A stretch of DNA of 64,000 bases. Origin: Clostridiales bacterium (GTDB lineage Bacteria; Bacillota; Clostridia; Caldicoprobacterales; UBA3941). The position numbers were made by a program, and so were the translations under genes. The notes beneath the pieces were generated by a model. The model did no database searches and had not been told where the DNA came from. It worked only from the letters and a program-made list of their open reading frames with translations. The number at the start of each line of letters is the position of its first letter. Positions within the stretch are counted from its first letter, which is position 1. Positions 1-64,000 of this stretch are shown piece after piece. Location: assembly GCA_012735575.1 (NCBI GenBank), contig JAAYGY010000056.1:29360-93359 (forward strand), read 5' to 3'.

Positions 1-95
1 ATGCCTACACATGAACCTAATCCCAATGTAACCAGAATTCCTGGTGATTTTACTACATTAAAATCTGCCATACCTACTTTTATTCTTTCTATCAT
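1..95 (-). CDS. cheD: CheD chemoreceptor glutamine deamidase (5' end only; continues beyond window start)
   Basis: Not in ORF track. Minus-strand ATG at 95-93 (ATGA overlap with cheC stop, GGAG 7 nt upstream) translates MIERIKVGMADFNVVKSPGILVTLGLGSCVG, matching the conserved CheD N-terminus with GLGSC Cys motif as I recall it. Confidence 0.8.
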   Translation of the reverse strand, partial: MIERIKVGMADFNVVKSPGILVTLGLGSCVG

Positions 96-703
96 TTATA
101 AACTCCTAAGGCTTCTAAAATAATAGGATATGAATCCACATTGGGCATTAGGAAAAAATTGCCCTTTATCTTGCTTGAACCATCTATAAAGACATTTTCT
201 ATAAATAAGGCATACTCCCCCATTTGGCCAAATTCGATCATGGGAACGCTTAATATAGCGCCTGCCATATCGTAAGCAAATGCTGGGGTAGAATGTTTAA
301 TGGTTAGACCTGTCATAACAGAAAGAGACCCGAGATATGCCCCTGCCAAAATATTACCAACCTCTTGCAGGGCAGAACGTTCCAGTGGAGAAAAATCTTC
401 ATCATATTCTGCAAAATCATTGGGTATTAATAGGAATAATAGATTATTAGCAGATGCTCTGTCTAAAATAAACAGAATTGTCCCTTGAATGTCACCTGAG
501 AATTCAAAATAAACTCCGGCTACTAAGGTTTCTGCACCTCCAACTACCATTTCTACTTGATTAAATTGTATTAGTTTAACCTCAGGTACATTCATACCCA
601 CCCTTCTACTAAGAAGCTTAGATAAGGAAGTAGCAGCATTTCCTGCGCCTATATTTCCTATCTCCTTTAAAACATCAAGCTGCATCCCATCTAAAAAATC
701 CAT
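92..703 (-). CDS. cheC: CheC chemotaxis CheY-P phosphatase
   Basis: 203 aa; duplicated CheC-type motif D/S-x3-E-x2-N: LDVLKEIGNIGAGNAATSLS and SALQEVGNILAGAYLGSLS; sits between cheW and cheD as in Bacillus-type che clusters. Confidence 0.9.
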   Translation of the reverse strand: MDFLDGMQLDVLKEIGNIGAGNAATSLSKLLSRRVGMNVPEVKLIQFNQVEMVVGGAETLVAGVYFEFSGDIQGTILFILDRASANNLLFLLIPNDFAEYDEDFSPLERSALQEVGNILAGAYLGSLSVMTGLTIKHSTPAFAYDMAGAILSVPMIEFGQMGEYALFIENVFIDGSSKIKGNFFLMPNVDSYPIILEALGVYK

Positions 704-705
704 AT

Positions 706-1152
706 CTATTCCCCTATGTCTAATGTTTTTATTAAATCTAACACTAATATGTACGTTCCATCCAGTTCGATGATTTTAGAAATAAAATCATTTTTATTGT
801 CCTTAAATATGTTTTCTCCTGTATGGATATTATTCTCTTGAACTATTAATACATCCTTTACCATATCTACTACTAGTCCTATTCTATAGTCATCTAAATC
901 ACAAATAATAATACGAGTATCATCATCGTACTCTTTATCATCCATTCCTAGTCTCTTTCTTAAGTTAATAACAGGTATTATATCTCCTCTAATATTAGTA
1001 ACTCCTAAAACATAATTTGGAGTTTTAGGAACATGAGTTATATCTGACAACCTCTCTACTGATTCAACTGCCATAACATCCAATCCATAATTATCATTAC
1101 CTAAAGAAAAACTGATAAATTGTTTATCACTAGCAATAGTTTTATTTCCCAT
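706..1152 (-). CDS. cheW: CheW coupling protein
   Basis: 148 aa single CheW-like domain (FSLGNDNYGLDVMAV...VTNIRGDIIPVINLRKRLG), directly downstream of cheA. Confidence 0.9.
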   Translation of the reverse strand: MGNKTIASDKQFISFSLGNDNYGLDVMAVESVERLSDITHVPKTPNYVLGVTNIRGDIIPVINLRKRLGMDDKEYDDDTRIIICDLDDYRIGLVVDMVKDVLIVQENNIHTGENIFKDNKNDFISKIIELDGTYILVLDLIKTLDIGE

Positions 1153-1171
1153 TATCCTCGCCCCCTCATAA

Positions 1172-3151
1172 CTAAACTAGACGATTAATGTCTAATATCA
1201 ATGCTACCCTTCCATCTCCCAGAATAGTTGCGCCAGATATCACTTTAATACTTGATAAGTACTTACCTAAGGATTTAATAACAATTTCCTGCTGTCCTAT
1301 CAAGTTGCCTATAGTAAGAGCGGAGAGTTTTTCCCCTTTCTTTATTACTACCAGGGTAATAAGATCATCTTGAGTTCGATCCTTGTAATCAATATCCAAT
1401 TCTTGCTCTACTCGTATCAATGGAAGCAATACTCCTCTGTAAGGAATAACCTCCTGTCCTCTCAGTTCTTTTATATCCGACTGCTTAATTTCTATTATTT
1501 CTTGCACCGAGCTTAAGGGGATAGCAAAAATCTCTTCAGATATTTCAACCAGTAATGCTTGGATAATAGATAGTGTTAAGGGTAAACGAACAATAAATCT
1601 ACTACCCTTGCCTTGTTCCGTTTCTACCTCTATAATCCCGCCTAATGCTTCAATCTTTGTTTTTACTACATCCATGCCTACTCCGCGGCCGGAAATATTA
1701 GATACTTCTTCTGCAGTACTAAAACCTGGCTGAAACATAAGATCTATTATACCTTTATCATCCAATTCCTTAGCTTTATCTTCTGTAACTATGCCTTTTC
1801 TTACAGCATTATCTACAATGGATTTATAATTTATGCCACGACCATCATCTCTGACTTCAATTACTACGTTGTTACCATCATGATAAGCAATTAGTTCGAC
1901 TATTCCTTCGGGATTCTTGCCAATCTTCAATCTTTCCTCTGGTAATTCTATTCCGTGATCAATGGCATTTCGAAGTAAATGAATTAGAGGATCACCAATT
2001 TCATCAATAATTGTCCGATCTACTTCTGTATCAGCTCCAATAATATTCAATTTAATGCGTTTATTGGTGTTTTTAGCTAAATCTCTGACTACCCTCGGGA
2101 AACGATTAAATACCAATTCTATAGGTACCATTCTTACCTTCATAACTGCATCGTGGAGTTCATTAGCAACTCTGGAAAGGTACTCCATGTTCTCCATCAA
2201 TGTAGAATCCACATTGTTACCACTCATATCTTCCATGGTGTTTTTTATGATTATAAGCTCACTAACTAAATTCATTAGTAGATCTAATCTTTCAATATCT
2301 ACCCTAATACTACGAACTTGGCGGTTTGAACTATTGATCCTTTGTTGCTGGCGCTGACTAGCTTGCGTATCACTTTTTACTTCATTAATTATATTCTTAG
2401 ATGATTCCAATTGATTGAACTGGACTTTTTTTATCTTTACTGAGTCAATTTCGGAAATGGATTCTATCTTTGATTGAATATCCATTTCATCAGCTCTAGA
2501 AATAAGCAAAAGGCTAAATGTATCTTCAAATTTTTCTTCTTCTATATCCTGAACATGAGGTACAGATTTGATTATTTCACCAAATCTTTCGGCGGCCTGA
2601 AAGACCATATATGCTCTAGCTGCTTTTAACAAACAGGTAGGTTGCAGCCTTATTTGGATCCAGTAAGGAAATAATCCTTGTTCAGCACCAACCTTTACTA
2701 TACTTAATTGATACTGATCAAGCTCTATGTCTTTATAGTTTAAGTCCTGCTTAGCCAACATGCTAGTAGTAGAAGATGCTGGATTTTTCAATTTTGATAG
2801 GAGATCAGTAACATCCCTGTCCCCTTCTTGCCCTAAATCTATAACATCTTGAATCAGTGTTTCTAATGTGTCAGTGCTCTCCAGCAAAACGTCTATTATC
2901 TGGGAGGTTACTTCTTTTTTATGGTTGCGGATTTCATCAAGAACATTCTCCATATTGTGGGTAATATCGGTAATCATATTTAATCCTAATGTACCAGCCA
3001 TACCTTTTAGAGTATGTGCCGCTCGGAACAATTCATTAACAGCTTCTAGATTATTAGTATCTGCCTCAAGTTCAAGAAGATTATCGTTTAGAGCCTGTAT
3101 ATGTTCCTTACTTTCCTCCACAAAAAGATCCATATATTTATTGTTATCCAT
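1172..3151 (-). CDS. cheA: CheA chemotaxis histidine kinase
   Basis: 659 aa; HPt motif RAAHTLKGMAG, HATPase boxes DDGRGI and GRGVGMDVV, C-terminal CheW-like domain; AGGAGGTG RBS. Confidence 0.95.
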   Translation of the reverse strand: MDNNKYMDLFVEESKEHIQALNDNLLELEADTNNLEAVNELFRAAHTLKGMAGTLGLNMITDITHNMENVLDEIRNHKKEVTSQIIDVLLESTDTLETLIQDVIDLGQEGDRDVTDLLSKLKNPASSTTSMLAKQDLNYKDIELDQYQLSIVKVGAEQGLFPYWIQIRLQPTCLLKAARAYMVFQAAERFGEIIKSVPHVQDIEEEKFEDTFSLLLISRADEMDIQSKIESISEIDSVKIKKVQFNQLESSKNIINEVKSDTQASQRQQQRINSSNRQVRSIRVDIERLDLLMNLVSELIIIKNTMEDMSGNNVDSTLMENMEYLSRVANELHDAVMKVRMVPIELVFNRFPRVVRDLAKNTNKRIKLNIIGADTEVDRTIIDEIGDPLIHLLRNAIDHGIELPEERLKIGKNPEGIVELIAYHDGNNVVIEVRDDGRGINYKSIVDNAVRKGIVTEDKAKELDDKGIIDLMFQPGFSTAEEVSNISGRGVGMDVVKTKIEALGGIIEVETEQGKGSRFIVRLPLTLSIIQALLVEISEEIFAIPLSSVQEIIEIKQSDIKELRGQEVIPYRGVLLPLIRVEQELDIDYKDRTQDDLITLVVIKKGEKLSALTIGNLIGQQEIVIKSLGKYLSSIKVISGATILGDGRVALILDINRLV

Positions 3152-3173
3152 GGCTTACAACACCTCCTAAATA

Positions 3174-3839
3174 CTATATAAAACCTTTGTTAATTAGTTC
3201 ACGCTGTTTATCAAAAATAAATTTAACTATACGGTCTTGAACTTTTCTTGGAATATCTACAAAAGAAATTCCAATATCATATTTATCAGCATACTTATCA
3301 TCCAAAGCAACTCTGACTACTTTACCTCTTATAGTAAGGGTTTCTTCAGCGCTCAGTTCTATATTACATTCTATCATAGAATTGATATCTAGCTTTTCAT
3401 CTATATTTAGTCTTAAACCATTTCCACTTATATCAATACTGTAGCTCTTTATAATAGGCGCATCACCTTTAACATCCAGTAACTTAAGATTTACGGGCAA
3501 TACAATTCTAAGCCTATAAAATTGTCTTCTTTGAACTTTTTCTATAGGGGATATTTGTCTAATGCTAATCATATTAGCATTTTCTATCTTAAACCTTTCG
3601 ATTGGTTTTCCATCAAAAGCAAAGCAGGACTCTTCCTGAAAGAAGAATACTCTTAAAGTATCATTTAGTCTTATAACAACTGGTATACCATCACGCATTG
3701 GTTGAGTTATAACCAACTCTCCTTCTGAAGTTATATCCTGCACCATACTGTAACCTTTTGTATCTTCCTGGGAATCCCTTTTAATAACTATTTCTAACTT
3801 TCCACCAATTTCAATCATATCTTTTATATCCATATTCAC
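3174..3839 (-). CDS. PilZ-domain c-di-GMP receptor, YcgR/MotI-like flagellar brake candidate
   Basis: 221 aa; C-terminal PilZ signatures RRQFYR (RxxxR) and DISGNG (D-x-S-x-x-G); N-terminal YcgR-like beta domain; embedded in flagellar operon. Start GTG 3839 or ATG 3833 uncertain. Confidence 0.8.
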   Translation of the reverse strand: MNMDIKDMIEIGGKLEIVIKRDSQEDTKGYSMVQDITSEGELVITQPMRDGIPVVIRLNDTLRVFFFQEESCFAFDGKPIERFKIENANMISIRQISPIEKVQRRQFYRLRIVLPVNLKLLDVKGDAPIIKSYSIDISGNGLRLNIDEKLDINSMIECNIELSAEETLTIRGKVVRVALDDKYADKYDIGISFVDIPRKVQDRIVKFIFDKQRELINKGFI

Positions 3840-3875
3840 CCTGCTCCATGAGTTTTTGTTTATCTTGCATCAGGT

Positions 3876-4763
3876 TTAGTTGGCCCTAAATAGACTCAAA
3901 AACTTCTTTATATATGAAGTCATTCCGGTATTATGTCTTGTGTCTCCTAAATCTTCATTCAGTAATCTCCCAGCCACAATCCTTACCTGTCGTGATGCTT
4001 GACATTTAGGATAGCCTAGGACATAGGGAACTTGTTCTTTTATAGACTTTGGGACATGACTATCTTCTAGAATATATCCTAGGTTTTTAATTTTTACTTT
4101 AAGAAATTTATCAGCAGCATGTGAAAACTTATCAAATATCCCTTGGGCTTCATTTATATTTTCTGCTTTGTTTATTATTAAACGCAGAACTACATCTCGT
4201 CTTGAAGCTGATATAATTTTTGTTAAAGCATAGGCATCAGTGATAGCTGTAGGTTCAGGAGTAACTATTAGTAAAACCTCATCTGCAGCTAGGACCATTT
4301 TAATGATATTTTCTGTTGCACCAGCTCCTGTGTCTATAAGAATAATATCAGCCATCATGTTTAATTCATCTATCTTTTGCAAAAAGAGATCCAGTTCAGT
4401 AGTGCTTAGATTAACCAACTCCTTTATACCAGATCCACCTGATATAAACCTAACTCCATAGGGTCCATCTACCATAACCTCCTCCAGGCTCATTTGCCCT
4501 GTAATAACTTCTCTAAGACCATGCCTAGAGCTTGTTCCCAACATTAGATCAACATTAGCAAGTCCAAAATCACCATCTATTATTACTATTCTGTACCCCA
4601 TCTTAGCTAAAGAAATTGCTAAGTTTATGGTAAAGCTGGTTTTCCCCACTCCTCCTTTTCCGCTGGTTATGGTAATAATTCTAGCATAAGAGGTATTATC
4701 ATCTTTCTTATTATTCTGTATTTTAGATACTATTTGTCTCAGTTGATCAGCTTGGTCTCTCAT
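3876..4763 (-). CDS. flhG: FlhG (YlxH) MinD-like flagellar number regulator ATPase
   Basis: 295 aa; deviant Walker A SGKGGVGKTS; N-terminal DQADQLRQ helix (DQAxxLR FlhF-activating motif); ATGA overlap with flhF. Confidence 0.9.
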   Translation of the reverse strand: MRDQADQLRQIVSKIQNNKKDDNTSYARIITITSGKGGVGKTSFTINLAISLAKMGYRIVIIDGDFGLANVDLMLGTSSRHGLREVITGQMSLEEVMVDGPYGVRFISGGSGIKELVNLSTTELDLFLQKIDELNMMADIILIDTGAGATENIIKMVLAADEVLLIVTPEPTAITDAYALTKIISASRRDVVLRLIINKAENINEAQGIFDKFSHAADKFLKVKIKNLGYILEDSHVPKSIKEQVPYVLGYPKCQASRQVRIVAGRLLNEDLGDTRHNTGMTSYIKKFLSLFRAN

Positions 4764-5905
4764 AATTTCTTATTCCCTATCAACAAATCTTTAATTTTAT
4801 TGATGTTGGCAATTTCTATGTCAGTGGGTACATTCTGACCGGTGGTTATGTAGGATATAGGCCTATTAGACATCAAGCGGCAATTTAATATGGTGCCATA
4901 TGTAGTTACCTCATCCAGCTTAGTAAAAAGCAGGCTGTAATTCGGTAGAAAACTATAAGTATTTATTACATTAACACATCCCTGGGGGCTAGTGTTGCTA
5001 CTTATAACTAAATGGATCTCATCTATATCTCCTAAGGCAATTAATTCATTAATTTCCTTCTCATGGTCCTTGTCCTTCATGCTTCTACCTGCTGTATCAA
5101 TTAGCACTACATCTTTGTCAGCATGTTCCTCTAAAGCTGTAGTAATTTGACTTGGCTCATAAATAATACTCATAGGGATCTCCAAAATCTCCGCATATAC
5201 CCTCAACTGATCTACTGCTGCTATTCTATATGTATCTGCAGTTATAAGTCCCACTTTTTTATTCTGCTCTATAGTAAAATTAGCTGCTAGCTTAGCCAAT
5301 GTAGTAGTTTTTCCAACACCAGTTGGACCTACAAATAGAATAACTTTTCGTTTTCCTGGTAATAATTCAATAGGCTTGGCCTTATTACCTAAACAATCCA
5401 TTATAACATGCTCAAAGCATCTGCAAAAGTCCATACCATTTTTACTATATAGCTCTTTAGCCTTTTTTAATATATCAACTGCATATTCCTGTCGTACTTC
5501 ATTATCTAATAGGACATCATAATATTCCTTGCCTTCGTTTATAGTTTCTTGGATAACAGTAAGTTCTTGCTCAGTCTTTTTTTGGTTATTATTAATTACT
5601 TGGCTCACCAGCTTTTGCACCATCTGGCCCATAGCATCAACTTTTTTTTCTAAGCTAGTGATAACATCTTTATTATACTGAACTTCCTTTGTTTGCGGAG
5701 TATTTTGATCAACTTTGCCTTTTGATACCACAATTTCATTGTCAATAGCAGCAGTAACTTCCATTAGTGGCTTGGAGAACCAGCCAATGATGCCCTTTTT
5801 TCTAATCCGTCTTGTATTTAATATAACCGCATCTGAACCAAGATCCATCTTTACCTGAGCCATTGCCTCTTGGGTTGTATTAGCTATGTATCTTTTTATA
5901 ATCAT
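4760..5905 (-). CDS. flhF: FlhF SRP-type flagellar GTPase
   Basis: 381 aa; G1 GPTGVGKTTT, G3 DTAGR, SRP54-type NG domain; position between flhA and flhG. Confidence 0.9.
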   Translation of the reverse strand: MIIKRYIANTTQEAMAQVKMDLGSDAVILNTRRIRKKGIIGWFSKPLMEVTAAIDNEIVVSKGKVDQNTPQTKEVQYNKDVITSLEKKVDAMGQMVQKLVSQVINNNQKKTEQELTVIQETINEGKEYYDVLLDNEVRQEYAVDILKKAKELYSKNGMDFCRCFEHVIMDCLGNKAKPIELLPGKRKVILFVGPTGVGKTTTLAKLAANFTIEQNKKVGLITADTYRIAAVDQLRVYAEILEIPMSIIYEPSQITTALEEHADKDVVLIDTAGRSMKDKDHEKEINELIALGDIDEIHLVISSNTSPQGCVNVINTYSFLPNYSLLFTKLDEVTTYGTILNCRLMSNRPISYITTGQNVPTDIEIANINKIKDLLIGNKKL

Positions 5906-5909
5906 AGAT

Positions 5910-7958
5910 TTATCCGCTCACCACCCCTAAAGATTGTACTTCAACCTTGCTATCTAGTTCGTTATAAGATAGTACTACTAAATCAGGCATTATTTGTTCT
6001 GTTAATCTTTTGAAATAAATCCTAACTACAGGTGAAGTTAAAATAATAGGTGTTACACCTAATGAAGACACCCTCTCTACCTCTTTCATGAGATTGGCAA
6101 ATATCTGCTGGGTCTTTTCAGGTGCCAGAGAGAGATAGGAACCATGTTCTGTTTGCTGTACACTGTCCATTATTTCCTTCTCTAACTCATTGTCCAGAGT
6201 CAGCACTTTACCTTTGCTGTCTCCTATAAATTTCTGAGTTATGGTTCTAGATAGTGCTTGTCTAACATACTCTGTTAAAATATCAGGATCCCTTACAATT
6301 CCAGCATAGTCAGCCAAGGTTTCTAAAATAGTTACCATATCACGGATAGATACACTTTCTTTTATTAAATTGGCTAAAACCTTCTGAAGCTCCCCTAGGG
6401 ATAATAGTTTAGGAACCACTTCATCCACTAATACACTATTTCTATCCCTTAAATTGTCCAATAGCAATTGTACTTCTTGACGGCCTAATAACTCATGACC
6501 GTATTGTTTAATTATCTCAGTTAAATGTGTAGCTATCACAGAAGGAGGATCTACTACAGTATATCCCATAAGTTCAGCTTTTTCGCGCTGATCTTCATCA
6601 ATCCATTTGGCAGGTAAACCAAAAGCTGGTTCTACAGTATCAATTCCTTGGATTTCACCTTCAGCTAAACCAGAATCCATTGCTAAGAATCGGTCAGCCA
6701 TAACCTCACCTCTAGCAACAACTGTTCCTCTAATCTTTATAACATATTCATTCGGATTTAACTGTATATTATCGCGTAATCTTACTACTGGTACAATTAA
6801 GCCTAACTCTAAAGCCATTTGTCTTCTTATCATTACCACCCTGTCGAGCAAGTCTCCTCCCTGGTTTACATCAGCCAAAGGAATGATACCATAACCAAAT
6901 TCTAATTCAATGGGATCCACACTTAGAAGGTTTACTACATTCTCAGGCCTCCTTATATCCTCGACTTCCTGTCTGGTTATTTCTTCTTCCTCTAAAACTG
7001 GTGCTGCACTTTGCGCACTAAGCAGGGTATATCCTAAATAAATAAGTAGTCCCCCTAACGGTATAAGAACCCATACAGGAAAACCTGGAAAAAAGGACAT
7101 TAAGCATAAAAGTACACCCGAAATTATCAAGACTGTTGGTTGTCCAGTGATTTGATTGAATAAATCCTGCCCTATGCTGGATTCTGAAGCAGCTTTAGTA
7201 ACTACAACTCCCGTTGCAGTAGAAATTAATAGTGCTGGGATTTGAGAAACCAAACCATCTCCTACTGTTAGTAAGGTATATGTAGATATTACTTGACTAA
7301 TATCCATATTCATTGTGGTAAATCCTACTATCATACCACCGATTATATTAATAATTGTTATAATTATACCTACTATCGCATCTCCTTTTACAAACTTGCT
7401 GGCTCCATCCATGGCACCATAAAAGTCTGCTTCCCTTTGAATATCCTGTCTTCTTTTTCTTGCCTCTTTTTCATCAATTAAGCCTGAATTTAAATCTGCA
7501 TCTATTGCCATTTGTTTTCCCGGCATTGCATCTAAAGTAAATCTTGCAGCTACTTCTGAAACTCTTTCAGATCCTTTGGTTATAACTACAAACTGTACCA
7601 CAATTATAATAAGAAATATAACCAGACCTACCCCAATATTTCCTCTTACCACAAAATTTCCGAAAGTTTCAATTACCTTTCCTGCAGAAGCTTCAGTTAA
7701 TATAAGTCTAGTGGAAGATACGTTTAGTCCAAGCCTAAATAATGTAGTTATTAGTAATAAGGAAGGAAAAATGGAAAAATCCAGGGAGTTTTTCACAAAT
7801 ATACTAATAAGCAATATGATTAATGACAAAGATAGATTTAGGGTCAACAATACATCTAGTATTGTTTCATTTAAAGGAAATATGATCAGCAACACAATTG
7901 CAATTACTATAAAGGCTAACAAACTATCGGCAAACTTCAACCCTAAACCCTCCTTCAA
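5910..7958 (-). CDS. flhA: FlhA flagellar export apparatus protein
   Basis: 682 aa; N-terminal multi-TM region, FHIPEP-type motifs (GAMDGASKFVKGDAI), large cytoplasmic C-domain. Confidence 0.95.
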   Translation of the reverse strand: MKEGLGLKFADSLLAFIVIAIVLLIIFPLNETILDVLLTLNLSLSLIILLISIFVKNSLDFSIFPSLLLITTLFRLGLNVSSTRLILTEASAGKVIETFGNFVVRGNIGVGLVIFLIIIVVQFVVITKGSERVSEVAARFTLDAMPGKQMAIDADLNSGLIDEKEARKRRQDIQREADFYGAMDGASKFVKGDAIVGIIITIINIIGGMIVGFTTMNMDISQVISTYTLLTVGDGLVSQIPALLISTATGVVVTKAASESSIGQDLFNQITGQPTVLIISGVLLCLMSFFPGFPVWVLIPLGGLLIYLGYTLLSAQSAAPVLEEEEITRQEVEDIRRPENVVNLLSVDPIELEFGYGIIPLADVNQGGDLLDRVVMIRRQMALELGLIVPVVRLRDNIQLNPNEYVIKIRGTVVARGEVMADRFLAMDSGLAEGEIQGIDTVEPAFGLPAKWIDEDQREKAELMGYTVVDPPSVIATHLTEIIKQYGHELLGRQEVQLLLDNLRDRNSVLVDEVVPKLLSLGELQKVLANLIKESVSIRDMVTILETLADYAGIVRDPDILTEYVRQALSRTITQKFIGDSKGKVLTLDNELEKEIMDSVQQTEHGSYLSLAPEKTQQIFANLMKEVERVSSLGVTPIILTSPVVRIYFKRLTEQIMPDLVVLSYNELDSKVEVQSLGVVSG

Positions 7959-7969
7959 GTTATATTTTT

Positions 7970-9073
7970 TTATAAAGTTTTTCCCTTAAGCTCAAATACA
8001 AAGGCAAGAACTTCAGCCACTGCTTGGAAAAGCTCTGGTGGGATTTCTTGTCCTATATCAGTTGAATTATATAGTGCGTGTGCTAAGGGCTTATTTTCAG
8101 TAATAATTATATCATTTTCTTGTGCAATCTCTTTTATTTTTAACGCTACATAATCTTTACCCTTGGCTACAACAACAGGGGCGTTATCTCTATCTGGATC
8201 ATACCTAAGAGCAACGGCATAATGGACGGGATTAGTAATAACAACATCTGCATGAGCAACCTCCTGCATCATCCTACGCATACCCAGTTCTCTTTGTTTG
8301 CTCCTGATACGGGAACGAATCTGAGGATCTCCCTCCATTAGCTTATATTCATCCTTTACTTCCTGCTTAGTCATCATTAAATCAAGCTCATATTGCCACC
8401 ACTGATAAGCAAAATCAAATACTGAAAACACTAATAATATGATAGCAATTTTTATTGCTATATTGTAGGCGTTATCTAAAATCATATAAACACTTTTTAT
8501 AATGTCAGCTGAGTACCAAAGATGAAGTTTTTCAAAGTTATTAATTATTTCAGTATAGACTACACTTCCAATAATAGCTAATTTTATTATAGACTTTACT
8601 AGTTCCACCAAGGAACGTTTGGAAAAAATCCTTTTAAATCCTTCTAAAGGATTTATTCTACTCAGTTTCGGAGTAATTGTTTTGGTAGTAAATAGAAATC
8701 CTACCTGGACATAGTTGGATACTAAGCCTGCTGCCATAACTATAAGCATAAAAGGTCCTATATTCGTTATCAATATCCTGCTTATGTCAATTCCTAACTT
8801 TCTAAGACCCTCGTAGGAATATACCTGATTTATGGAAATACTTCCATTAAAGAATCCTACATACGCTTCCATAATACTATTCATTATGGTAGGAAATATA
8901 ATTTTTAAGGAAGCGAAGGCGGCTAAAAGAACTATGGCAGAATTTACTTCAACACTTCTAAAAACTTGTCCTCTTTCCCTGGCATCCCGTCTTTTCTTTA
9001 AGGTAGCTTTTTCAGTCTTTTCACCTGCGAACAATTGAAGGTCTATTACTTTATTGCCATTTTGCAGAATCAT
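7970..9073 (-). CDS. flhB: FlhB flagellar export switch protein
   Basis: 367 aa; N-terminal LQLFAGEKTEKATLKKRRDARERGQV and autocleavage-type NPVH site (VITNPVHYAVAL). Confidence 0.95.
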   Translation of the reverse strand: MILQNGNKVIDLQLFAGEKTEKATLKKRRDARERGQVFRSVEVNSAIVLLAAFASLKIIFPTIMNSIMEAYVGFFNGSISINQVYSYEGLRKLGIDISRILITNIGPFMLIVMAAGLVSNYVQVGFLFTTKTITPKLSRINPLEGFKRIFSKRSLVELVKSIIKLAIIGSVVYTEIINNFEKLHLWYSADIIKSVYMILDNAYNIAIKIAIILLVFSVFDFAYQWWQYELDLMMTKQEVKDEYKLMEGDPQIRSRIRSKQRELGMRRMMQEVAHADVVITNPVHYAVALRYDPDRDNAPVVVAKGKDYVALKIKEIAQENDIIITENKPLAHALYNSTDIGQEIPPELFQAVAEVLAFVFELKGKTL

Positions 9074-9840
9074 TTAAGCATCATTCCCCTCAATGCTTTA
9101 CCTATATCATTGAACATTCCGTCATAGATCCCCTTTAAAGAGTTAATGAATAAAGGTATAAAAATTAAAATAGCAATAAGTCCTATTAAGATTTTGATAG
9201 GGATACCGACTATAAACACATTCATTTGAGGAACCGTTCTTACCAGTATACCAAAAGCTACCTCGGATAGGAAGGTCATAGCAATTATCGGTAATGCAAT
9301 TTTTACAGACAATACAAAAGAGTTTGCAAAAAATTTTATCAATAAAGTAACTAACTCCCCTGTAACTGCCCCTTCCCCTATGGGAACAATATCATAACTG
9401 AAGGAAATAATTTTTATCAGGGTGTGATGCCCATCTAAAACAAAAAAGGCTAAGAGAGCAAGGATATTTTTAAAATTACCCATTAGTGGAACCTGTATAC
9501 TGCTTTGGGGGTCAATAACGTTTACCATGCCAAAACCTATTTGAGTGTCAATTAATTGCCCTGCAGTCCATATGGCAGAAAAAAAGATAGTAGTTATAAA
9601 ACCAATAGTAAAGCCTATCAATACCTCTCTTGTTATCAATATAGCAAATTCAAGAAAAGATCCAAGTTCCAGTTGACTATCCAAAAATCTATTACTAAAA
9701 ACAATATAAGTTAAAAGTATTGATAGTCCCCATTTTAAATAATTGGGGATATTCTGCCTTCCAAAGACTGGTGACATCAGAAAAAGTCCGGTCATACGAA
9801 CTAAAACTAATAGAAAAACCTGAAATCTTAGTATATCCAT
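9070..9840 (-). CDS. fliR: FliR flagellar export gate protein
   Basis: 256 aa polytopic membrane protein between fliQ and flhB, 4-nt overlap with flhB. Confidence 0.9.
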   Translation of the reverse strand: MDILRFQVFLLVLVRMTGLFLMSPVFGRQNIPNYLKWGLSILLTYIVFSNRFLDSQLELGSFLEFAILITREVLIGFTIGFITTIFFSAIWTAGQLIDTQIGFGMVNVIDPQSSIQVPLMGNFKNILALLAFFVLDGHHTLIKIISFSYDIVPIGEGAVTGELVTLLIKFFANSFVLSVKIALPIIAMTFLSEVAFGILVRTVPQMNVFIVGIPIKILIGLIAILIFIPLFINSLKGIYDGMFNDIGKALRGMMLK

Positions 9841-9847
9841 ATAAATA

Positions 9848-10135
9848 TCACAACCCGGTTAGTAAGTTTATAGAGTCATATAAGTTAGTAGTAAACTCAG
9901 TCATAGTTTTTATTATCCAGGGCCCAAATAGAAGCAGCGCTATGGCTACTGCTAATATTTTTGGAATAAACACAAGAGTTTGTTCGTTAATCTGAGTTGT
10001 GGCTTGAAAAACAGCAACTATCAAACCTACGATAAGTCCTAATCCTAGCATGGGAGCTGCTATAATTATACCTGTATATATTGCTTGTTGTGCAATGGTA
10101 ATGATTTGCCCCTCACTCAACTCTGTCACCCCCAT
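9848..10135 (-). CDS. fliQ: FliQ flagellar export gate protein
   Basis: 95 aa, two TM helices, QATTQINEQTLVFIPK motif typical of FliQ/SctS. Confidence 0.9.
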   Translation of the reverse strand: MGVTELSEGQIITIAQQAIYTGIIIAAPMLGLGLIVGLIVAVFQATTQINEQTLVFIPKILAVAIALLLFGPWIIKTMTEFTTNLYDSINLLTGL

Positions 10136-10137
10136 TT

Positions 10138-10917
10138 TTATCTAAATCCAGTTATCAAAGTTTTTATTACTAAATTCCAACCATCTACCATTATAAATAA
10201 TAAGATTTTAAAAGGTAGCGAAATCATAACAGGTGGCAACATCATCATACCCATGGACATTAAGGTGCTGGCTACCACCATGTCTACTATTATAAAAGGA
10301 ATATAGATTAAAAACCCTATCTGAAAGGCTGTTTTTAATTCACTAATAATAAAAGAAGGTATCAAAACATTATTTGGTACATCATTCAAAGTTTCTGGAT
10401 ATTCCATACCTGAGAGGTTTACAAATAATTCTAAATCCTTCTCCCGGGTCTGCTTAAACATAAAATCCCTAACTGGTTTCATAACTTCATCCAGAGCCTG
10501 TTCTTGGTTAATTTGGCCCGAAAGATAAGGTTGTATTGCATTTTCGTTAATCTCAGCTCCAATTGGAGACATAAGAAAGAAAGTCAGGAATAAAGCAAGT
10601 CCTATTAATACTTGGTTGGGTGGCATCTGCTGGGTACCTAGAGCATTTCTAGTGAAGGATAGCACTATAATGATCCTTGTAAAGGATGTCATCATAATTA
10701 AAATAGAAGGTGCCAAGGTCAGAACAGTCAGTAGAAATAGTATTTCAAAGCCGCTTAGCGGTTCTCCAGTCGGGCCGGTCCCTTCTAATCGTATTCCTAA
10801 ATTTATAGGCGTTTCTACCTGGGCAAAGGAATTAGATGCAAAAATAAGCATTATCCATGACATTAAAATAAAACAAAAACAAATTTTTAGTTTTAATTTT
10901 TTCTTCAACAAAACCAA
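10138..10917 (-). CDS. fliP: FliP flagellar export gate protein
   Basis: 259 aa; signal-like N-terminus, conserved FliP stretches (TSFTRIIIVLSFTRNALGTQQMPPNQVLIGLALFLTFF). Confidence 0.95.
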   Translation of the reverse strand: MVLLKKKLKLKICFCFILMSWIMLIFASNSFAQVETPINLGIRLEGTGPTGEPLSGFEILFLLTVLTLAPSILIMMTSFTRIIIVLSFTRNALGTQQMPPNQVLIGLALFLTFFLMSPIGAEINENAIQPYLSGQINQEQALDEVMKPVRDFMFKQTREKDLELFVNLSGMEYPETLNDVPNNVLIPSFIISELKTAFQIGFLIYIPFIIVDMVVASTLMSMGMMMLPPVMISLPFKILLFIMVDGWNLVIKTLITGFR

Positions 10918-10972
10918 CCCCGATTTAATTCCCTATAATTTCTTAATATCATTAACTAATCCTTAATAAGCT

Positions 10973-11350
10973 TTATTCGCTGAACTTATTCATACCTTGG
11001 CCTCTATCCTTGTTTTTTAACCTATTCAAATAAGTATCAAAGATATTATTAAAAGAACTCTCCTTACTATTTGATATAGGAGTTGATGTAGGAGCTAATT
11101 CAACTTCATCCAATTCACTAATAAGTTCAACATGATGATTAGTAATACCAATGACAAAAAACCGTTTGCCTACTTGAATAATGCAAATAGACTTATCATT
11201 GCCCAAAAATACCCTATCCAACACCTTAATCAATCTTGTAGTATTAGAATAGGACATCTTAGAGCCTATAAATTTAGTAAAGTAATATGCAGCAAATAGT
11301 ATTGCTGCAAAACCTACTATTAATAAAAATATGTTTAAAGCTTCTTTCAT
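10973..11350 (-). CDS. fliO: FliO/FliZ-type flagellar biosynthesis protein
   Basis: 125 aa, single N-terminal TM helix, position between cheY and fliP as fliZ/fliO in Firmicutes operons. Confidence 0.7.
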   Translation of the reverse strand: MKEALNIFLLIVGFAAILFAAYYFTKFIGSKMSYSNTTRLIKVLDRVFLGNDKSICIIQVGKRFFVIGITNHHVELISELDEVELAPTSTPISNSKESSFNNIFDTYLNRLKNKDRGQGMNKFSE

Positions 11351-11712
11351 TACATCAACACTTTCCTAACTGCTTCCAAAACTCTATCTGCTTGGAAGGG
11401 CTTGACTATGAAATCCTTAGCCCCAGCTTGTATAGATTCAATTACCATGGCTTGCTGTCCCATTGCTGAGCACATTATAATGTTTGCATTTTCATCAATC
11501 TGTTTTATTCCTCTTACAGCCTGAATACCATCAACTTCAGGCATAGTGATATCCATAATAACTAAATCTGGCTTTAGTTCTTTATACTTCTCAATTGCTT
11601 TTGCGCCATTTTCTGCCTCCCCTACCACAGTATACCCATTTTTTGTTAATATGTCTTTGATCATCATTCTCATAAAAGCTGCATCATCTACAATAAGAAT
11701 TTTTTTGCTCAT
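11350..11712 (-). CDS. cheY: CheY chemotaxis response regulator
   Basis: 120 aa stand-alone receiver: KILIVDDAAFMR, phospho-acceptor context LVIMDITMPEVDG, KPF near C-terminus. Confidence 0.95.
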   Translation of the reverse strand: MSKKILIVDDAAFMRMMIKDILTKNGYTVVGEAENGAKAIEKYKELKPDLVIMDITMPEVDGIQAVRGIKQIDENANIIMCSAMGQQAMVIESIQAGAKDFIVKPFQADRVLEAVRKVLM

Positions 11713-11738
11713 TGATCTTACCCCTACCTTTCCTTTGA

Positions 11739-12911
11739 TTATCTTAAGTTCGATATTCTGTTTGTTGGACTTACTATATCCGTAATACGGACACCAAAAT
11801 TATCATCTATTATCACGACTTCACCTTTTGCAATAATTTTGCCGTTAACTAGAATATCCACCGGTTCCCCTGCCATCTTATCAAGCTCGATTATAGATCC
11901 AGTACTAAGATCTAGAATATCCTGAATCATCTTCTGTGTTCTACCCAATTCAACGGATAGTTCAAGGGGAACGTCCAAGATTAGATTTATGTTATTGTCT
12001 TGGGATTGAATCGGTGTTTCATCTAGGGGCTGGAAAAGTACAGGTTGTACTCCCACCGTAGCTGCATCCTCAACACTCCTTTGACTATAGGTGGCTTTTT
12101 CCATAGACCCTTGATCCTGGAAAGCTGTATGTCCTTGAACAGCTTGTTTTTCATAGGATGGATGATCGTACTGTTGTTGTTCAAGGTACTGTCCCTCAAT
12201 AGGCTGTTCCATAGTAGTTGGCTCTTCATATCCATCATCACCATACATCAGAGTTCTAACCATATCTCTGGCAAATTCTATAGGAATTAATTGCATAATA
12301 TAACTGTCAAGAATATCAGATATTTCCATTCTAAAGTTGACCTTCACAATAGTATCGTTTGAGTCAAATTTGCTCTTTGGTTTTTCATCTTCGAAATTAA
12401 TGGTAAATACATTTGGGGGTGAGATTCCAATATCCTTGCCAAACATTGATGCTAGGGATGTAGCAGCAGAACCCATCATTTGATTCATAACCTCACTGAT
12501 GGCACTAAGCTGAAGTTCATTCAGTTCCCCCTCTAGGTTTGTACCATCGCCACCCATTAACAGGTCAGTTATTATTTTCACATCATCTTCTTTTATAATT
12601 AATAAATTATTGCCCTTTATTCCTTTAGTATATTGGATTTCAACAGCAACAAAGGGTATAGGGTATTGTGCTGCTAACTCAGTTAGAGATGTGACCGAAA
12701 CATCTGGGGTGGTAATTGTAACTTTATGGTTTAACAAAGTGAACAAAGTAGTTGCAGCCGTGCCCATAGAAATATTACCAATCTCTCCTAAGGCATCTAT
12801 TTCTTCTAAGGTTAACTCATCATAAGGTCCAATATTACTACTGCCATTTTCAGTATCATTATCCCCTCTTAGTAGGGCATCAATTTCTTCCTGAGAAAGC
12901 AAATCACTCAT
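11739..12911 (-). CDS. fliY: FliY switch protein (CheC-like N-domain fused to FliN C-domain)
   Basis: 390 aa; N-terminal LSQEEIDALL CheY-P binding peptide, CheC-like EIDALGEIGNISMGTAAT, C-terminal FliN/SpoA domain (VELGRTQKMIQDILDLSTGSIIELDK). Confidence 0.9.
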   Translation of the reverse strand: MSDLLSQEEIDALLRGDNDTENGSSNIGPYDELTLEEIDALGEIGNISMGTAATTLFTLLNHKVTITTPDVSVTSLTELAAQYPIPFVAVEIQYTKGIKGNNLLIIKEDDVKIITDLLMGGDGTNLEGELNELQLSAISEVMNQMMGSAATSLASMFGKDIGISPPNVFTINFEDEKPKSKFDSNDTIVKVNFRMEISDILDSYIMQLIPIEFARDMVRTLMYGDDGYEEPTTMEQPIEGQYLEQQQYDHPSYEKQAVQGHTAFQDQGSMEKATYSQRSVEDAATVGVQPVLFQPLDETPIQSQDNNINLILDVPLELSVELGRTQKMIQDILDLSTGSIIELDKMAGEPVDILVNGKIIAKGEVVIIDDNFGVRITDIVSPTNRISNLR

Positions 12912-13905
12912 CTTCCCTTCCCCCTCCTTTCTTAGCAGTTATCTGCACAGCATATCTGCTGTTTTTAGTGCCAATTATACCTTTAAATTTTTCCTGTCCC
13001 CCTACCACAATAGGTATCTCCTCTCCTGCCTTTTTATTTAGTCTTATGACATCTCCTATTTGCAATCCAATAAAATCTCTAACTGTAATTTCCGTAGTAC
13101 CAATGACTGCCTTTATATCTACATAAGCCTTTTTAATCTTCTTGGCAAGCAAATCTGATTTACTACTATCTTTGTCTTTTTCAAAACCTGAGGAAAACCA
13201 ATACTTGGTGCTTAGCTGATCTGCAATAGGCTCAATTACCATATGAGGGATACATATATTTACTATGCCCTCTATATCTCCAATACTAATATTCATAGTA
13301 ATAATTGCTATTGTTTCATTGGGAGATATTATCTGAGCAAATTGCGGATTTGTTTCAATTCTCTCCAGTCTAAAATCGGTAGTGATTACATTAGCCCAAG
13401 GTTCATCCATCAGAGACGTCAGCTGATTTACAATTTGTCTAATAAGACTAATTTCTATCTCAGTAAAATCCCTAGCCTTACTATTATTAATCACCCTTCC
13501 GGGACCGCCTAACAATTTATCTATAATGGCAAATGCTATATCAGGGGATATTTCCATAATTGCAGAACCATTCAGGGATCTAAAGTCTATTATACCTAAC
13601 ACTACCGGTTCAGGGAGTGAATTTATAAATTCGTAATATGTTTGAGGCTCTACAGAAATGACTTCCACTTGGCAGAAACTCCTCAATACTCCAGACAAAT
13701 AAGATGCCATAAGTCTGGAATAATTCTCATAAATAACTTCCATGGTTCTTAGCTGATCCTTAGCGAACTTATGAGGTCTTCGGAAGTCATAGACTCTGAC
13801 TTTTTTTTCTTCTGTTTCCTTTTGGATATCTGTTACGTTAAACTCTCCCGATTGTAGCGCATTTAATAGTTCATCTATTTCTGACTGGGATAGTATTTCT
13901 GCCAT
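12904..13905 (-). CDS. fliM: FliM flagellar motor switch protein
   Basis: N-terminal LSQSEIDELL motif, FliM middle and SpoA-like C-domain. Start moved to ATG 13905 (MAEILSQ...) because GGGGGG RBS abuts the ORF-track ATG at 13911. Confidence 0.9.
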   Translation of the reverse strand: MAEILSQSEIDELLNALQSGEFNVTDIQKETEEKKVRVYDFRRPHKFAKDQLRTMEVIYENYSRLMASYLSGVLRSFCQVEVISVEPQTYYEFINSLPEPVVLGIIDFRSLNGSAIMEISPDIAFAIIDKLLGGPGRVINNSKARDFTEIEISLIRQIVNQLTSLMDEPWANVITTDFRLERIETNPQFAQIISPNETIAIITMNISIGDIEGIVNICIPHMVIEPIADQLSTKYWFSSGFEKDKDSSKSDLLAKKIKKAYVDIKAVIGTTEITVRDFIGLQIGDVIRLNKKAGEEIPIVVGGQEKFKGIIGTKNSRYAVQITAKKGGGREDE

Positions 13906-13938
13906 TTTCATCCCCCCTTCCCCACTGTTGCTCTTGGC

Positions 13939-14352
13939 TCATTGGATTATAAACTCATTAAAGTATATCCCTTCTATTTTATCAATATTTAAGAGTTTTT
14001 GTAAATCCTCTTTTAATGTATTCCTTAGGTTTTTCTTAAAATCTTCGTTTTTTATTTCTTCTTCATCAATATTTCCAAGAATCTCTATTATTTGGTCCCG
14101 AATCTTGTGGTTATTTTGTTCTAAAATTTTTAGTGACTTTTTATTTGATACTTCAATGAGTATATCAGCCTTTACGTAATGACTTCCATCCTTTATATTG
14201 GTTAAAAAGCTTTCTCCAGTACTATATACATAACTCTCGTCATTATTTTTCTTATCGAGATTTGGTGAAACCAATATGTATATAATAGCAGAGCCGATTC
14301 CTACTGCTAATACTAATAAAATAATTATGGCTATTATAGCTATCCTTCTCAT
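13939..14352 (-). CDS. fliL: FliL flagellar basal-body-associated protein
   Basis: 137 aa, one N-terminal TM helix, FliL-like C-domain, canonical position upstream of fliM. Confidence 0.8.
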   Translation of the reverse strand: MRRIAIIAIIILLVLAVGIGSAIIYILVSPNLDKKNNDESYVYSTGESFLTNIKDGSHYVKADILIEVSNKKSLKILEQNNHKIRDQIIEILGNIDEEEIKNEDFKKNLRNTLKEDLQKLLNIDKIEGIYFNEFIIQ

Positions 14353-14382
14353 GGTTAGTTGTAACTCCCTTACTTTAATAAT

Positions 14383-15198
14383 CTATTGGTCTGATTCAAT
14401 TGTTTCAGCAGGTTCCATTACCCGAACAATAAAAATCTCAACTCTTCGGTTTCTAGCCAGACTATCAGGCGTTTTCTTGTTATCAATAGGATGATGTTCC
14501 CCATAGGCAGTAGCCGATAGTTTAGAGGGTTTCAAACCCTGATTTTCACTAAAATACCTTACCACATTAACTGCTCGCCTGGCAGATAATTCCCAGTTAG
14601 TAGGATATAATTGGGTGTTGATAGGTCGGATATCGGCATGACCGTCTATCCTTACCATATCTATTTGGTCATCAAATTTTTTTAACACTTGGCTAATTCC
14701 ATCCAAAACCTCTCTAGCCTCAATCTTGATTTCTGCATCACCTGTATCGAATAGGATTGAATCTTTAAACCTAAGTAGGATTTCAGTATGGGCATCGGAA
14801 ATTTTCACTTCTGCTGGAACACCTTTTTCTTCCAAAAATTCACCTATAGATATATATAGTTTGACAAATTCATCTGACTCTTGTAGTAGTCCCATATCTT
14901 CCTCATTTTCAGTTTCTTTATCTTTTTCATTATTTCTAGGAATTAGCTCGTTGATAACATCTATATCTAATTCTATATCCTCACCAATATTAGTGGAGCT
15001 CCCAACACTTCTCCCACTCTCTAGTATACCGCTACCACCAGTTAGTGCGCTAACTAAGCTTTGCCATTTTTGGGCGTCAATAGTCGAAAAGGAGAATAGG
15101 AGAACAAAAAAAGTCAACAAAAGCGTGACCATATCACCATAAGTGGTTAGCCACTCATCTCCTCCCTGCTTCTGCTTAGGACGTCTTCTCCTTGCCAT
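14383..15198 (-). CDS. motB: MotB stator protein
   Basis: 271 aa; N-terminal MARRRRPKQ...WLTTYGDMVTLLLTFF (plug/TM with conserved Asp), C-terminal OmpA-like PG-binding domain (NWELSARRAVNVVRY...NRRVEI). Confidence 0.9.
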   Translation of the reverse strand: MARRRRPKQKQGGDEWLTTYGDMVTLLLTFFVLLFSFSTIDAQKWQSLVSALTGGSGILESGRSVGSSTNIGEDIELDIDVINELIPRNNEKDKETENEEDMGLLQESDEFVKLYISIGEFLEEKGVPAEVKISDAHTEILLRFKDSILFDTGDAEIKIEAREVLDGISQVLKKFDDQIDMVRIDGHADIRPINTQLYPTNWELSARRAVNVVRYFSENQGLKPSKLSATAYGEHHPIDNKKTPDSLARNRRVEIFIVRVMEPAETIESDQ

Positions 15199-15986
15199 CC
15201 TTGTTCATTCCCTTCTATCGAGTCTTCATCTCCAATAATCCTATCTTTAGGAGGTAAGAAAGCTTTTAGTTTTTCTTCAATAATTCTTGGATTTTCACCC
15301 GCTTGTATTGAAAGCATCCCTTCCAACATTATTTCCTTTAAAAGCATTTCTCTGGCACTTTTATACTTTAATTTAGTGGCCATTGGGCTAAAGAAAAGGT
15401 TGGCTAATAGGGAACCATAAAAGGTTGTAACCAAAGCAACGGACATGCTAGGTCCTATGGAAGAAGGGTCATCCAACTTTCTTAGCATATTTATAAGACC
15501 AATCAAAGTTCCAATCATTCCATAAGCAGGAGCTAGAGAAGCCATGGTCTCAAAAACCCCCTGTGCTTCTTCGTGCCTTTCTTCAATAAAGTTTAGCTCA
15601 GTTTCCAATATATTTCTAACCAGTTCAGGATCCGTACCATCCACAATAAGTAAAATTCCCTTTTGCAAAAAAGGATCTTCTATCCTATATGCTGCCTCCT
15701 CTAGTGCAAGCAAGCCTTCTTTTCTGGCAATATTCGCCAATTCAATTATCATAGATATTATGCTTTGTGGGTTGTCTTCCACGCTAAAAAACAAATTTTT
15801 AGATACTTTTACCATACTGGCTAAGCGTTTAAAAGGAAAGGCTACCAAAGTAGCAGCAAAAGTACCACCAACCGTTATCATTATAGACGGCAGATCATAA
15901 TAACTACCTAAGTTTCCATCTAGCATTATTGATATCACCATAAATGCACAGCCGGCAATAATACCTGCCAAAGTTGACATATCCAT
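15147..15986 (-). CDS. motA: MotA stator protein
   Basis: 279 aa; four-TM MotA/TolQ/ExbB channel family (PAYGMIGTLIGLI, GPSMSVALVTTFYG); 3' end overlaps motB by 52 nt. Confidence 0.9.
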   Translation of the reverse strand: MDMSTLAGIIAGCAFMVISIMLDGNLGSYYDLPSIMITVGGTFAATLVAFPFKRLASMVKVSKNLFFSVEDNPQSIISMIIELANIARKEGLLALEEAAYRIEDPFLQKGILLIVDGTDPELVRNILETELNFIEERHEEAQGVFETMASLAPAYGMIGTLIGLINMLRKLDDPSSIGPSMSVALVTTFYGSLLANLFFSPMATKLKYKSAREMLLKEIMLEGMLSIQAGENPRIIEEKLKAFLPPKDRIIGDEDSIEGNEQGWQGEDVLSRSREEMSG

Positions 15987-15996
15987 TAGCTACACC

Positions 15997-16191
15997 TCAC
16001 TTGTAAGACCCTTGGAAAATTTTCCTTTTGAACTCCACGACTCTTTTAATTACTTCATCTACGTCTTCTTTAACTATTACTTTCTTGCCGGTAGTAGTTG
16101 TGATAACTGTGTCTGGAGTGCTTTCAATAAACTCAATAATTTCAGTATTTATAACAAATTCTTTATCATTTAAACGGGTAACTTTGATCAT
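15997..16191 (-). CDS. flbD: FlbD flagellar protein (SwrD-like)
   Basis: MIKVTRLNDKEFVINTEIIEFIESTPDTVITTTTGKKVIVKE matches FlbD family; located between flgE and motA. ATG 16191 preferred over GTG 16203. Confidence 0.85.
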   Translation of the reverse strand: MIKVTRLNDKEFVINTEIIEFIESTPDTVITTTTGKKVIVKEDVDEVIKRVVEFKRKIFQGSYK

Positions 16192-16253
16192 AAATCTATA
16201 CACCGCCTTAGTTCTTTAACTAGCCAGGGCTACATACCCTGGCCAGTAAAAGT

Positions 16254-17537
16254 TTATCTCTTTAGGTTAACTAATTCCTGAAGCATTTCATCCGATGTAG
16301 TGATAATCCTGGAATTTGCCTGAAAACCCCTTTGGGTTATAATCATATCTGTAAATTCGTTGGCCATGTCGACATTTGACATTTCAAGTGCACCAGGATT
16401 TATTGCTCCTCTACCATCCAATCCTGCCTGACCAGTTATTGGCTCTCCAGAGTTAGCCGATATCTGAAACAGGTTTTCTCCAAGTTTTGAAAGACCAGCA
16501 GGATTGCTAAATCTAGCAACAGCTATAACAGCATCAATTCTAGTTTGACCATTAGAGTATATACCAACTACTCTACCCATGGAGTCTATATTAATATTGT
16601 TCAACACACCATACAAGTAGCCATCGGTATAAGATATTTTCACAGATGATTCGCTGTCATTTTGCGTAAATTTCTCTGTATCAAAGCTTATAAATAGATT
16701 TTCTGTTGGTACTGCGCCATTATTATACTCTATATTGGGAATGGTAATGCCATTAATAGGCCATACCAATCTACCGTTTCCATCAAATTGAATAGGCTGT
16801 GCACCAGGGAAATTAGTTGCATCTGTAGAATCATATAATGGGGAGTTAATAATCTTGCTGTTAACATCAGCTGGTTCAATAAGTAGATCCCATCTGTTAG
16901 GGGCTATTTTTGTAAATATTAGCTTTATATTATGTTCCTCTCCCAGGGAATCAACAATGCTAGTTGTATATTCTATCATGTCATTTACATCCAAACCACT
17001 ATCTAGATTCCCTTCAAATCCTAAAACTGAAGTTGGACGAGGTGGCATTGATAAATTGGCTAAGTTTATCTCATTAGTAGTACCTGTAGTTATGATTTCT
17101 CCATCAATATTTCTATTAGTCCAACCTTGTACTTTTAAACCGGTAGCAGATACCAAGTATCCCTGTGGATCAATATCAAAATTACCAGCCCGTGTATAAA
17201 AATTTGTTACACCATCAGAAACTACAAAGAATCCATCACCTTCTATAGCTAAATCTGTAGCCTTGTCAGTTCTTTGAGCACCGCTCTGGGTATGTAAAAC
17301 ATTAATAGATGCTACAGATACACCCAAACCAACTTGATGAGCATTCACTCCACCTCTGCCAGTAGCAGAAGTTGGTGCAGAGGCAGCTTTAAGAGTCTGA
17401 TTATAGATTTCCTGAAAGGTAACTCTGCTTGCCTTAAAGCCTACTGTATTAATATTAGCTATATTATTACCTATAACATCCATTCTTGTTTGATGAGAAC
17501 GCAGCCCTGATACTCCGGAAAACATAGAACGTAACAT
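16254..17537 (-). CDS. flgE: FlgE flagellar hook protein
   Basis: 427 aa; rod/hook N-terminal motif MLRSMFSGVSGLRSHQTRMDVIGNNIANINTVGFK and C-terminal ITQRGFQANSRIITTSDEMLQELVNL. Confidence 0.95.
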   Translation of the reverse strand: MLRSMFSGVSGLRSHQTRMDVIGNNIANINTVGFKASRVTFQEIYNQTLKAASAPTSATGRGGVNAHQVGLGVSVASINVLHTQSGAQRTDKATDLAIEGDGFFVVSDGVTNFYTRAGNFDIDPQGYLVSATGLKVQGWTNRNIDGEIITTGTTNEINLANLSMPPRPTSVLGFEGNLDSGLDVNDMIEYTTSIVDSLGEEHNIKLIFTKIAPNRWDLLIEPADVNSKIINSPLYDSTDATNFPGAQPIQFDGNGRLVWPINGITIPNIEYNNGAVPTENLFISFDTEKFTQNDSESSVKISYTDGYLYGVLNNINIDSMGRVVGIYSNGQTRIDAVIAVARFSNPAGLSKLGENLFQISANSGEPITGQAGLDGRGAINPGALEMSNVDMANEFTDMIITQRGFQANSRIITTSDEMLQELVNLKR

Positions 17538-17575
17538 GATATACCTCCTATTTTTTTCTATTTTTTATTGATTAT

Positions 17576-18001
17576 TTAAACACCCTCTATTCTTTGTGCC
17601 TCTTCCTCAGAAAAAACTGATACTAATTCCTCTAAAGATAAGGTATATTCTCCTACCTGTAAAAACATCCTTCCACTAGAAAATGTAACGCTATCTACCC
17701 TCCCTATAACCGGAATAATTTGAGATGAGTTTTCAATATCTTTTTCCCCATATATCATTTTTCCTACAAGATTCATGGCCTTTAATGACTGAAAATCTTT
17801 ACTCATATTTTGTATCTGTTCTAGAGTGCTAAATTGAGCCATTTGCGCTATAAAATCCTTATCCTCCATAGGGCTAAGAGGATCTTGGTTTTGTAGTTGC
17901 ACTATCAAGATCTTTAAAAACTCGTCCTTTCCCAACTGGTTATTTACTTGTCTGGTAGGCTGATTAGATGAGTATATGTAGCTGTTTTGCTCAACTCTCA
18001 T
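17576..18001 (-). CDS. flgD: FlgD hook assembly/capping protein
   Basis: 141 aa; LGKDEFLKILIVQLQNQDPLSPM signature of FlgD. Confidence 0.9.
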   Translation of the reverse strand: MRVEQNSYIYSSNQPTRQVNNQLGKDEFLKILIVQLQNQDPLSPMEDKDFIAQMAQFSTLEQIQNMSKDFQSLKAMNLVGKMIYGEKDIENSSQIIPVIGRVDSVTFSSGRMFLQVGEYTLSLEELVSVFSEEEAQRIEGV

Positions 18002-18013
18002 TTTGTTTCCTCC

Positions 18014-19453
18014 TTATGCCAAATAATCTATTTGGCTCAAGCTTTCTGATAATGTTGATTTGGTTTCCGATTTTTCTACAGTAGAAACATTGGTAAATAA
18101 GCTACTCTTTCTGGGACCAGGCTTTGATGAAGTAAAGTTAAAGTTATGAAAGTAATTTAAACTAGACTGGCTGCCTACATCCACATCCAGAGAAGCGAAT
18201 ATTAATCCTTGCTCCCTTAACGTGTTTCTTAAAGTATCTAAATTATCTTGCAAAAATTCCTTAACTTGTTGACTGGAGGTATAAATCTTTCCCGTCAGAA
18301 TCCCATCTTCTAGTCCTACTTTCAGTATCAATTTTCCCAAATGTTCTGGTTTAACCTGTATTTCCAATTCTGTATTTCCTTCTCCAACAGTCATTACTAC
18401 TTTATCAGCAATTTGTTCTATAATTTTTGAACCTTCTATAAAATCCCGTCTATATAATGCATTTGAGAAATCAATACTTGTATCTTGAAAAGAAATCTCA
18501 ACAGCTCCCAAGCTGTTTTGCTGTAACTGAATATTGTTTTTAAAATCATCTTTATTAGTTTCTTGATTAATCTCATCTTGATTAATTGATGTATCTTCAA
18601 CAGTCTCTATGACTTCATGTTCTCTTAACCCGATTACGGTACTAGTCTCTTCTTCTAATAATACTTTCATATCTTGTTCTTGTATATAATTCATCGAATT
18701 ATGAGCTTGTGTTGCCCTCAGTTGAATATCCTGTCCTTCTCTTGCCTTAATTAAAATCTCTGGTACTCCTTTGATTTCAGGCACTATCTGTTTTTTCATA
18801 TCAGATTGAACTGATACATTGAGTTTGCTTTCATCGTTTATAGTAATCTTAGCATCATCTGAATGCTCACTGTAGATATTCAAATATTTACTATCTCTTT
18901 GATTAATAGTCGTATCTAAATTTTTACTTAGTACCGATTCTAAGGTTTCCATACCAAAGTCCTGGAAATTCACACCATCTTTATCATCCTGTTCATCATT
19001 TAGTAATTGGATAACCTCCCCATGAACAGCAACTTTACTTAAGGTTTCAGTTTCAATATCAGAAGATAAGGAATTTATATCGTTTTCTAATAAAATACCT
19101 TGAATTATACCTGTATTATCAAATTCTAAATCTCTTTCCTCTGAAAACTGAATAAATAGATGGGGATTTGCTAAGCTATATTCATAACCTGTTTTTTTGA
19201 TAGATTCTTTGTCTTCTTGGAGAAATCCATCTTCTACTGTTTCTGCCACGGGAGAATCCTCACTTTTTGGTGTTCTGTCTGCTTGGCCTCTTGATTTAGT
19301 CGTTTTAGAAACCTTGGTCTTTTCTAAAGTGCTCTGCAACTTTTCGGCAAACATGGAGCTGCTCTCATCATTTTTTTTGATATCATTACTTCTGATATGT
19401 GCCTGTTTTATAGTACTTGTGGACTCTAGGAGTATTTGTACTGCCTTTAGCAT
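18014..19453 (-). CDS. fliK: FliK hook-length control protein
   Basis: 479 aa, acidic low-complexity N-part, C-terminal Flg_hook-like domain (LEIQVKPEHLGKLILKVGLEDGILTGKIY), position between ylxF-like gene and flgD. Confidence 0.75.
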   Translation of the reverse strand: MLKAVQILLESTSTIKQAHIRSNDIKKNDESSSMFAEKLQSTLEKTKVSKTTKSRGQADRTPKSEDSPVAETVEDGFLQEDKESIKKTGYEYSLANPHLFIQFSEERDLEFDNTGIIQGILLENDINSLSSDIETETLSKVAVHGEVIQLLNDEQDDKDGVNFQDFGMETLESVLSKNLDTTINQRDSKYLNIYSEHSDDAKITINDESKLNVSVQSDMKKQIVPEIKGVPEILIKAREGQDIQLRATQAHNSMNYIQEQDMKVLLEEETSTVIGLREHEVIETVEDTSINQDEINQETNKDDFKNNIQLQQNSLGAVEISFQDTSIDFSNALYRRDFIEGSKIIEQIADKVVMTVGEGNTELEIQVKPEHLGKLILKVGLEDGILTGKIYTSSQQVKEFLQDNLDTLRNTLREQGLIFASLDVDVGSQSSLNYFHNFNFTSSKPGPRKSSLFTNVSTVEKSETKSTLSESLSQIDYLA

Positions 19454-19479
19454 AATTTAACCCTCTTCCATATATTTAT

Positions 19480-20031
19480 CTAATATAACTGGCTTAGTAT
19501 ATTTGCTGCATCCTCTGGATTCATTAGACCCAAAATTTCTGCAGATTTCTCTTTTTTCAAATTTTTAAATATCAATATGACTTTTTCAGTATCCTCCATT
19601 TGGGATAATATAGCTGCGGCTTCTTCTCCATTCATATTTTCACATATTTTTACGATTTCCATTAAATCTTCAAACTGTGCAGTAAGATCTTGGGTAAGTC
19701 GCTCAAGCTCCTGCTCTTTTACCTGTAAAAGAGATTCTTTTTCATCCAGGTCCTTAGCACGGCTATCCAACTGTGCCTTATAGTTTTCTAAGTCTGTTCT
19801 CAAAGCTTGAAGCTTAGTCTTTTCAGATTCTATAAACTCTTTTTCTTTTTCCAACTCTACTTCTACCACAGTCTTACTAGCTGTGGCTTTCCTACCTGAA
19901 TCCTTGCCTAAAAAAGAGTAGGCTAACTGTCTCATTCCACCTATATCGAACAATAAAATCAAAGTTGCAAACACTATTAGAAAAATTACTATAATAAATA
20001 CAATGAATCCTTTTTTTCTTTTTTTAGCCAT
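19480..20031 (-). CDS. MgtE_N/YlxF-like flagellar operon protein (coiled coil + MgtE intracellular N-domain)
   Basis: 183 aa; N-terminal TM, coiled coil, C-terminal EEAAAILSQMED...SAEILGLMNPEDAANILSQL repeat typical of MgtE_N; same position as B. subtilis ylxF. Confidence 0.65.
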   Translation of the reverse strand: MAKKRKKGFIVFIIVIFLIVFATLILLFDIGGMRQLAYSFLGKDSGRKATASKTVVEVELEKEKEFIESEKTKLQALRTDLENYKAQLDSRAKDLDEKESLLQVKEQELERLTQDLTAQFEDLMEIVKICENMNGEEAAAILSQMEDTEKVILIFKNLKKEKSAEILGLMNPEDAANILSQLY

Positions 20032-20488
20032 ACGTCAACCCACCTTGAAAGGATGAATTATAATTAATCCTTTCTTCCAATTCTTTTTGTTCTTGTTTTT
20101 CAATTTCTCTAAGAAATTCTTTGAACTTATCCTTTTTTAAATCCTCTAGTTTATCAATCTCTTTCATCAGTCTTATCATCTTTTCTAATAAGTCCCTATA
20201 TCTCTTTTCTAAAATTTCATTTTCCTTTTGTTGGATATAGATCCTTTCAGCCAGATTTTCTAAATATACCTTTTGAATTTTATAATCTTTTATCTGAACA
20301 CCGTTACATACAAGAGCTTCAAACCCAGAGTATATGTACCTCTCTTCTCTCTTTAAGCTCTCCAGCATTTTTATGCCAGCATCCAGCTTGTTTTTTGCAT
20401 CCATTAAGTCCGATTCCAGCTGAGTTTTCCGTATTTTTCTTATCTTAAGAGGCGTTTCTAAACTAAATTTAAACCCTTTTATACTCAT
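20024..20488 (-). CDS. fliJ: FliJ flagellar export chaperone
   Basis: About 154 aa coiled-coil protein immediately after fliI; start set to ATG 20488 (ATGA overlap with fliI stop; MSIKGFKFSLE...). Confidence 0.75.
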   Translation of the reverse strand: MSIKGFKFSLETPLKIRKIRKTQLESDLMDAKNKLDAGIKMLESLKREERYIYSGFEALVCNGVQIKDYKIQKVYLENLAERIYIQQKENEILEKRYRDLLEKMIRLMKEIDKLEDLKKDKFKEFLREIEKQEQKELEERINYNSSFQGGLTYG

Positions 20489-21798
20489 CACACTATCCTC
20501 GACATCCATTTTAAAGTAGCATCCATGTCAAACTTATCTTCTACCAATTGCTGTAAAAACTCTTGAATAGCCGGTATTTTTTCTATAGCCTCATCTATGT
20601 TTGCATTACTACCGGGATTATATGCTCCTATATTTATTAAATCCTGAGACTCCCTATAGGTAGACATTAATGTTTTTATTAGACCAGCTCTTTGAAGGTG
20701 CTCCCTATCAACTAAATCTGGCATAACCCTACTTACACTTGCTAAGACATCGATAGCTGGATAGTGATTGCTGTTGGCCAGATCTCTGGACAAAACTATA
20801 TGCCCATCCAATATACCTCTTACAGTATCACTTATTGGTTCATTAAAATCATCACCTTCTACTAATACAGTATATAATCCAGTAATACTTCCTTTAGAGG
20901 AGTTTCCTGCCCGTTCTAACAGTTTAGGTAATTGTGCCAGAACCGACGGGGTATAGCCTCTGGCTACGGGCGGCTCACCAATAGCTAAACCTACTTCTCT
21001 CTGTGCCATAGCAAATCGGGTAAGAGAATCCATCATCAATAAGGTGTTCAGACCCTTTTCTCGAAAATATTCCGCTATAGCCGTTGCAACAAAGGGTGCC
21101 TTTACCCTGATCAGTGCTGGTTGATCAGATGTAGCTATAACTAGCACAGAACGTTTTAATCCTTCTTCCTTTAGATCCTTCTGAAGAAAATCTTTAACTT
21201 CTCTTCCTCGTTCACCAATTAAAGCTATAACATTGACATCTGCATTAGTGTTTCTAGCGACCATACCTAATAAGGTGCTTTTGCCTACGCCACTTCCAGC
21301 AAAGATACCTAGTCTTTGACCCTTGCCACAGGTCAACAGCCCATCAATAGCTTTTATTCCTAGAGTTATAGGTTCAGTAATCCGTTTCCTATCTAATGGA
21401 TTAGGAGGTGAATTATCAATTGGTACCCATTCAGGATTTAATATAGGGCCATTTCCATCCATAGGATTTCCTAGTCCATCTAACACCCTGCCAATTAGTT
21501 CATTCCCTACTGGTATTTTTAATGATTTATGAGTTGCTTCTACCAAGCTGCCAGGTCCAATCCCTTGTACATCGCCTAGTGGCATCAATAGTACCCTATT
21601 CTCCTTAAAACCTACTACTTCAGCCCTTATAGCATGGGTCCTACTATGGTTATAAAGCAAACATACTTCACCTAGCTGTACTGATGGACCTCGTGATTCT
21701 ATGGTAAGCCCTATTACCTGAGTCACCTGACCAGTATATGAAATACAATCTATATCATCTAGAACTTTGTGATACCTATCGAAGTTAATGGGTTCCAT
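20488..21798 (-). CDS. fliI: FliI flagellum-specific ATPase
   Basis: 436 aa; F1/T3SS ATPase family, Walker A GSGVGKST, Walker B LLMMDSLTR. Confidence 0.95.
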   Translation of the reverse strand: MEPINFDRYHKVLDDIDCISYTGQVTQVIGLTIESRGPSVQLGEVCLLYNHSRTHAIRAEVVGFKENRVLLMPLGDVQGIGPGSLVEATHKSLKIPVGNELIGRVLDGLGNPMDGNGPILNPEWVPIDNSPPNPLDRKRITEPITLGIKAIDGLLTCGKGQRLGIFAGSGVGKSTLLGMVARNTNADVNVIALIGERGREVKDFLQKDLKEEGLKRSVLVIATSDQPALIRVKAPFVATAIAEYFREKGLNTLLMMDSLTRFAMAQREVGLAIGEPPVARGYTPSVLAQLPKLLERAGNSSKGSITGLYTVLVEGDDFNEPISDTVRGILDGHIVLSRDLANSNHYPAIDVLASVSRVMPDLVDREHLQRAGLIKTLMSTYRESQDLINIGAYNPGSNANIDEAIEKIPAIQEFLQQLVEDKFDMDATLKWMSRIV

Positions 21799-21809
21799 TC
21801 AAGCGCCTC

Positions 21810-22604
21810 CTAATATAAAAGGGTGCTGTCTGCTAGCTCCAAAAGAGCTGATTCTATTTTCTCTATTTGACTATTTACACTAGCATCAATTATGCCATTA
21901 CCAGTATCTATAATACAACTTCCCTTATCTAAATAGGAATCCTCAATTATTTGGATATCATCTATCCCCTTTAATCTGGATAATAATACATCTTTATTCT
22001 TTAAAATATTGGAAAAATCCTCGCTGCTTACCTTAAGCTGTATTTTCCTCTGCCCATGAACTAGCTTTAGAGCATTGTACGCTAGTTCCATATAAGCCTC
22101 ATCATCTTTGTTCAAAGCATCGCCAATAATTTGCTTGGCGATATCTAAAGCCAACAACACCATGTTTTTTTCACTAACCTGGTAAAGCTTTTTGCTATCT
22201 TCTATATATTTTTTCTTTATCTGGTCTGCTTCTTCTATTAATACATCATACTGTGATCTGCCTTGCTTCTGTCCCTCCAAAAAACCTTGCTTATAGCCTT
22301 CATCATAGCCAACAGTATAACCCCGACTATGCCCCTCTTCTTTTGCTGTTTCTATTAATCTTGCTGCCTCCACCTGGGCATTCATCTCTATCTGCTTTGC
22401 CTTCTCATTAGCCTCAGCTATTATATCTTGTGCCTGTTGTTTGGACTTATTAATTAATTCCGTATATTCAGTGTTCATTTTTTGCTTATCATTGCTCACT
22501 TTATTGCTATGAGAATTCTGGGGATTGGGAGTATTAAAGACAATCTTTCTTTGACTGCCTATTATCACCCTATTGTTTTTAACAACATTAGACAACAATT
22601 TCAT
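21810..22604 (-). CDS. fliH: FliH flagellar export protein
   Basis: FliH-like charged coiled coil plus C-domain; start reassigned to ATG 22604 (MKLLSNVV) which has a GGAGGAGGGG RBS inside the fliG 3' end. Confidence 0.8.
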   Translation of the reverse strand: MKLLSNVVKNNRVIIGSQRKIVFNTPNPQNSHSNKVSNDKQKMNTEYTELINKSKQQAQDIIAEANEKAKQIEMNAQVEAARLIETAKEEGHSRGYTVGYDEGYKQGFLEGQKQGRSQYDVLIEEADQIKKKYIEDSKKLYQVSEKNMVLLALDIAKQIIGDALNKDDEAYMELAYNALKLVHGQRKIQLKVSSEDFSNILKNKDVLLSRLKGIDDIQIIEDSYLDKGSCIIDTGNGIIDASVNSQIEKIESALLELADSTLLY

Positions 22605-23601
22605 CCCCTCCTCCCCGTGAAACAACAATCTCGCCAGCATCTTCAAGTCTTCTTATAATATTGACTATCCTCTGTTGAGCATCTTCTACGTCTCTTAGTC
22701 TTACAGGTCCCATAAACTCCATATCTTCCTTTATCATCTCCTGCAGACGCTTGGACATATTGGAGAAGATAACGTTTGCTACCTCTTCACTAGTACTCTT
22801 TAATGCTAATGCCAAATCATTGTTGTCTACTTCACGAAGGAATCTTTGAACTGAACGATTATCGAGCTTAACAATATCCTCAAACACAAACATTCTCTTT
22901 TTTATCTCTTCAGCAAGCTCATCATCTCTCATTTCCAAAGTGTCCATAATGTGTTTCTCTGTACCTCTATCAACAGATAATAAAATGTCAACTATAGTTT
23001 CTATTCCACCTGCGGAAGTAAAATCCGAGGTTACCATGGAAGCAAGCTTTTTCTCTAGAATCCTTTCCACCTCTTTTATTATTTCAGGAGAAGTACTATC
23101 CATAGTGGCAATTCTAGAAGCTACATCGGCTTGTTTTTCTAGAGGCAGAGAGGATAGAATCGTAGCCGCCTGCTCAGGCCTTAGGTAAGATAAAATAAGA
23201 GCTATTGTTTGAGGATGTTCATTCTGGATAAAATTTAATAATTGTGAAGGATCAGCTTTTCTAGCAAAATCAAAAGGTCTTACCTGTAAAGATGAAGTTA
23301 ATTTGTTGATAAGTTCAACAGCTTTATGTTCCCCTAAAGCTTTAGCAAGAATCTCTTTAGCATATTCAATGCCACCTTCAGTAATGTAGTTTTGCGCAAG
23401 ACACATTTCATAAAACTCTTCTATAACACTATCTTTTATATCGCTATCAACTTTTCTCAAATTAGCAATCTCTAAAGTTAATTGCTCAATTTCTTCTTCT
23501 CTTAAATGCTTATAAATCTCCGAAGCTCTTTCAGTGCCTAAGGCTATTAGCAAAATGGCTGCCTTTTCCTTTCCAGTCAATCTTCCTGATCTTGTAGCCA
23601 T
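22588..23601 (-). CDS. fliG: FliG flagellar motor switch protein
   Basis: 337 aa; LTGKEKAAILLIALG N-terminus, ARM-like middle and C-terminal torque helix region (MFVFEDI, LALALK). Confidence 0.95.
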   Translation of the reverse strand: MATRSGRLTGKEKAAILLIALGTERASEIYKHLREEEIEQLTLEIANLRKVDSDIKDSVIEEFYEMCLAQNYITEGGIEYAKEILAKALGEHKAVELINKLTSSLQVRPFDFARKADPSQLLNFIQNEHPQTIALILSYLRPEQAATILSSLPLEKQADVASRIATMDSTSPEIIKEVERILEKKLASMVTSDFTSAGGIETIVDILLSVDRGTEKHIMDTLEMRDDELAEEIKKRMFVFEDIVKLDNRSVQRFLREVDNNDLALALKSTSEEVANVIFSNMSKRLQEMIKEDMEFMGPVRLRDVEDAQQRIVNIIRRLEDAGEIVVSRGGGDEIVV

Positions 23602-23628
23602 GCCTTCATCTCCTGCCTTTATAATATA

Positions 23629-25170
23629 CTAGTCTTCACTCAACCAGTTTCTCAATAATTGAGCAATCTCTTCAGGATGTTGATTGGCAAACTCGTCCAA
23701 TTGCCGCTTCATTCTATCCTGTTCAGTTTCTTCTATATCCATAAGATCAATTTCTTCTTCGGGAGTTTGGGCTTCTTCCAATAAGCTTTGTGCCATTATT
23801 GCTGCTTCTTCCTGAAGCCTTGCTTGTCTTCTCCGGTTAACATAGGCAATAATAACTATAACAAGAACTAAACCCCCGATTATTATCATAAGAGCAGTTG
23901 TGTTTATCCTTGGCCTCTCTCTTCGCAGTTCTTCAATTGCATCTATTAGGTCTTGTTGGGCATCTGTATTAAAGGCCCAGCTTTGTACTGCCACTCTATC
24001 CAATTCGGTACCCATTGCGGTAGCAACTAACTCTCTAACCCCTTCGATTGTTTGCTGATCCAATTCTTCATTATCTATGACTACAGCTATAGATAGCTGT
24101 TCTATGCTACCCTGTTCTTCTTCAATTTTTTCTTTTATTTCATTAACCTCATAGTTGATCATTCTATGATCCTTTTGGGAAGAAGAATCTTGATCACGAA
24201 GGCTTTCGGGATATTGGGTAGTATTATCTGTTTCTCCTGCTACACCGCCTGTGGTAATATTGTTTACTCTTTCTCTCAGGATCTCCTGGCTTACAATAAT
24301 ACCCGAGTCATCAAGCACAGGTTCAAAGGTTACAGATTCCGTTACTTTTTTATCAAAATTCAAACGGACACTAACGGAAGTTTTAACTTTACCATATCCA
24401 AATACTGGTTCCAACAAATCCTTTACTTCCTTTTTTATCCTATCCTCTAACTGCTCCTTCATTTGAAGTTGTTTGGATACCAATTGGGACTCTGTAACTT
24501 GCTCTTCATTTAAGATATTCATTTTGTGGTCTATTATGGATATATTTTCTTTTTTTAACCCTGGCACACTAGTTGCTATTAGTTGCTCTATACTTTTGGC
24601 CTGTTCACTGGTTATCTCATAACCCTTCTTTGGTAAAACAATTACAGATGCGGATACAGGGGTTTCCTTTTCTCTTAAAACAAATGAGTCCGATCTAGGC
24701 ATTGCTATAGTTACTACTGCATCCTCCACTCCTTCAAGAACGCGTATAGATTGCCCTAAACGTTCCTGAAGTTGAATAATCCATCTTTTTTGCATTTCAT
24801 CATCTGTCTGTCCAAAGCTGCTGCTTTCAAGATACAAATCATAATTGAATCCTGATTTAGGATAGCCTTCCATGGTCATCTGCATCCGAAGCTCAGCTTC
24901 ATCTTTTTTAGGGACAAGAATAGTAGTTCTACCTTCCATCTTTGGTTGAACATTCATTTCTTTTAGCTTGGTATATACTTCTGCAGCTTCTTGCTCGGTT
25001 AACCCGGAGTATAATACTACATATTCCTTTCTGTTCAACATAACTGATACCAGAACTATAGCTAATATTATTAACCCTACCATGAGCAACAAATATCTTC
25101 TTCTGCGCTTGTCCAAGCTATCCCAGTAATTATTCAGTTGTTGTTTAATTGACTCTAGTGCGTTTGTCAT
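23629..25170 (-). CDS. fliF: FliF MS-ring protein
   Basis: 513 aa; N-terminal and C-proximal TM helices flanking a YscJ/FliF periplasmic domain. Confidence 0.9.
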   Translation of the reverse strand: MTNALESIKQQLNNYWDSLDKRRRRYLLLMVGLIILAIVLVSVMLNRKEYVVLYSGLTEQEAAEVYTKLKEMNVQPKMEGRTTILVPKKDEAELRMQMTMEGYPKSGFNYDLYLESSSFGQTDDEMQKRWIIQLQERLGQSIRVLEGVEDAVVTIAMPRSDSFVLREKETPVSASVIVLPKKGYEITSEQAKSIEQLIATSVPGLKKENISIIDHKMNILNEEQVTESQLVSKQLQMKEQLEDRIKKEVKDLLEPVFGYGKVKTSVSVRLNFDKKVTESVTFEPVLDDSGIIVSQEILRERVNNITTGGVAGETDNTTQYPESLRDQDSSSQKDHRMINYEVNEIKEKIEEEQGSIEQLSIAVVIDNEELDQQTIEGVRELVATAMGTELDRVAVQSWAFNTDAQQDLIDAIEELRRERPRINTTALMIIIGGLVLVIVIIAYVNRRRQARLQEEAAIMAQSLLEEAQTPEEEIDLMDIEETEQDRMKRQLDEFANQHPEEIAQLLRNWLSED

Positions 25171-25224
25171 CCCATCCCTGCTTCCCTATACATCATCAAA
25201 TAGTAACAAAGCCTTAAAGGTTGA

Positions 25225-25518
25225 TTATATCTGCATTCTCATTATTTCCTGATAAGCATCCAGGATTTTATTACGAATTTGAAGTGTAAACTGCAATGCA
25301 ATGTCGGCTTTTTCCATATCAATCATAACATTTTCCAGACTGTCTATTTGACCAGATGCCAACAGATTATTGTTAATCTGATCTCTAACTCTTAAATCTT
25401 TAGTTTCTGACATAAGACTATATAAAATATCCTTAAAACCGTTGGATTTTTCTGTAGATTGTGTTTTATTGGTATTTAACAACGCCGAAGTGGTTTGGAC
25501 TAAGTTTTCAACCCTCAC
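25225..25518 (-). CDS. fliE: FliE hook-basal body protein
   Basis: 97 aa; C-terminal LQFTLQIRNKILDAYQEIMRMQI typical FliE ending. Confidence 0.9.
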   Translation of the reverse strand: MRVENLVQTTSALLNTNKTQSTEKSNGFKDILYSLMSETKDLRVRDQINNNLLASGQIDSLENVMIDMEKADIALQFTLQIRNKILDAYQEIMRMQI

Positions 25519-25531
25519 TTATATTCCCCCT

Positions 25532-25972
25532 CTATCTTCTTCCAATCTCCAATCCTTTAATAGCCATGCTCTTGGCAGCATTGAAAGCTGTAACATTAGC
25601 TTCATAGGATCTTGTAGCAGAGATCATGTCAACCATTTCTTTTAAACTATCTACATTGGGCATTAGAACATAGCCATCTTCATCAGCATCAGGGTGCCCA
25701 GGATCATGTATTCTTTTAAAGGGGGTAGGATCCTCAACTATTGCTGTAGCCTTTACACCTTTACCACTAAATGCATTGCGACTACGATCCAAATATTGCG
25801 AAAAAGGTACATTACTATTTGTATCCTCCTGTACATTTACTAGCCTACGCCGATAGGGGCCTCCATCTGCCGTTCTAGTGGTATTCATGTTCGCTACATT
25901 TTGGGCTATAACATCCATACGTAAACGTTGAACAGTCATTCCTGATGCACTTATTTGCATAGACTTAAACAT
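25532..25972 (-). CDS. flgC: FlgC proximal rod protein
   Basis: 146 aa; ISASGMTVQRLRMDVIAQNVANMNTTRT and C-terminal SYEANVTAFNAAKSM. Confidence 0.95.
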   Translation of the reverse strand: MFKSMQISASGMTVQRLRMDVIAQNVANMNTTRTADGGPYRRRLVNVQEDTNSNVPFSQYLDRSRNAFSGKGVKATAIVEDPTPFKRIHDPGHPDADEDGYVLMPNVDSLKEMVDMISATRSYEANVTAFNAAKSMAIKGLEIGRR

Positions 25973-25975
25973 AAA

Positions 25976-26389
25976 TTATCGTCTCCCCTCATTAATTACG
26001 CTCTTTAGCCTCTGTAATTCTCCGTTTAGCTTTTGCACTAAAGCATGATGCCTAATTGTATTAGTAGCCAATGCAGTCATTTCCGCATCAATATCTACGT
26101 TGTTTTCGTCCACTCGCCTTTTTGTAGAACCTACCTCATCTATCCTAGGGTGAATGTCATCAACTGTTGAAACATTTCCTATTTGAATATGTTTATCTCT
26201 TGTTCTTTTTCCATAAAATCCATATCCTGAAAGAGCATTGGCTAATTCCTCTTCAAAGGATACCTTCTTTTTTTTGTAGCCAGGGGTATCTACGTTAGCA
26301 ATATTATGAGAAATAATCTCATTTCTTTTCCAGGTTGCATCCAAGGCCTTTTCTAAAATCTTTGTTCCTGAAAATATTCTATTAATCAT
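25976..26389 (-). CDS. flgB: FlgB proximal rod protein
   Basis: 137 aa; RNEIISHNIANVDTPGYK rod N-terminal motif; first gene of operon. Confidence 0.95.
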   Translation of the reverse strand: MINRIFSGTKILEKALDATWKRNEIISHNIANVDTPGYKKKKVSFEEELANALSGYGFYGKRTRDKHIQIGNVSTVDDIHPRIDEVGSTKRRVDENNVDIDAEMTALATNTIRHHALVQKLNGELQRLKSVINEGRR

Positions 26390-26546
26390 AATAACAGCCC
26401 CTTAATATTCATATATATAACCTAAATAAACCCATATAAAAACATTTATCTATTATCTTCGATATAAGCAGTATTTCTCCTTCATAAACAGCAAATATTC
26501 TTTAGCAATTTGGACTAATTTGTTTTTATTTGTCGCACATAGAATA

Positions 26547-26575
26547 ATTATACATTATCAAGGTAGGATTTTCCA
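26547..26575 (-). promoter_or_regulatory. Candidate sigma-A promoter of the fla/che operon (extended -10)
   Basis: Minus strand TGGAAA-17 nt-TATAAT with TG immediately upstream of the -10 (TGTATAAT); lies just downstream of a terminator and about 155 nt upstream of flgB. Confidence 0.45.
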
Positions 26576-26589
26576 TAGTACTTTTTTCA

Positions 26590-26617
26590 TAAAAAAAGAA
26601 CTCCCTTTAGGAGTTCT
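26590..26617 (-). terminator. Rho-independent terminator after the DUF1292 gene
   Basis: Minus strand AGAACTCC-TAAAG-GGAGTTCT (8-bp stem) followed by TTTTTTT; stem overlaps the stop codon. Confidence 0.8.
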
Positions 26618-26900
26618 CACTGTCATCTTGTGATATAATTTCACTAAATACATCAAAAACCTCGTCCAATTCATTTTCATCTTCAATACTTACATATATA
26701 TCATCATCGTTTTCATCCTGCTCGACTCGAAGTATAACCACTTCGTCGCCAGTCAACTCTTCTGGATAGTCCTCATAAGTTTGTAGTGGTACTAATACTA
26801 CATACTCATTTTCCTTATAATCCAAGGTCATCAGATACTCAAAGGACAGGGTATTACCATCCTCATCAATCAGTTCTATTATATTGTTATGTTCTTCCAT
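26607..26900 (-). CDS. DUF1292 family protein (YrzB-like)
   Basis: 97 aa acidic protein, IELIDEDGNTLSFEYLMTLDYKENEYVVLVPL pattern; follows ruvX as yrzB does in Bacillus. Confidence 0.8.
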   Translation of the reverse strand: MEEHNNIIELIDEDGNTLSFEYLMTLDYKENEYVVLVPLQTYEDYPEELTGDEVVILRVEQDENDDDIYVSIEDENELDEVFDVFSEIISQDDSENS

Positions 26901-26904
26901 AATT

Positions 26905-27336
26905 TTACTCTCCTTTTTTTTGATTGTTTAAAAAATCTAAATAGCTTTGCAGTATAAAAACCGCTGCCATCTTATCTACTTTCCTTTTTCTTTTGGCTCT
27001 GCTAATATCAGCGTCTATCATAATACGGTTGGCTTGGACTGAGGTTAATCTTTCATCCCAGTATACAATCTCACCCTTATAGACTCCTGATTTCAAAAGT
27101 TGACCAAATTCCTTTACCTTATGGCCCTGGGGACCGACAGATCCATCCATGTTTTTTGGTAGGCCTAAAACAATAGTTTCAGGATTATACATTTCTATTA
27201 TTTTAGAAATTTGCTCCAAATCATATGTATTATTTTTTCGTTCCAGGGTTTCTAAACCTTGTGCTGTCCAGCCCATAACATCGCTAATGGCCATACCAAT
27301 TCGTCTATCCCCTACATCCATAGCCAAGATTCTCAA
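26905..27336 (-). CDS. ruvX: YqgF/RuvX putative pre-16S rRNA nuclease (Holliday junction resolvase-like)
   Basis: 143 aa; MRILAMDVGDRRIGMAISD N-terminus, WDERLTS motif. Confidence 0.9.
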   Translation of the reverse strand: MRILAMDVGDRRIGMAISDVMGWTAQGLETLERKNNTYDLEQISKIIEMYNPETIVLGLPKNMDGSVGPQGHKVKEFGQLLKSGVYKGEIVYWDERLTSVQANRIMIDADISRAKRKRKVDKMAAVFILQSYLDFLNNQKKGE

Positions 27337-27391
27337 AATAATGTTCCTCCTATTATAATTTGTGATTTAGAACTCTATTTTATACTTATTC

Positions 27392-28339
27392 TTATATAAC
27401 CTTTATAGCTAGTTCCTTGCATACTGAACCACAATAGCCGCACAGAATACATTTTTTTGCATCTACTTGACACCTATTATCTTTTCCTATACTTAAGGCT
27501 TTTTGTTTGCACCTATTTACACACCTTGCGCATCCAGTACACCAGTCCTGAATAAATAGTTTTCTATTGTAATGTAAAAGTGATTGTAAATCTTGCAGAG
27601 TAAGTTCTTTTCCGTTAAATATATTAACATTAACCTCAACCTCTTCAATCCTCTGCATTCCAACCGCTATGGAATGTAAGTAGGGAAATTTCAGGATATA
27701 ATCAAAAGCCTTTTGCAAATGAGGAATAAGATGGCCTCCTCCAAGAGATTTCATAGCATAAATACCTTTTCCATTATGCCAGGCTAAAGATATAGCCTGT
27801 TCCATTTCTTCCAAGGTTCCATCTACGATACCTATGCCTCTATAGTTAATTATGGGATGAATAACATCTATTTCTGGAATTACAGCAGCAGCCTTTACTC
27901 CCGCTATATGGTGAGTGGATATTCCAATTCCCCTAACCAACCCTTTTCCCTTACATTTATTAAGATATTCTATGGCCTCCCAATGTCCCTTCAATGTTAG
28001 ATGCCCTTCTTGTTCATGAAGCAGGAAAAAGTCAATATAATCTCTACCTGTTTCTTTTAGTGCTCTCATCAGGGTTTCTTCAGCTGTTTTGTTATCGTAA
28101 GCATAGGACTTACTGGCTACCACTAAATCTGGATAGTCTTTCAACACTTCCTTAATGTAGGGGTATGTTCCATACAGGTCAGCAGTATCTATGAAGTTGA
28201 CCCCTAGTTCAATAGCCTTCCTTATTATCCCTGCACCTTCCGTTATAGGAAGGTTTTTTTGCAGGGGCCCCAAGGTAAGTGAACCAAAACAAAGCTGAGA
28301 AACCTTGATTCCAGTATTACCTAGAGTGTTGTATATCAT
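27392..28339 (-). CDS. Aldo/keto reductase fused to a C-terminal 2x[4Fe-4S] ferredoxin domain
   Basis: 315 aa; AKR N-part (LGNTGIKVSQLCFG...NFIDTADLYG), C-terminal CTGCARCVNRC and CILCGYCGSVC CxxCxxCxxxC motifs. Confidence 0.8.
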   Translation of the reverse strand: MIYNTLGNTGIKVSQLCFGSLTLGPLQKNLPITEGAGIIRKAIELGVNFIDTADLYGTYPYIKEVLKDYPDLVVASKSYAYDNKTAEETLMRALKETGRDYIDFFLLHEQEGHLTLKGHWEAIEYLNKCKGKGLVRGIGISTHHIAGVKAAAVIPEIDVIHPIINYRGIGIVDGTLEEMEQAISLAWHNGKGIYAMKSLGGGHLIPHLQKAFDYILKFPYLHSIAVGMQRIEEVEVNVNIFNGKELTLQDLQSLLHYNRKLFIQDWCTGCARCVNRCKQKALSIGKDNRCQVDAKKCILCGYCGSVCKELAIKVI

Positions 28340-28366
28340 CTGCGAAATTTTGCCTTCCTTCTATTT

Positions 28367-28630
28367 CTACTCTTGATTTGAATTAACATAAAACAAAACT
28401 AACTCTTCCAACAATTCATCTCTCTCTAAACGACGAATTAAAGCTCTGGCATTTTTATGACTAGTAATGTAAGTAGGATCACCTGAAATAAGATATCCCA
28501 CTATCTGATTTACTGGATCATACCCCTTTTCCCGCAATGCTTCGTATACATTGAGTAAAATCTCTTTAGGTGTTTTGTCGTGCTCCTTCTCAATTCTAAA
28601 CATCATGGTTTCTTGTAAGTCTTTATTCAT
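28367..28630 (-). CDS. ireB: IreB/UPF0297 family regulatory phosphoprotein (YrzL-like)
   Basis: [56 protein letters not shown] is the UPF0297 core; start set to ATG 28630 (AGGTG 6 nt upstream). Confidence 0.85.
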
Positions 28631-28684
28631 AGGATGCACCTACTCCCCTCATATTATTGTTTTTGCTTGATCAAGCCATTGTAT

Positions 28685-31333
28685 TTATTTATTCATACCC
28701 AATTGTTGTTCAAGCAAAACTTTGACCTTTTCCAGAGCCTGTGAAATCTTAGAGGGATCCTTTCCCCCTGCTTGTGCCATATCAGGCCGACCGCCGCCTC
28801 CTCCTCCAGTTTCTTTTGCTATTTCTCTTATAAGGTTACCTGAGTGAACCCCTCTGTTAACAAGATCCTTTGTTGCAGCTGCTACTAGATTTACCTTTTG
28901 CTGATTTTCTGAAGCTAATACTACCACTCCGGACTTAAGTTTGTTTCTTAGAATGTCGGCTATTTCACGTAAGCTGTTCATATCTTGGTTATCTATTTTA
29001 GCGGTGATATAATTTACATCACCTACGCTTTGCTTGCTATTGACTAGCTCTTCAATAGTACCTTGGGCTATCTGTCTTTTCAGCTGTTGAATTTCCTGTT
29101 CATATTCTTTTACCTGTTGTACTAAACCCTCAGCCTTTTGAACAAGTCCGTTGGGATTTGTTTTTAGGGTATCTGAGACATTATGCAAAAGTTCATTTAG
29201 CTCTTTTAACCATTGATGAGCACCAAATCCAGTGACTGCTTCGATTCTTCTTACCCCTGCTGCTATTCCAGTTTCACTTATAATCTTAAATAATCCTGCT
29301 TGTCCTGTATTAGACAGATGGGTTCCCCCACATAGCTCAGTGCTAAAGTCTCCCATTTTTACTACTCTGACAACATCTCCATATTTTTCACCAAATAAGG
29401 CTATAGCACCTAATTTCTTAGCCTCATCATAGGTTGTCTCTATGGTTTCTACAGGCAGTCCTTCCATAATCTTTTCATTGACTATTTCCTCAATTCTCTC
29501 TATTTCCTCGGAGGTTAAGGGTGCAAAATGAGAAAAGTCAAAACGCAGCCTAGTTGGAGTAACCAAAGAACCCGCCTGTTCTACGTGAGGTCCCAGAACA
29601 GCTTTTAGAGCCTTGTGTAATAAATGGGTGGTAGAATGATTGCGTGCAGTTGCCATTCTAGCATTCTTATCTACTTTTGCTTCAACCTCATCATTAATAC
29701 TAATTTCTCCAGAAACAACTTTGCCTTTATGAATAATATGGGATCCAAACACCTTAGATACATCTTCAATTTCTACTTTTGCTGTGTCGCTTTCTACTAC
29801 ACCCCTATCTCCAACTTGTCCTCCACTCTCAGCATAGAAAGGAGTTTGATCCAATACTAACAGTACTTGATCTCCTTCATATGCGGATTGGACCTTTTGA
29901 TTATCCTTAATTATGTTTAGAATCCGGCTTCTGGTTTCCAAAGTTTCGTATCCTTTAAACTCAGTGACATCATTCGCATTTATAAGTTTATAGGTTGGGT
30001 CATCAGCACCCATATAGTCTGTTTCCTGTCGTGCTGCCCTAGCGCGCTCACGCTGTATTTTCATTTGTTCATTAAATCCATCTTCATCAACTGATAAACC
30101 TTCTTCTTCCAATATCTCTTTAGTTAGATCTAGGGGAAAACCATAGGTATCATATAGCCTAAATGCCTTTTGACCATCTAAAACCTTGCTGCTTTCTTTC
30201 TTTAAATCATGAATATAGTCTTTAAGTATATCTAATCCCTGATCTATTGTCTCATCAAATCGTTTTTCTTCTATTTCAATTATTTTTACTATATATTCTT
30301 CTTTATCCTTTAATTCAGGATACGCCTCTTTTGACTCCCTAATTACTACCTTAGCAATCTGAGTCAAGAATATGTCTTTAATACCCAGCAGTTTTCCATG
30401 ACGTGCAGCTCTTCTTAGTATCCTTCTAAGAACATAACCTCTTCCTTCGTTTGAAGGCAAGATACCATCAGAAATCATAAACACAGTTCCCCTAATGTGA
30501 TCGGTTATGACCCGTAAGGAGATATCTGTGCTCTCCTTATCGCCGTATTCTACTCCTGAAATTTTACTAATCTCTGCCATTATATTCTTAATAGTATCTA
30601 CCTCAAACAGAGTATTTACACCCTGCATTATAGCAGCAATTCTCTCCAATCCCATACCAGTATCAATACTGGGGTGTTCCAATGGATGATAATTTCCATC
30701 TTCATCCTTATTAAATTGGGTAAATACTAAATTCCAAAATTCTACATACCTATCGCAGTCGCAACCTATAGCACAGTCTTCGTGGCCACATCCATGCTCT
30801 GGACCACGATCAAAAAATATTTCAGAGCTGGGCCCACATGGTCCTACACCAATCTCCCAAAAATTATCCTCTTTGCCCATACGTACGACTCTATCAGAAT
30901 CTAATCCAATATCCTTTGTCCATATCTCAAAAGCTTCATCATCCTCATGATATATGGTAACCCATAATCTATCTAGGGGGAGTTTTAGTACCTGGGTCAC
31001 ATATTCCCAACCCCATTCTATAGCTTCTTTCTTAAAATAGTCCCCAAAAGAGAAATTGCCTAGCATCTCAAAGAAAGTCCCATGCCTAGCTGTTTTACCC
31101 ACCCTTTCTATATCTGGGGTTCGAATACATTTTTGGCATGTGGCATCTCTTTTTCTAGGAGGGGTTTCCTGTCCTGTAAAGTATGGCTTTAATGGTGCCA
31201 TACCTGAGTTTATTAATAATAAGCTTTTATCCGACTCTGGTATTAAAGAGAAGCTTGGAAGAATCAAATGCCCTTTTCCTTCAAAAAATTTCAAGAAACT
31301 TTCTCGCAACTGATTTAGTCCCATTTTTTCCAT
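28685..31333 (-). CDS. alaS: Alanyl-tRNA synthetase
   Basis: About 882 aa; class II AlaRS core, editing-domain HxxxH (HSTTHLLH) and C-terminal DHHA1-like domain with [14 protein letters not shown]; start ATG 31333 (GGAGG 8 nt upstream). Confidence 0.95.
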
Positions 31334-31360
31334 TATCATTTCCTCCTACGTTAATCTATC

Positions 31361-31611
31361 AAAAATAAAACGCCCCATCAGCTGGAAGGGACGTTAATAT
31401 ACGCGGTACCACCCTTGTTACCGAACCAATTTGTTCGATCACTCGGTTTAGTCTAACGGCTCACACCGCTACAGCTTACAAATTTTCAGCTGTAGTGCTC
31501 CGGGACGGCTTCAATCAACCATATTCAAAGGGCTTTCACCATTTCCCTTCTCGCTAAAGAACTGGGCTTGATTTACTACTTCCCATCACAGCATTTTCTA
31601 TATTATTTTGT
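31361..31611 (-). promoter_or_regulatory. T-box riboswitch leader (Ala) with terminator/antiterminator
   Basis: Minus strand: Stem I GGGA-AGTAGTA...TTGATTGAAGCCG-TCCC (specifier GCC at 31509-31507), T-box sequence AACAAGGGTGGTACCGCGTA (31419-31400), terminator CGTCCCTTC-CAGCT-GATGGGGCG + TTTTATTTTT. Confidence 0.9.
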
Positions 31612-31617
31612 ATGTTA

Positions 31618-31646
31618 ATTATATAGAAGCTTATCGAATTTGTCAA
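31618..31646 (-). promoter_or_regulatory. Consensus sigma-A promoter of alaS leader
   Basis: Minus strand TTGACA-17 nt-TATAAT. Confidence 0.75.
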
Positions 31647-31668
31647 TATTTAGATTTGTACTATGTTT

Positions 31669-32721
31669 TTAATAGTTATCAGATACAATAGCTAGATAAA
31701 TATTTTTTATGATAACTTTCAGTATTAGTACGGTAGGTACTGCAAAAAACATACCTATTACTCCAAAGAAAACTCCTGCCAGCCACAGAGCAACAATTAT
31801 ATATATGGGATGAAGACCCACATGATCACCCATGATTTTTGGAGTAATAATATTACTCTCTAGCTGCTGTACTAAAATCACTACAATTAATGTCGCTATC
31901 ATCTTAGATGGGGAGTTTAAGAGGGCAATCATAACAGCAGGTATAGCACCCAGTACTGGACCAAAATAGGGTACAATCTCAAAAATACCAGCAAACAAGC
32001 CTAAAATAGCAGCATAGGATAATCCAATAATAAAATAGCCTATGGTAGCAAGTAAGCCTACTAGCAATGCTACCAACATCTGCCCACGGATAAACTTATC
32101 TAAAATTACGCCTATTTCAGAAGCTGTATGTAAAACAGGTTTTCGTATTTTATTTGGAATTAATTCTATAACTAGTTTTTTAAAATGGTCTCTGTCCTTC
32201 ATAAAATAAAAACTTAAAACTGGTATGGTAAAAATAGATGCAGCTTTTCCAATTCCATCTACTGCACCATCCATTCGTGCCTTAATATATGCTACTAGCC
32301 ATTTATTCATCTCATCAGTGTATTGGTTTAAAGTAATTTGTATACTATAGGGAATACCTATTCTTTTCATTTCATTTTGTAGTTTTAATTGTATCTCTTG
32401 TATTTGTTGAGCAAATATTGGTATTCTATTAAGAAGGGCAATAGCCTGCCTTATTAGTAGAGGAACGATTAAAACCATTAATCCTATGAAAATTAGAAAT
32501 ATGGTAATAAATAGAATAATCACTGCCTTAGGACGTGATATATAATTCTCTAGCCAACGGCTTATAGGGGTCAGAATATAGGCGATTACAATTGAATAAA
32601 AAATATATTTAACTATTTCCATAACCTTGGACCATCGGACTATTACTCCCCATAAAAGTACAGCTAAAATCATTACAACAAATATAATAAGCGCTATTTT
32701 CTTGTTATACATTATTTTCAT
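31669..32721 (-). CDS. AI-2E family transporter (PerM/YtvI-like permease)
   Basis: 350 aa, about 8 TM helices, conserved FEIVPYFGPVLGAIPA and QQLESNIITPKIMG motifs. Confidence 0.8.
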   Translation of the reverse strand: MKIMYNKKIALIIFVVMILAVLLWGVIVRWSKVMEIVKYIFYSIVIAYILTPISRWLENYISRPKAVIILFITIFLIFIGLMVLIVPLLIRQAIALLNRIPIFAQQIQEIQLKLQNEMKRIGIPYSIQITLNQYTDEMNKWLVAYIKARMDGAVDGIGKAASIFTIPVLSFYFMKDRDHFKKLVIELIPNKIRKPVLHTASEIGVILDKFIRGQMLVALLVGLLATIGYFIIGLSYAAILGLFAGIFEIVPYFGPVLGAIPAVMIALLNSPSKMIATLIVVILVQQLESNIITPKIMGDHVGLHPIYIIVALWLAGVFFGVIGMFFAVPTVLILKVIIKNIYLAIVSDNY

Positions 32722-32801
32722 ATATTCTTATAGGCTCCTCTCTTAATAGAAGAGTAAGAGACCAGAACACCCTAGATCCGGTCTCATTTTGTATACTTTA
32801 A

Positions 32802-32972
32802 TTATCTAAATTTCATGCCTGGCATTATTTTGGTTGCAGCATCTACCATATCTTTTCCGCTTTTCATTATCTTTTTTCTGGTATCATTGCTTGATCTTGA
32901 TGAAAACATAATAGCTGCAGCAGCCCCTATTAAACCTCCAGCTATAAACCCATTTAGATATTTATTTGCCAC
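32802..32972 (-). CDS. Small YtxH-like membrane-anchored protein (56 aa), missing from ORF track
   Basis: GTG at 32972 with AAAGGAG 7 nt upstream; VANKYLNGFIAGGLIGAAAAIMFSSRSSNDTRKKIMKSGKDMVDAATKIMPGMKFR; Gly/Ala-rich helix followed by S-x-x-TRKK resembles YtxH N-terminus. Confidence 0.55.
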   Translation of the reverse strand: MANKYLNGFIAGGLIGAAAAIMFSSRSSNDTRKKIMKSGKDMVDAATKIMPGMKFR

Positions 32973-33005
32973 AATATCACTCCTTTTAGTTTAAAATAGA
33001 TACTT

Positions 33006-33524
33006 CTAAGAATCTGATAGAAGGTTTAGAATACCTTTGTTATTAGATTTTAACTCTATATTATCTTCTTCTGGTATCACAATCACATCTTCACCTAACT
33101 GGGGCTGAAAATCCCCAGTCAATATACTGCGACCTGCTACAAGATCGTCTAGTATACCTTTTGAAATTTCATATCCTTCTATATATCCATCTTCGGGATT
33201 AAAAATAACATTGCTAATGGTACCTAATTCTTGGCCATTATCCTTAATAATGGTTTTTCCAACAATATTATTATCCTCTTTTATTACCAACCGCCTTTGA
33301 CAACCATTACTAACTATAATTACTGCTTCACCAAAAGCATTAATATCATCAAAATCGATGAAGAAGTTTTTAGATATATAGCCAGTACCAGCTACAATAA
33401 TACCCTTTATTCTTTTGCTACTTGGATCATATAGTATATCCTCAACTATACCTAATTTTTTCCCAGTCTGTTCACAGATAACTGGAAACCCTATAATACT
33501 GTCTCTTTTTACAAACTTACCCAA
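33006..33524 (-). CDS. PRC-barrel domain protein (two PRC barrels; YlmC/YmxH-related)
   Basis: 172 aa; two repeats of G-x-P-V/I...G-x-x-L-G-x-V/I-x-D/N-V/I (IGFPVICEQTGKKLGIVEDILYD; VGKTIIKDNGQELGTISNVIFN). TTG start. Confidence 0.65.
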   Translation of the reverse strand: MGKFVKRDSIIGFPVICEQTGKKLGIVEDILYDPSSKRIKGIIVAGTGYISKNFFIDFDDINAFGEAVIIVSNGCQRRLVIKEDNNIVGKTIIKDNGQELGTISNVIFNPEDGYIEGYEISKGILDDLVAGRSILTGDFQPQLGEDVIVIPEEDNIELKSNNKGILNLLSDS

Positions 33525-33652
33525 TTTTATTCCCCCGGTAAATAATATTAACTTATGTAACTCTATTTTCTCCTAAAAACAAAAAATCATTATAAAAAGG
33601 TGATATACATCTACTGGATATTTAAAGCAAATGATTATAAATATGTATGCAT

Positions 33653-33698
33653 AAAAAAAAGGTCAGCTTTTGAAGAATTTCTCAATAACTAGCTGACC
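33653..33698 (-). terminator. Rho-independent terminator after mnmA
   Basis: Minus strand GGTCAGCT...AGCTGACC 8-bp stem (22-nt loop) followed by TTTTTTTT. Confidence 0.7.
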
Positions 33699-33720
33699 AT
33701 ATCTTTATTCAGGCTATGAT

Positions 33721-34818
33721 TTAATTTGAATTTAAGCTATGCTCTATTATTCCTCCGCCCAAAACATAGTCATCCTCATAAAAAACAGCAGCTTGTCCAG
33801 GAGTAATTGCTCTTTGGGGTTCATCAAAAGATACCTTTATCTTATTGTTTTCTAAAGGATATAAGGTGGCTGGAACTTCAGAAGCGGTGTAACGTATCTT
33901 TACCTTTGCTCTTATAGGTTCTATCAGGGCGGGAATGGAAATAAAGTTTAGTCGCTCCACTATCATTTCTTTAGAAAAAACCTCATGATGGTCACCTAGG
34001 ACAACTAAATTTTTTTCAGCATCTATTGATACAACATACATGGGTTTTCCCAAAGCTATTCCTAAGCCCTTTCGCTGTCCTATGGTGTAATGGATAATAC
34101 CCTTATGTTTGCCCAATATATTTCCCTGAGTATCTACAAAATTACCAGGATTTATTTGTTGACCTAGCTGTTGCTCTATAAACTTGCCATAGTCATTATC
34201 GTCTACAAAGCATATTTCCTGGCTATCAGGCTTATTAGCGACTGTCAAACCTATCTTTTTTGCTAGATCTCTAACCTCTTCCTTAGTATACTTACCTAGT
34301 GGGAACAAAGTATGCTCTAGTTGGTACTGAGTCATGGAATAGAGTGCATAAGTCTGATCCTTCCCTGTAGCTACAGATTTTTTCTAAATATAACGTTGAC
34401 TTTGATCATTGTAAGTTATATCTGCATAGTGTCCGGTAGCAATATAAAAGGCATCCAGATCTAAAGCCTTTTTTAAAAATCTATCAAATTTAATATAGCG
34501 GTTGCATGCAATACAGGGATTAGGAGTTCTGCCTTTTACATATTCATCAATAAAATAATCAATTACCTTATCCTGAAAAACTTCTTTAAAGTTCATTACA
34601 TAAAAAGGGATACCTATATGATTGGCCACCCGCCTTGCATCATCTACAGCTGAAAGAGAGCAGCACCCGCCCTCTCTTTCTCTTACATGCCCTGGTAAAT
34701 CAGGCCATATCTGCATGGTAACCCCAATTACCTCATATCCCTGTTCCTTTAGAATATAGGCAGCAACGGAACTATCCACTCCTCCGCTCATGCCTATTAG
34801 AACTCTTTGCTTATTCAT
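33721..34818 (-). pseudogene. mnmA: tRNA 2-thiouridine(34) synthase MnmA interrupted by one in-frame TAG (34384-34386)
   Basis: ORFs 34384-34818 (SGGVDSS PP-loop, [10 protein letters not shown]) and 33721-34335 (DSQEICF, C-terminal barrel) are in the same frame; read-through gives ...QRYI*KKSVATGKDQTYALYSMTQYQLEHTLFPLG with the conserved KDQ(S/T)Y motif encoded between stop and next ATG. Confidence 0.85.
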
Positions 34819-35198
34819 GCACCCACCTTGTTTTTTTGCTTTTCTATATAATCCTCAATTGCTTTTCGAATTGCCTCTTCTGCTAATACCGAACAATGCA
34901 TTTTTACTGGAGGTAGACCGTCTAAAGCATCAGCCACAGCCTTGTTGGTTATAGCCAAAGCCTCATTTATAGTCTTGCCCTTTATCAATTCTGTTGCCAT
35001 ACTGCTGGTGGCAATCGCTGCACCACATCCAAAGGTCTTGAATTTTACATCAACAATAACATCATTTTCTACTTTTAAAGAGATTCTCATTATATCTCCA
35101 CATTTTGCATTTCCAACTTCCCCTATCCCATCAGGATTCTCAATCTCGCCTACATTACGAGGATTCATAAAATGATCCATACCTTTTTCACTATACAT
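34815..35198 (-). CDS. nifU: NifU/IscU-type Fe-S cluster scaffold
   Basis: 127 aa; [21 protein letters not shown] three-Cys scaffold motifs; overlaps nifS and mnmA ends. Confidence 0.9.
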
Positions 35199-36378
35199 AC
35201 TGGCATCCTCCTTTTTCTTGGATAAACAAAGGTGACATTTCTCTTAGTCTTTGAACTATTTGTGGTAATACTTCCAAAACATAATCTATATCTTGATCGG
35301 TGTTGTCATCTCCCAATGTCATTCTTAATGATCCATGAGCAATTTCATGGGACAAACCAATAGCTAACAATACATGGGAGGGATCTAAAGAACCTGAAGT
35401 ACACGCAGATCCACTAGAAGCTGCAATACCTTTCAAATCCAAGCTTAAGAGCAGTGATTCACCCTCTATATATTCAAAACTCATATTTACATTTCCAGGT
35501 AATCTGGAAGTAGAGTGGCCATTTAATCTTACATTGTCAATTCTTTCCATAATACCGTTTATAAGCTTATTCCTCAGACGTATAAGCTTTTTATTATTCT
35601 CTTCCATATTTTCATATGCAAGCTCAATGGCTTTCCCTAAGCCTATAATACCGGGAATATTCTCAGTACCTGCACGACGATTTCGCTCTTGGGCTCCTCC
35701 ATGTAAAAGGGGAGTTATCTTTGTTCCCTTTCGTACATACAAGGCGCCTATTCCCTTGGGGCCATAAAATTTATGAGCTGATAATGACAAAAGGTCTATA
35801 TTCATATCATTTACATCTATGTCTACTTGTCCTATTGCTTGTACTGCATCAGTATGGAAGTAAACACCCTTCTCTTTAGTTATGGCACCTATTTCCTTTA
35901 TAGGCTGAATAGTACCTATTTCATTATTAGCAAACATTATGGAAACCAAGATTGTATCTGGTCTTATAGCTTTTTCAACCTGCTTAGGATCTACCATGCC
36001 ATAAGAATCTACCGGTAAATAGGTTACCTCAAAACCATTCTTTTCAAGAAACTCACAGGTGTATAGTACAGCATGGTGTTCAATGGCAGAGGTTATTATA
36101 TGTTTACCTTTATTTTGATTTGCCAGTGCAACTCCCTTTATTGCCCAGTTATCAGACTCAGTACCCCCGCCTGTAAAAAAAATCTCGTCAAACCTTGCAT
36201 TTAAGACTTTTGCTGTCTGTTCTCTGGCCTTATCTACTGCCTTACGGGCTTCCCGACCAAAGCTGTGTACACTAGAAGGATTACCGTAATTTTGTGTAAA
36301 ATAGGGTAGCATGGCTTCTAAAACTTCTTTCTTAATATAAGTAGTTGCGGCATGATCTAGATAGATGCTCCTTTTCAT
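35191..36378 (-). CDS. nifS: Cysteine desulfurase (NifS/IscS class I)
   Basis: 395 aa; PLP-Lys context [12 protein letters not shown], active-site loop [10 protein letters not shown]. Confidence 0.9.
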
Positions 36379-36411
36379 CTAAAGGACTCCTTTCACAGTA
36401 AACCTAAAATA

Positions 36412-36885
36412 TTAACTATTGCATTGCACTTTTGTACTTTCTATATCTTTGTTGGAATATTTACTATCAATTAACTGTTGCTCTCGAACCATATCTTCTA
36501 GGGTTATGGAATCTATTACTTGATTTATGCTATCTCTTATTTTTTCCCATACGATTCTAGTTACACAGGCATCAGCACCGGTACATTCAATTTCTTCATC
36601 ATCTCTAACACAGTCAGCCGGTGCAATATTACCTTCCAAAGTTCTTAAAATTTGACCTATATAGATTTTATCAGGAGACTTTCCTAGCAAATAGCCACCA
36701 TGGGCTCCACGTACACTCTTAACCAGCCCTGCCTTTCTCATACTTGCAAAGAGTTGTTCCAAGTAGGCTTCTGATATATTCTGTCTGTTGGCTATTTCAT
36801 TTAGAGGAATTGGCCCCTGAGATTGATTCAATGCTAGGTCAAACATGGCTCTCAGGCCGTATCTGCCTCTGGTAGAGAGCTTCAA
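36412..36885 (-). CDS. Rrf2-family transcriptional regulator (IscR/CymR-like)
   Basis: MKLSTRGRYGLRAMFDLA... wHTH; three Cys in CVRDDEEIECTGADAC suggest an Fe-S ligand set. Start set to TTG 36885 (GGAGGTG 5 nt upstream). Confidence 0.85.
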   Translation of the reverse strand: MKLSTRGRYGLRAMFDLALNQSQGPIPLNEIANRQNISEAYLEQLFASMRKAGLVKSVRGAHGGYLLGKSPDKIYIGQILRTLEGNIAPADCVRDDEEIECTGADACVTRIVWEKIRDSINQVIDSITLEDMVREQQLIDSKYSNKDIESTKVQCNS

Positions 36886-36906
36886 AATAACACCTCCAAA
36901 ACCCAA

Positions 36907-36988
36907 GTAATTTACTATACATTAACGACAAAAAAATAGTACCATATCCTAGTAAATTTGTCAACATTAAAGTCGACTAATTTACTAG
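36907..36988 (-). promoter_or_regulatory. Promoter of Rrf2-nifS-nifU-mnmA operon with three TAGTAAATT operator-like motifs
   Basis: Minus strand TTGACA (36964-36959)-17 nt-TACTAT (36941-36936); perfect 10-bp inverted repeat CTAGTAAATT/AATTTACTAG (36988-36979 and 36958-36949) bracketing the -35, third copy TAGTAAATTAC at 36917-36907. Confidence 0.6.
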
Positions 36989-38289
36989 ATTTTATTTTCC
37001 TTAGCTTTTAGTATCTGCTCCAAACGCTCCTTTATCCTTGCTTCTGCACCGGAATTTTTAGGAAAATAATATCGAACACCTTGAAGTTCATTTGGTAGAT
37101 ATTGCTGCACTGCCCTACCTCCCGGATAATCATGAGAATACTTATAGCCTTTTCCATGTCCCAGCTGTGCGGCTCCAGGATAATGAGTATCTCTTAAATT
37201 AATAGGGACCTCTCCTATTTTTTTATTTCGAACATCCTCCAAGGCCTTATCAATACCTACACAAACAGAATTAGACTTTGGTGAACAAGCAACCATTAAA
37301 GCTGCCTGTGCTAAAATAATCCGGCTTTCAGGCCATCCTACCCTTTCCACAGCTTGAGCCGCAGCAACCGCTACTTGCAAAGCAGCAGGATTGGCCATTC
37401 CTACGTCCTCTGCTGCAGCTATAATAATTCTTCTAGCAATAAATTCGGGTTTTTCTCCGCTTTCGATCATACGTGCCAGCCAGTGCAACACAGCATCTGG
37501 TTCCATATAATTTCTCATGCTCTTTATAAAAGCACTAACCACATCATAATGGTTATCTCCGTCCTTATCGTACCTTATAGCTTTTTGTTGAACACATTCC
37601 TGGGCCACCTCTAAGGTAATGGATATTACCCCCTCCTCATTGGGTGGAGTAGTTAAAGCAGCCAGTTCCAATGCATTTAGAACTGCCCTTGCATCACCTT
37701 CACTCATGCGAATAATATGATCTACTGCTTCAGGTTTTATATGAATTTTTTGATTACCTAATCCTTTTTCTTTATCTTTGAGACAATTAGCTATAAGTTT
37801 TTTTAAATCACCACCACATAAAGGTTCAAACTTATAAATTGTAGATCTAGATAGCAGAGCTTTATTAACTTCAAAATAGGGGTTTTCGGTGGTAGCGCCT
37901 ATTAGTATAAAGGTGCCATCCTCTACATATGGAAGCAGTGCATCTTGCTGCCCCTTATTCAGCCTATGTATTTCGTCAAAAAATAAAATAACTTTACCTT
38001 TCGGGTTAAGTAAATAGTTTTGAGCTTCCTGTGCTATTTCACGTATTTCCTTTACACCAGCGGATACTGCATTTAACTGTTTAAATGGATACTGGGTCTC
38101 TCGTGCTATAATCTTGGCTAAAGTAGTTTTTCCAGTGCCAGGCGGACCATAAAATATAGCAGATGTAAGCCTATCAGCCTTTATAGCCCTATATAATAAC
38201 CTATTCTTACCTATAATATGTTCCTGTCCTATAAATTCTTCCAGTGTTTCTGGTCTCATGCGGGCCGCCAAAGGCATATTTTTAATCAT
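36985..38289 (-). CDS. rarA: Replication-associated recombination protein A (RarA/MgsA AAA+ ATPase)
   Basis: 434 aa; Walker A GPPGTGKTT, Walker B FFDEIHR, C-terminal MgsA domain (HYDVVSAFIKSMR, YKYSHDYP). Confidence 0.9.
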   Translation of the reverse strand: MIKNMPLAARMRPETLEEFIGQEHIIGKNRLLYRAIKADRLTSAIFYGPPGTGKTTLAKIIARETQYPFKQLNAVSAGVKEIREIAQEAQNYLLNPKGKVILFFDEIHRLNKGQQDALLPYVEDGTFILIGATTENPYFEVNKALLSRSTIYKFEPLCGGDLKKLIANCLKDKEKGLGNQKIHIKPEAVDHIIRMSEGDARAVLNALELAALTTPPNEEGVISITLEVAQECVQQKAIRYDKDGDNHYDVVSAFIKSMRNYMEPDAVLHWLARMIESGEKPEFIARRIIIAAAEDVGMANPAALQVAVAAAQAVERVGWPESRIILAQAALMVACSPKSNSVCVGIDKALEDVRNKKIGEVPINLRDTHYPGAAQLGHGKGYKYSHDYPGGRAVQQYLPNELQGVRYYFPKNSGAEARIKERLEQILKAKENKI

Positions 38290-38332
38290 TTGTTATCCCC
38301 CTTTTATCACTTTAATATGATATCATGAACAA

Positions 38333-38360
38333 AATGGCTATTGAGTGTTCAATAGCCATT
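38333..38360 (-). terminator. Hairpin after glyA (terminator candidate)
   Basis: Minus strand AATGGCTATTGA-ACAC-TCAATAGCCATT perfect 12-bp stem followed by TTGTTC (weak U-tract); a TGGTATAAT -10-like element lies immediately upstream. Confidence 0.55.
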
Positions 38361-38412
38361 ATACCACTAAAAAGATAGTATTTAAAAATGTAGAAATAAT
38401 TATCAAAGAAAG

Positions 38413-39666
38413 TTATTTTAATAATCCACCAGGATATAGGGGAAATCTATTGCACAAGTCATCTACAATCTCTAAAACTCTGCTGCGATTGTTTTCCACG
38501 TCATCTAGAGCAAGGGCAATGGCTTTTGCAATTTCCTTCATCTCTTCAGTTCCCATACCTCTAGTGGTCACAGCTGGAGTTCCTAAACGAATACCGCTTG
38601 TTATAAAAGGGCTTTGAGGATCATTGGGAATAGTATTCTTATTAGTAGTGATTTTAACACTGTCCAAAATCTTTTCTGCATCCTTACCAGTCACGTTCTT
38701 GCTTCTAAGATCTATAGTCATCAGGTGATTGTCTGTTCCCCCTGAGACTAGATCAAAGCTTTCAGCTTTTAGAGCATCGGCCAGAGCCTTCGCATTATCA
38801 ATAATTCTTTGCTGGTATTCCTTAAACTCTGGGCTTAAAGCTTCCAACAGACAAACAGCTTTTGCGGCAATGATGTGCATAAGAGGTCCACCCTGAGTTC
38901 CAGGGAAAATAGCCTTATCAATGGCTTTTGCATGTTCTTTTTTGCAAAGGATCAAACCACCTCTAGGACCTCTTAAAGTTTTATGGGTAGTGGTAGTAAC
39001 AAAATCCGCATAAGGAACTGGATTAGGATGCAAGCCTGCTGCCACCAGTCCTGCAATATGTGCCATATCCACCATCAAATATGCACCTACTTCATCAGCT
39101 ATCTCTCTAAACTTCTTAAAATCTATAGTCCTGGAATAGGCACTAGCACCAGCAACAATCAATTTTGGCTTATTTTCAAGAGCCAAATTCCGTAGTTGTT
39201 GATAATCTATATATCCAGTTTCTGTATCAACTCCATAGGGTACTATATTGAAATATTTACCAGAAATATTTACAGGACTTCCATGAGTTAAATGACCACC
39301 ATGAGCCAGATTCATCCCTAAAATAGTTTCGCCAGGTTTTAATACAGCAAAATATACTGCCATATTGGCTTGGGCTCCTGAATGAGGCTGAACATTTGCA
39401 TGCTCTGCTCCAAAGAGTTCCTTCGCCCGGTCTATAGCAAGTTTTTCAACTATATCAACATACTCACATCCACCATAGTATCTTCTACCGGGATAGCCTT
39501 CTGCATATTTATTGGTAAGATGGTTTCCCATGGCCTCCATAACCGCTAGACTAACAAAGTTTTCCGATGCTATAAGCTCGATATGATTCTGCTGTCTGTC
39601 AAATTCTTTTTCCATGGCCTCTGCAAGTTCAGGGTCTACTTTGGATATCTCTTTTAAGCTTATCAC
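38413..39666 (-). CDS. glyA: Serine hydroxymethyltransferase
   Basis: 417 aa; [11 protein letters not shown]-Lys context [14 protein letters not shown]; GTG start with GGAGGT RBS. Confidence 0.95.
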
Positions 39667-39728
39667 TTTATTACTACCTCCATACGTTTTTAAAAATTTT
39701 TGATAAAATGTTCGACATCATTAGTCTT

Positions 39729-39757
39729 ATTATAATGATATTGTACAAATTTGACAA
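39729..39757 (-). promoter_or_regulatory. Sigma-A promoter candidate for glyA
   Basis: Minus strand TTGTCA-17 nt-TATAAT, about 60 nt upstream of start. Confidence 0.65.
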
Positions 39758-39780
39758 GGATTTTAATGAATAAATATTAA

Positions 39781-39804
39781 AAAAGCTGGTATATACCAGC
39801 TTTT
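39781..39804 (-). terminator. Rho-independent terminator after trxA
   Basis: Perfect palindrome AGCTGGTATATACCAGCT followed on the minus strand by TTTTTT; starts within the trxA stop codon. Confidence 0.85.
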
Positions 39805-40132
39805 ACAGGGCTTTCTGTATAAACTTTTCTAGTTCCGCCTTTGGACGAGCACCCATTATTTGATCCACTATTTCACCATCTTTGAATAAGATCAATGTTG
39901 GAATACTCATAACCTTGAATTGTACAGCAAGATCCCTGTTGTCATCCACATTTACTTTGGCGATCTTAGCCTTTCCATCATATTCTTCAGCTAATTGATC
40001 AATTATTGGTGCTATCATCTTACATGGACCACACCATGCAGCCCAAAAATCTACTAAAACTGGCAAATCAGATTTTAATACTTCGTGTTCAAAATTGTTT
40101 GAGTCCAAAACAACTACTTTATCACTTGCCAT
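39803..40132 (-). CDS. trxA: Thioredoxin
   Basis: 109 aa; WAAWCGPCK active site. Confidence 0.95.
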   Translation of the reverse strand: MASDKVVVLDSNNFEHEVLKSDLPVLVDFWAAWCGPCKMIAPIIDQLAEEYDGKAKIAKVNVDDNRDLAVQFKVMSIPTLILFKDGEIVDQIMGARPKAELEKFIQKAL

Positions 40133-40580
40133 CTTCTATTTCCCCTTTCGAAGATAAATTAATAATAGATACCATTCTGGGAGAATAATCTCCCTTTGTA
40201 TTAAATAAAGGGTCCATTACCCTTATACCTACAAAAGAAAGTATTGTAAGTAGTATACCGCCAATTGCTCCGTATAATTCAGTATCTCTGGATAATTGCT
40301 CTGCGATAGCATATCCTCCTATTACCCCTAATATAAGAGCAATTAGTGGTATCACATATACTATAGTAGAAGCTTTAAGAATGGAGATTGACTGCAATTC
40401 TAGCTCAACCCAATCTCCAAGCTTAGCTCCAAGATCATTGCTTACAGGCAGCAAAATTTCATTTTGATCTTTTCTCATACCGCAGGCTGTACATGAGCCA
40501 CAACTAGATCTTCTCTGTATCTTGATGATAGCGGTATTATCTTTTATATCGGCAACCTTGCCAATCTCTCTCACATACAT
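40122..40580 (-). CDS. RseC/MucC-family (SoxR-reducing system RseC-like) membrane protein
   Basis: 152 aa; N-terminal Cys cluster SCGSCTACG followed by two TM helices; 11-nt overlap with trxA. Confidence 0.65.
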   Translation of the reverse strand: MYVREIGKVADIKDNTAIIKIQRRSSCGSCTACGMRKDQNEILLPVSNDLGAKLGDWVELELQSISILKASTIVYVIPLIALILGVIGGYAIAEQLSRDTELYGAIGGILLTILSFVGIRVMDPLFNTKGDYSPRMVSIINLSSKGEIEDGK

Positions 40581-40635
40581 CAGTCCTTTAAGCCGATATT
40601 TTATACATGATTATACATAACCAATTTTTTAGAAA

Positions 40636-42438
40636 CTAAACATCCTTATTTTCTATCTTTTTATCTATGCTTATATGCAGCTCATTAAGTTGATTTTCGT
40701 CTACAAATGAAGGTGCATTAGTCATAAGATCAGATGCATTCTGTACTTTTGGGAATGCTATTACGTCCCTAATAGAACTTCTGCCAGCAAACAATGCTGC
40801 AATTCTGTCAAGGCCATATGCAATTCCTCCATGAGGTGGCGTTCCATATTTAAAGGCTTCTAATAGGAAACCGAACTGCTCCCATGCTCTTTCATTGGTA
40901 AAGCCTAACGCTTTAAACATCCTTTCTTGTATCTGGGTATCATGGATCCTTATACTTCCACCACCAATTTCATTACCGTTTAGTACCATGTCATAGGCTT
41001 TTGCACGAACCCTTTCAGGCTCCGATTCCAATAAATGCAGATCTTCATCCATAGGCGATGTAAAAGGATGGTGTTTAGCTACATATCTGTCTTCATCTTG
41101 ATCATATTCAAATAAGGGGAATTCAGTAATCCATAATAAATTATATTTATCGTTTGGGATTAAATCCAAGCGTTTGGCAAGCTCCAATCTCAAATGGCCA
41201 AGTACCTGAAAAACTATATCATTTTCATCAGCTACGAATAATAGAAGGTCTCCAGCCTCTGCATTTAAGTGTTTCAAAATCGACTCAAGCTCTTCCTGAC
41301 TCAAAAACTTTGCAATAGGCGATTTTACGCCTTCTTGAGTAACATTAATCCAGGCCAGACCTTTTGCTCTATAAGTCTTGATGTATTCCCCTAAAGAATC
41401 AATATCTCTACGCGAAAATTTAGCTCCAGCACCTTTCGCATTGATTCCTCTAACACTACCACCCTTTTCAACAGCCCCAGAAAATACTTTAAAATTTGAA
41501 CTGGCAACCAAAGAACTAATATCAACAAGCTCTAGTCCAAATCTGGTATCAGGTTTGTCTGAACCATATCTCTTCATAGCTTCTTTATAAGTCATGCGTT
41601 GGAGAGGAAGTGGAATTTCTACATTTAAAACTTGTCTAAAAATATTAGCTATTAGCTCCTCGTTAATGGCTAATATATCATCTATTTCTACAAAAGACAT
41701 CTCAATATCAATCTGAGTAAATTCAGGCTGCCTATCAGCTCTCAAGTCCTCATCCCTAAAACATCTCACAATTTGATAATATCTATCATAGCCAGATAGC
41801 ATCAATAGCTGTTTAAATAGTTGAGGGGATTGAGGTAGTGCATAAAACTTACCAGGATGCACTCTGCTGGGAACAAGATAATCTCTAGCCCCTTCTGGTG
41901 TGCTTTTAGTCAACATAGGAGTTTCGATCTCTAAAAAACCTCTTTCATTGAGGAATCTTCTCACTTCATTTGCTATGTTATGTCTAATTATAAGATTTCT
42001 CTGCATTTCAGGTCTTCTGAGATCTAAATACCTGTACTTATATCTTAAAGCTTCACTTACATTGATATTATCCTCAATGTAGAAGGGCGGAGTTTCAGAA
42101 GTAGACAAAATACGAAGCTCCTCGGCTTTTACCTCTATATCACCTGTAGACATGTTGGGATTAATGGCCTCTGGAGCACGTTTTATAACCTGACCCTTAC
42201 AGGCAATTACATATTCGCTGCGCAATGTAGCTGCCTTATCAAAGAGATCACTGGATTCCTCTTGATCGAAAACCAGCTGAATTATTCCTGTTCTATCTCT
42301 TAGAGTAACAAATATTAAGCCTCCCAAGTCTCGCCGCCTTTGTACCCATCCCATGAGGATTACATCCTCACCTACATTTTGTGATGTAAGCTCACCACAC
42401 ATATGGGTTCTCTTGAGCCCTTTAATTGATTCTCCCAT
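40636..42438 (-). CDS. aspS: Aspartyl-tRNA synthetase
   Basis: 600 aa; OB anticodon-binding N-domain, class II motifs (FRDEDLRADRQPEFTQID; GGGSIRIH; GLDRI). Confidence 0.95.
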   Translation of the reverse strand: MGESIKGLKRTHMCGELTSQNVGEDVILMGWVQRRRDLGGLIFVTLRDRTGIIQLVFDQEESSDLFDKAATLRSEYVIACKGQVIKRAPEAINPNMSTGDIEVKAEELRILSTSETPPFYIEDNINVSEALRYKYRYLDLRRPEMQRNLIIRHNIANEVRRFLNERGFLEIETPMLTKSTPEGARDYLVPSRVHPGKFYALPQSPQLFKQLLMLSGYDRYYQIVRCFRDEDLRADRQPEFTQIDIEMSFVEIDDILAINEELIANIFRQVLNVEIPLPLQRMTYKEAMKRYGSDKPDTRFGLELVDISSLVASSNFKVFSGAVEKGGSVRGINAKGAGAKFSRRDIDSLGEYIKTYRAKGLAWINVTQEGVKSPIAKFLSQEELESILKHLNAEAGDLLLFVADENDIVFQVLGHLRLELAKRLDLIPNDKYNLLWITEFPLFEYDQDEDRYVAKHHPFTSPMDEDLHLLESEPERVRAKAYDMVLNGNEIGGGSIRIHDTQIQERMFKALGFTNERAWEQFGFLLEAFKYGTPPHGGIAYGLDRIAALFAGRSSIRDVIAFPKVQNASDLMTNAPSFVDENQLNELHISIDKKIENKDV

Positions 42439-42439
42439 A

Positions 42440-43711
42440 TTATTTCACCGCTCCTTTTTTACTCTTTAAGAAATTAATAATAGTATCCTGAGATATCAGT
42501 TCTTCACTTCCATCTTCCATAGACCGAACCTTAATCTGATTATTTAGTAATTCTTCTTCTCCCAAGATACAAACCCATGAAATATTAGCCTTGTCAGCAT
42601 ATTTAAACTGTGCTTTCACGCTTCTGCCTACATGATCCATATCTGCAAGTATATTATTAGACCTCATACGGTGTAGAATTTCAAAAGCTTTATGTCTTGC
42701 TTGCTGACCAATGGTCACGAAATAAACATCTCTGGCTTCCTGCTGAGGGATCTCTATGTTTTGACTTTCCAATGCCAAAAGCAACCTTTCCAGACCTAAT
42801 CCGAATCCGGCTCCTGGAGTATCTGGCCCCCCACACTCCTTTACTAGGCCATCATATCTTCCTCCTCCGCAGACAGTACCCTGGGCCCCAATTTGATTGG
42901 AAATAATCTCAAATACAGTCTTGCTATAATAGTCCAAGCCTCTTACAATCATAGGATTTATCTTATAGTCTATATTTACTGCAGACAAGAAGCTTTGAAG
43001 CTCCTCAAAATGATTACTACATTCTTCGCATAGATAATCTAATATAACAGGAGCATCTTTTACAATAACACCACATTCCTTATTCTTACAGTCTAAAATC
43101 CGCAGCGGATTCTTTTCGTACCGGGTGTTGCAGGTATGGCAGAGTTGATCCAAATGAGCCTTTAAATATTCTTTTAAAACCTTATGGTATTTGGGCCGAC
43201 AATTAGGACATCCAATACTGTTAATATTTAGTTCCAATCCTTTAAGTCCTAGCCTGTCAAACAACTTCATTGCTAAGATGATTATCTCTCCATCTACTGA
43301 AGCCTCTTTGGCTCCAAAAACCTCAACCCCAAATTGATGATGTTCTCTAAGTCTGCCTGCCTGAGGATTTTCATATCTAAAAACCGGGGTTAAATAATAC
43401 ATCTTTACAGGCTGAGCTATATTATACAAGCCATGCTCTATATATGCCCTAACTGCACCTGCCGTTCCCTCAGGTTTTAAAGTAATGCTCCTATTCCCTT
43501 TGTCAAGGAATGTATACATCTCCTTTTGCACTATATCAGTGGTGTCTCCTACTCCACGTACAAATAATTCGGTATGCTCAAAGACAGGAGTTCTCACTTC
43601 TTTATATCCAAATAGTTCTGTAATCTCGCGAATAGTGTTTTCTAAATAATGCCATTTATAAGATTCACTAGGCAACACATCTTTTGTACCTCTTGGTGCT
43701 TTTGTAAGCAT
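42440..43711 (-). CDS. hisS: Histidyl-tRNA synthetase
   Basis: 423 aa; class II HisRS motifs (FRYENPQAGRLREHHQFGVEVFG; GGGRYDGL). Confidence 0.95.
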   Translation of the reverse strand: MLTKAPRGTKDVLPSESYKWHYLENTIREITELFGYKEVRTPVFEHTELFVRGVGDTTDIVQKEMYTFLDKGNRSITLKPEGTAGAVRAYIEHGLYNIAQPVKMYYLTPVFRYENPQAGRLREHHQFGVEVFGAKEASVDGEIIILAMKLFDRLGLKGLELNINSIGCPNCRPKYHKVLKEYLKAHLDQLCHTCNTRYEKNPLRILDCKNKECGVIVKDAPVILDYLCEECSNHFEELQSFLSAVNIDYKINPMIVRGLDYYSKTVFEIISNQIGAQGTVCGGGRYDGLVKECGGPDTPGAGFGLGLERLLLALESQNIEIPQQEARDVYFVTIGQQARHKAFEILHRMRSNNILADMDHVGRSVKAQFKYADKANISWVCILGEEELLNNQIKVRSMEDGSEELISQDTIINFLKSKKGAVK

Positions 43712-43748
43712 TTTCCTCCTCCTTTTTTTGACTCAATAGAAACTTAAT

Positions 43749-44032
43749 AAAAAAACACTCACATCCCAATCATCACATGAAAGGGACGGGAGCGTTTCCC
43801 GCGGTGCCACCCTTGTTGGAGAATCCATATATAGGCTTCTCCCGCTTAAAAATTTAACGCTTTTACGCGTACACTGCTTACTTAAGTTCGGCAGGTCGGT
43901 TCTAGGGTCGTCGTTCACTAGCTTATACTAAAGAGGTGCTTTCAGCCACGACACCTCATCTCTTTTTAGCTCCACCAGCTACTCTACCCTTCTTTACCTT
44001 TACAATATTAACTAAAATATTCGTGATTTTCT
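43749..44032 (-). promoter_or_regulatory. T-box riboswitch leader of hisS-aspS operon
   Basis: Minus strand: Stem I GGGT-AGAGTA...AGTGAACGACG-ACCC, AGAGA box, T-box sequence CAACAAGGGTGGCACCGCGGG (43818-43798), terminator hairpin + TTTTTTT (43755-43749). Candidate specifier GAC at 43912-43910. Confidence 0.85.
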
Positions 44033-44039
44033 AAGTTAT

Positions 44040-44068
44040 AATATAATATCATACAGCTAAAAAGTCAA
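44040..44068 (-). promoter_or_regulatory. Sigma-A promoter candidate for hisS leader
   Basis: Minus strand TTGACT-17 nt-TATATT; -35 overlaps last codons of the upstream hemZ-like gene. Confidence 0.5.
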
Positions 44069-45544
44069 CTTTAATTTTCTCTCAATCATTTCATCTATGC
44101 GATTGATATATTCGTCTATATTCTTAACATTAGGTGCACGCTCTATTCGTCCCTCTTTAGGATAAACAAACTTAGATATAGCTGCGGCTCCAAAAGCCCA
44201 GATAGTTTGCTGATCCTCCATTATCTGCATATTGTAGATAGATTCTTTTGAAGGGATGGCAAATCCAATATTTTCCATATTTCCTAGCATATATTTCTGT
44301 CGATACAGGTAATAGGGCGTCATTCCCATTGCAATAGCACCTTTATAAAAAATATCCATCATATCCACTGCTAACTCTGGAGAAGCAAATTTATAGTCAT
44401 CTAAACTTTCTTTTAACCTGGATGCTCTCTTTACAGCCAAGGTATGAACGGTAAAGTTATCGGGCTTAAGTTTCTCTATGACCTCTATGGTATGACGTGC
44501 TTCTTTGGTTCCTTCTCCAGGCAAACCAACTATCACGTCCATATTGATAGAATCAAACGCAAACTCCCTTGCCATATGAAAACAATGAACAATCTCTTCC
44601 GCTCTGTGGTCCCTTCCTATAAGCTCTAAAGTCTTATTATTCATGGTTTGGGGATTTATACTAATTCGGGTAACATTAAAATCTTTTAAAAGCCTTAACT
44701 TTTCTTTATCCATTGTATCAGGTCTTCCACCTTCAACCGTATATTCCTTCCATGGCTGAGATCCCCAATGTTTATCTACTGCTGATAAAACTTTCTCCAA
44801 CTGAATTACATTCAAAGATGTTGGGGTACCTCCTCCAATGTAAAGGCTTTCTACTTCTATTCCTTTTTCCTTTGCTAACTGGGACATGACCTCCATTTCC
44901 TTCTCTAAAGCTAAGATATAATCATTAATTAAATGGTTACAACGGTCTATGGTAGCAGAAGGAAAGGAGCAAAAAAGGCATTTTGTAGAGCAGATTGGAA
45001 TATTTATATAAACAGAAATTTTGTTGGGGTGATTGTTTTCAAAATATGGACGTTGAACTTTTGCTATATCAATTAACAATCTGGCTTTTTCAGAACTTAC
45101 CCTATAATCATCATATAAAATATTAAGAATTACCTCTTCTTCGAATCCTTGGTCCATTAAACCATGAACGATCTTGGTTGGTCTAATACCTGTTAAGCAT
45201 CCCCACTCCAGGCACCGACCTGTTATCTCCTCTAATGCCTGATACAGTAAAAGTTTACTTCGATTTTTTGCTAATCTTCTAAGTTCAAGCTTTGACAGAT
45301 TAGGATCTAGTTCAAAACGCTCATGATACTTGCCTTTAGTTTCAGTACCATTAAAGAATTCAACAGTTGTTTCAATTATATTATCCCCAATCTTTTTGTG
45401 ACAACATTTAAATATTAAATCATCATAAGAAACCTTTTCAATATTATCAGCCGTTTTAACGGTAACTCCTGGAAAAAAGGCTCTTACAAGCTCTGCCAGT
45501 TCGTTTTTATATTCAGACACTGTAGATGAAACATATATAAGCAA
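44057..45544 (-). CDS. hemZ: HemZ-like oxygen-independent coproporphyrinogen dehydrogenase family radical SAM protein
   Basis: 495 aa; radical SAM CSTKCLFCSF (CxxxCxxC), HemN-like core preceded by a roughly 170-aa N-terminal domain as in HemZ; no C-terminal SPASM Cys cluster. Confidence 0.65.
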   Translation of the reverse strand: MLIYVSSTVSEYKNELAELVRAFFPGVTVKTADNIEKVSYDDLIFKCCHKKIGDNIIETTVEFFNGTETKGKYHERFELDPNLSKLELRRLAKNRSKLLLYQALEEITGRCLEWGCLTGIRPTKIVHGLMDQGFEEEVILNILYDDYRVSSEKARLLIDIAKVQRPYFENNHPNKISVYINIPICSTKCLFCSFPSATIDRCNHLINDYILALEKEMEVMSQLAKEKGIEVESLYIGGGTPTSLNVIQLEKVLSAVDKHWGSQPWKEYTVEGGRPDTMDKEKLRLLKDFNVTRISINPQTMNNKTLELIGRDHRAEEIVHCFHMAREFAFDSINMDVIVGLPGEGTKEARHTIEVIEKLKPDNFTVHTLAVKRASRLKESLDDYKFASPELAVDMMDIFYKGAIAMGMTPYYLYRQKYMLGNMENIGFAIPSKESIYNMQIMEDQQTIWAFGAAAISKFVYPKEGRIERAPNVKNIDEYINRIDEMIERKLKLTF

Positions 45545-45545
45545 A

Positions 45546-46175
45546 CTAAATCAACCCTCCTAAAAACGGGTTAGTGGTTTTTTCATTTCCAATAGTGGTT
45601 TTAGGACCATGACCTGGATATACTACTGTATTATCATCTAATACTAACAGCTGCTCTTTGATAGAGCTAAGAATTTGATTCATATTACCACCATAAAAAT
45701 CAGTTCGGCCAATTGAACCACTAAATAGAGTATCTCCCGTAAATACAACATTATCACACAAAAAACATATGCTGCCCAAGGAATGACCAGGGGTATGAAG
45801 CACTTTTAATTCTATATTACCTATTTTTATAATATCACCATGATCTAATAATAAATCAGCCTGAGGCTGAATGGACTCAACACCTAATGATATTGAAAGA
45901 TTCTTTGAACTATCCTCTAAACAAGAGGAATCATCCTTATGAATAGCCACTTGTGCATCTGTTTTTTCTTTTAACCAACCAACTGCATCTATATGATCAA
46001 AATGTCCATGGGTCAACAGTATATATTTAAGTTCCAGATTTAGGGATTTTATCTTACTAAATATCTTCTCACCATTACCACCGGGATCAATAACACCTGC
46101 TTGCCCTTTTGCTCGATTATAGACAATATAAGAATTAGCTGCCAATAAACCTACAGGCATTGTAATTATTTCCAT
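45546..46175 (-). CDS. MBL-fold metallo-hydrolase (glyoxalase II-like)
   Basis: 209 aa; THGHFDH metal motif, later H/D ligands (HTPGHS, GDTLF). Confidence 0.85.
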   Translation of the reverse strand: MEIITMPVGLLAANSYIVYNRAKGQAGVIDPGGNGEKIFSKIKSLNLELKYILLTHGHFDHIDAVGWLKEKTDAQVAIHKDDSSCLEDSSKNLSISLGVESIQPQADLLLDHGDIIKIGNIELKVLHTPGHSLGSICFLCDNVVFTGDTLFSGSIGRTDFYGGNMNQILSSIKEQLLVLDDNTVVYPGHGPKTTIGNEKTTNPFLGGLI

Positions 46176-46196
46176 ATGTTTTTTGCCTCCTAAAAT

Positions 46197-46646
46197 CTAA
46201 AAAGTTTTCTTACTGTCCAGCAAAATAGTGACAGGGCCATCGTTTATGGATTCTACATGCATATGAGCCCTAAAAATTCCAGTCTCCACATGAATACCCT
46301 TTCCCCTAAGACCCTGTACAAACTTATTATAAAAATTTTCAGCCTTATCTAAATCAGCAGCGTTACTAAAACTTGGCCTTCTGCCCCTTCTACAGTCACC
46401 ATAAAGTGTAAATTGGGAAACTGCAAGTATACTACCACCTACTTCTTTGACGGATAAATTCATCTTACCATCTTCATCTTCGAATACCCTCAGGTTGGCA
46501 GTTTTGTCTATAATATAATCCAGATCTTCTTTTTCATCATCCTTTTCTACTCCAAGATATACTAAAAAACCATTATCAATTTTTCCAGTCACATCTTGTC
46601 CAACTTTGACCTTCGCTGCGCTAACCCGCTGTATAACAGCTCTCAT
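46197..46646 (-). CDS. dtd: D-aminoacyl-tRNA deacylase
   Basis: MRAVIQRV N-terminus, SQFTLYGD and GPVTILLDS motifs; ATG 46646 preferred over GTG 46658. Confidence 0.9.
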
Positions 46647-46675
46647 ATTACCGATCACTCCTATTGTATACTAAT

Positions 46676-48853
46676 CTACGCTTTGACTCTGAATACATCT
46701 AAAACATCGTCAATTTTTTTAATTTGCTTAATAACCTTCTTTAGCTGTTCAATATCGTTAATTTCTATCATTACGTTAATTACCACCTGTTTATTCTTAG
46801 TAGTTCGTGCATTTACAGCTGTAACGGCTATTTTCATATCTGACATAGCTTTGGTTATGTCTGCAAGGAGCATTTGTCGGTCCCTAGCTAAAATTTGAAT
46901 TTCAGAACTAAAGGAGGCCTTATACTCCTCTACCCAATTGACTTCAATTAACCTATGGGATTCTACTAGCGGATCCTTAAGGTTAATACAATCAACCCTA
47001 TGGATTGATACACCCCTACCCCTGGTTATATAGCCGATAATATCGTCTCCCGGCACTGGATTACAACATTTTGAAAACCGTACCATTATATTTTCAATAC
47101 CTTTAACCTTTACACCTTTATCATTAGCGGTACGAATCTTTTGTTGTTTAACTGTTTCCTTTTCAGCTAAATCTTCTTCTGATTGCTTATTAGCTTTCTT
47201 ATACTCATCAATAAGCCTAAATAATATCTGATTGGTTGTAATACCTCCATATCCCAATGCCGAGTACATATCTTCTGCAGAGTTAAAGCCATATTTCCTC
47301 CATACGGTTTCAGACCAGTCCTTTTGTAGAAGTTGAGACAAAGAGTATCCTTGCCTTCTAGCTTCTCTTTCAAGCATCTCCTTGCCCTTAATTATATTTT
47401 CTTCTCTCCGTTCTCTTTTGAAGAATTGTTTTATTTTATTCTTTGCTTGGCTGGTCTTAACGATATTTAGCCAATCCCGACTAGGACCATTGCTAGATGA
47501 TGAAGTAAGAATTTCCACTATATCTCCCGTTTGGAGCACATAATCTAAAGGCACTATTCTGCCATTAACCTTTGCACCAACACATCTATTACCAACATCG
47601 CTATGAATAGCATAGGCAAAATCTAAAGGAGTGGCACCCTTGCGTAAATCCACTACATCTCCTTTTGGAGTAAATACAAATACTTCATCGGTGAAGAGAT
47701 CGATTTTAAGGCTCTCCATAAATTCCCTTGCATCTTTGAAATCACTCTGCCATTCTAATAATTGCCTAAGCCAGGCCAATTTTTCATCGAATTCTGAAGA
47801 GCTTTTCTTGCCCTCTTTGTATTTCCAATGGGCTGCAATTCCATATTCGGCAGTACGATGCATATCCCATGTTCTTATCTGGATTTCGAAAAGCTCACCT
47901 CTAGTGTCAATGACAGTAGTGTGGAGTGACTGATACATGTTAGGCTTTGGTACTGCTATATAATCTTTAAACCTTCCTGGGATAGGTTTCCACATGGTAT
48001 GAACAACACCCAAGACAGCATAACAGTCTTTCACAGTGTTTACTATAACCCTAATAGCCAACAAATCGTATATCTGATCGAAATCCCTATGCTGCATATA
48101 CATTTTTCTATAGATACTATAAAAATGTTTAGGCCTTCCCTCAATTTCTACTTCTATATTCATTTCATCCAGCTTTTGCTTTAAAGTTTTTATAATTTCA
48201 TGTATATACTCTTCTCTTTCTCTTCGCTTTATAGCAATTCTTTCTACTAGATCATAATATCCCTTTGGGTCTATATATCTTAAGGACGTATCTTCTAGCT
48301 CCCATTTGATCTTAAAAATACCTAGTCTATGGGCTAGAGGAGCATATATTTCTAGTGTTTCATAAGCTTTTTCCCTTTGTTTTTCTTCGTCCACATATTC
48401 TAAAGTTCTTAGATTGTGCAAACGATCAGCCAACTTTATTATAATTACCCGAATATCTTTAGCCATGGCCAAAAACATTTTCCTCAGATTCTCTGCCTGC
48501 TGCTCTTCCTTGGTCTTATATGCTATTTTACCTAGTTTAGTGACACCATCAACTAGACCGGCTACTTCAGCTCCAAAAAGCACAGTTAGTTCCTCAACAG
48601 GAACCCCTGTATCCTCTACAACATCATGAAGCAAGCCGGCTACAATTGTGTCAACATCCAAACCTAGATCCATAAGTATAAGGGCTACCTCTAAAGGATG
48701 GATGATATATGGCTCTCCCGAGGATCTTAACTGAGATTTATGAGCATTCTCAGCAAAGGTATAAGCTTCTTTAATTTTCCTTACACCTTCATCCCCATAT
48801 AACTGCTGTGCTTTTGCTTCCAGCATATATAGCTTTTTATAGAAATCTGTCAT
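46676..48853 (-). CDS. relA: Bifunctional (p)ppGpp synthetase/hydrolase Rel
   Basis: 725 aa; HD hydrolase (HPLEVA...LLHDVVEDT), synthetase domain (YRSLHTTV-like QSLHTTVI), TGS and ACT domains. Confidence 0.95.
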   Translation of the reverse strand: MTDFYKKLYMLEAKAQQLYGDEGVRKIKEAYTFAENAHKSQLRSSGEPYIIHPLEVALILMDLGLDVDTIVAGLLHDVVEDTGVPVEELTVLFGAEVAGLVDGVTKLGKIAYKTKEEQQAENLRKMFLAMAKDIRVIIIKLADRLHNLRTLEYVDEEKQREKAYETLEIYAPLAHRLGIFKIKWELEDTSLRYIDPKGYYDLVERIAIKRREREEYIHEIIKTLKQKLDEMNIEVEIEGRPKHFYSIYRKMYMQHRDFDQIYDLLAIRVIVNTVKDCYAVLGVVHTMWKPIPGRFKDYIAVPKPNMYQSLHTTVIDTRGELFEIQIRTWDMHRTAEYGIAAHWKYKEGKKSSSEFDEKLAWLRQLLEWQSDFKDAREFMESLKIDLFTDEVFVFTPKGDVVDLRKGATPLDFAYAIHSDVGNRCVGAKVNGRIVPLDYVLQTGDIVEILTSSSSNGPSRDWLNIVKTSQAKNKIKQFFKRERREENIIKGKEMLEREARRQGYSLSQLLQKDWSETVWRKYGFNSAEDMYSALGYGGITTNQILFRLIDEYKKANKQSEEDLAEKETVKQQKIRTANDKGVKVKGIENIMVRFSKCCNPVPGDDIIGYITRGRGVSIHRVDCINLKDPLVESHRLIEVNWVEEYKASFSSEIQILARDRQMLLADITKAMSDMKIAVTAVNARTTKNKQVVINVMIEINDIEQLKKVIKQIKKIDDVLDVFRVKA

Positions 48854-48900
48854 CTATCATACGCCCTTTTACATGTTTAATATTCTTGTATTTATCATTA

Positions 48901-49419
48901 TTACTCTTCGTATTGGACTAGAGTTTCTACTTTGTATTCACTCAATTTTTCTCTGCCATTGAGGTAAGATAGCTCTATAACAAAAACAATTCCTACCACA
49001 ATACCTCCCAGTTTTTCTACAAGTTTAGCTGTAGCTAGAGCTGTACCACCAGTCGCCAATAAATCATCAGCTATTATTATTCTCTGGCCTGGCTTTATTG
49101 CATCACGGTGAATCTCTAAAACATCTTTACCATATTCTAGATCATATTCAAATTGTTCAGTATCAGCAGGCAATTTGCCGGGTTTTCTAACAGGGACAAA
49201 ACCCACTCCTAAGCCATATGCCAAAGGTGCTCCAATAACAAAGCCCCGAGCTTCAGGTCCTACTATAAAATCTGGATTCCAGTCCTTACAAATCTCTACG
49301 AGTTTATCAACCGTATACTTATAGGAATCTTTATCCTGCAACAAGGTAGTTATATCCTTAAAGCTAATTCCTTCTTCTGGAAAATCTGGTATAATTCTAA
49401 TTTTTTCAATGAGATTCAT
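48901..49419 (-). CDS. apt: Adenine phosphoribosyltransferase
   Basis: 172 aa; PRPP-binding loop [14 protein letters not shown]. Confidence 0.95.
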
Positions 49420-49438
49420 AAAATATCCTCCTTAATAT

Positions 49439-51940
49439 TCAAATTTGCTGTTGTTTTATATTTCTCAACCATTTATTATAATAATTGTATAAAGGACTCT
49501 CCTGAAGATCCCGGCGTTTTGGTCTAATGTTATAATGTATCCTGACAAGCCTATTAGCTGATTCAACTCTAATAAAATCCAACTCCTCAAAAACCTTAAG
49601 CATTAATCTTACCTTAAATCCATTAATATTCTTACCTATATGTTTTTGATAGTCTTCCAATAGTTCTATCCAGCCCTGCCACACACGAGATCCATTATTT
49701 AAAGACCGAAGCCATTTGTAAATGGTTTCAAAATCTACACGTTGCACAAAAAAATCTTCATCTATTCTACTCTTTATGTCTAATTGCAGATCTATATTTG
49801 TTATTTTATGGATCTTCGAATTTTCTATTTTTCCAAGATCTATCTGACAAAAAGATATTTCATCCTCGAATATATAGATATTTTTATAATCTGCAAAAGC
49901 AATAGTACTGTAACTTGGGGATAATATAATAGCATTGGTGCCAATGCCATTCCATTTATCAGGTTGTCCATAGCTAACAGCAACTTTTTGAGCAATACCA
50001 TATTTTAAAATATATTGAGCAATCCTTTGGCTATTTGCTAATGAGTTTACTAAAATTAGGGAACCTATTCCAGTTGTATCAATTTTATTCATAATATCAT
50101 CAATATCTACTGGTTTCAAGGATGATGGCTTAAGGGAGTTTATTTTACTGTTATAATGCTTATTATACATAAAATCGCGGAAAAAAGCATCAAATTTTTT
50201 TAAATAAAAGTAAGATAAAAATCTGTCCCAATCATGACTATTGCTCAAAGATAAAGCTATCTGTTTTACATTAAACTGTATTTTACTTATACCCTTCCAC
50301 TCATTTTTTTCAATACCTGTGACCATGGATACTCGATTGGCAGCAGATAGAGTTTCGGAACGCTGTCCCATGTCAAATGCAATGCCATCCCACAATCTAT
50401 GACCTAACTCTATAGACATCATTAAATGCCTGCCATCTTTGCCTACCTGCCTGTTTGTCTCCAGTCTAACATTAGACAATAAAAAGTAGGGTGAAGGATT
50501 GCCTATACCAAAAGGTTCTAATGCCTCTAGTTCTTTCACAAGATCATAAGTTATATCATCTGATTTAAGATCTATATCATAAGAGTATTTAGGTATTAGC
50601 ATGGTATCATCAATTGCTTTATCACAGTAATCTAAAAGATGCTGTCTCAAGCTATCAATATTGGATTCAGCTAACTTAAATCCTGCAGCCTGCTCATGAC
50701 CACCAAATTTTTCAAGCAAATGCGAACAAGAATCTAATGCATCATAAATACTAAAGTCCCTAACACTTCTAGCTGAACCAACTCCGACACCATCCTCAAC
50801 GGCGATTAGTATGCATGGACGATAATATTGTTCGGTAATTTTAGATGCTGCTATCCCTATTACTCCTGGATTCCATCCCTCTTTGCTTAATACTATTATT
50901 CTATCGGAACTTAAATCTACCCTCTCTTCAATCATCTCTTCAGCTTCTCTTATGGTATCCATCTCTATAGCCTGCCTATGCTTATTATGCTGATCCAGTA
51001 ATTTAGCTAATGGCATAGCCTGGGTTAGAGTTTTAGAAGTTAACAACTCAAATCCTCTTAAAGGATTATCAATTCTACCGGTAGCATTAAGCCTTGGCGC
51101 CAAACCATATGCTATATTCCCTGTATTAATCTTCTTATCCTTATAACCAGATACTTCTATAAGAGCTTTAATTCCAGGACAAGGTGACTGAATTATTTTA
51201 TCTAAACCCTTTGCTACTAATATTCTATTGTCTCCAATTAAGGGAACCACGTCAGCTACAGTTCCCAAAGCTATCAAGTCGAGATACTCTTCTAAATACT
51301 TCATTCCTCCTATAGCCTGAACTAATTTTCCAGCCACACCAACCCCGGCAAGGGGATGCTCTCTATGAAGATCAGGGTCTCTAGATGGATTTATTACTGC
51401 TATAGCCTCTGGTAGACTGGATCCGCACTGATGATGGTCTGTAATAATCATGTCAATACCCAATTCTTTGGCAAGCTCAACTTCAGCCACTGCAGTAATA
51501 CCACAATCAACACTTATAATTAATTGAGTCCCACTTTTATGAATATGCTCAATGGCCTCTCGATTAATACCATAGCCTTCATCCTGACGATTAGGTATAT
51601 ATACATCTACAGGACAATTTTTGCTTTGAAAGAAATTATAAAGGAGAGCACAACTAGTCATTCCATCTACATCATAATCCCCATATATGGTTATGGGTTC
51701 CTTAGTTGATATTGCCCTTTCTATTCTTTCTACTGCCTTATCCATATCTTTCAACCTAAAAGGATCAAACAGATTATTCATAGAAGGGTTTAAAAAGATC
51801 TGAGCACTTTTAATATCACTAATCCCTCGATTTAGCAGAATTCTAGATGTTACCCTGGAAATATCCAAAGCGTTTTTAAATAGCTCTATCATAGTTTCTA
51901 TATCGTCTATAGAAGGATTAATAGGTTCAAACATCTCCAT
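49439..51940 (-). CDS. recJ: Single-stranded-DNA-specific exonuclease RecJ (long Firmicutes form)
   Basis: DHH motifs (YGDYDVDGMTS, ISVDCG, ITDHH), DHHA1 (GGHEQAAG); about 260-aa C-terminal extension. Start set to ATG 51940 (AAGGTGA RBS); the ORF-track start at 52045 lies inside secF. Confidence 0.9.
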   Translation of the reverse strand: MEMFEPINPSIDDIETMIELFKNALDISRVTSRILLNRGISDIKSAQIFLNPSMNNLFDPFRLKDMDKAVERIERAISTKEPITIYGDYDVDGMTSCALLYNFFQSKNCPVDVYIPNRQDEGYGINREAIEHIHKSGTQLIISVDCGITAVAEVELAKELGIDMIITDHHQCGSSLPEAIAVINPSRDPDLHREHPLAGVGVAGKLVQAIGGMKYLEEYLDLIALGTVADVVPLIGDNRILVAKGLDKIIQSPCPGIKALIEVSGYKDKKINTGNIAYGLAPRLNATGRIDNPLRGFELLTSKTLTQAMPLAKLLDQHNKHRQAIEMDTIREAEEMIEERVDLSSDRIIVLSKEGWNPGVIGIAASKITEQYYRPCILIAVEDGVGVGSARSVRDFSIYDALDSCSHLLEKFGGHEQAAGFKLAESNIDSLRQHLLDYCDKAIDDTMLIPKYSYDIDLKSDDITYDLVKELEALEPFGIGNPSPYFLLSNVRLETNRQVGKDGRHLMMSIELGHRLWDGIAFDMGQRSETLSAANRVSMVTGIEKNEWKGISKIQFNVKQIALSLSNSHDWDRFLSYFYLKKFDAFFRDFMYNKHYNSKINSLKPSSLKPVDIDDIMNKIDTTGIGSLILVNSLANSQRIAQYILKYGIAQKVAVSYGQPDKWNGIGTNAIILSPSYSTIAFADYKNIYIFEDEISFCQIDLGKIENSKIHKITNIDLQLDIKSRIDEDFFVQRVDFETIYKWLRSLNNGSRVWQGWIELLEDYQKHIGKNINGFKVRLMLKVFEELDFIRVESANRLVRIHYNIRPKRRDLQESPLYNYYNKWLRNIKQQQI

Positions 51941-52004
51941 AAACTTCACCTTAATTTCCTGTATTATCAAAATTAAAAGCTTCCTGTAGGAAGCTTTTAA
52001 TCTT

Positions 52005-52895
52005 CTATTTTGCTGTAGCCATTTTTCGAGATTTGGACTTTTCATCCCATAAAGCCCATAAGGATCCTGCTATAAATACAGACGAATAAGTTCCTGCAAT
52101 AAGGCCTACTATAATGGGCAGAGTGAAATCCTTTATAGATTCAACCCCCAAAACATACAAGGTAGCTACCGCGAATATGGTAGTGAGGGAGGTATTAAGT
52201 GTCCTGGTAATACTTTGTCTTATACTTTCATCAACAATCTCTGACATAGTCATTTTTCTTCCTAATTGTTTTATATTCTCCCTAACCCTATCAAAAACAA
52301 CTATAGTATCATTTATAGAATAACCAACTATGGTAAGGATAGCCGCAATAAAGGAGCTATTAATCTGTATTCCTGTAATAGCTGTTACTGCAATCATTAT
52401 AAAAACGTCATGAAGCAAAACAATAACAGCAGCTACACCAGAAACTAGCTCAAATCTAATCCAAATATATACCAGCATCAAAGCTCCAGCTATCAATACA
52501 GACATAACTGCATTCTGGATTAATGTCCTTCCCATAGTAGGACCAACATAATCTATACTTATGGCATCAGAAGCCAGGTTGTATTTTTCTTGAAGTCCTT
52601 TGACTATATTTTCATGAATTTCTTGTTGATTTTCCATATACCTCATTTTAATAATAGCATCCTGATTATCCTGACCAGCACTTAATATATCAGCATCCAC
52701 ACTCTGTTCATTGACAATGGCACGTATATCATCCACATTAAAGGGGGAACCAATACTGGCATATATTGTGCTACCGCCAATAAAATCTATACCTAGGTTA
52801 AGCCCTCGTACTGCTATAACGCCAACTCCAATGAGGATAATTATTAGGGGTATGGCAATCCATATTTTAAAATTCTTAACAATATTAAAATTCAT
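52005..52895 (-). CDS. secF: Protein translocase subunit SecF
   Basis: 296 aa, six TM helices, conserved GYSINDTIVVFDRVREN. Confidence 0.95.
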   Translation of the reverse strand: MNFNIVKNFKIWIAIPLIIILIGVGVIAVRGLNLGIDFIGGSTIYASIGSPFNVDDIRAIVNEQSVDADILSAGQDNQDAIIKMRYMENQQEIHENIVKGLQEKYNLASDAISIDYVGPTMGRTLIQNAVMSVLIAGALMLVYIWIRFELVSGVAAVIVLLHDVFIMIAVTAITGIQINSSFIAAILTIVGYSINDTIVVFDRVRENIKQLGRKMTMSEIVDESIRQSITRTLNTSLTTIFAVATLYVLGVESIKDFTLPIIVGLIAGTYSSVFIAGSLWALWDEKSKSRKMATAK

Positions 52896-52910
52896 CCTTA
52901 TATGCCTCCC

Positions 52911-54146
52911 TTATATACCATAAAGCTTTTTATTCTTGATGTTAAGCCCCATAACCAGCTTTAAAACGTAGCGGGTAAAGGAAATAGCTGTAAACATACT
53001 TGCTATGATTCCTATTATCAGAGTTTTAGCAAACCCTTGTATAGGTCCTGTCCCAAAATAAAGGAGGACGATGGCAGCAATTAAAGTAGTTATATTAGAG
53101 TCCAAGATAGCTCTAAAAGCCTTGGTAAATCCCATATCCAACGCTGCTCTTAAGGTTTTACCTGTTCGTGCTTCCTCTTTAATTCTTTCAAATATAATAA
53201 CATTGGCATCTACAGCCATGCCCACTGATAATATAATACCAGCAATACCTGGGAGAGTTAAAGTTATCTTGGCAATTACTATAACTGTCATTACTATTAT
53301 GATGTATGCAACTAAAGCCAGATCAGCTACCAAACCTGGTAGTCTGTAATACAGCAGCATAAACAGTAGCACTGCTATTACACCTATTGTACCAGCTAAA
53401 ATAGCCTGATTAAGAGCATTAACACCTAGTGTAGCACCTATTGTGCGGATCTCTGCTTGCTCCAGTTCTACAGGCAGGGCACCACTTTCAATCAAATTAG
53501 CCAGCTGTTTTGCTTCTTCTATATCCTTCATACCTTCAATGATACCTTTGCCTCCTGTTATAGGGCTATTTACTATAGGTTCGGATATAGGATTATTATC
53601 TAACAAAATCCTAATGACCTGTCCCTGGTATTTGGTAGTTGCCTCTGCAAATTTATCAGCACCTTCAGAATGAAGTTCAAAGTCAACTACTGCAGTCTGA
53701 CCAGGGCCATAGGCAGGTTTTGCAGATTTTACATCTTTACCAGTTATAATTATATCCCCTTCAGGTCCTTCAAATTCCAGGACAGCAGGCTTGGCCAGTA
53801 TATCTGCAAGCTCCCTAGGATTTTTGATCCCTGGGATTTCTACCTGGATTCTATTATCTCCCTGTCTAGCAACAGTTGCCTCGTTCTGACCTTCCTTATC
53901 CAATCTATTTCGGATAACCCTCATAGCACCAGTGATCTTACTATCCTTATCAGGGTCATTAGGCTCTACTTTGGCCTCATAAACAACATATAGACCTCCC
54001 TTAAGATCTAACCCCTGACGTACTTGTTGTCCTAATGGAGGAATCTCATAAGGTCCCCATAGGGATATTCCGTTTAATGCCACGTAGGAAAAAAATCCTA
54101 TAATAAAAATAATAAGTAGCAGCTTCCAGCCGCTTTTTCCCTTCAT
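52911..54146 (-). CDS. secD: Protein translocase subunit SecD
   Basis: LGLDLKGG motif (QGLDLKGGLYVVY), C-terminal six-TM domain with GMAVDANVIIFERIKEE; start ATG 54146 (GAGGGGGA RBS). Confidence 0.95.
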   Translation of the reverse strand: MKGKSGWKLLLIIFIIGFFSYVALNGISLWGPYEIPPLGQQVRQGLDLKGGLYVVYEAKVEPNDPDKDSKITGAMRVIRNRLDKEGQNEATVARQGDNRIQVEIPGIKNPRELADILAKPAVLEFEGPEGDIIITGKDVKSAKPAYGPGQTAVVDFELHSEGADKFAEATTKYQGQVIRILLDNNPISEPIVNSPITGGKGIIEGMKDIEEAKQLANLIESGALPVELEQAEIRTIGATLGVNALNQAILAGTIGVIAVLLFMLLYYRLPGLVADLALVAYIIIVMTVIVIAKITLTLPGIAGIILSVGMAVDANVIIFERIKEEARTGKTLRAALDMGFTKAFRAILDSNITTLIAAIVLLYFGTGPIQGFAKTLIIGIIASMFTAISFTRYVLKLVMGLNIKNKKLYGI

Positions 54147-54228
54147 ATTGTATCCCCCTCTTTTCCTTTCCAAGCCAAACTAGCTTCTAACAGAAATTTG
54201 TTTTACTACATAAAATGTCACTCTAACA

Positions 54229-54257
54229 ATTATATTACTTTGAAGGATGTCAGTCAA
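54229..54257 (-). promoter_or_regulatory. Consensus-like sigma-A promoter for secDF
   Basis: Minus strand TTGACT-17 nt-TATAAT, about 75 nt upstream of secD start. Confidence 0.7.
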
Positions 54258-54324
54258 TAGTCTTCAAATTTCCCAAAATCTGAATATAGTAGATCTGAAT
54301 AGTAGATAACTAAGCATACATAGA

Positions 54325-54351
54325 AATAGCAGTAGCAACGCCACTGCTATT
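54325..54351 (-). terminator. Rho-independent terminator after the SCIFF gene
   Basis: Minus strand AATAGCAGTGGC-GTT-GCTACTGCTATT (12-bp stem incl. one G-U) followed by TCTAT; 36 nt after stop codon. Confidence 0.7.
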
Positions 54352-54387
54352 AAAAATATAAATCAAAACCTTATTAATCCTAATCTA

Positions 54388-54528
54388 CTATTTTTGTTCG
54401 CAATTTTGATTCGCGACTGTACATGAGGTCTTGCAAGCAGACTGGCAAGAAGCCTGGCATTCGCCGCATCCTGATTTTAAAATAGTTTTCTTCAAATTAC
54501 CCTTATGTAACGTTTTAATATGACTCAT
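54388..54528 (-). CDS. scfA: Six-cysteine ranthipeptide precursor SCIFF
   Basis: 46 aa from ATG 54528 (GGAGGAATAATT RBS): MSHIKTLHKGNLKKTILKSGCGECQASCQSACKTSCTVANQNCEQK; six Cys and the GCGECQ-SCQSACKTSCTV core match the SCIFF family as I recall it. Confidence 0.9.
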   Translation of the reverse strand: MSHIKTLHKGNLKKTILKSGCGECQASCQSACKTSCTVANQNCEQK

Positions 54529-54572
54529 AATTATTCCTCCTTGGCACCAATTATAAATACGACTGTAACACA

Positions 54573-54601
54573 ATTATACAATAGCTATAGCCTTTCTGCA
54601 A
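54573..54601 (-). promoter_or_regulatory. Sigma-A promoter candidate for the SCIFF gene
   Basis: Minus strand TTGCAG-17 nt-TATAAT, about 45 nt upstream of the ATG. Confidence 0.65.
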
Positions 54602-54615
54602 GAAATTTGATTATA

Positions 54616-55023
54616 TTAAATATTGACTCCTATAATACCGCCTACTGCACCTGCAACTGCTCCTAAAAGAAGATCTGAAAAAATCAAGGATCCCATAATG
54701 TGAAAATCACCGAATAGGGAGCTAATTATAAAAGCCAAGAAAATATACAGTATTCCTGTGATGCAGCCTTTAAGCCATCCCATTTTTCGGCTTGCTCTGG
54801 CTGCTAGCATACCACCAAAAGCTATACTCAGGGTACGCACCACCTGAACAACTGGTGGAATTATTGATTCTTGCATATCTGCTAATTTTATGATAGCAGC
54901 AAATATGGTAAAGCAGATTAATGAAATAATAATGGCAATTAACGAACTCCTTAAAATGGCTATAATATCACCCGCGACTGATCCAGAACCTTGTCTGCTG
55001 GAAGTTCTTCGGATTTTTTTCAT
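54616..55023 (-). CDS. Small integral membrane protein (TIGR04086/YrzE-like, from memory)
   Basis: About 135 aa, basic N-terminus then four predicted TM helices, Gly-rich C-terminus GAVAGAVGGIIG; start ATG 55023 (AAGGGGA RBS). Confidence 0.55.
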   Translation of the reverse strand: MKKIRRTSSRQGSGSVAGDIIAILRSSLIAIIISLICFTIFAAIIKLADMQESIIPPVVQVVRTLSIAFGGMLAARASRKMGWLKGCITGILYIFLAFIISSLFGDFHIMGSLIFSDLLLGAVAGAVGGIIGVNI

Positions 55024-55219
55024 GGTTCCCATCCCCTTTATATTTTTTGGCTGCTATACCTAATTTTATACATATCACCAAATACAATAAGCTTAATATA
55101 AAATATGCAGCCAAAAGGGTATATATACCAATTTCAATGGGTATGGGGAATTGCTTCTTAAATACAAAAAGGGCTACCCAAGCCGGTTTTCTATCGACTT
55201 TAAGGGTCAGCCCAGTCTT

Positions 55220-55534
55220 CTAATCAGCTGTAATCTTGTCCACACTTCTAACAGCCCAACGTTCAAAAACCAACTTTACCTTATCAACGCCTACTTCTAC
55301 TGTAATAACATCTTCACGAATAGCAACAATCTTACCGCATATTCCACCAATGGTAGTAATATTATCTCCTACAGTCAGGGAAGCAAGCATCTCTCTATTT
55401 TCTTTCTCCCTTTTTCTCTGGGGACGAATAATTATAAAATAGAAAACTACTATCATCAATATAATAGGTAAAAAGCTGGCAAATAAACCTGCAGCTCCTG
55501 CCTCTGGTACACCTGTAGCAGCATTTAATAACAT
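55220..55534 (-). CDS. yajC: Preprotein translocase subunit YajC
   Basis: 104 aa from ATG 55534 (AAAGGAGGGAAAGAC RBS); single TM then IIRPQRKREKE and GDNITTIGGICGKIV motifs. Confidence 0.9.
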   Translation of the reverse strand: MLLNAATGVPEAGAAGLFASFLPIILMIVVFYFIIIRPQRKREKENREMLASLTVGDNITTIGGICGKIVAIREDVITVEVGVDKVKLVFERWAVRSVDKITAD

Positions 55535-55610
55535 GTCTTTCCCTCCTTTACCAAAAAATTGATTCTTGTCAATCTCCATATCTATAGATATGTAGTTTAA
55601 TTATTTATTT

Positions 55611-55639
55611 ATTATACCTTATAAGGCTAAATATGGCAA
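55611..55639 (-). promoter_or_regulatory. Sigma-A promoter candidate for yajC
   Basis: Minus strand TTGCCA-17 nt-TATAAT; followed by 16-bp perfect palindrome CATATCTATAGATATG (55577-55592) in the leader. Confidence 0.6.
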
Positions 55640-55654
55640 AGCTAAATTCATAAA

Positions 55655-56779
<1,125 letters not shown>

Positions 56780-56801
56780 TCACCTCCGTAAAATTAACAA
56801 A

Positions 56802-57827
56802 TTAGAGTATTAACATAGCATCTCCAAAACTAAAAAATCTATATTTTTCTTCCACTGCTATTTTATATATATTCAATACCTCTTCTTTACCAATGAAAGC
56901 TGCAACCAGCATAATTAGAGTAGATTTTGGTAGGTGGAAATTGGTTATTAACCCGTCTATACCTTTAAAAGTGTAACCAGGATAGATAAAGATATCCGTT
57001 TTTCCTGATCCAGGATGTATAAGACCATTATCATCGGCTACAGATTCCAATGTGCGGGTCGAGGTAGTTCCCACTGCTATTATTCTGCCCCCATTTTTCC
57101 GGCACTGGTTTATGGTATGAGCCGCTTCATGGGATACATGGTAAGTCTCATAGTGCATTTTATGTTCTTTTATCTCCTCTACCTTAACAGGTCTGAATGT
57201 ACCCAGACCAACATGAAGAGTAATCCTTGCAATCTTTACACCCATTTTTTCTATATCAGCCAGAAGTTCTTTGGTAAAATGTAAACCTGCAGTAGGAGCA
57301 GCTGATGAACCGGCAAACCTATTGTATACAGTCTGGTATCTTTCCTTCTCATCTAATTTTTCATGTATATAGGGTGGCAATGGCATAATTCCTACTTGGT
57401 CCAAAATTTCCTCAAATATTCCTGTATAAAAAAATTCAATTATTCGTGAACCATCTTCCAAAATATCTATTACTTCGGCTCTTAAAATACCATTACCAAA
57501 TACTAATCTTGATCCAACCCTTACCCTTTTACCAGGCTTCACTAAAGTTTGCCACCTATCTCCTTCCTTTTTTTCCAATAACAAAAGCTCTACCTTACCA
57601 CCTGTATCTTCTCTTTGTCCATAAAGTCTTGCGGGTATAACCCTTGTATCATTTATAACCAGACAATCCCCTGGCTTAAGATACTCTTTTATATGAGAAA
57701 ATATTCTATGCTCTATTTTTTTGCTTTTCCTGTGATAGACCAACATTCTAGATTGATCCCTTATTGGAGAGGGATGTTGGGCTATCAATTCTTCAGGTAG
57801 ATAATAATCAAAGTCTGATACTTTCAA
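56802..57827 (-). CDS. queA: S-adenosylmethionine:tRNA ribosyltransferase-isomerase
   Basis: 341 aa; [20 protein letters not shown]-terminus, GLHFT and [10 protein letters not shown] motifs; TTG start. Confidence 0.95.
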
Positions 57828-57990
57828 AGTCCTTCTCCTTCTCTTTTCTTAGATGTTCTAAACTTAACTACATAATCTATGATGTGCTATTATAAGTGAA
57901 CGATAAATAGCACTTTATGTTCATATATCAATAAGTATTGAAATTAGCACAATAAATTATAATAACTTATCTTATAATGACTATTCTTCT

Positions 57991-59010
57991 TTATAATAAT
58001 GTAGTTTGCTCCTCATAAGATATACCCATATGCTTATATCCCAGAGGAGTCACAACCCTGCCTCTAGGTGTTCTAGCGATAAAACCCAATTGCAATAGAT
58101 AAGGTTCATACACATCCTCAATGGTAATAGTTTCTTCACCTGTTGATGCAGCTAAAGTATCAATTCCTACTGGACCTCCACCGAACTTCTCAATCATAGT
58201 GAGTAAGATCTTACGATCTACCTCATCTAATCCAACAGAATCAACATCAAGTAAATCTAGTGCTTCACAGGCCACTTCCAGGGTAATAACACCATCAGCC
58301 TTTATTTGTGCATAATCCCTAACTCGTTTCAGCAGGCGATTAGCAACTCTAGGAGTTCCCCTTGAACGTTTAGCTATTTCTTCAGCGCCGTCTTCATGAA
58401 TCTCTACTCCCAATATTCCTGCTGACCTTGTTACAATTTGTTTTAACTCCTTCTTATTATACAGATTCATCCTATTTATTATCCCAAACCTGTCTCTTAA
58501 GGGAGAAGTAAGCATACCGGCCCGAGTGGTTGCGCCTATTAAAGTAAATCTAGGTAAATCCAGTCTAATGGATCGGGCACTGGGACCCTTTCCTATAATG
58601 ATATCCAGAGCAAAATCTTCCATAGCAGGATATAATATCTCCTCTACGGTTCTGTTTAAGCGATGGATCTCATCAATAAAAAGTACATCCATATCCCCTA
58701 AATTAGTTAATATGGCAGCCAAATCTCCAGGCTTTTCTATGGTGGGACCTGAAGTGATCCTAATTCCTACGCCTAATTCATTGGCAATAATATTAGCCAG
58801 AGTAGTTTTGCCTAAACCTGGAGGGCCATACAATAATACATGATCTAAGGCTTCAGAACGCTGTTTTGTGGCCTCAATAAAAATATTGAGTTTTTCCTTA
58901 AGCTTTTCTTGACCTATATATTCATCCAATGTTCTTGGTCTCAGGCTATACTCAATATCATTATCCCCTTCTATCATTGTAGAGGTAATAATTCTTTCTT
59001 CCTCTTGCAT
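57991..59010 (-). CDS. ruvB: Holliday junction helicase RuvB
   Basis: 339 aa; Walker [10 protein letters not shown], Walker B LFIDEIHR, sensor regions. Confidence 0.95.
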
Positions 59011-59040
59011 ATAACTTTCATTCCCTTCTTTTAGTATATC

Positions 59041-59637
59041 CTAGGGTCTATCCAGTAATTTAAGGGACAGCCTAATTAATGTAGAAACGTCCTGATTTTT
59101 ATCTTCTATTGAATCTAATGCCTGTTTGGCCTCCTGTGGTTGATACCCTAATGCAACCAAAGCCTCAATCACTTCGTTTTGATAGCCTGCAAAATCACTG
59201 TCTAACTGAGAATCTACTTGCCCCATTAGTGCCTCTTGATCAATTTTCTCCTTTAATTCCAATATCATCCTCTGAGCTGTTTTCTTGCCTACACCAGGAG
59301 CAGTACAAAGACTTTTTATGTCATTGGTAACTATGGCCAATGCTATTTGGGTTGGAGTTAAGGCTGACAGTATTCCCATAGCTACTTTAGGTCCAATACC
59401 CGATACTGTAATTAGCTTCTCGAAGATAGCCTTTTCCTCCCTATCAAAAAATCCATATAGTTCTTGGGCATCTTCCCGAACACTAAAATATGTATAAATT
59501 TTAACCATATTCCCCTTCTCGGGAAGTTTAGGCACCAAGGACTTAGCGACCTTTATCTCATACCCAATGCCTCCTGCCTCCAATACTACTCTTTGGGGAT
59601 GAACTTCTTGCAAGATTCCTTTTATATATGCAAACAT
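59041..59637 (-). CDS. ruvA: Holliday junction DNA-binding protein RuvA
   Basis: 198 aa; MFAYIKG N-terminus, HhH motifs (VSGIGPKVA, PGVGKKTAQR). Confidence 0.95.
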   Translation of the reverse strand: MFAYIKGILQEVHPQRVVLEAGGIGYEIKVAKSLVPKLPEKGNMVKIYTYFSVREDAQELYGFFDREEKAIFEKLITVSGIGPKVAMGILSALTPTQIALAIVTNDIKSLCTAPGVGKKTAQRMILELKEKIDQEALMGQVDSQLDSDFAGYQNEVIEALVALGYQPQEAKQALDSIEDKNQDVSTLIRLSLKLLDRP

Positions 59638-59658
59638 CCTATACTCCTTTCCCAGACA

Positions 59659-60162
59659 TTAACAGAATGATCTACAGCCGTATTTCCTACCCATATCGGC
59701 ACAATGAATATGACATATAGCTACAGCCAAGGCATCAGCTGCATCATCGGGTTTAGGAATTTCCTTAAGACTTAACAATGACTTCACCATCTGCTGTACC
59801 TGTGTTTTTTCCGCTCTACCGTATCCGACGACGGATTGTTTTACTTGTAATGGAGTATATTCATAAAGATTCAATCCGGTCTTTGCAGCAGCTAGTACTG
59901 CCACACCTCTTGCATGCCCTACAGTTATAGCCGTCTTAACATTTTTATTAAAAAACAGCTCTTCTATAGCTACTTCGTCGGGCTGATAACGGGAAATAAG
60001 CTCTTGGATCGAATCGTATATGGCTACCAATCTTTGTGGTGCCTCCATATCTGAAGGAGTGGTAATGACACCATAATCTATAGGCTTTAGTATATGACCT
60101 TTCTTCTCCACTACACCATAGCCTACAATGGCCATTCCCGGGTCAATGCCTAAAACAATCAT
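59659..60162 (-). CDS. ruvC: Holliday junction resolvase RuvC
   Basis: 167 aa; ILGIDPG catalytic Asp, [17 protein letters not shown] motifs. Confidence 0.9.
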
Positions 60163-60252
60163 ATAAAATCCCTGTCCTTATGCTTTTATTCTTTAAAGAA
60201 TACTACTATATATCAGTTGATATATAATAACTAATCTTATGTTGCTATAGTA

Positions 60253-60281
60253 ATATTATGCCTTTTCCTTTAATCTGTCAA
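60253..60281 (-). promoter_or_regulatory. Sigma-A promoter candidate for ruvCAB
   Basis: Minus strand TTGACA-17 nt-TAATAT, about 85 nt upstream of ruvC. Confidence 0.6.
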
Positions 60282-60309
60282 TGGAGATATAAATAGATAA
60301 AAAATAATC

Positions 60310-60338
60310 TTGCATATTTATGCATTTTTATGTATAAT
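60310..60338 (+). promoter_or_regulatory. argGH promoter overlapped by an ARG-box-like palindrome
   Basis: Plus strand TTGCAT-17 nt-TATAAT; TGCATA-tt-TATGCA inverted repeat (60311-60324) covers the -35 and spacer. Confidence 0.55.
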
Positions 60339-60367
60339 AATTTATAATTTGAAAAGGAGGTTTTTTT

Positions 60368-61579
60368 ATGTCACAAAAACAAAAAGTAGTTCTTGCTTAT
60401 TCAGGTGGATTGGATACATCCATTATAATACCTTGGCTCAAAGAAAACTATGATTATGAGGTTATTGCCGTAGCAGGTGATGTTGGCCAGGGCGAAGAGC
60501 TAGCCCCTTTAAAAGAAAAGGCTATTAATACGGGAGCCAGCAAAATTTATATTGAAGATTTACAAGAGGAGTTTGTAACAGACTTTATCTTTCCTACTCT
60601 AAAAGCTGGTGCTATTTACGAGGGCAAATATCTTCTTGGCACTTCCATGGCACGTCCTGTTATAGCAAAGCGATTAGTAGAAATAGCTGAAAAGGAAGGC
60701 GCCATAGCTATTGCTCATGGAGCAACAGGTAAGGGCAATGACCAGGTCCGATTTGAACTAACTATAAAAGCACTTAATCCTCACCTAAAAATTATCGCTC
60801 CCTGGCGAATTTGGGATATAAAATCTCGGGAAGACGCAATAGACTATGCCAAAGAACGAAATATACCCATTCCAGTTACTAAAGAACATCCATATAGTAT
60901 GGATAGGAATCTCTGGCACTTGAGCCATGAAGGTGGGGATCTAGAAGATCCATGGAATGAGGCGCAGGAGAATGTATATCTCATATGTACCCCACCCCAT
61001 CTGGCACCAGATGAACCAGAATATGTTGAAATAGATTTTGAAGAGGGAATTCCCGTTGCAGTTAACGGACAAAAATATAAACCAGTTGAATTAATAGAAA
61101 CCCTTAACAAAATTGGTGCTAAACATGGTATTGGAATTGCTGACATGGTAGAAAACCGCTTAGTGGGAATGAAGTCTAGGGGCGTTTATGAAACCCCGGG
61201 AGGAACTATATTATACGCTGCCCATCATGAATTAGAGAGCATTACCTTAGACCGAGCTACTTTCCAATACAAACAGCAAATCGCCATTAAGTTTGCTGAG
61301 TTGGTATACGATGGCAACTGGTATACTCCTCTTAGGGAAGCCCTGTCTGCCTTTGTGGATAGTACTCAAAAAACTGTTACTGGTACTGTAAGGCTTAAGC
61401 TATACAAAGGTAATTGTACTCCTGCTGGCGTTAAGTCTCTTTACTCCCTCTACAGCGAGGAGTTTGCTACATTTGGTGAAGATAGCGTATATAACCAAAA
61501 AGACGCAGAAGGCTTTATTAATCTCTTTGGATTGCCTCTAACAATACGAGCATTAATGGAAGAAAAAAGGAAGGGTTGA
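60368..61579 (+). CDS. argG: Argininosuccinate synthase
   Basis: 403 aa; [12 protein letters not shown]-binding motif, [13 protein letters not shown]; AAGGAGG RBS. Confidence 0.95.
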
Positions 61580-61581
61580 CA

Positions 61582-62964
61582 ATGAAACTATGGGGAGGAC
61601 GGTTTGAAAAACAAACCGCCAAGGAAGTAGACGATTTCCATTCATCTATTCATTTTGACTATAGATTATATAAACAAGATATATTAGGAAGCATTGCTCA
61701 TGCAAAAATGCTGGGTAAGCAAGGTATAATCTCCCTGGAAGAATCTCAAAAGCTAGTCTCAGGTCTAGAAAAAATATTAAAGGATATAGAGAATGGACAG
61801 GTAAAATTTAGTATATCTAACGAAGATATCCATATGAATATAGAAAACTTGTTGATTCAAGAAATTGGCGAGGTAGGAAAAAAACTCCACACTGGTCGGA
61901 GTAGAAATGATCAGGTAGCTTTAGATGTCCGCATGTATACCAAAGATATGATAAACCAAATAATAGGCCTACTTGTAAACCTGGAAAAAGCGTTGGTAAA
62001 AATAGCCCAGGAGCATACTCTAACCATTATGCCAGGCTATACTCATCTTCAAAAAGCTCAGCCCATTACCCTGGCCCATCATCTCATGGCCTATTTTGAA
62101 ATGTTTAGGCGAGATATTGAAAGATTATTAGACTGCAAAAAGCGAGTTGATTCTATGCCACTAGGATCAGGTGCTTTAGCTTCAACTACCTATGCCCTAG
62201 ATAGGAATTGGGTAGCCCAAGAGTTAGGTTTTTCATCCATTACTAGAAATAGTCTTGACGCCGTTAGCGACCGTGATTTTATTATAGAATTTTTAAGTTG
62301 CTGCGCTATAATTATGATGCATCTTAGCCGATTTTGCGAGGAGCTTATATTATGGGCTAGTCAAGAATTTCAATTTGCGGAAATGGATGATGGATACAGC
62401 ACCGGAAGCAGCATTATGCCACAAAAGAAAAACCCTGATGTTGCTGAATTGATCCGAGGCAAGACTGGACGGGTGTATGGAAATCTTGTTACTATACTAA
62501 CTGTTATGAAAGCCTTACCCTTGGCTTACAACAAGGATATGCAGGAAGACAAGGAAGCACTTTTTGATAGCATAGATACTGTTATAAAATGTATAGACAT
62601 CTTCACCCATATGATTAAGACCACTACTTTTAATAAAGAGAAAATGTATGATCAAGCTTCTAAAGGCTTTACCAATGCTACCGATGCAGCTGACTACTTA
62701 GTTAAGAAAGGTCTTCCCTTTAGAAGTGCACATGAGGTAGTGGGAAAATTAGTTCTTTATTGTATAAAAGAGGGGAAATCTTTATTGGATTTATCCTTAG
62801 ATGAATACAAAGAATTTTCCTCCATATTTGAAGAAGATATCTTTGATGCCATATCTTTAGAAACCTGTGTAAACCAGAGAAATGTACCAGGGGGGCCTTC
62901 CCCATCTTATATGAAATCTGCAATTGAGGAAGCTTCAAAATGGTTAGAGGAAATAAGTAAGTAG
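61582..62964 (+). CDS. argH: Argininosuccinate lyase
   Basis: [11 protein letters not shown]-terminus, fumarate-lyase signature [12 protein letters not shown]; ATG 61582 preferred over TTG 61576. Confidence 0.95.
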
Positions 62965-62976
62965 TAGAAGAATAAT

Positions 62977-63014
62977 AAAAGGGCAAAGAACTTTTGGTTT
63001 CTTGCCCTTTTATT
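62977..63014. terminator. Bidirectional terminator between convergent argH and metQ
   Basis: AAAAGGGCAAAGAAC-TTTTG-GTTTCTTGCCCTTTTATTATTTTT: imperfect GC-containing stem flanked by A-run and T-run. Confidence 0.75.
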
Positions 63015-63018
63015 ATTT

Positions 63019-63957
63019 TTATTCAAGAGGTACTACTGCACCCTCATATGTGTCATTTATGAACTTCTTAATTTCTTCGCTTTTCAAAACTTCCACAAGA
63101 GCTTTTATAGCTTCATTATCCTCATTTCCCTTTTTCACCGCTACCACATTACCATAAGTTGTAGCACCGATAGAGTCAGCATCCTCAGTTGCCAAAGCGT
63201 CTTTAGCGACTTTTAATCCAGCTTCGATAGCGTAGTTTCCGTTGATAACAGCAATATCAACGTCTTGGAGAGAATGAGGTATCTGAGCAGCTTCTATTTC
63301 TATAATCTCTAAGTTTTTTGGATTTTCAGAAATATCGTTTACAGTTGCTTTGAGCCCAGCATCCTCTTTTAGTTTAATTAACCCTTGAGCCTCAAGTAAG
63401 AGCAAGGCTCTTGCTTCATTGGTAGTATCATTGGGAACTGCCACTGTTGCTCCATCCTTTAATTCATCTAAAGAAGCTGTTTTTCCAGCGTATATGCCAA
63501 AAGGCTCATAGTGAATGATTGCAATTGATACTAGATCGGTCCCTTTTTCTTCATTGAAAGCATCAAGATATGGTTGATGCTGGAAATAATTTGCATCTAA
63601 TTCTCCATCATTTACAGCAATATTAGGTTGAACATAGTCAGTGAATTCTACAACATCAAGAGTATATCCTTTGGTTTTTAAAATTTCATTGGCCTTTTCG
63701 AGAATTTCTGCATGAGGAGCAGGAGTAGCACCAATTTTTATCACAGTATTCTCTTCTGAAGATCCATTATCGTTTTCCTTATCTGCATTATTTTCGTTAG
63801 TAGAATTGCTATTTCCTTCCTGATTAACAGCAAAATTTTCTGAAGCCCTTTCCTCTGAAGAGTCATTTTTGCCTTCACGACCGGCAGTAGCACAACCAGC
63901 TAATAATACTAAGGATAGAATAATTGAAATAATAGTTAATAAAATTTTCTTATTCAT
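63019..63957 (-). CDS. metQ: MetQ/NlpA-family lipoprotein (methionine ABC substrate-binding protein)
   Basis: Lipobox LLAGC after signal peptide, low-complexity N/E/S linker, NlpA domain (KIGATPAPHAEIL, VAVPNDTTNEARALLLL); ATG 63957 with GGAGG RBS. Confidence 0.85.
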   Translation of the reverse strand: MNKKILLTIISIILSLVLLAGCATAGREGKNDSSEERASENFAVNQEGNSNSTNENNADKENDNGSSEENTVIKIGATPAPHAEILEKANEILKTKGYTLDVVEFTDYVQPNIAVNDGELDANYFQHQPYLDAFNEEKGTDLVSIAIIHYEPFGIYAGKTASLDELKDGATVAVPNDTTNEARALLLLEAQGLIKLKEDAGLKATVNDISENPKNLEIIEIEAAQIPHSLQDVDIAVINGNYAIEAGLKVAKDALATEDADSIGATTYGNVVAVKKGNEDNEAIKALVEVLKSEEIKKFINDTYEGAVVPLE

Positions 63958-64000
63958 CACTTTACCTCCATACTACATTTTTTAATATTAAATTTATTTA

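Follow-up and report, generated by a model that had tools for sequence, protein, structure and literature searches.

A private amber codon in mnmA of an uncultured Caldicoprobacterales genome, a very recent knockout or a sequencing error

The mnmA gene of the window (the whole 64-kb stretch of DNA that was analysed) is interrupted by an amber codon, and comparison within the species shows that, as far as the available sequences reach, this TAG is a singleton allele private to one assembly and that Leu is the ancestral residue. On balance we favour a genuine, very young loss-of-function allele of the strain or of a sub-population. The stop is an ordinary very recent knockout or a sequencing error; it is nothing new and belongs to an already known category. 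The finding matters little: at most, the window would hold an mnmA-null allele that occurs naturally in an uncultured relative of Clostridium from digesters, hinting that s2U34 is dispensable there, and the TAG should not be counted as evidence for stop-codon recoding or for a split enzyme.

The interrupted gene and its operon

The features of the locus are as follows.

33721..34818, minus strand: mnmA, tRNA 2-thiouridine(34) synthase, 365 codons plus stop, cut at codon 145 (from the translation and from matches of NF001138/TIGR00420 to both pieces)
34384..34386, minus strand: premature amber TAG, codon 145; the variant base is 34385, coding-strand A versus T in conspecifics (TTG = Leu145)
34387..34818, minus strand: N-terminal MnmA fragment, 144 aa, with PP-loop SGGVDSS and C102-x-x-C105 motif
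33721..34383, minus strand: C-terminal part of MnmA, 220 codons, with the KDQTYALY motif and the second catalytic Cys (EICF, C203)
34815..35198, minus strand: nifU, Fe-S scaffold; its stop overlaps the mnmA start (ATGA), and it carries a private V6G at a residue invariant in orthologues
35191..36378, minus strand: nifS, cysteine desulfurase, terminated by a functional TAG
36412..36906, minus strand: Rrf2-family regulator, CymR/IscR-like, first gene of the operon
33653..33698, minus strand: hairpin with an 8-bp GGUCAGCU/AGCUGACC outer stem, then a U8 run; fold z = -3.0; downstream of mnmA

The initial annotation had described a single in-frame amber codon between two open reading frames of the same frame, and this was confirmed. 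The minus-strand translation of 33721-34818 contains exactly one internal stop, a TAG, which leaves the frames 34384-34818 (144 aa) and 33721-34335 (204 aa counted from the next ATG). No other gene of the window is broken by an in-frame stop. Functional genes have an uninterrupted reading frame, and that of mnmA is interrupted at codon 145.

The MnmA family was represented by the NCBIfam models NF001138 (cut-off 284 bits) and TIGR00420 and by Pfam PF03054, PF20259 and PF20258. The first piece matched positions 1-130 of NF001138 and the second matched 137-345, with no frameshift and nothing lost; scored separately, the fragments reached 188.3 and 261.0 bits, each under the curated cut-off, and their joint coverage was 1-345. 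This agrees with the earlier statement that the gene has neither frameshift nor erosion and keeps KDQTYALY. The PP-loop ATP-pyrophosphatase motif (SGGxDS type) is present near the N-terminus at residues 11-17, and the catalytic residues C102-I-A-C105 and C203 align with those of PDB MnmA chains. The TAG lies between the CxxC and C203, so the stop does part the PP-loop and first Cys region from the second Cys region, as had been noted.

Solved MnmA chains (9hln, 9hlv and 2hma, 375-376 aa, and E. coli 2der, 2det and 2deu) aligned over the full length with E = 8e-88 to 1e-83, and like them the window MnmA keeps the PP-loop, both catalytic cysteines and the KDQ(T/S)Y motif; unlike them, the window copy ends at the Leu145 codon. 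At residues 99-106 (TPNPCIACN; window 34495-34515) it has Cys in place of E. coli Asp99, giving a CxxC...C arrangement in a gene directly after nifS-nifU, and 9hln and 9hlv differ from each other at precisely that Cys/Asp position. The roles of the residues equivalent to E. coli Asp99/Cys102/Cys199 have been described (PMC11784392), and the arrangement in the window would fit the Fe-S-dependent MnmA type discussed there.

The operon had been described as Rrf2-nifS-nifU-mnmA with an ATGA overlap of nifU and mnmA, and the description is right; mnmA is the last gene. The hairpin and U8 run, judged from the predicted fold, are probably the intrinsic terminator of the operon. Since this likely terminator comes right after mnmA, the stop would have no polar effect on other genes. 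A simple terminator scan found nothing 3' of mnmA, because the loop of this hairpin is long, and the structure was seen only upon folding. Like cymR-yrvO-mnmA of Bacillus subtilis, where an abbreviated s2U34 pathway uses a dedicated desulfurase and MnmA, the cluster has an Rrf2/CymR-like regulator, an IscS/NifS-type desulfurase and a co-directional mnmA, and, as at the B. subtilis locus, no Tus relay genes were found near mnmA (PMC5372745). It differs from the B. subtilis locus in having a NifU/IscU-type scaffold gene between desulfurase and mnmA, in having Cys, not Asp, first in the D/C-x-x-C motif, and in the premature stop in this assembly. Overall, the cluster is a normal example of the 'abbreviated' s2U34 pathway of Gram-positive bacteria (PMC5372745).

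Codon 145 within the species and among orthologues

Eight contigs of the same species covered the site. They come from uncultured Caldicoprobacterales, are 99.7-99.96% identical to the window in DNA with no indels around mnmA, and were obtained from Logan, the NCBI MAGs GCA_049277335.1 and GCA_049652165.1, ENA and JGI. The Leu145 codon is TTG in all eight (L081-L087 and L104), which represent independent samples. Seven of them (L081-L087) span the gene and give gap-free alignments of 12-21 kb with the window, at 99.87-99.94% identity, and base 34385 is their sole difference from the window in the 1098 bp of mnmA. The change from Leu TTG to TAG, only guessed at in the initial annotation, is therefore borne out.

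A protein search led to the same result. The protein P0001 (365 aa), named MnmA by NCBI and taken from a 'Caldicoprobacterales bacterium' MAG, is identical to the window translation except for Leu at 145. It was intact on 23 of 23 contigs read and is indexed in 43 blocks of the collection; its contigs come from Logan, ENA, JGI and NCBI assemblies, chiefly from anaerobic digesters. Exact-product look-up found the 144-aa MnmA fragment on record in no public assembly, and no record of the window NifU. The 204-aa product is on record through two short contigs only (L104 and L105), neither of which has the TAG. L105 starts at the 204-aa ATG itself. L104 is an ENA contig of 979 bp. It reads TTG at codon 145, and an in-frame TAA of its own (Tyr to stop, corresponding to window 34540) lies 19 nt from the contig end and is almost certainly a contig-tip error; this explains the recorded 204-aa 'fragment'. 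When the JGI metagenome collection was scanned for the site and any middle base was allowed, neither allele was matched, a result that is uninformative on TAG versus TTG.

The alignment of orthologues that had been proposed as a check was made with 80 loci from a genome scan (60-87% identity), the nearest being uncultured Clostridia, with Caldicoprobacter at 71%. The column of codon 145 holds Leu in 65, Ile in 12, Val in 2 and Met in 1, written with 11 different sense codons. The residue aligns with Leu145 of 9hln, on the strand preceding the KDQTY segment in the catalytic domain, and is a buried aliphatic position.

The phrase 'otherwise undecayed' used for the gene is true as a description and carries no information, because an allele one mutation away from wild type has simply had no time for decay. 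Ordinary nonsense pseudogenes and bacterial singleton loss-of-function alleles likewise rest on a single-base change, are absent from conspecifics and have no secondary decay or compensating features; unless the base is a sequencing error, we found no difference between them and the window mnmA. At the level of sequence, the comparisons establish that the base differs, that the difference is private to this assembly, that Leu is the ancestral state and that nothing in the gene is adapted to the split. The reality of the base, as against a consensus error, and its phenotypic consequence are inferred.

Private substitutions, mutation or consensus error

For a genuine allele, a coding-strand T-to-A transversion at 34385 would have turned Leu145 TTG into TAG in an otherwise wild-type mnmA, in a lineage with a few further private substitutions that seem deleterious and have not been purged. 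Translation would end at codon 145 and give the 144-aa fragment, which would keep the PP-loop and miss the second catalytic Cys and both tRNA-binding domains. This fragment would be inactive, and full-length MnmA would be made at most in traces, via background near-cognate read-through. Singletons in a population are enriched for deleterious and nonsense changes.

The comparison was widened to 60 kb of the window and 31 conspecific loci. The first list of private variants had 37 entries; a second haplotype group (L106-L111) covers 21 of these and has 12 of them too, including alleles first taken as private to the window (AlaRS I59T, FlgC S31T, AKR N256H). These shared alleles indicate that the window is a genuine, distinct haplotype. 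Once the second group was counted and coverage by at least 3 contigs was demanded, the truly private set came to 20 substitutions. They comprise 9 synonymous and 11 non-synonymous changes (stop included), with 8 transitions and 12 transversions, and five of the 20 are T>A on the coding strand. At 105 variant sites at least one other contig also has the window allele, and the spectra there are normal: synonymous changes outnumber non-synonymous ones by 52 to 35, and transitions outnumber transversions by 74 to 31. The private variants are concentrated at 11.7-41 kb, and the other ~30 kb has four, all synonymous.

Several of these changes are individually suspicious. At window 35182, nifU codon 6, a private T>G changes Val6 to Gly, where Val is found in 66/66 orthologues and 7/7 conspecific contigs. 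Like the mnmA stop, 800 bp away, this private change lies in the operon and looks damaging. At 31146, alaS codon 65, a private V65D falls in a column with V/M/I in 19/19 orthologues. Further private changes are I127N in codon 127 of an aldo-keto reductase (27960) and D314E (20857) and R373L (20681) in fliI. NifU V6G, AlaRS V65D and AKR I127N are all at codon position 2, and the changes at 31146, 27960, 20857 and 20681 are mostly coding-strand T>A transversions. Such substitutions in the assembly deserve a quality-control flag.

The spectrum of the private set would suit new mutations not yet purged about as well as consensus errors. A consensus, base-call or assembly error, in which the organism really has TTG, mnmA is intact and the A at 34385 is artefactual, is a serious possibility that we hold to be the less probable one. 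It would account for a TAG allele that is in no other assembly, in a gene expected to be important (PMC7408541), and for the transversion skew of the private set (12/20, against 74:31 transitions to transversions in shared polymorphisms) with its five T>A on the same strand. Private changes also hit invariant or strictly hydrophobic columns in essential genes nearby (NifU V6G, AlaRS V65D, AKR I127N), and the sole private indel is in an A8 homopolymer, a typical site of consensus errors. In addition, the window (>64 kb) crosses the short-read break points of the species, which is compatible with a long-read assembly of higher residual error. However, 9 of the 20 private substitutions are synonymous, above the ~25% expected of random errors, and their clustering in one 30-kb stretch is unlike errors at a uniform rate. 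No common motif was evident around the private changes as a sign of systematic base-calling error. The homopolymer discrepancy is the only one in 60 kb of AT-rich sequence, which indicates an assembly of high quality. On the other side, B. subtilis cannot do without mnmA and the desulfurase that partners it, though mnmA is not essential in E. coli (PMC7408541, PMC10219651). In a related Gram-positive lineage the loss of mnmA might therefore be lethal or strongly counter-selected, which counts against a real allele.

The private indel lies at ~7965-7972, in the spacer after the flhB stop, with A7 in the window and A8 in six conspecific contigs; it is intergenic, harmless and a typical homopolymer-length discrepancy. 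Another length polymorphism, of 1 nt in a T run at window 49435 in the spacer between an apt-like gene and recJ, is found in L096 and L099 and not in L097, L100, L101 or the window. Short-read contigs of the species tend to break between mnmA and alaS (L087/L107, L106, L108). L106 (ENA ERZ18327520) shows 7 SNPs in 60 bp at the alaS 5' end (31043-31103) and 6 in 80 bp upstream of flgB (26424-26506), and these dense clusters suggest short recombination imports.

Decoding of the stop, a split enzyme or a second gene copy

The initial annotation had offered four explanations. Two of them, a recent nonsense mutation and a base-call error, are supported; amber suppression or read-through and a two-piece enzyme are not. 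Were the TAG subject to programmed decoding, whether through pyrrolysine insertion, a suppressor tRNA for amber codons or efficient read-through, full-length MnmA would be made, and the reading frame does continue perfectly past the TAG. This is a weak point, as is the background near-cognate UAG read-through that exists in all bacteria. Against it, the TAG is not conserved, with TTG in 8/8 conspecifics and a sense codon for an aliphatic residue in 80/80 orthologues. TAG is also the normal terminator of ~20 ordinary minus-strand genes, including nifS, fliF, ruvA, relA and aspS, after which a ribosome-binding site and start or an intergenic spacer follows, and no other gene of the window has an in-frame TAG. 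The likeness to pyrrolysine-type UAG recoding (e.g. of methylamine methyltransferase genes) is only superficial, namely one in-frame TAG in an intact gene; unlike there, the mnmA TAG is not conserved, its column is an aliphatic core residue and TAG is a normal stop in the same operon. Neither pyl-like genes among the genes of the 64-kb window nor any tRNA gene in it, suppressors included (ARAGORN), was found. We consider such decoding very improbable. A functional two-piece MnmA, in which polypeptides of 144 aa and ~204 aa are made separately and assemble into active enzyme, has a negligible chance of being right. Both halves are intact in sequence, with one catalytic cysteine in each, but this is trivially explained by an allele only one mutation old. 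There is no start within the 16 codons after the TAG, the first in-frame ATG being at 34335, 17 codons downstream, and the sequence ahead of it, GCACTCTATTCC, is without a Shine-Dalgarno. A restart there would remove the family-conserved KDQTY(A/F)LY segment, which in E. coli holds Phe154, contacting U34 (PMC5372745). The break falls inside the single catalytic domain (residues 4-215 in E. coli; PMC5372745), parting the PP-loop and CxxC from the second catalytic Cys at no domain boundary, and split mnmA is absent in the relatives, which all have single ORFs.

A real nonsense mutation might also be tolerated if the genome had, elsewhere, a further mnmA paralogue or a different route to U34 thiolation, which would make the window copy an ordinary redundant pseudogene. 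This sub-case of the young nonsense allele would reconcile a real null allele with the importance of mnmA in Firmicutes, but we think it unlikely. The 64-kb window has no second mnmA, its only other match being the PP-loop of argininosuccinate synthase, and the genome scan, which was not designed to find paralogues, gave one locus per related genome. Still more doubtful is a real TAG that has become fixed in a viable natural strain of this Gram-positive-type anaerobe, with s2U34 and MnmA dispensable in the lineage (unlike in B. subtilis) or rescued by an acquired amber suppressor. If it were so, the private NifU V6G might mean relaxed selection on the whole nifS-nifU-mnmA thiolation module.

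Beyond mnmA, TAG closes 26 of the 104 long stop-to-stop frames of the window and is neither rare nor avoided. Nine junctions join long frames in the same frame, and eight of these are normal gene ends followed by a Shine-Dalgarno and a start (fliF/fliG, ruvA/ruvB and motB/fliL among them). A reassignment of the genetic code or a general excess of in-frame TAG was also considered and rejected, as mnmA is the only split gene among the nine and TAG is a common terminator. The Rfam search of the window found two T-box leaders and nothing else; both are on the minus strand and over the gathering score (31384-31598, 141.8 bits; 43779-44003, 110.2 bits), and they lie 5' of alaS and 5' of the hisS-aspS pair, respectively, and are ordinary.

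Follow-up and report, generated by a model that had tools for sequence, protein, structure and literature searches.

Few RiPP systems in Clostridia are as widespread as SCIFF. It has been treated as an obligate precursor/maturase pair, in which every ScfA should have an ScfB (PMC5300114). The 64-kb stretch of DNA analysed here, called the window, carries a SCIFF precursor gene (scfA) followed by secD, with no maturase gene at its side. Is this layout peculiar to one genome, how did it arise, and what might the peptide still do? A sequence-only reading of the locus had offered three answers: the maturase gene has been relocated, it has disappeared although selection still maintains the precursor, or the peptide is modified by some other enzyme.

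The gene is a 46-aa ORF running from 54528 to 54388 on the reverse strand and encodes MSHIKTLHKGNLKKTILKSGCGECQASCQSACKTSCTVANQNCEQK. The peptide scored 79.8 bits (E=1e-22) against TIGR03973 ('six-cysteine ranthipeptide SCIFF'), above the curated cut-off of 50, and PF13165 is recorded on the identical peptide in public gene calls. The six Cys and the GCGECQ core described in the sequence-only reading are in place, with Cys at 21, 24, 28, 32, 36 and 43, and both Thr34 and Thr37 are present. The length is that of the family (about 45 residues), as are the six invariant Cys and the CxxCxxxCxxxCxxxCxxxxxxC core, and the SecD relatives and tree described below place the organism in the class Clostridia. 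When 29 distinct ScfB-linked SCIFFs were compared, the window peptide had zero deviations at core positions that are at least 90% conserved. Like the known ScfA/ScfB systems (TIGR03973/TIGR03974; CteA/CteB of Clostridium thermocellum and Tte1186a/Tte1186 of Caldanaerobacter subterraneus), it has the invariant GCGECQxSCQSACKTSCTV core. Cys32, Thr34 and Thr37 are the residues reported to be cross-linked in SCIFF (PMC8326336), and these predicted donor and acceptor residues of the Cys-to-Thr (C-gamma) thioether are retained. As judged by profile score and residue conservation, the peptide is a true ScfA-family member. The intact ORF was left uncalled by gene callers in 9 of the 11 assemblies of the window species (L003-L011; e.g. 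L003:9574-9756). Annotation-based surveys will under-count SCIFF, orphan SCIFFs above all.

The gene order on the reverse strand is ruvC-ruvA-ruvB-queA-tgt-yajC-TIGR04086/DUF3792-scfA-secD-secF-recJ-apt-relA-dtd-MBL-hemZ-hisS. The features that concern us are the following.

55220..55579, reverse strand: yajC, start of the yajC...secDF neighbourhood (TIGR00739, 89.4 bits)
54616..55032, reverse strand: small TIGR04086/DUF3792 membrane protein gene upstream of scfA (TIGR04086, 87.2 bits, cutoff 30)
54573..54601, reverse strand: candidate scfA promoter, TTGCAG-17-TATAAT with TG directly before the -10 (read directly)
54536..54540, reverse strand: GGAGG ribosome-binding site, 7 nt before the scfA ATG (read directly; identical in sister species L102)
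54388..54528, reverse strand: scfA, SCIFF ranthipeptide precursor, TAG stop included (TIGR03973 and PF13165)
54325..54351, reverse strand: hairpin after scfA, 12-bp stem, GUU loop, one G-U pair (fold and conservation)
54258..54324, reverse strand: non-conserved spacer, the site of scfB (~1.35 kb plus flanks) in relatives; indel-rich and unalignable with L102
54280..54307, reverse strand: imperfect direct repeat, 13 + 15 nt, within the non-conserved spacer
54229..54257, reverse strand: secD promoter, TTGACT-17-TATAAT, right edge of the proposed deletion (11/12 matches)
52911..54146, reverse strand: secD, 411 aa (TIGR01129, 373 bits)
52005-52895, reverse strand: secF (TIGR00966, 296 bits)
44057..45544, reverse strand: hemZ-type radical-SAM gene (TIGR03994, 521 bits, cutoff 321)

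The upstream neighbour, rightly described earlier as a small membrane protein, is TIGR04086/DUF3792, with PF12670 recorded for it in all related loci. Its gene lies upstream of scfA in most linked loci, and also upstream of secD in Clostridia without the SCIFF system. We considered it as a SCIFF-specific partner and rejected this, as it is common upstream of secD where there is no SCIFF system at all (alone at the site in at least eight loci outside the order). DUF3792 is best regarded as part of the yajC-secDF neighbourhood. The loci where it adjoins secD without SCIFF or ScfB at the site are L012, L020, L023, L034, L037, L040, L041 and L053.

HemZ is the only radical-SAM protein within the 64-kb window and the only sizeable CxxxCxxC ORF. 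As the sequence-only reading held, it is without a SPASM cluster: no SPASM domain was found in it and PF04055 alone is recorded. As an alternative SCIFF maturase it was rejected, because it scores as HemZ, has no SPASM domain and was not matched by an ScfB HMM at E<=1e-3. This HMM was built locally from 11 ScfB proteins and run on every six-frame ORF of 25 aa or more in the window, and it detected no ScfB homologue among them over the whole 64 kb. Pfam scans of the remaining coding-strand ORFs of at least 90 aa gave no further radical-SAM or SPASM domain. The absence of an adjacent radical-SAM maturase, first noted beside scfA, thus extends across the window. No TIGR03974 maturase lies within about 500 bp of scfA; secD follows after 241 nt, and the same is true in 11 assemblies. 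The interval had been given as 214 nt. The most likely secD start is the ATG at 54146 (called as 411 aa in 11 assemblies), and the scfA-secD spacer measured from it is 241 nt.

Elsewhere in the window, where the Pfam scans showed housekeeping genes as well, a large flagellar/chemotaxis operon (cheC/W/A, flhA/B/F/G, fliP/Q/R, fliM/N, motA/B, flgE, fliI/H/G/F) occupies 1-26400 on the reverse strand, and iscR-iscS-iscU with thioredoxin lies at 34.8-40.1 kb. An mnmA-type tRNA 2-thiouridylase gene (33721-34818, reverse strand) is split by an in-frame stop at 34384-34386 (...QRYI*KKSVATGKDQ...). The two ORFs together span the Pfam domains, and a nonsense mutation (pseudogene) or a sequencing error could explain the stop.

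We then compared the same site in relatives. The exact window SecD occurs in three GenBank MAGs and in many assemblies of public sequencing runs (Logan), without any change of layout, and the exact window SCIFF in two more assemblies; overall, 11 independent assemblies of the species have the orphan layout. Among named organisms, those nearest in SecD are Caldicoprobacter guelmensis and C. oshimai (71% identity), Xylanivirga thermophila (66%) and Mahellales (58%), and further SecD relatives form a ladder at 95-76% identity. In a search of GTDB species-representative genomes the best SecD match to the window was 52% identical, among the matches listed. SecD places the window organism, which is uncultured, as a relative of the Caldicoprobacter/Xylanivirga group.

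Within this group the layouts form a series. Full clusters are carried by Xylanivirga (L094/L095, SecD 66% identical to that of the window; yajC-DUF3792-scfA-scfB-secD), by the MAG L100 (SecD 72%; DUF3792-scfA-scfB-secD, with scfB at 4083-5432 between the hairpin and the secD promoter) and by an anaerobic-digester organism (L121-126). L097 has DUF3792-scfA-scfB, with secDF moved away; recJ comes directly after these genes (L097:127-4959), the SCIFF module having stayed and secDF having gone. Orphan scfA, without scfB, is found in the sister species L102/L103 (SecD 91%), where promoter, RBS, hairpin and secD promoter are as in the window, in the C. guelmensis-type contigs L092/L093, which carry the exact SecD of isolate-named C. 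guelmensis, and in a 'C. oshimai' MAG (L105/L106), where scfA is preceded by an inserted toxin-antitoxin (TA) pair. This TA-like pair (L105:4895-5625) consists of an NTase_sub_bind (HEPN-type) protein and a Polbeta/NTP_transf_2 nucleotidyltransferase, lies between DUF3792 and the orphan scfA, and is absent from C. guelmensis.

In other members the site is reduced further. L098/L099 (SecD 81%) retain DUF3792 only; scfA is gone, and the hairpin and secD promoter remain. L096 (SecD 76%) passes from yajC straight into secD, with DUF3792, scfA and scfB all absent. L104 (SecD 83%) is rearranged next to an insertion-sequence (IS) transposase: an rve-family IS transposase gene (L104:3569-4507) stands directly upstream of secD, and unrelated genes replace yajC, DUF3792 and scfA. 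This rearrangement is associated with a mobile element and falls in the same hotspot. In L098 a short ORF (MEVLKIKQFRRIQ*) at 2404-2445 follows a GGAGG at the scfA start position and may be what is left, in degraded form, of the SCIFF leader (MxHIKTL...).

Outside the order, the SecD search of GTDB species-representative genomes gave, among the matches listed, at least 13 Clostridia loci with scfA-scfB directly upstream of secD and one unrelated Clostridia MAG, L026, with the orphan scfA layout. It had been suggested that relatives with the same unlinked layout would explain the split, and such relatives exist in L102, in two Caldicoprobacter species and in the unrelated L026. On this comparison the orphan layout is a lineage trait, not a one-off, and the biological puzzle remains. 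A core variant, GCKECANSCQSACKTSCTVANLxCEN, is ScfB-linked in L016/L021 (Caloramator proteoclasticus; Clostridiaceae MAG AA2) and orphan in L026. As far as the aligned peptides tell, SCIFF core variants track lineage rather than linkage state.

To place the losses on a phylogeny, a neighbour-joining tree was built from SecD+SecF+RecJ (640 ungapped columns, 100 bootstraps). Its topology, with WIN for the window, is ((((WIN,L102),(L104,L098)),L096),((L105,L092),L100)),L094, and the key nodes have 92-100% support. L100, with its full cluster, is sister to the orphan Caldicoprobacter at 100% bootstrap, and the window clade is separate, also at 100%. Since full-cluster L100 is sister to orphan Caldicoprobacter, at least two independent scfB deletions have taken place in the group. 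The orphan of L026, on sequence comparison, is a third loss, in a Clostridia lineage unrelated to this group. In each of the orphan clades, hairpin and secD promoter are joined by a collinear stretch with a shared junction, and therefore each deletion predates the species split. In L100 the stretch matching the deletion runs from ~3815 to ~5600 and includes scfB (4083-5432). As shown by these alignments, the ancestral cluster was yajC - DUF3792 - scfA - scfB - secDF, from which scfB was deleted in situ, between the post-scfA hairpin and the secD promoter, with ~1.5-1.8 kb lost. Neighbouring lineages afterwards lost scfA too, and then DUF3792, which shows that any residual function would be useful but dispensable.

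The expression signals fit an old arrangement. The promoter proposed for scfA in the sequence-only reading, TTGCAG-17-TATAAT, is present, and all 29 nt of the candidate are identical in the sister species L102, whereas flanking intergenic DNA has diverged. Its -10 (TATAAT, 54578-54573) is exact; its -35 (TTGCAG, 54601-54596) has 3/6 consensus matches, and with this weak -35 the candidate fell below the threshold of the consensus promoter scan, which did not list it. The GGAGG at 54540-54536 was confirmed as the RBS. The 12-bp stem that had been called a terminator is also real: the fold of 54300-54387 (reverse strand) has an MFE of -23 kcal/mol (z = -3.15), and the AGCAGUGGC...GCUACUGCU stem is common to L102, L092, L105, L100, L097 and L098. 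In the window the U-tract is weak, and the terminator scan made no call there. In L100 and L097 the hairpin is positioned between scfA and scfB, and a TATAAT ~35-45 nt before scfA also occurs in L100, L094 and L097, where scfB is linked, and in L026. A 'stand-alone transcription unit' is thus nothing peculiar to this locus. Promoter and hairpin come from an ancestral precursor/attenuator arrangement and are not new, because scfB-linked loci have them too. The hairpin, probably a terminator or attenuator of scfA already in the ancestral cluster, bounds the scfB deletion on the left.

Between the hairpin and the secD promoter no scfB remnant was found with the ScfB HMM on translations or in the L102 alignment, in a spacer too short and diverged to show one. 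The 'tandem repeat' described there was rejected as a functional element: TRF reports nothing at 54307-54280, where the repeat is below threshold, and it sits in an indel-rich stretch not conserved in L102. The imperfect repeat is probably meaningless noise. The secD promoter named in the sequence-only reading lies at 54257-54229, has 11/12 matches and is conserved in L102, L098, L092 and L105.

Is the orphan gene still selected? Nei-Gojobori counts were made on orphan-only pairs. Between the window and L102, the whole of scfA has 17 synonymous vs 3 non-synonymous differences (dN/dS about 0.02), and the core codons 19-44 have 12 vs 0 (binomial p about 1e-8). Between L092 and L105, scfA has 15 synonymous vs 0 non-synonymous differences (p about 3e-11). 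In the leader the counts are ~5 vs 3 (window/L102) and 4 vs 0 (L092/L105), with dN/dS about 0.1. At core positions with at least 90% conservation in the 29 distinct ScfB-linked SCIFFs, none of the orphans deviates, and the Ala26 variant is no sign of relaxed selection, because linked members of the order share it. As shown by these counts, orphan scfA is under strong purifying selection at the protein level, in the leader as well as in the Cys-rich core.

Of the answers offered at the outset, the evidence (in-situ deletion; 17 vs 3 and 15 vs 0 substitutions) favours loss of the maturase gene while the precursor stays under selection, or modification by another enzyme. Our best explanation as a whole, to which we give a probability of about 0.5, is that a deletion between the hairpin and the secD promoter removed scfB and left a genuine scfA. 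The deletion would be older than the divergence between the window species and its sister species, with independent equivalents in Caldicoprobacter and in unrelated Clostridia. The gene would have retained its TATAAT promoter, GGAGG and hairpin, and the 46-aa peptide would still be made and be useful in a genome that, we infer, has no cognate, vertically inherited ScfB. As to how it works, we suppose only tentatively, and by pure inference, that the peptide acts without the ScfB thioether through its six thiols, in metal, Fe-S or redox chemistry. It would then be an intracellular peptide, its 'leader' a part of the functional molecule; none of the SCIFF loci examined has a protease or exporter gene beside scfA-scfB, such as would suggest that the 'leader' is discarded. 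In favour of an unmodified peptide are the loss of scfB first in three independent lineages and the lack of any such adjoining gene. Against it, the leader (dN/dS about 0.1) stays conserved, as do Cys32, Thr34 and Thr37, which is expected if a leader-binding maturase still acts. That SCIFF has an activity not needing its radical-SAM maturase, with the unmodified peptide long kept by selection in at least two or three Clostridia lineages, the cultivable genus Caldicoprobacter among them, is in our estimate possible but doubtful. If true, the thioether would be accessory to SCIFF function and not its basis, and the function may be thiol-, metal- or redox-based.

A nearly equal alternative, to which we give slightly less weight, is that a non-cognate radical-SAM/SPASM or other enzyme, encoded at another place in the genome, uses the SCIFF leader for recognition and cross-links the peptide in trans, so that scfA would be an orphan by position only. 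The same conserved leader and cross-link residues of the orphans speak for it, and Clostridia commonly carry at least 30 radical-SAM enzymes per genome (PMC5300114). However, a substitute would be required in three independent lineages, and the window holds no candidate.

Alternatively, the cognate scfB may have moved and may still mature the peptide from a distant locus, as the strong purifying selection on scfA would allow. This relocation is disfavoured by the sequence searches, and we consider it improbable. An ScfB profile search of a 5.8-billion-cluster protein collection gave >8000 matches, of which the best 120 were listed, and any ScfB of <=58% identity, whether it had diverged or come in horizontally, would stay hidden among the rest. 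With the Xylanivirga ScfB as query, the matches listed form a shell at 66-71% identity and then a general background at 57-60%. All 30 ScfB clusters at least 60% identical to it were opened: none is Caldicoprobacter-named, while Caldicoprobacter SecD is present by name in the same collection, and none is >69% identical to the L100 ScfB. L100 and Xylanivirga (L094) are 68% identical in ScfB and 65% in SecD, and the SecD of L100 is 79% identical to that of Caldicoprobacter and 72% to that of the window. ScfB evolves about as slowly as SecD, and therefore a vertical ScfB is expected to be ~80% identical to that of L100 in Caldicoprobacter and ~73% in the window clade. Among the matches listed, no ScfB cluster has the identity expected of a vertical copy for either orphan clade. 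Amino-acid composition (FYMINK/GARP ratio) was also tried for choosing an ScfB candidate for a 36% GC genome, and did not discriminate.

The habits of scfB itself also argue against relocation. Every closest ScfB cluster checked for context, including the two most abundant, belongs to another organism and has scfA linked, and the data suggest that several other close ScfB clusters are linked with SecD. A metagenome search with the L100 ScfB returned 14 loci, the best at 69%, and all those with upstream sequence are linked to scfA. In total, scfA lies directly upstream in 30 of the 30 ScfB loci having upstream sequence, and Haft reported scfA adjacent at 234/234 ScfB loci (PMC5300114). Furthermore, sister lineages go on losing scfA and DUF3792. 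Probably the genome has lost its cognate ScfB of vertical descent.

It is very improbable that scfA is a decaying, non-functional relic, intact only as a small (141-nt) target. Its loss in L098, and that of the whole module in L096, would suit such a relic, but the two orphan-only pairs together have 32 synonymous vs 3 non-synonymous differences (pS 0.55-0.63), promoter, RBS and hairpin have been conserved while the DNA around them diverged, and the shared junctions make the loss old. A neutral relic is strongly disfavoured by these substitution counts. Finally, an assembly or binning artefact, in which misassembly dropped scfB from this metagenome-type genome, has a negligible chance, given an identical junction in the 11 independent assemblies, three GenBank MAGs included, and the same layout on contigs with the exact SecD of isolate-named C. 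guelmensis.

Like linked ScfA/ScfB clusters, the window locus has the slot (DUF3792 - scfA - ... - secD), the promoter and the post-precursor hairpin; unlike them, it has no maturase gene, and no vertically related copy was detected elsewhere among the matches listed. Precursors encoded away from their modifying enzyme are known from the prochlorosins, in which ProcA peptides are served by one ProcM. Like ProcA, the lone window precursor has its own promoter and could be served in trans. In the prochlorosin case, however, the ProcM-type enzyme is demonstrably in the genome, whereas here no cognate enzyme was found and the unlinking came about by in-situ deletion of the enzyme gene.

The SCIFF ranthipeptides of C. 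beijerinckii and C. ljungdahlii, which are of the same family as the window peptide and not from Caldicoprobacterales, have been linked to quorum sensing and sporulation (Chen et al. 2020, as described in PMC8102284), and these are the sole functional data known for SCIFF. Both precursor and radical-SAM genes were disrupted in that work, which, as described there, is silent on the activity of the unmodified peptide (PMC8102284). Our literature search found no report on orphan SCIFFs or Caldicoprobacter ranthipeptides. The ScfA family itself is known; what is new, on the evidence of the compared loci, is the recurrent, lineage-level orphaning of a RiPP precursor that is still under selection.

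Cluster-finding rules that demand both genes will miss orphan scfA loci. The lineages that lost scfB and kept scfA form a natural knock-out series for the question whether SCIFF needs its thioether. C. guelmensis and C. oshimai are named, described species, for which, given cultures, mass spectrometry of the peptide and transcriptomics would be practicable. The question of what SCIFF does (PMC8326336), and of whether its cross-link is needed, thereby gains a concrete handle in a described genus.
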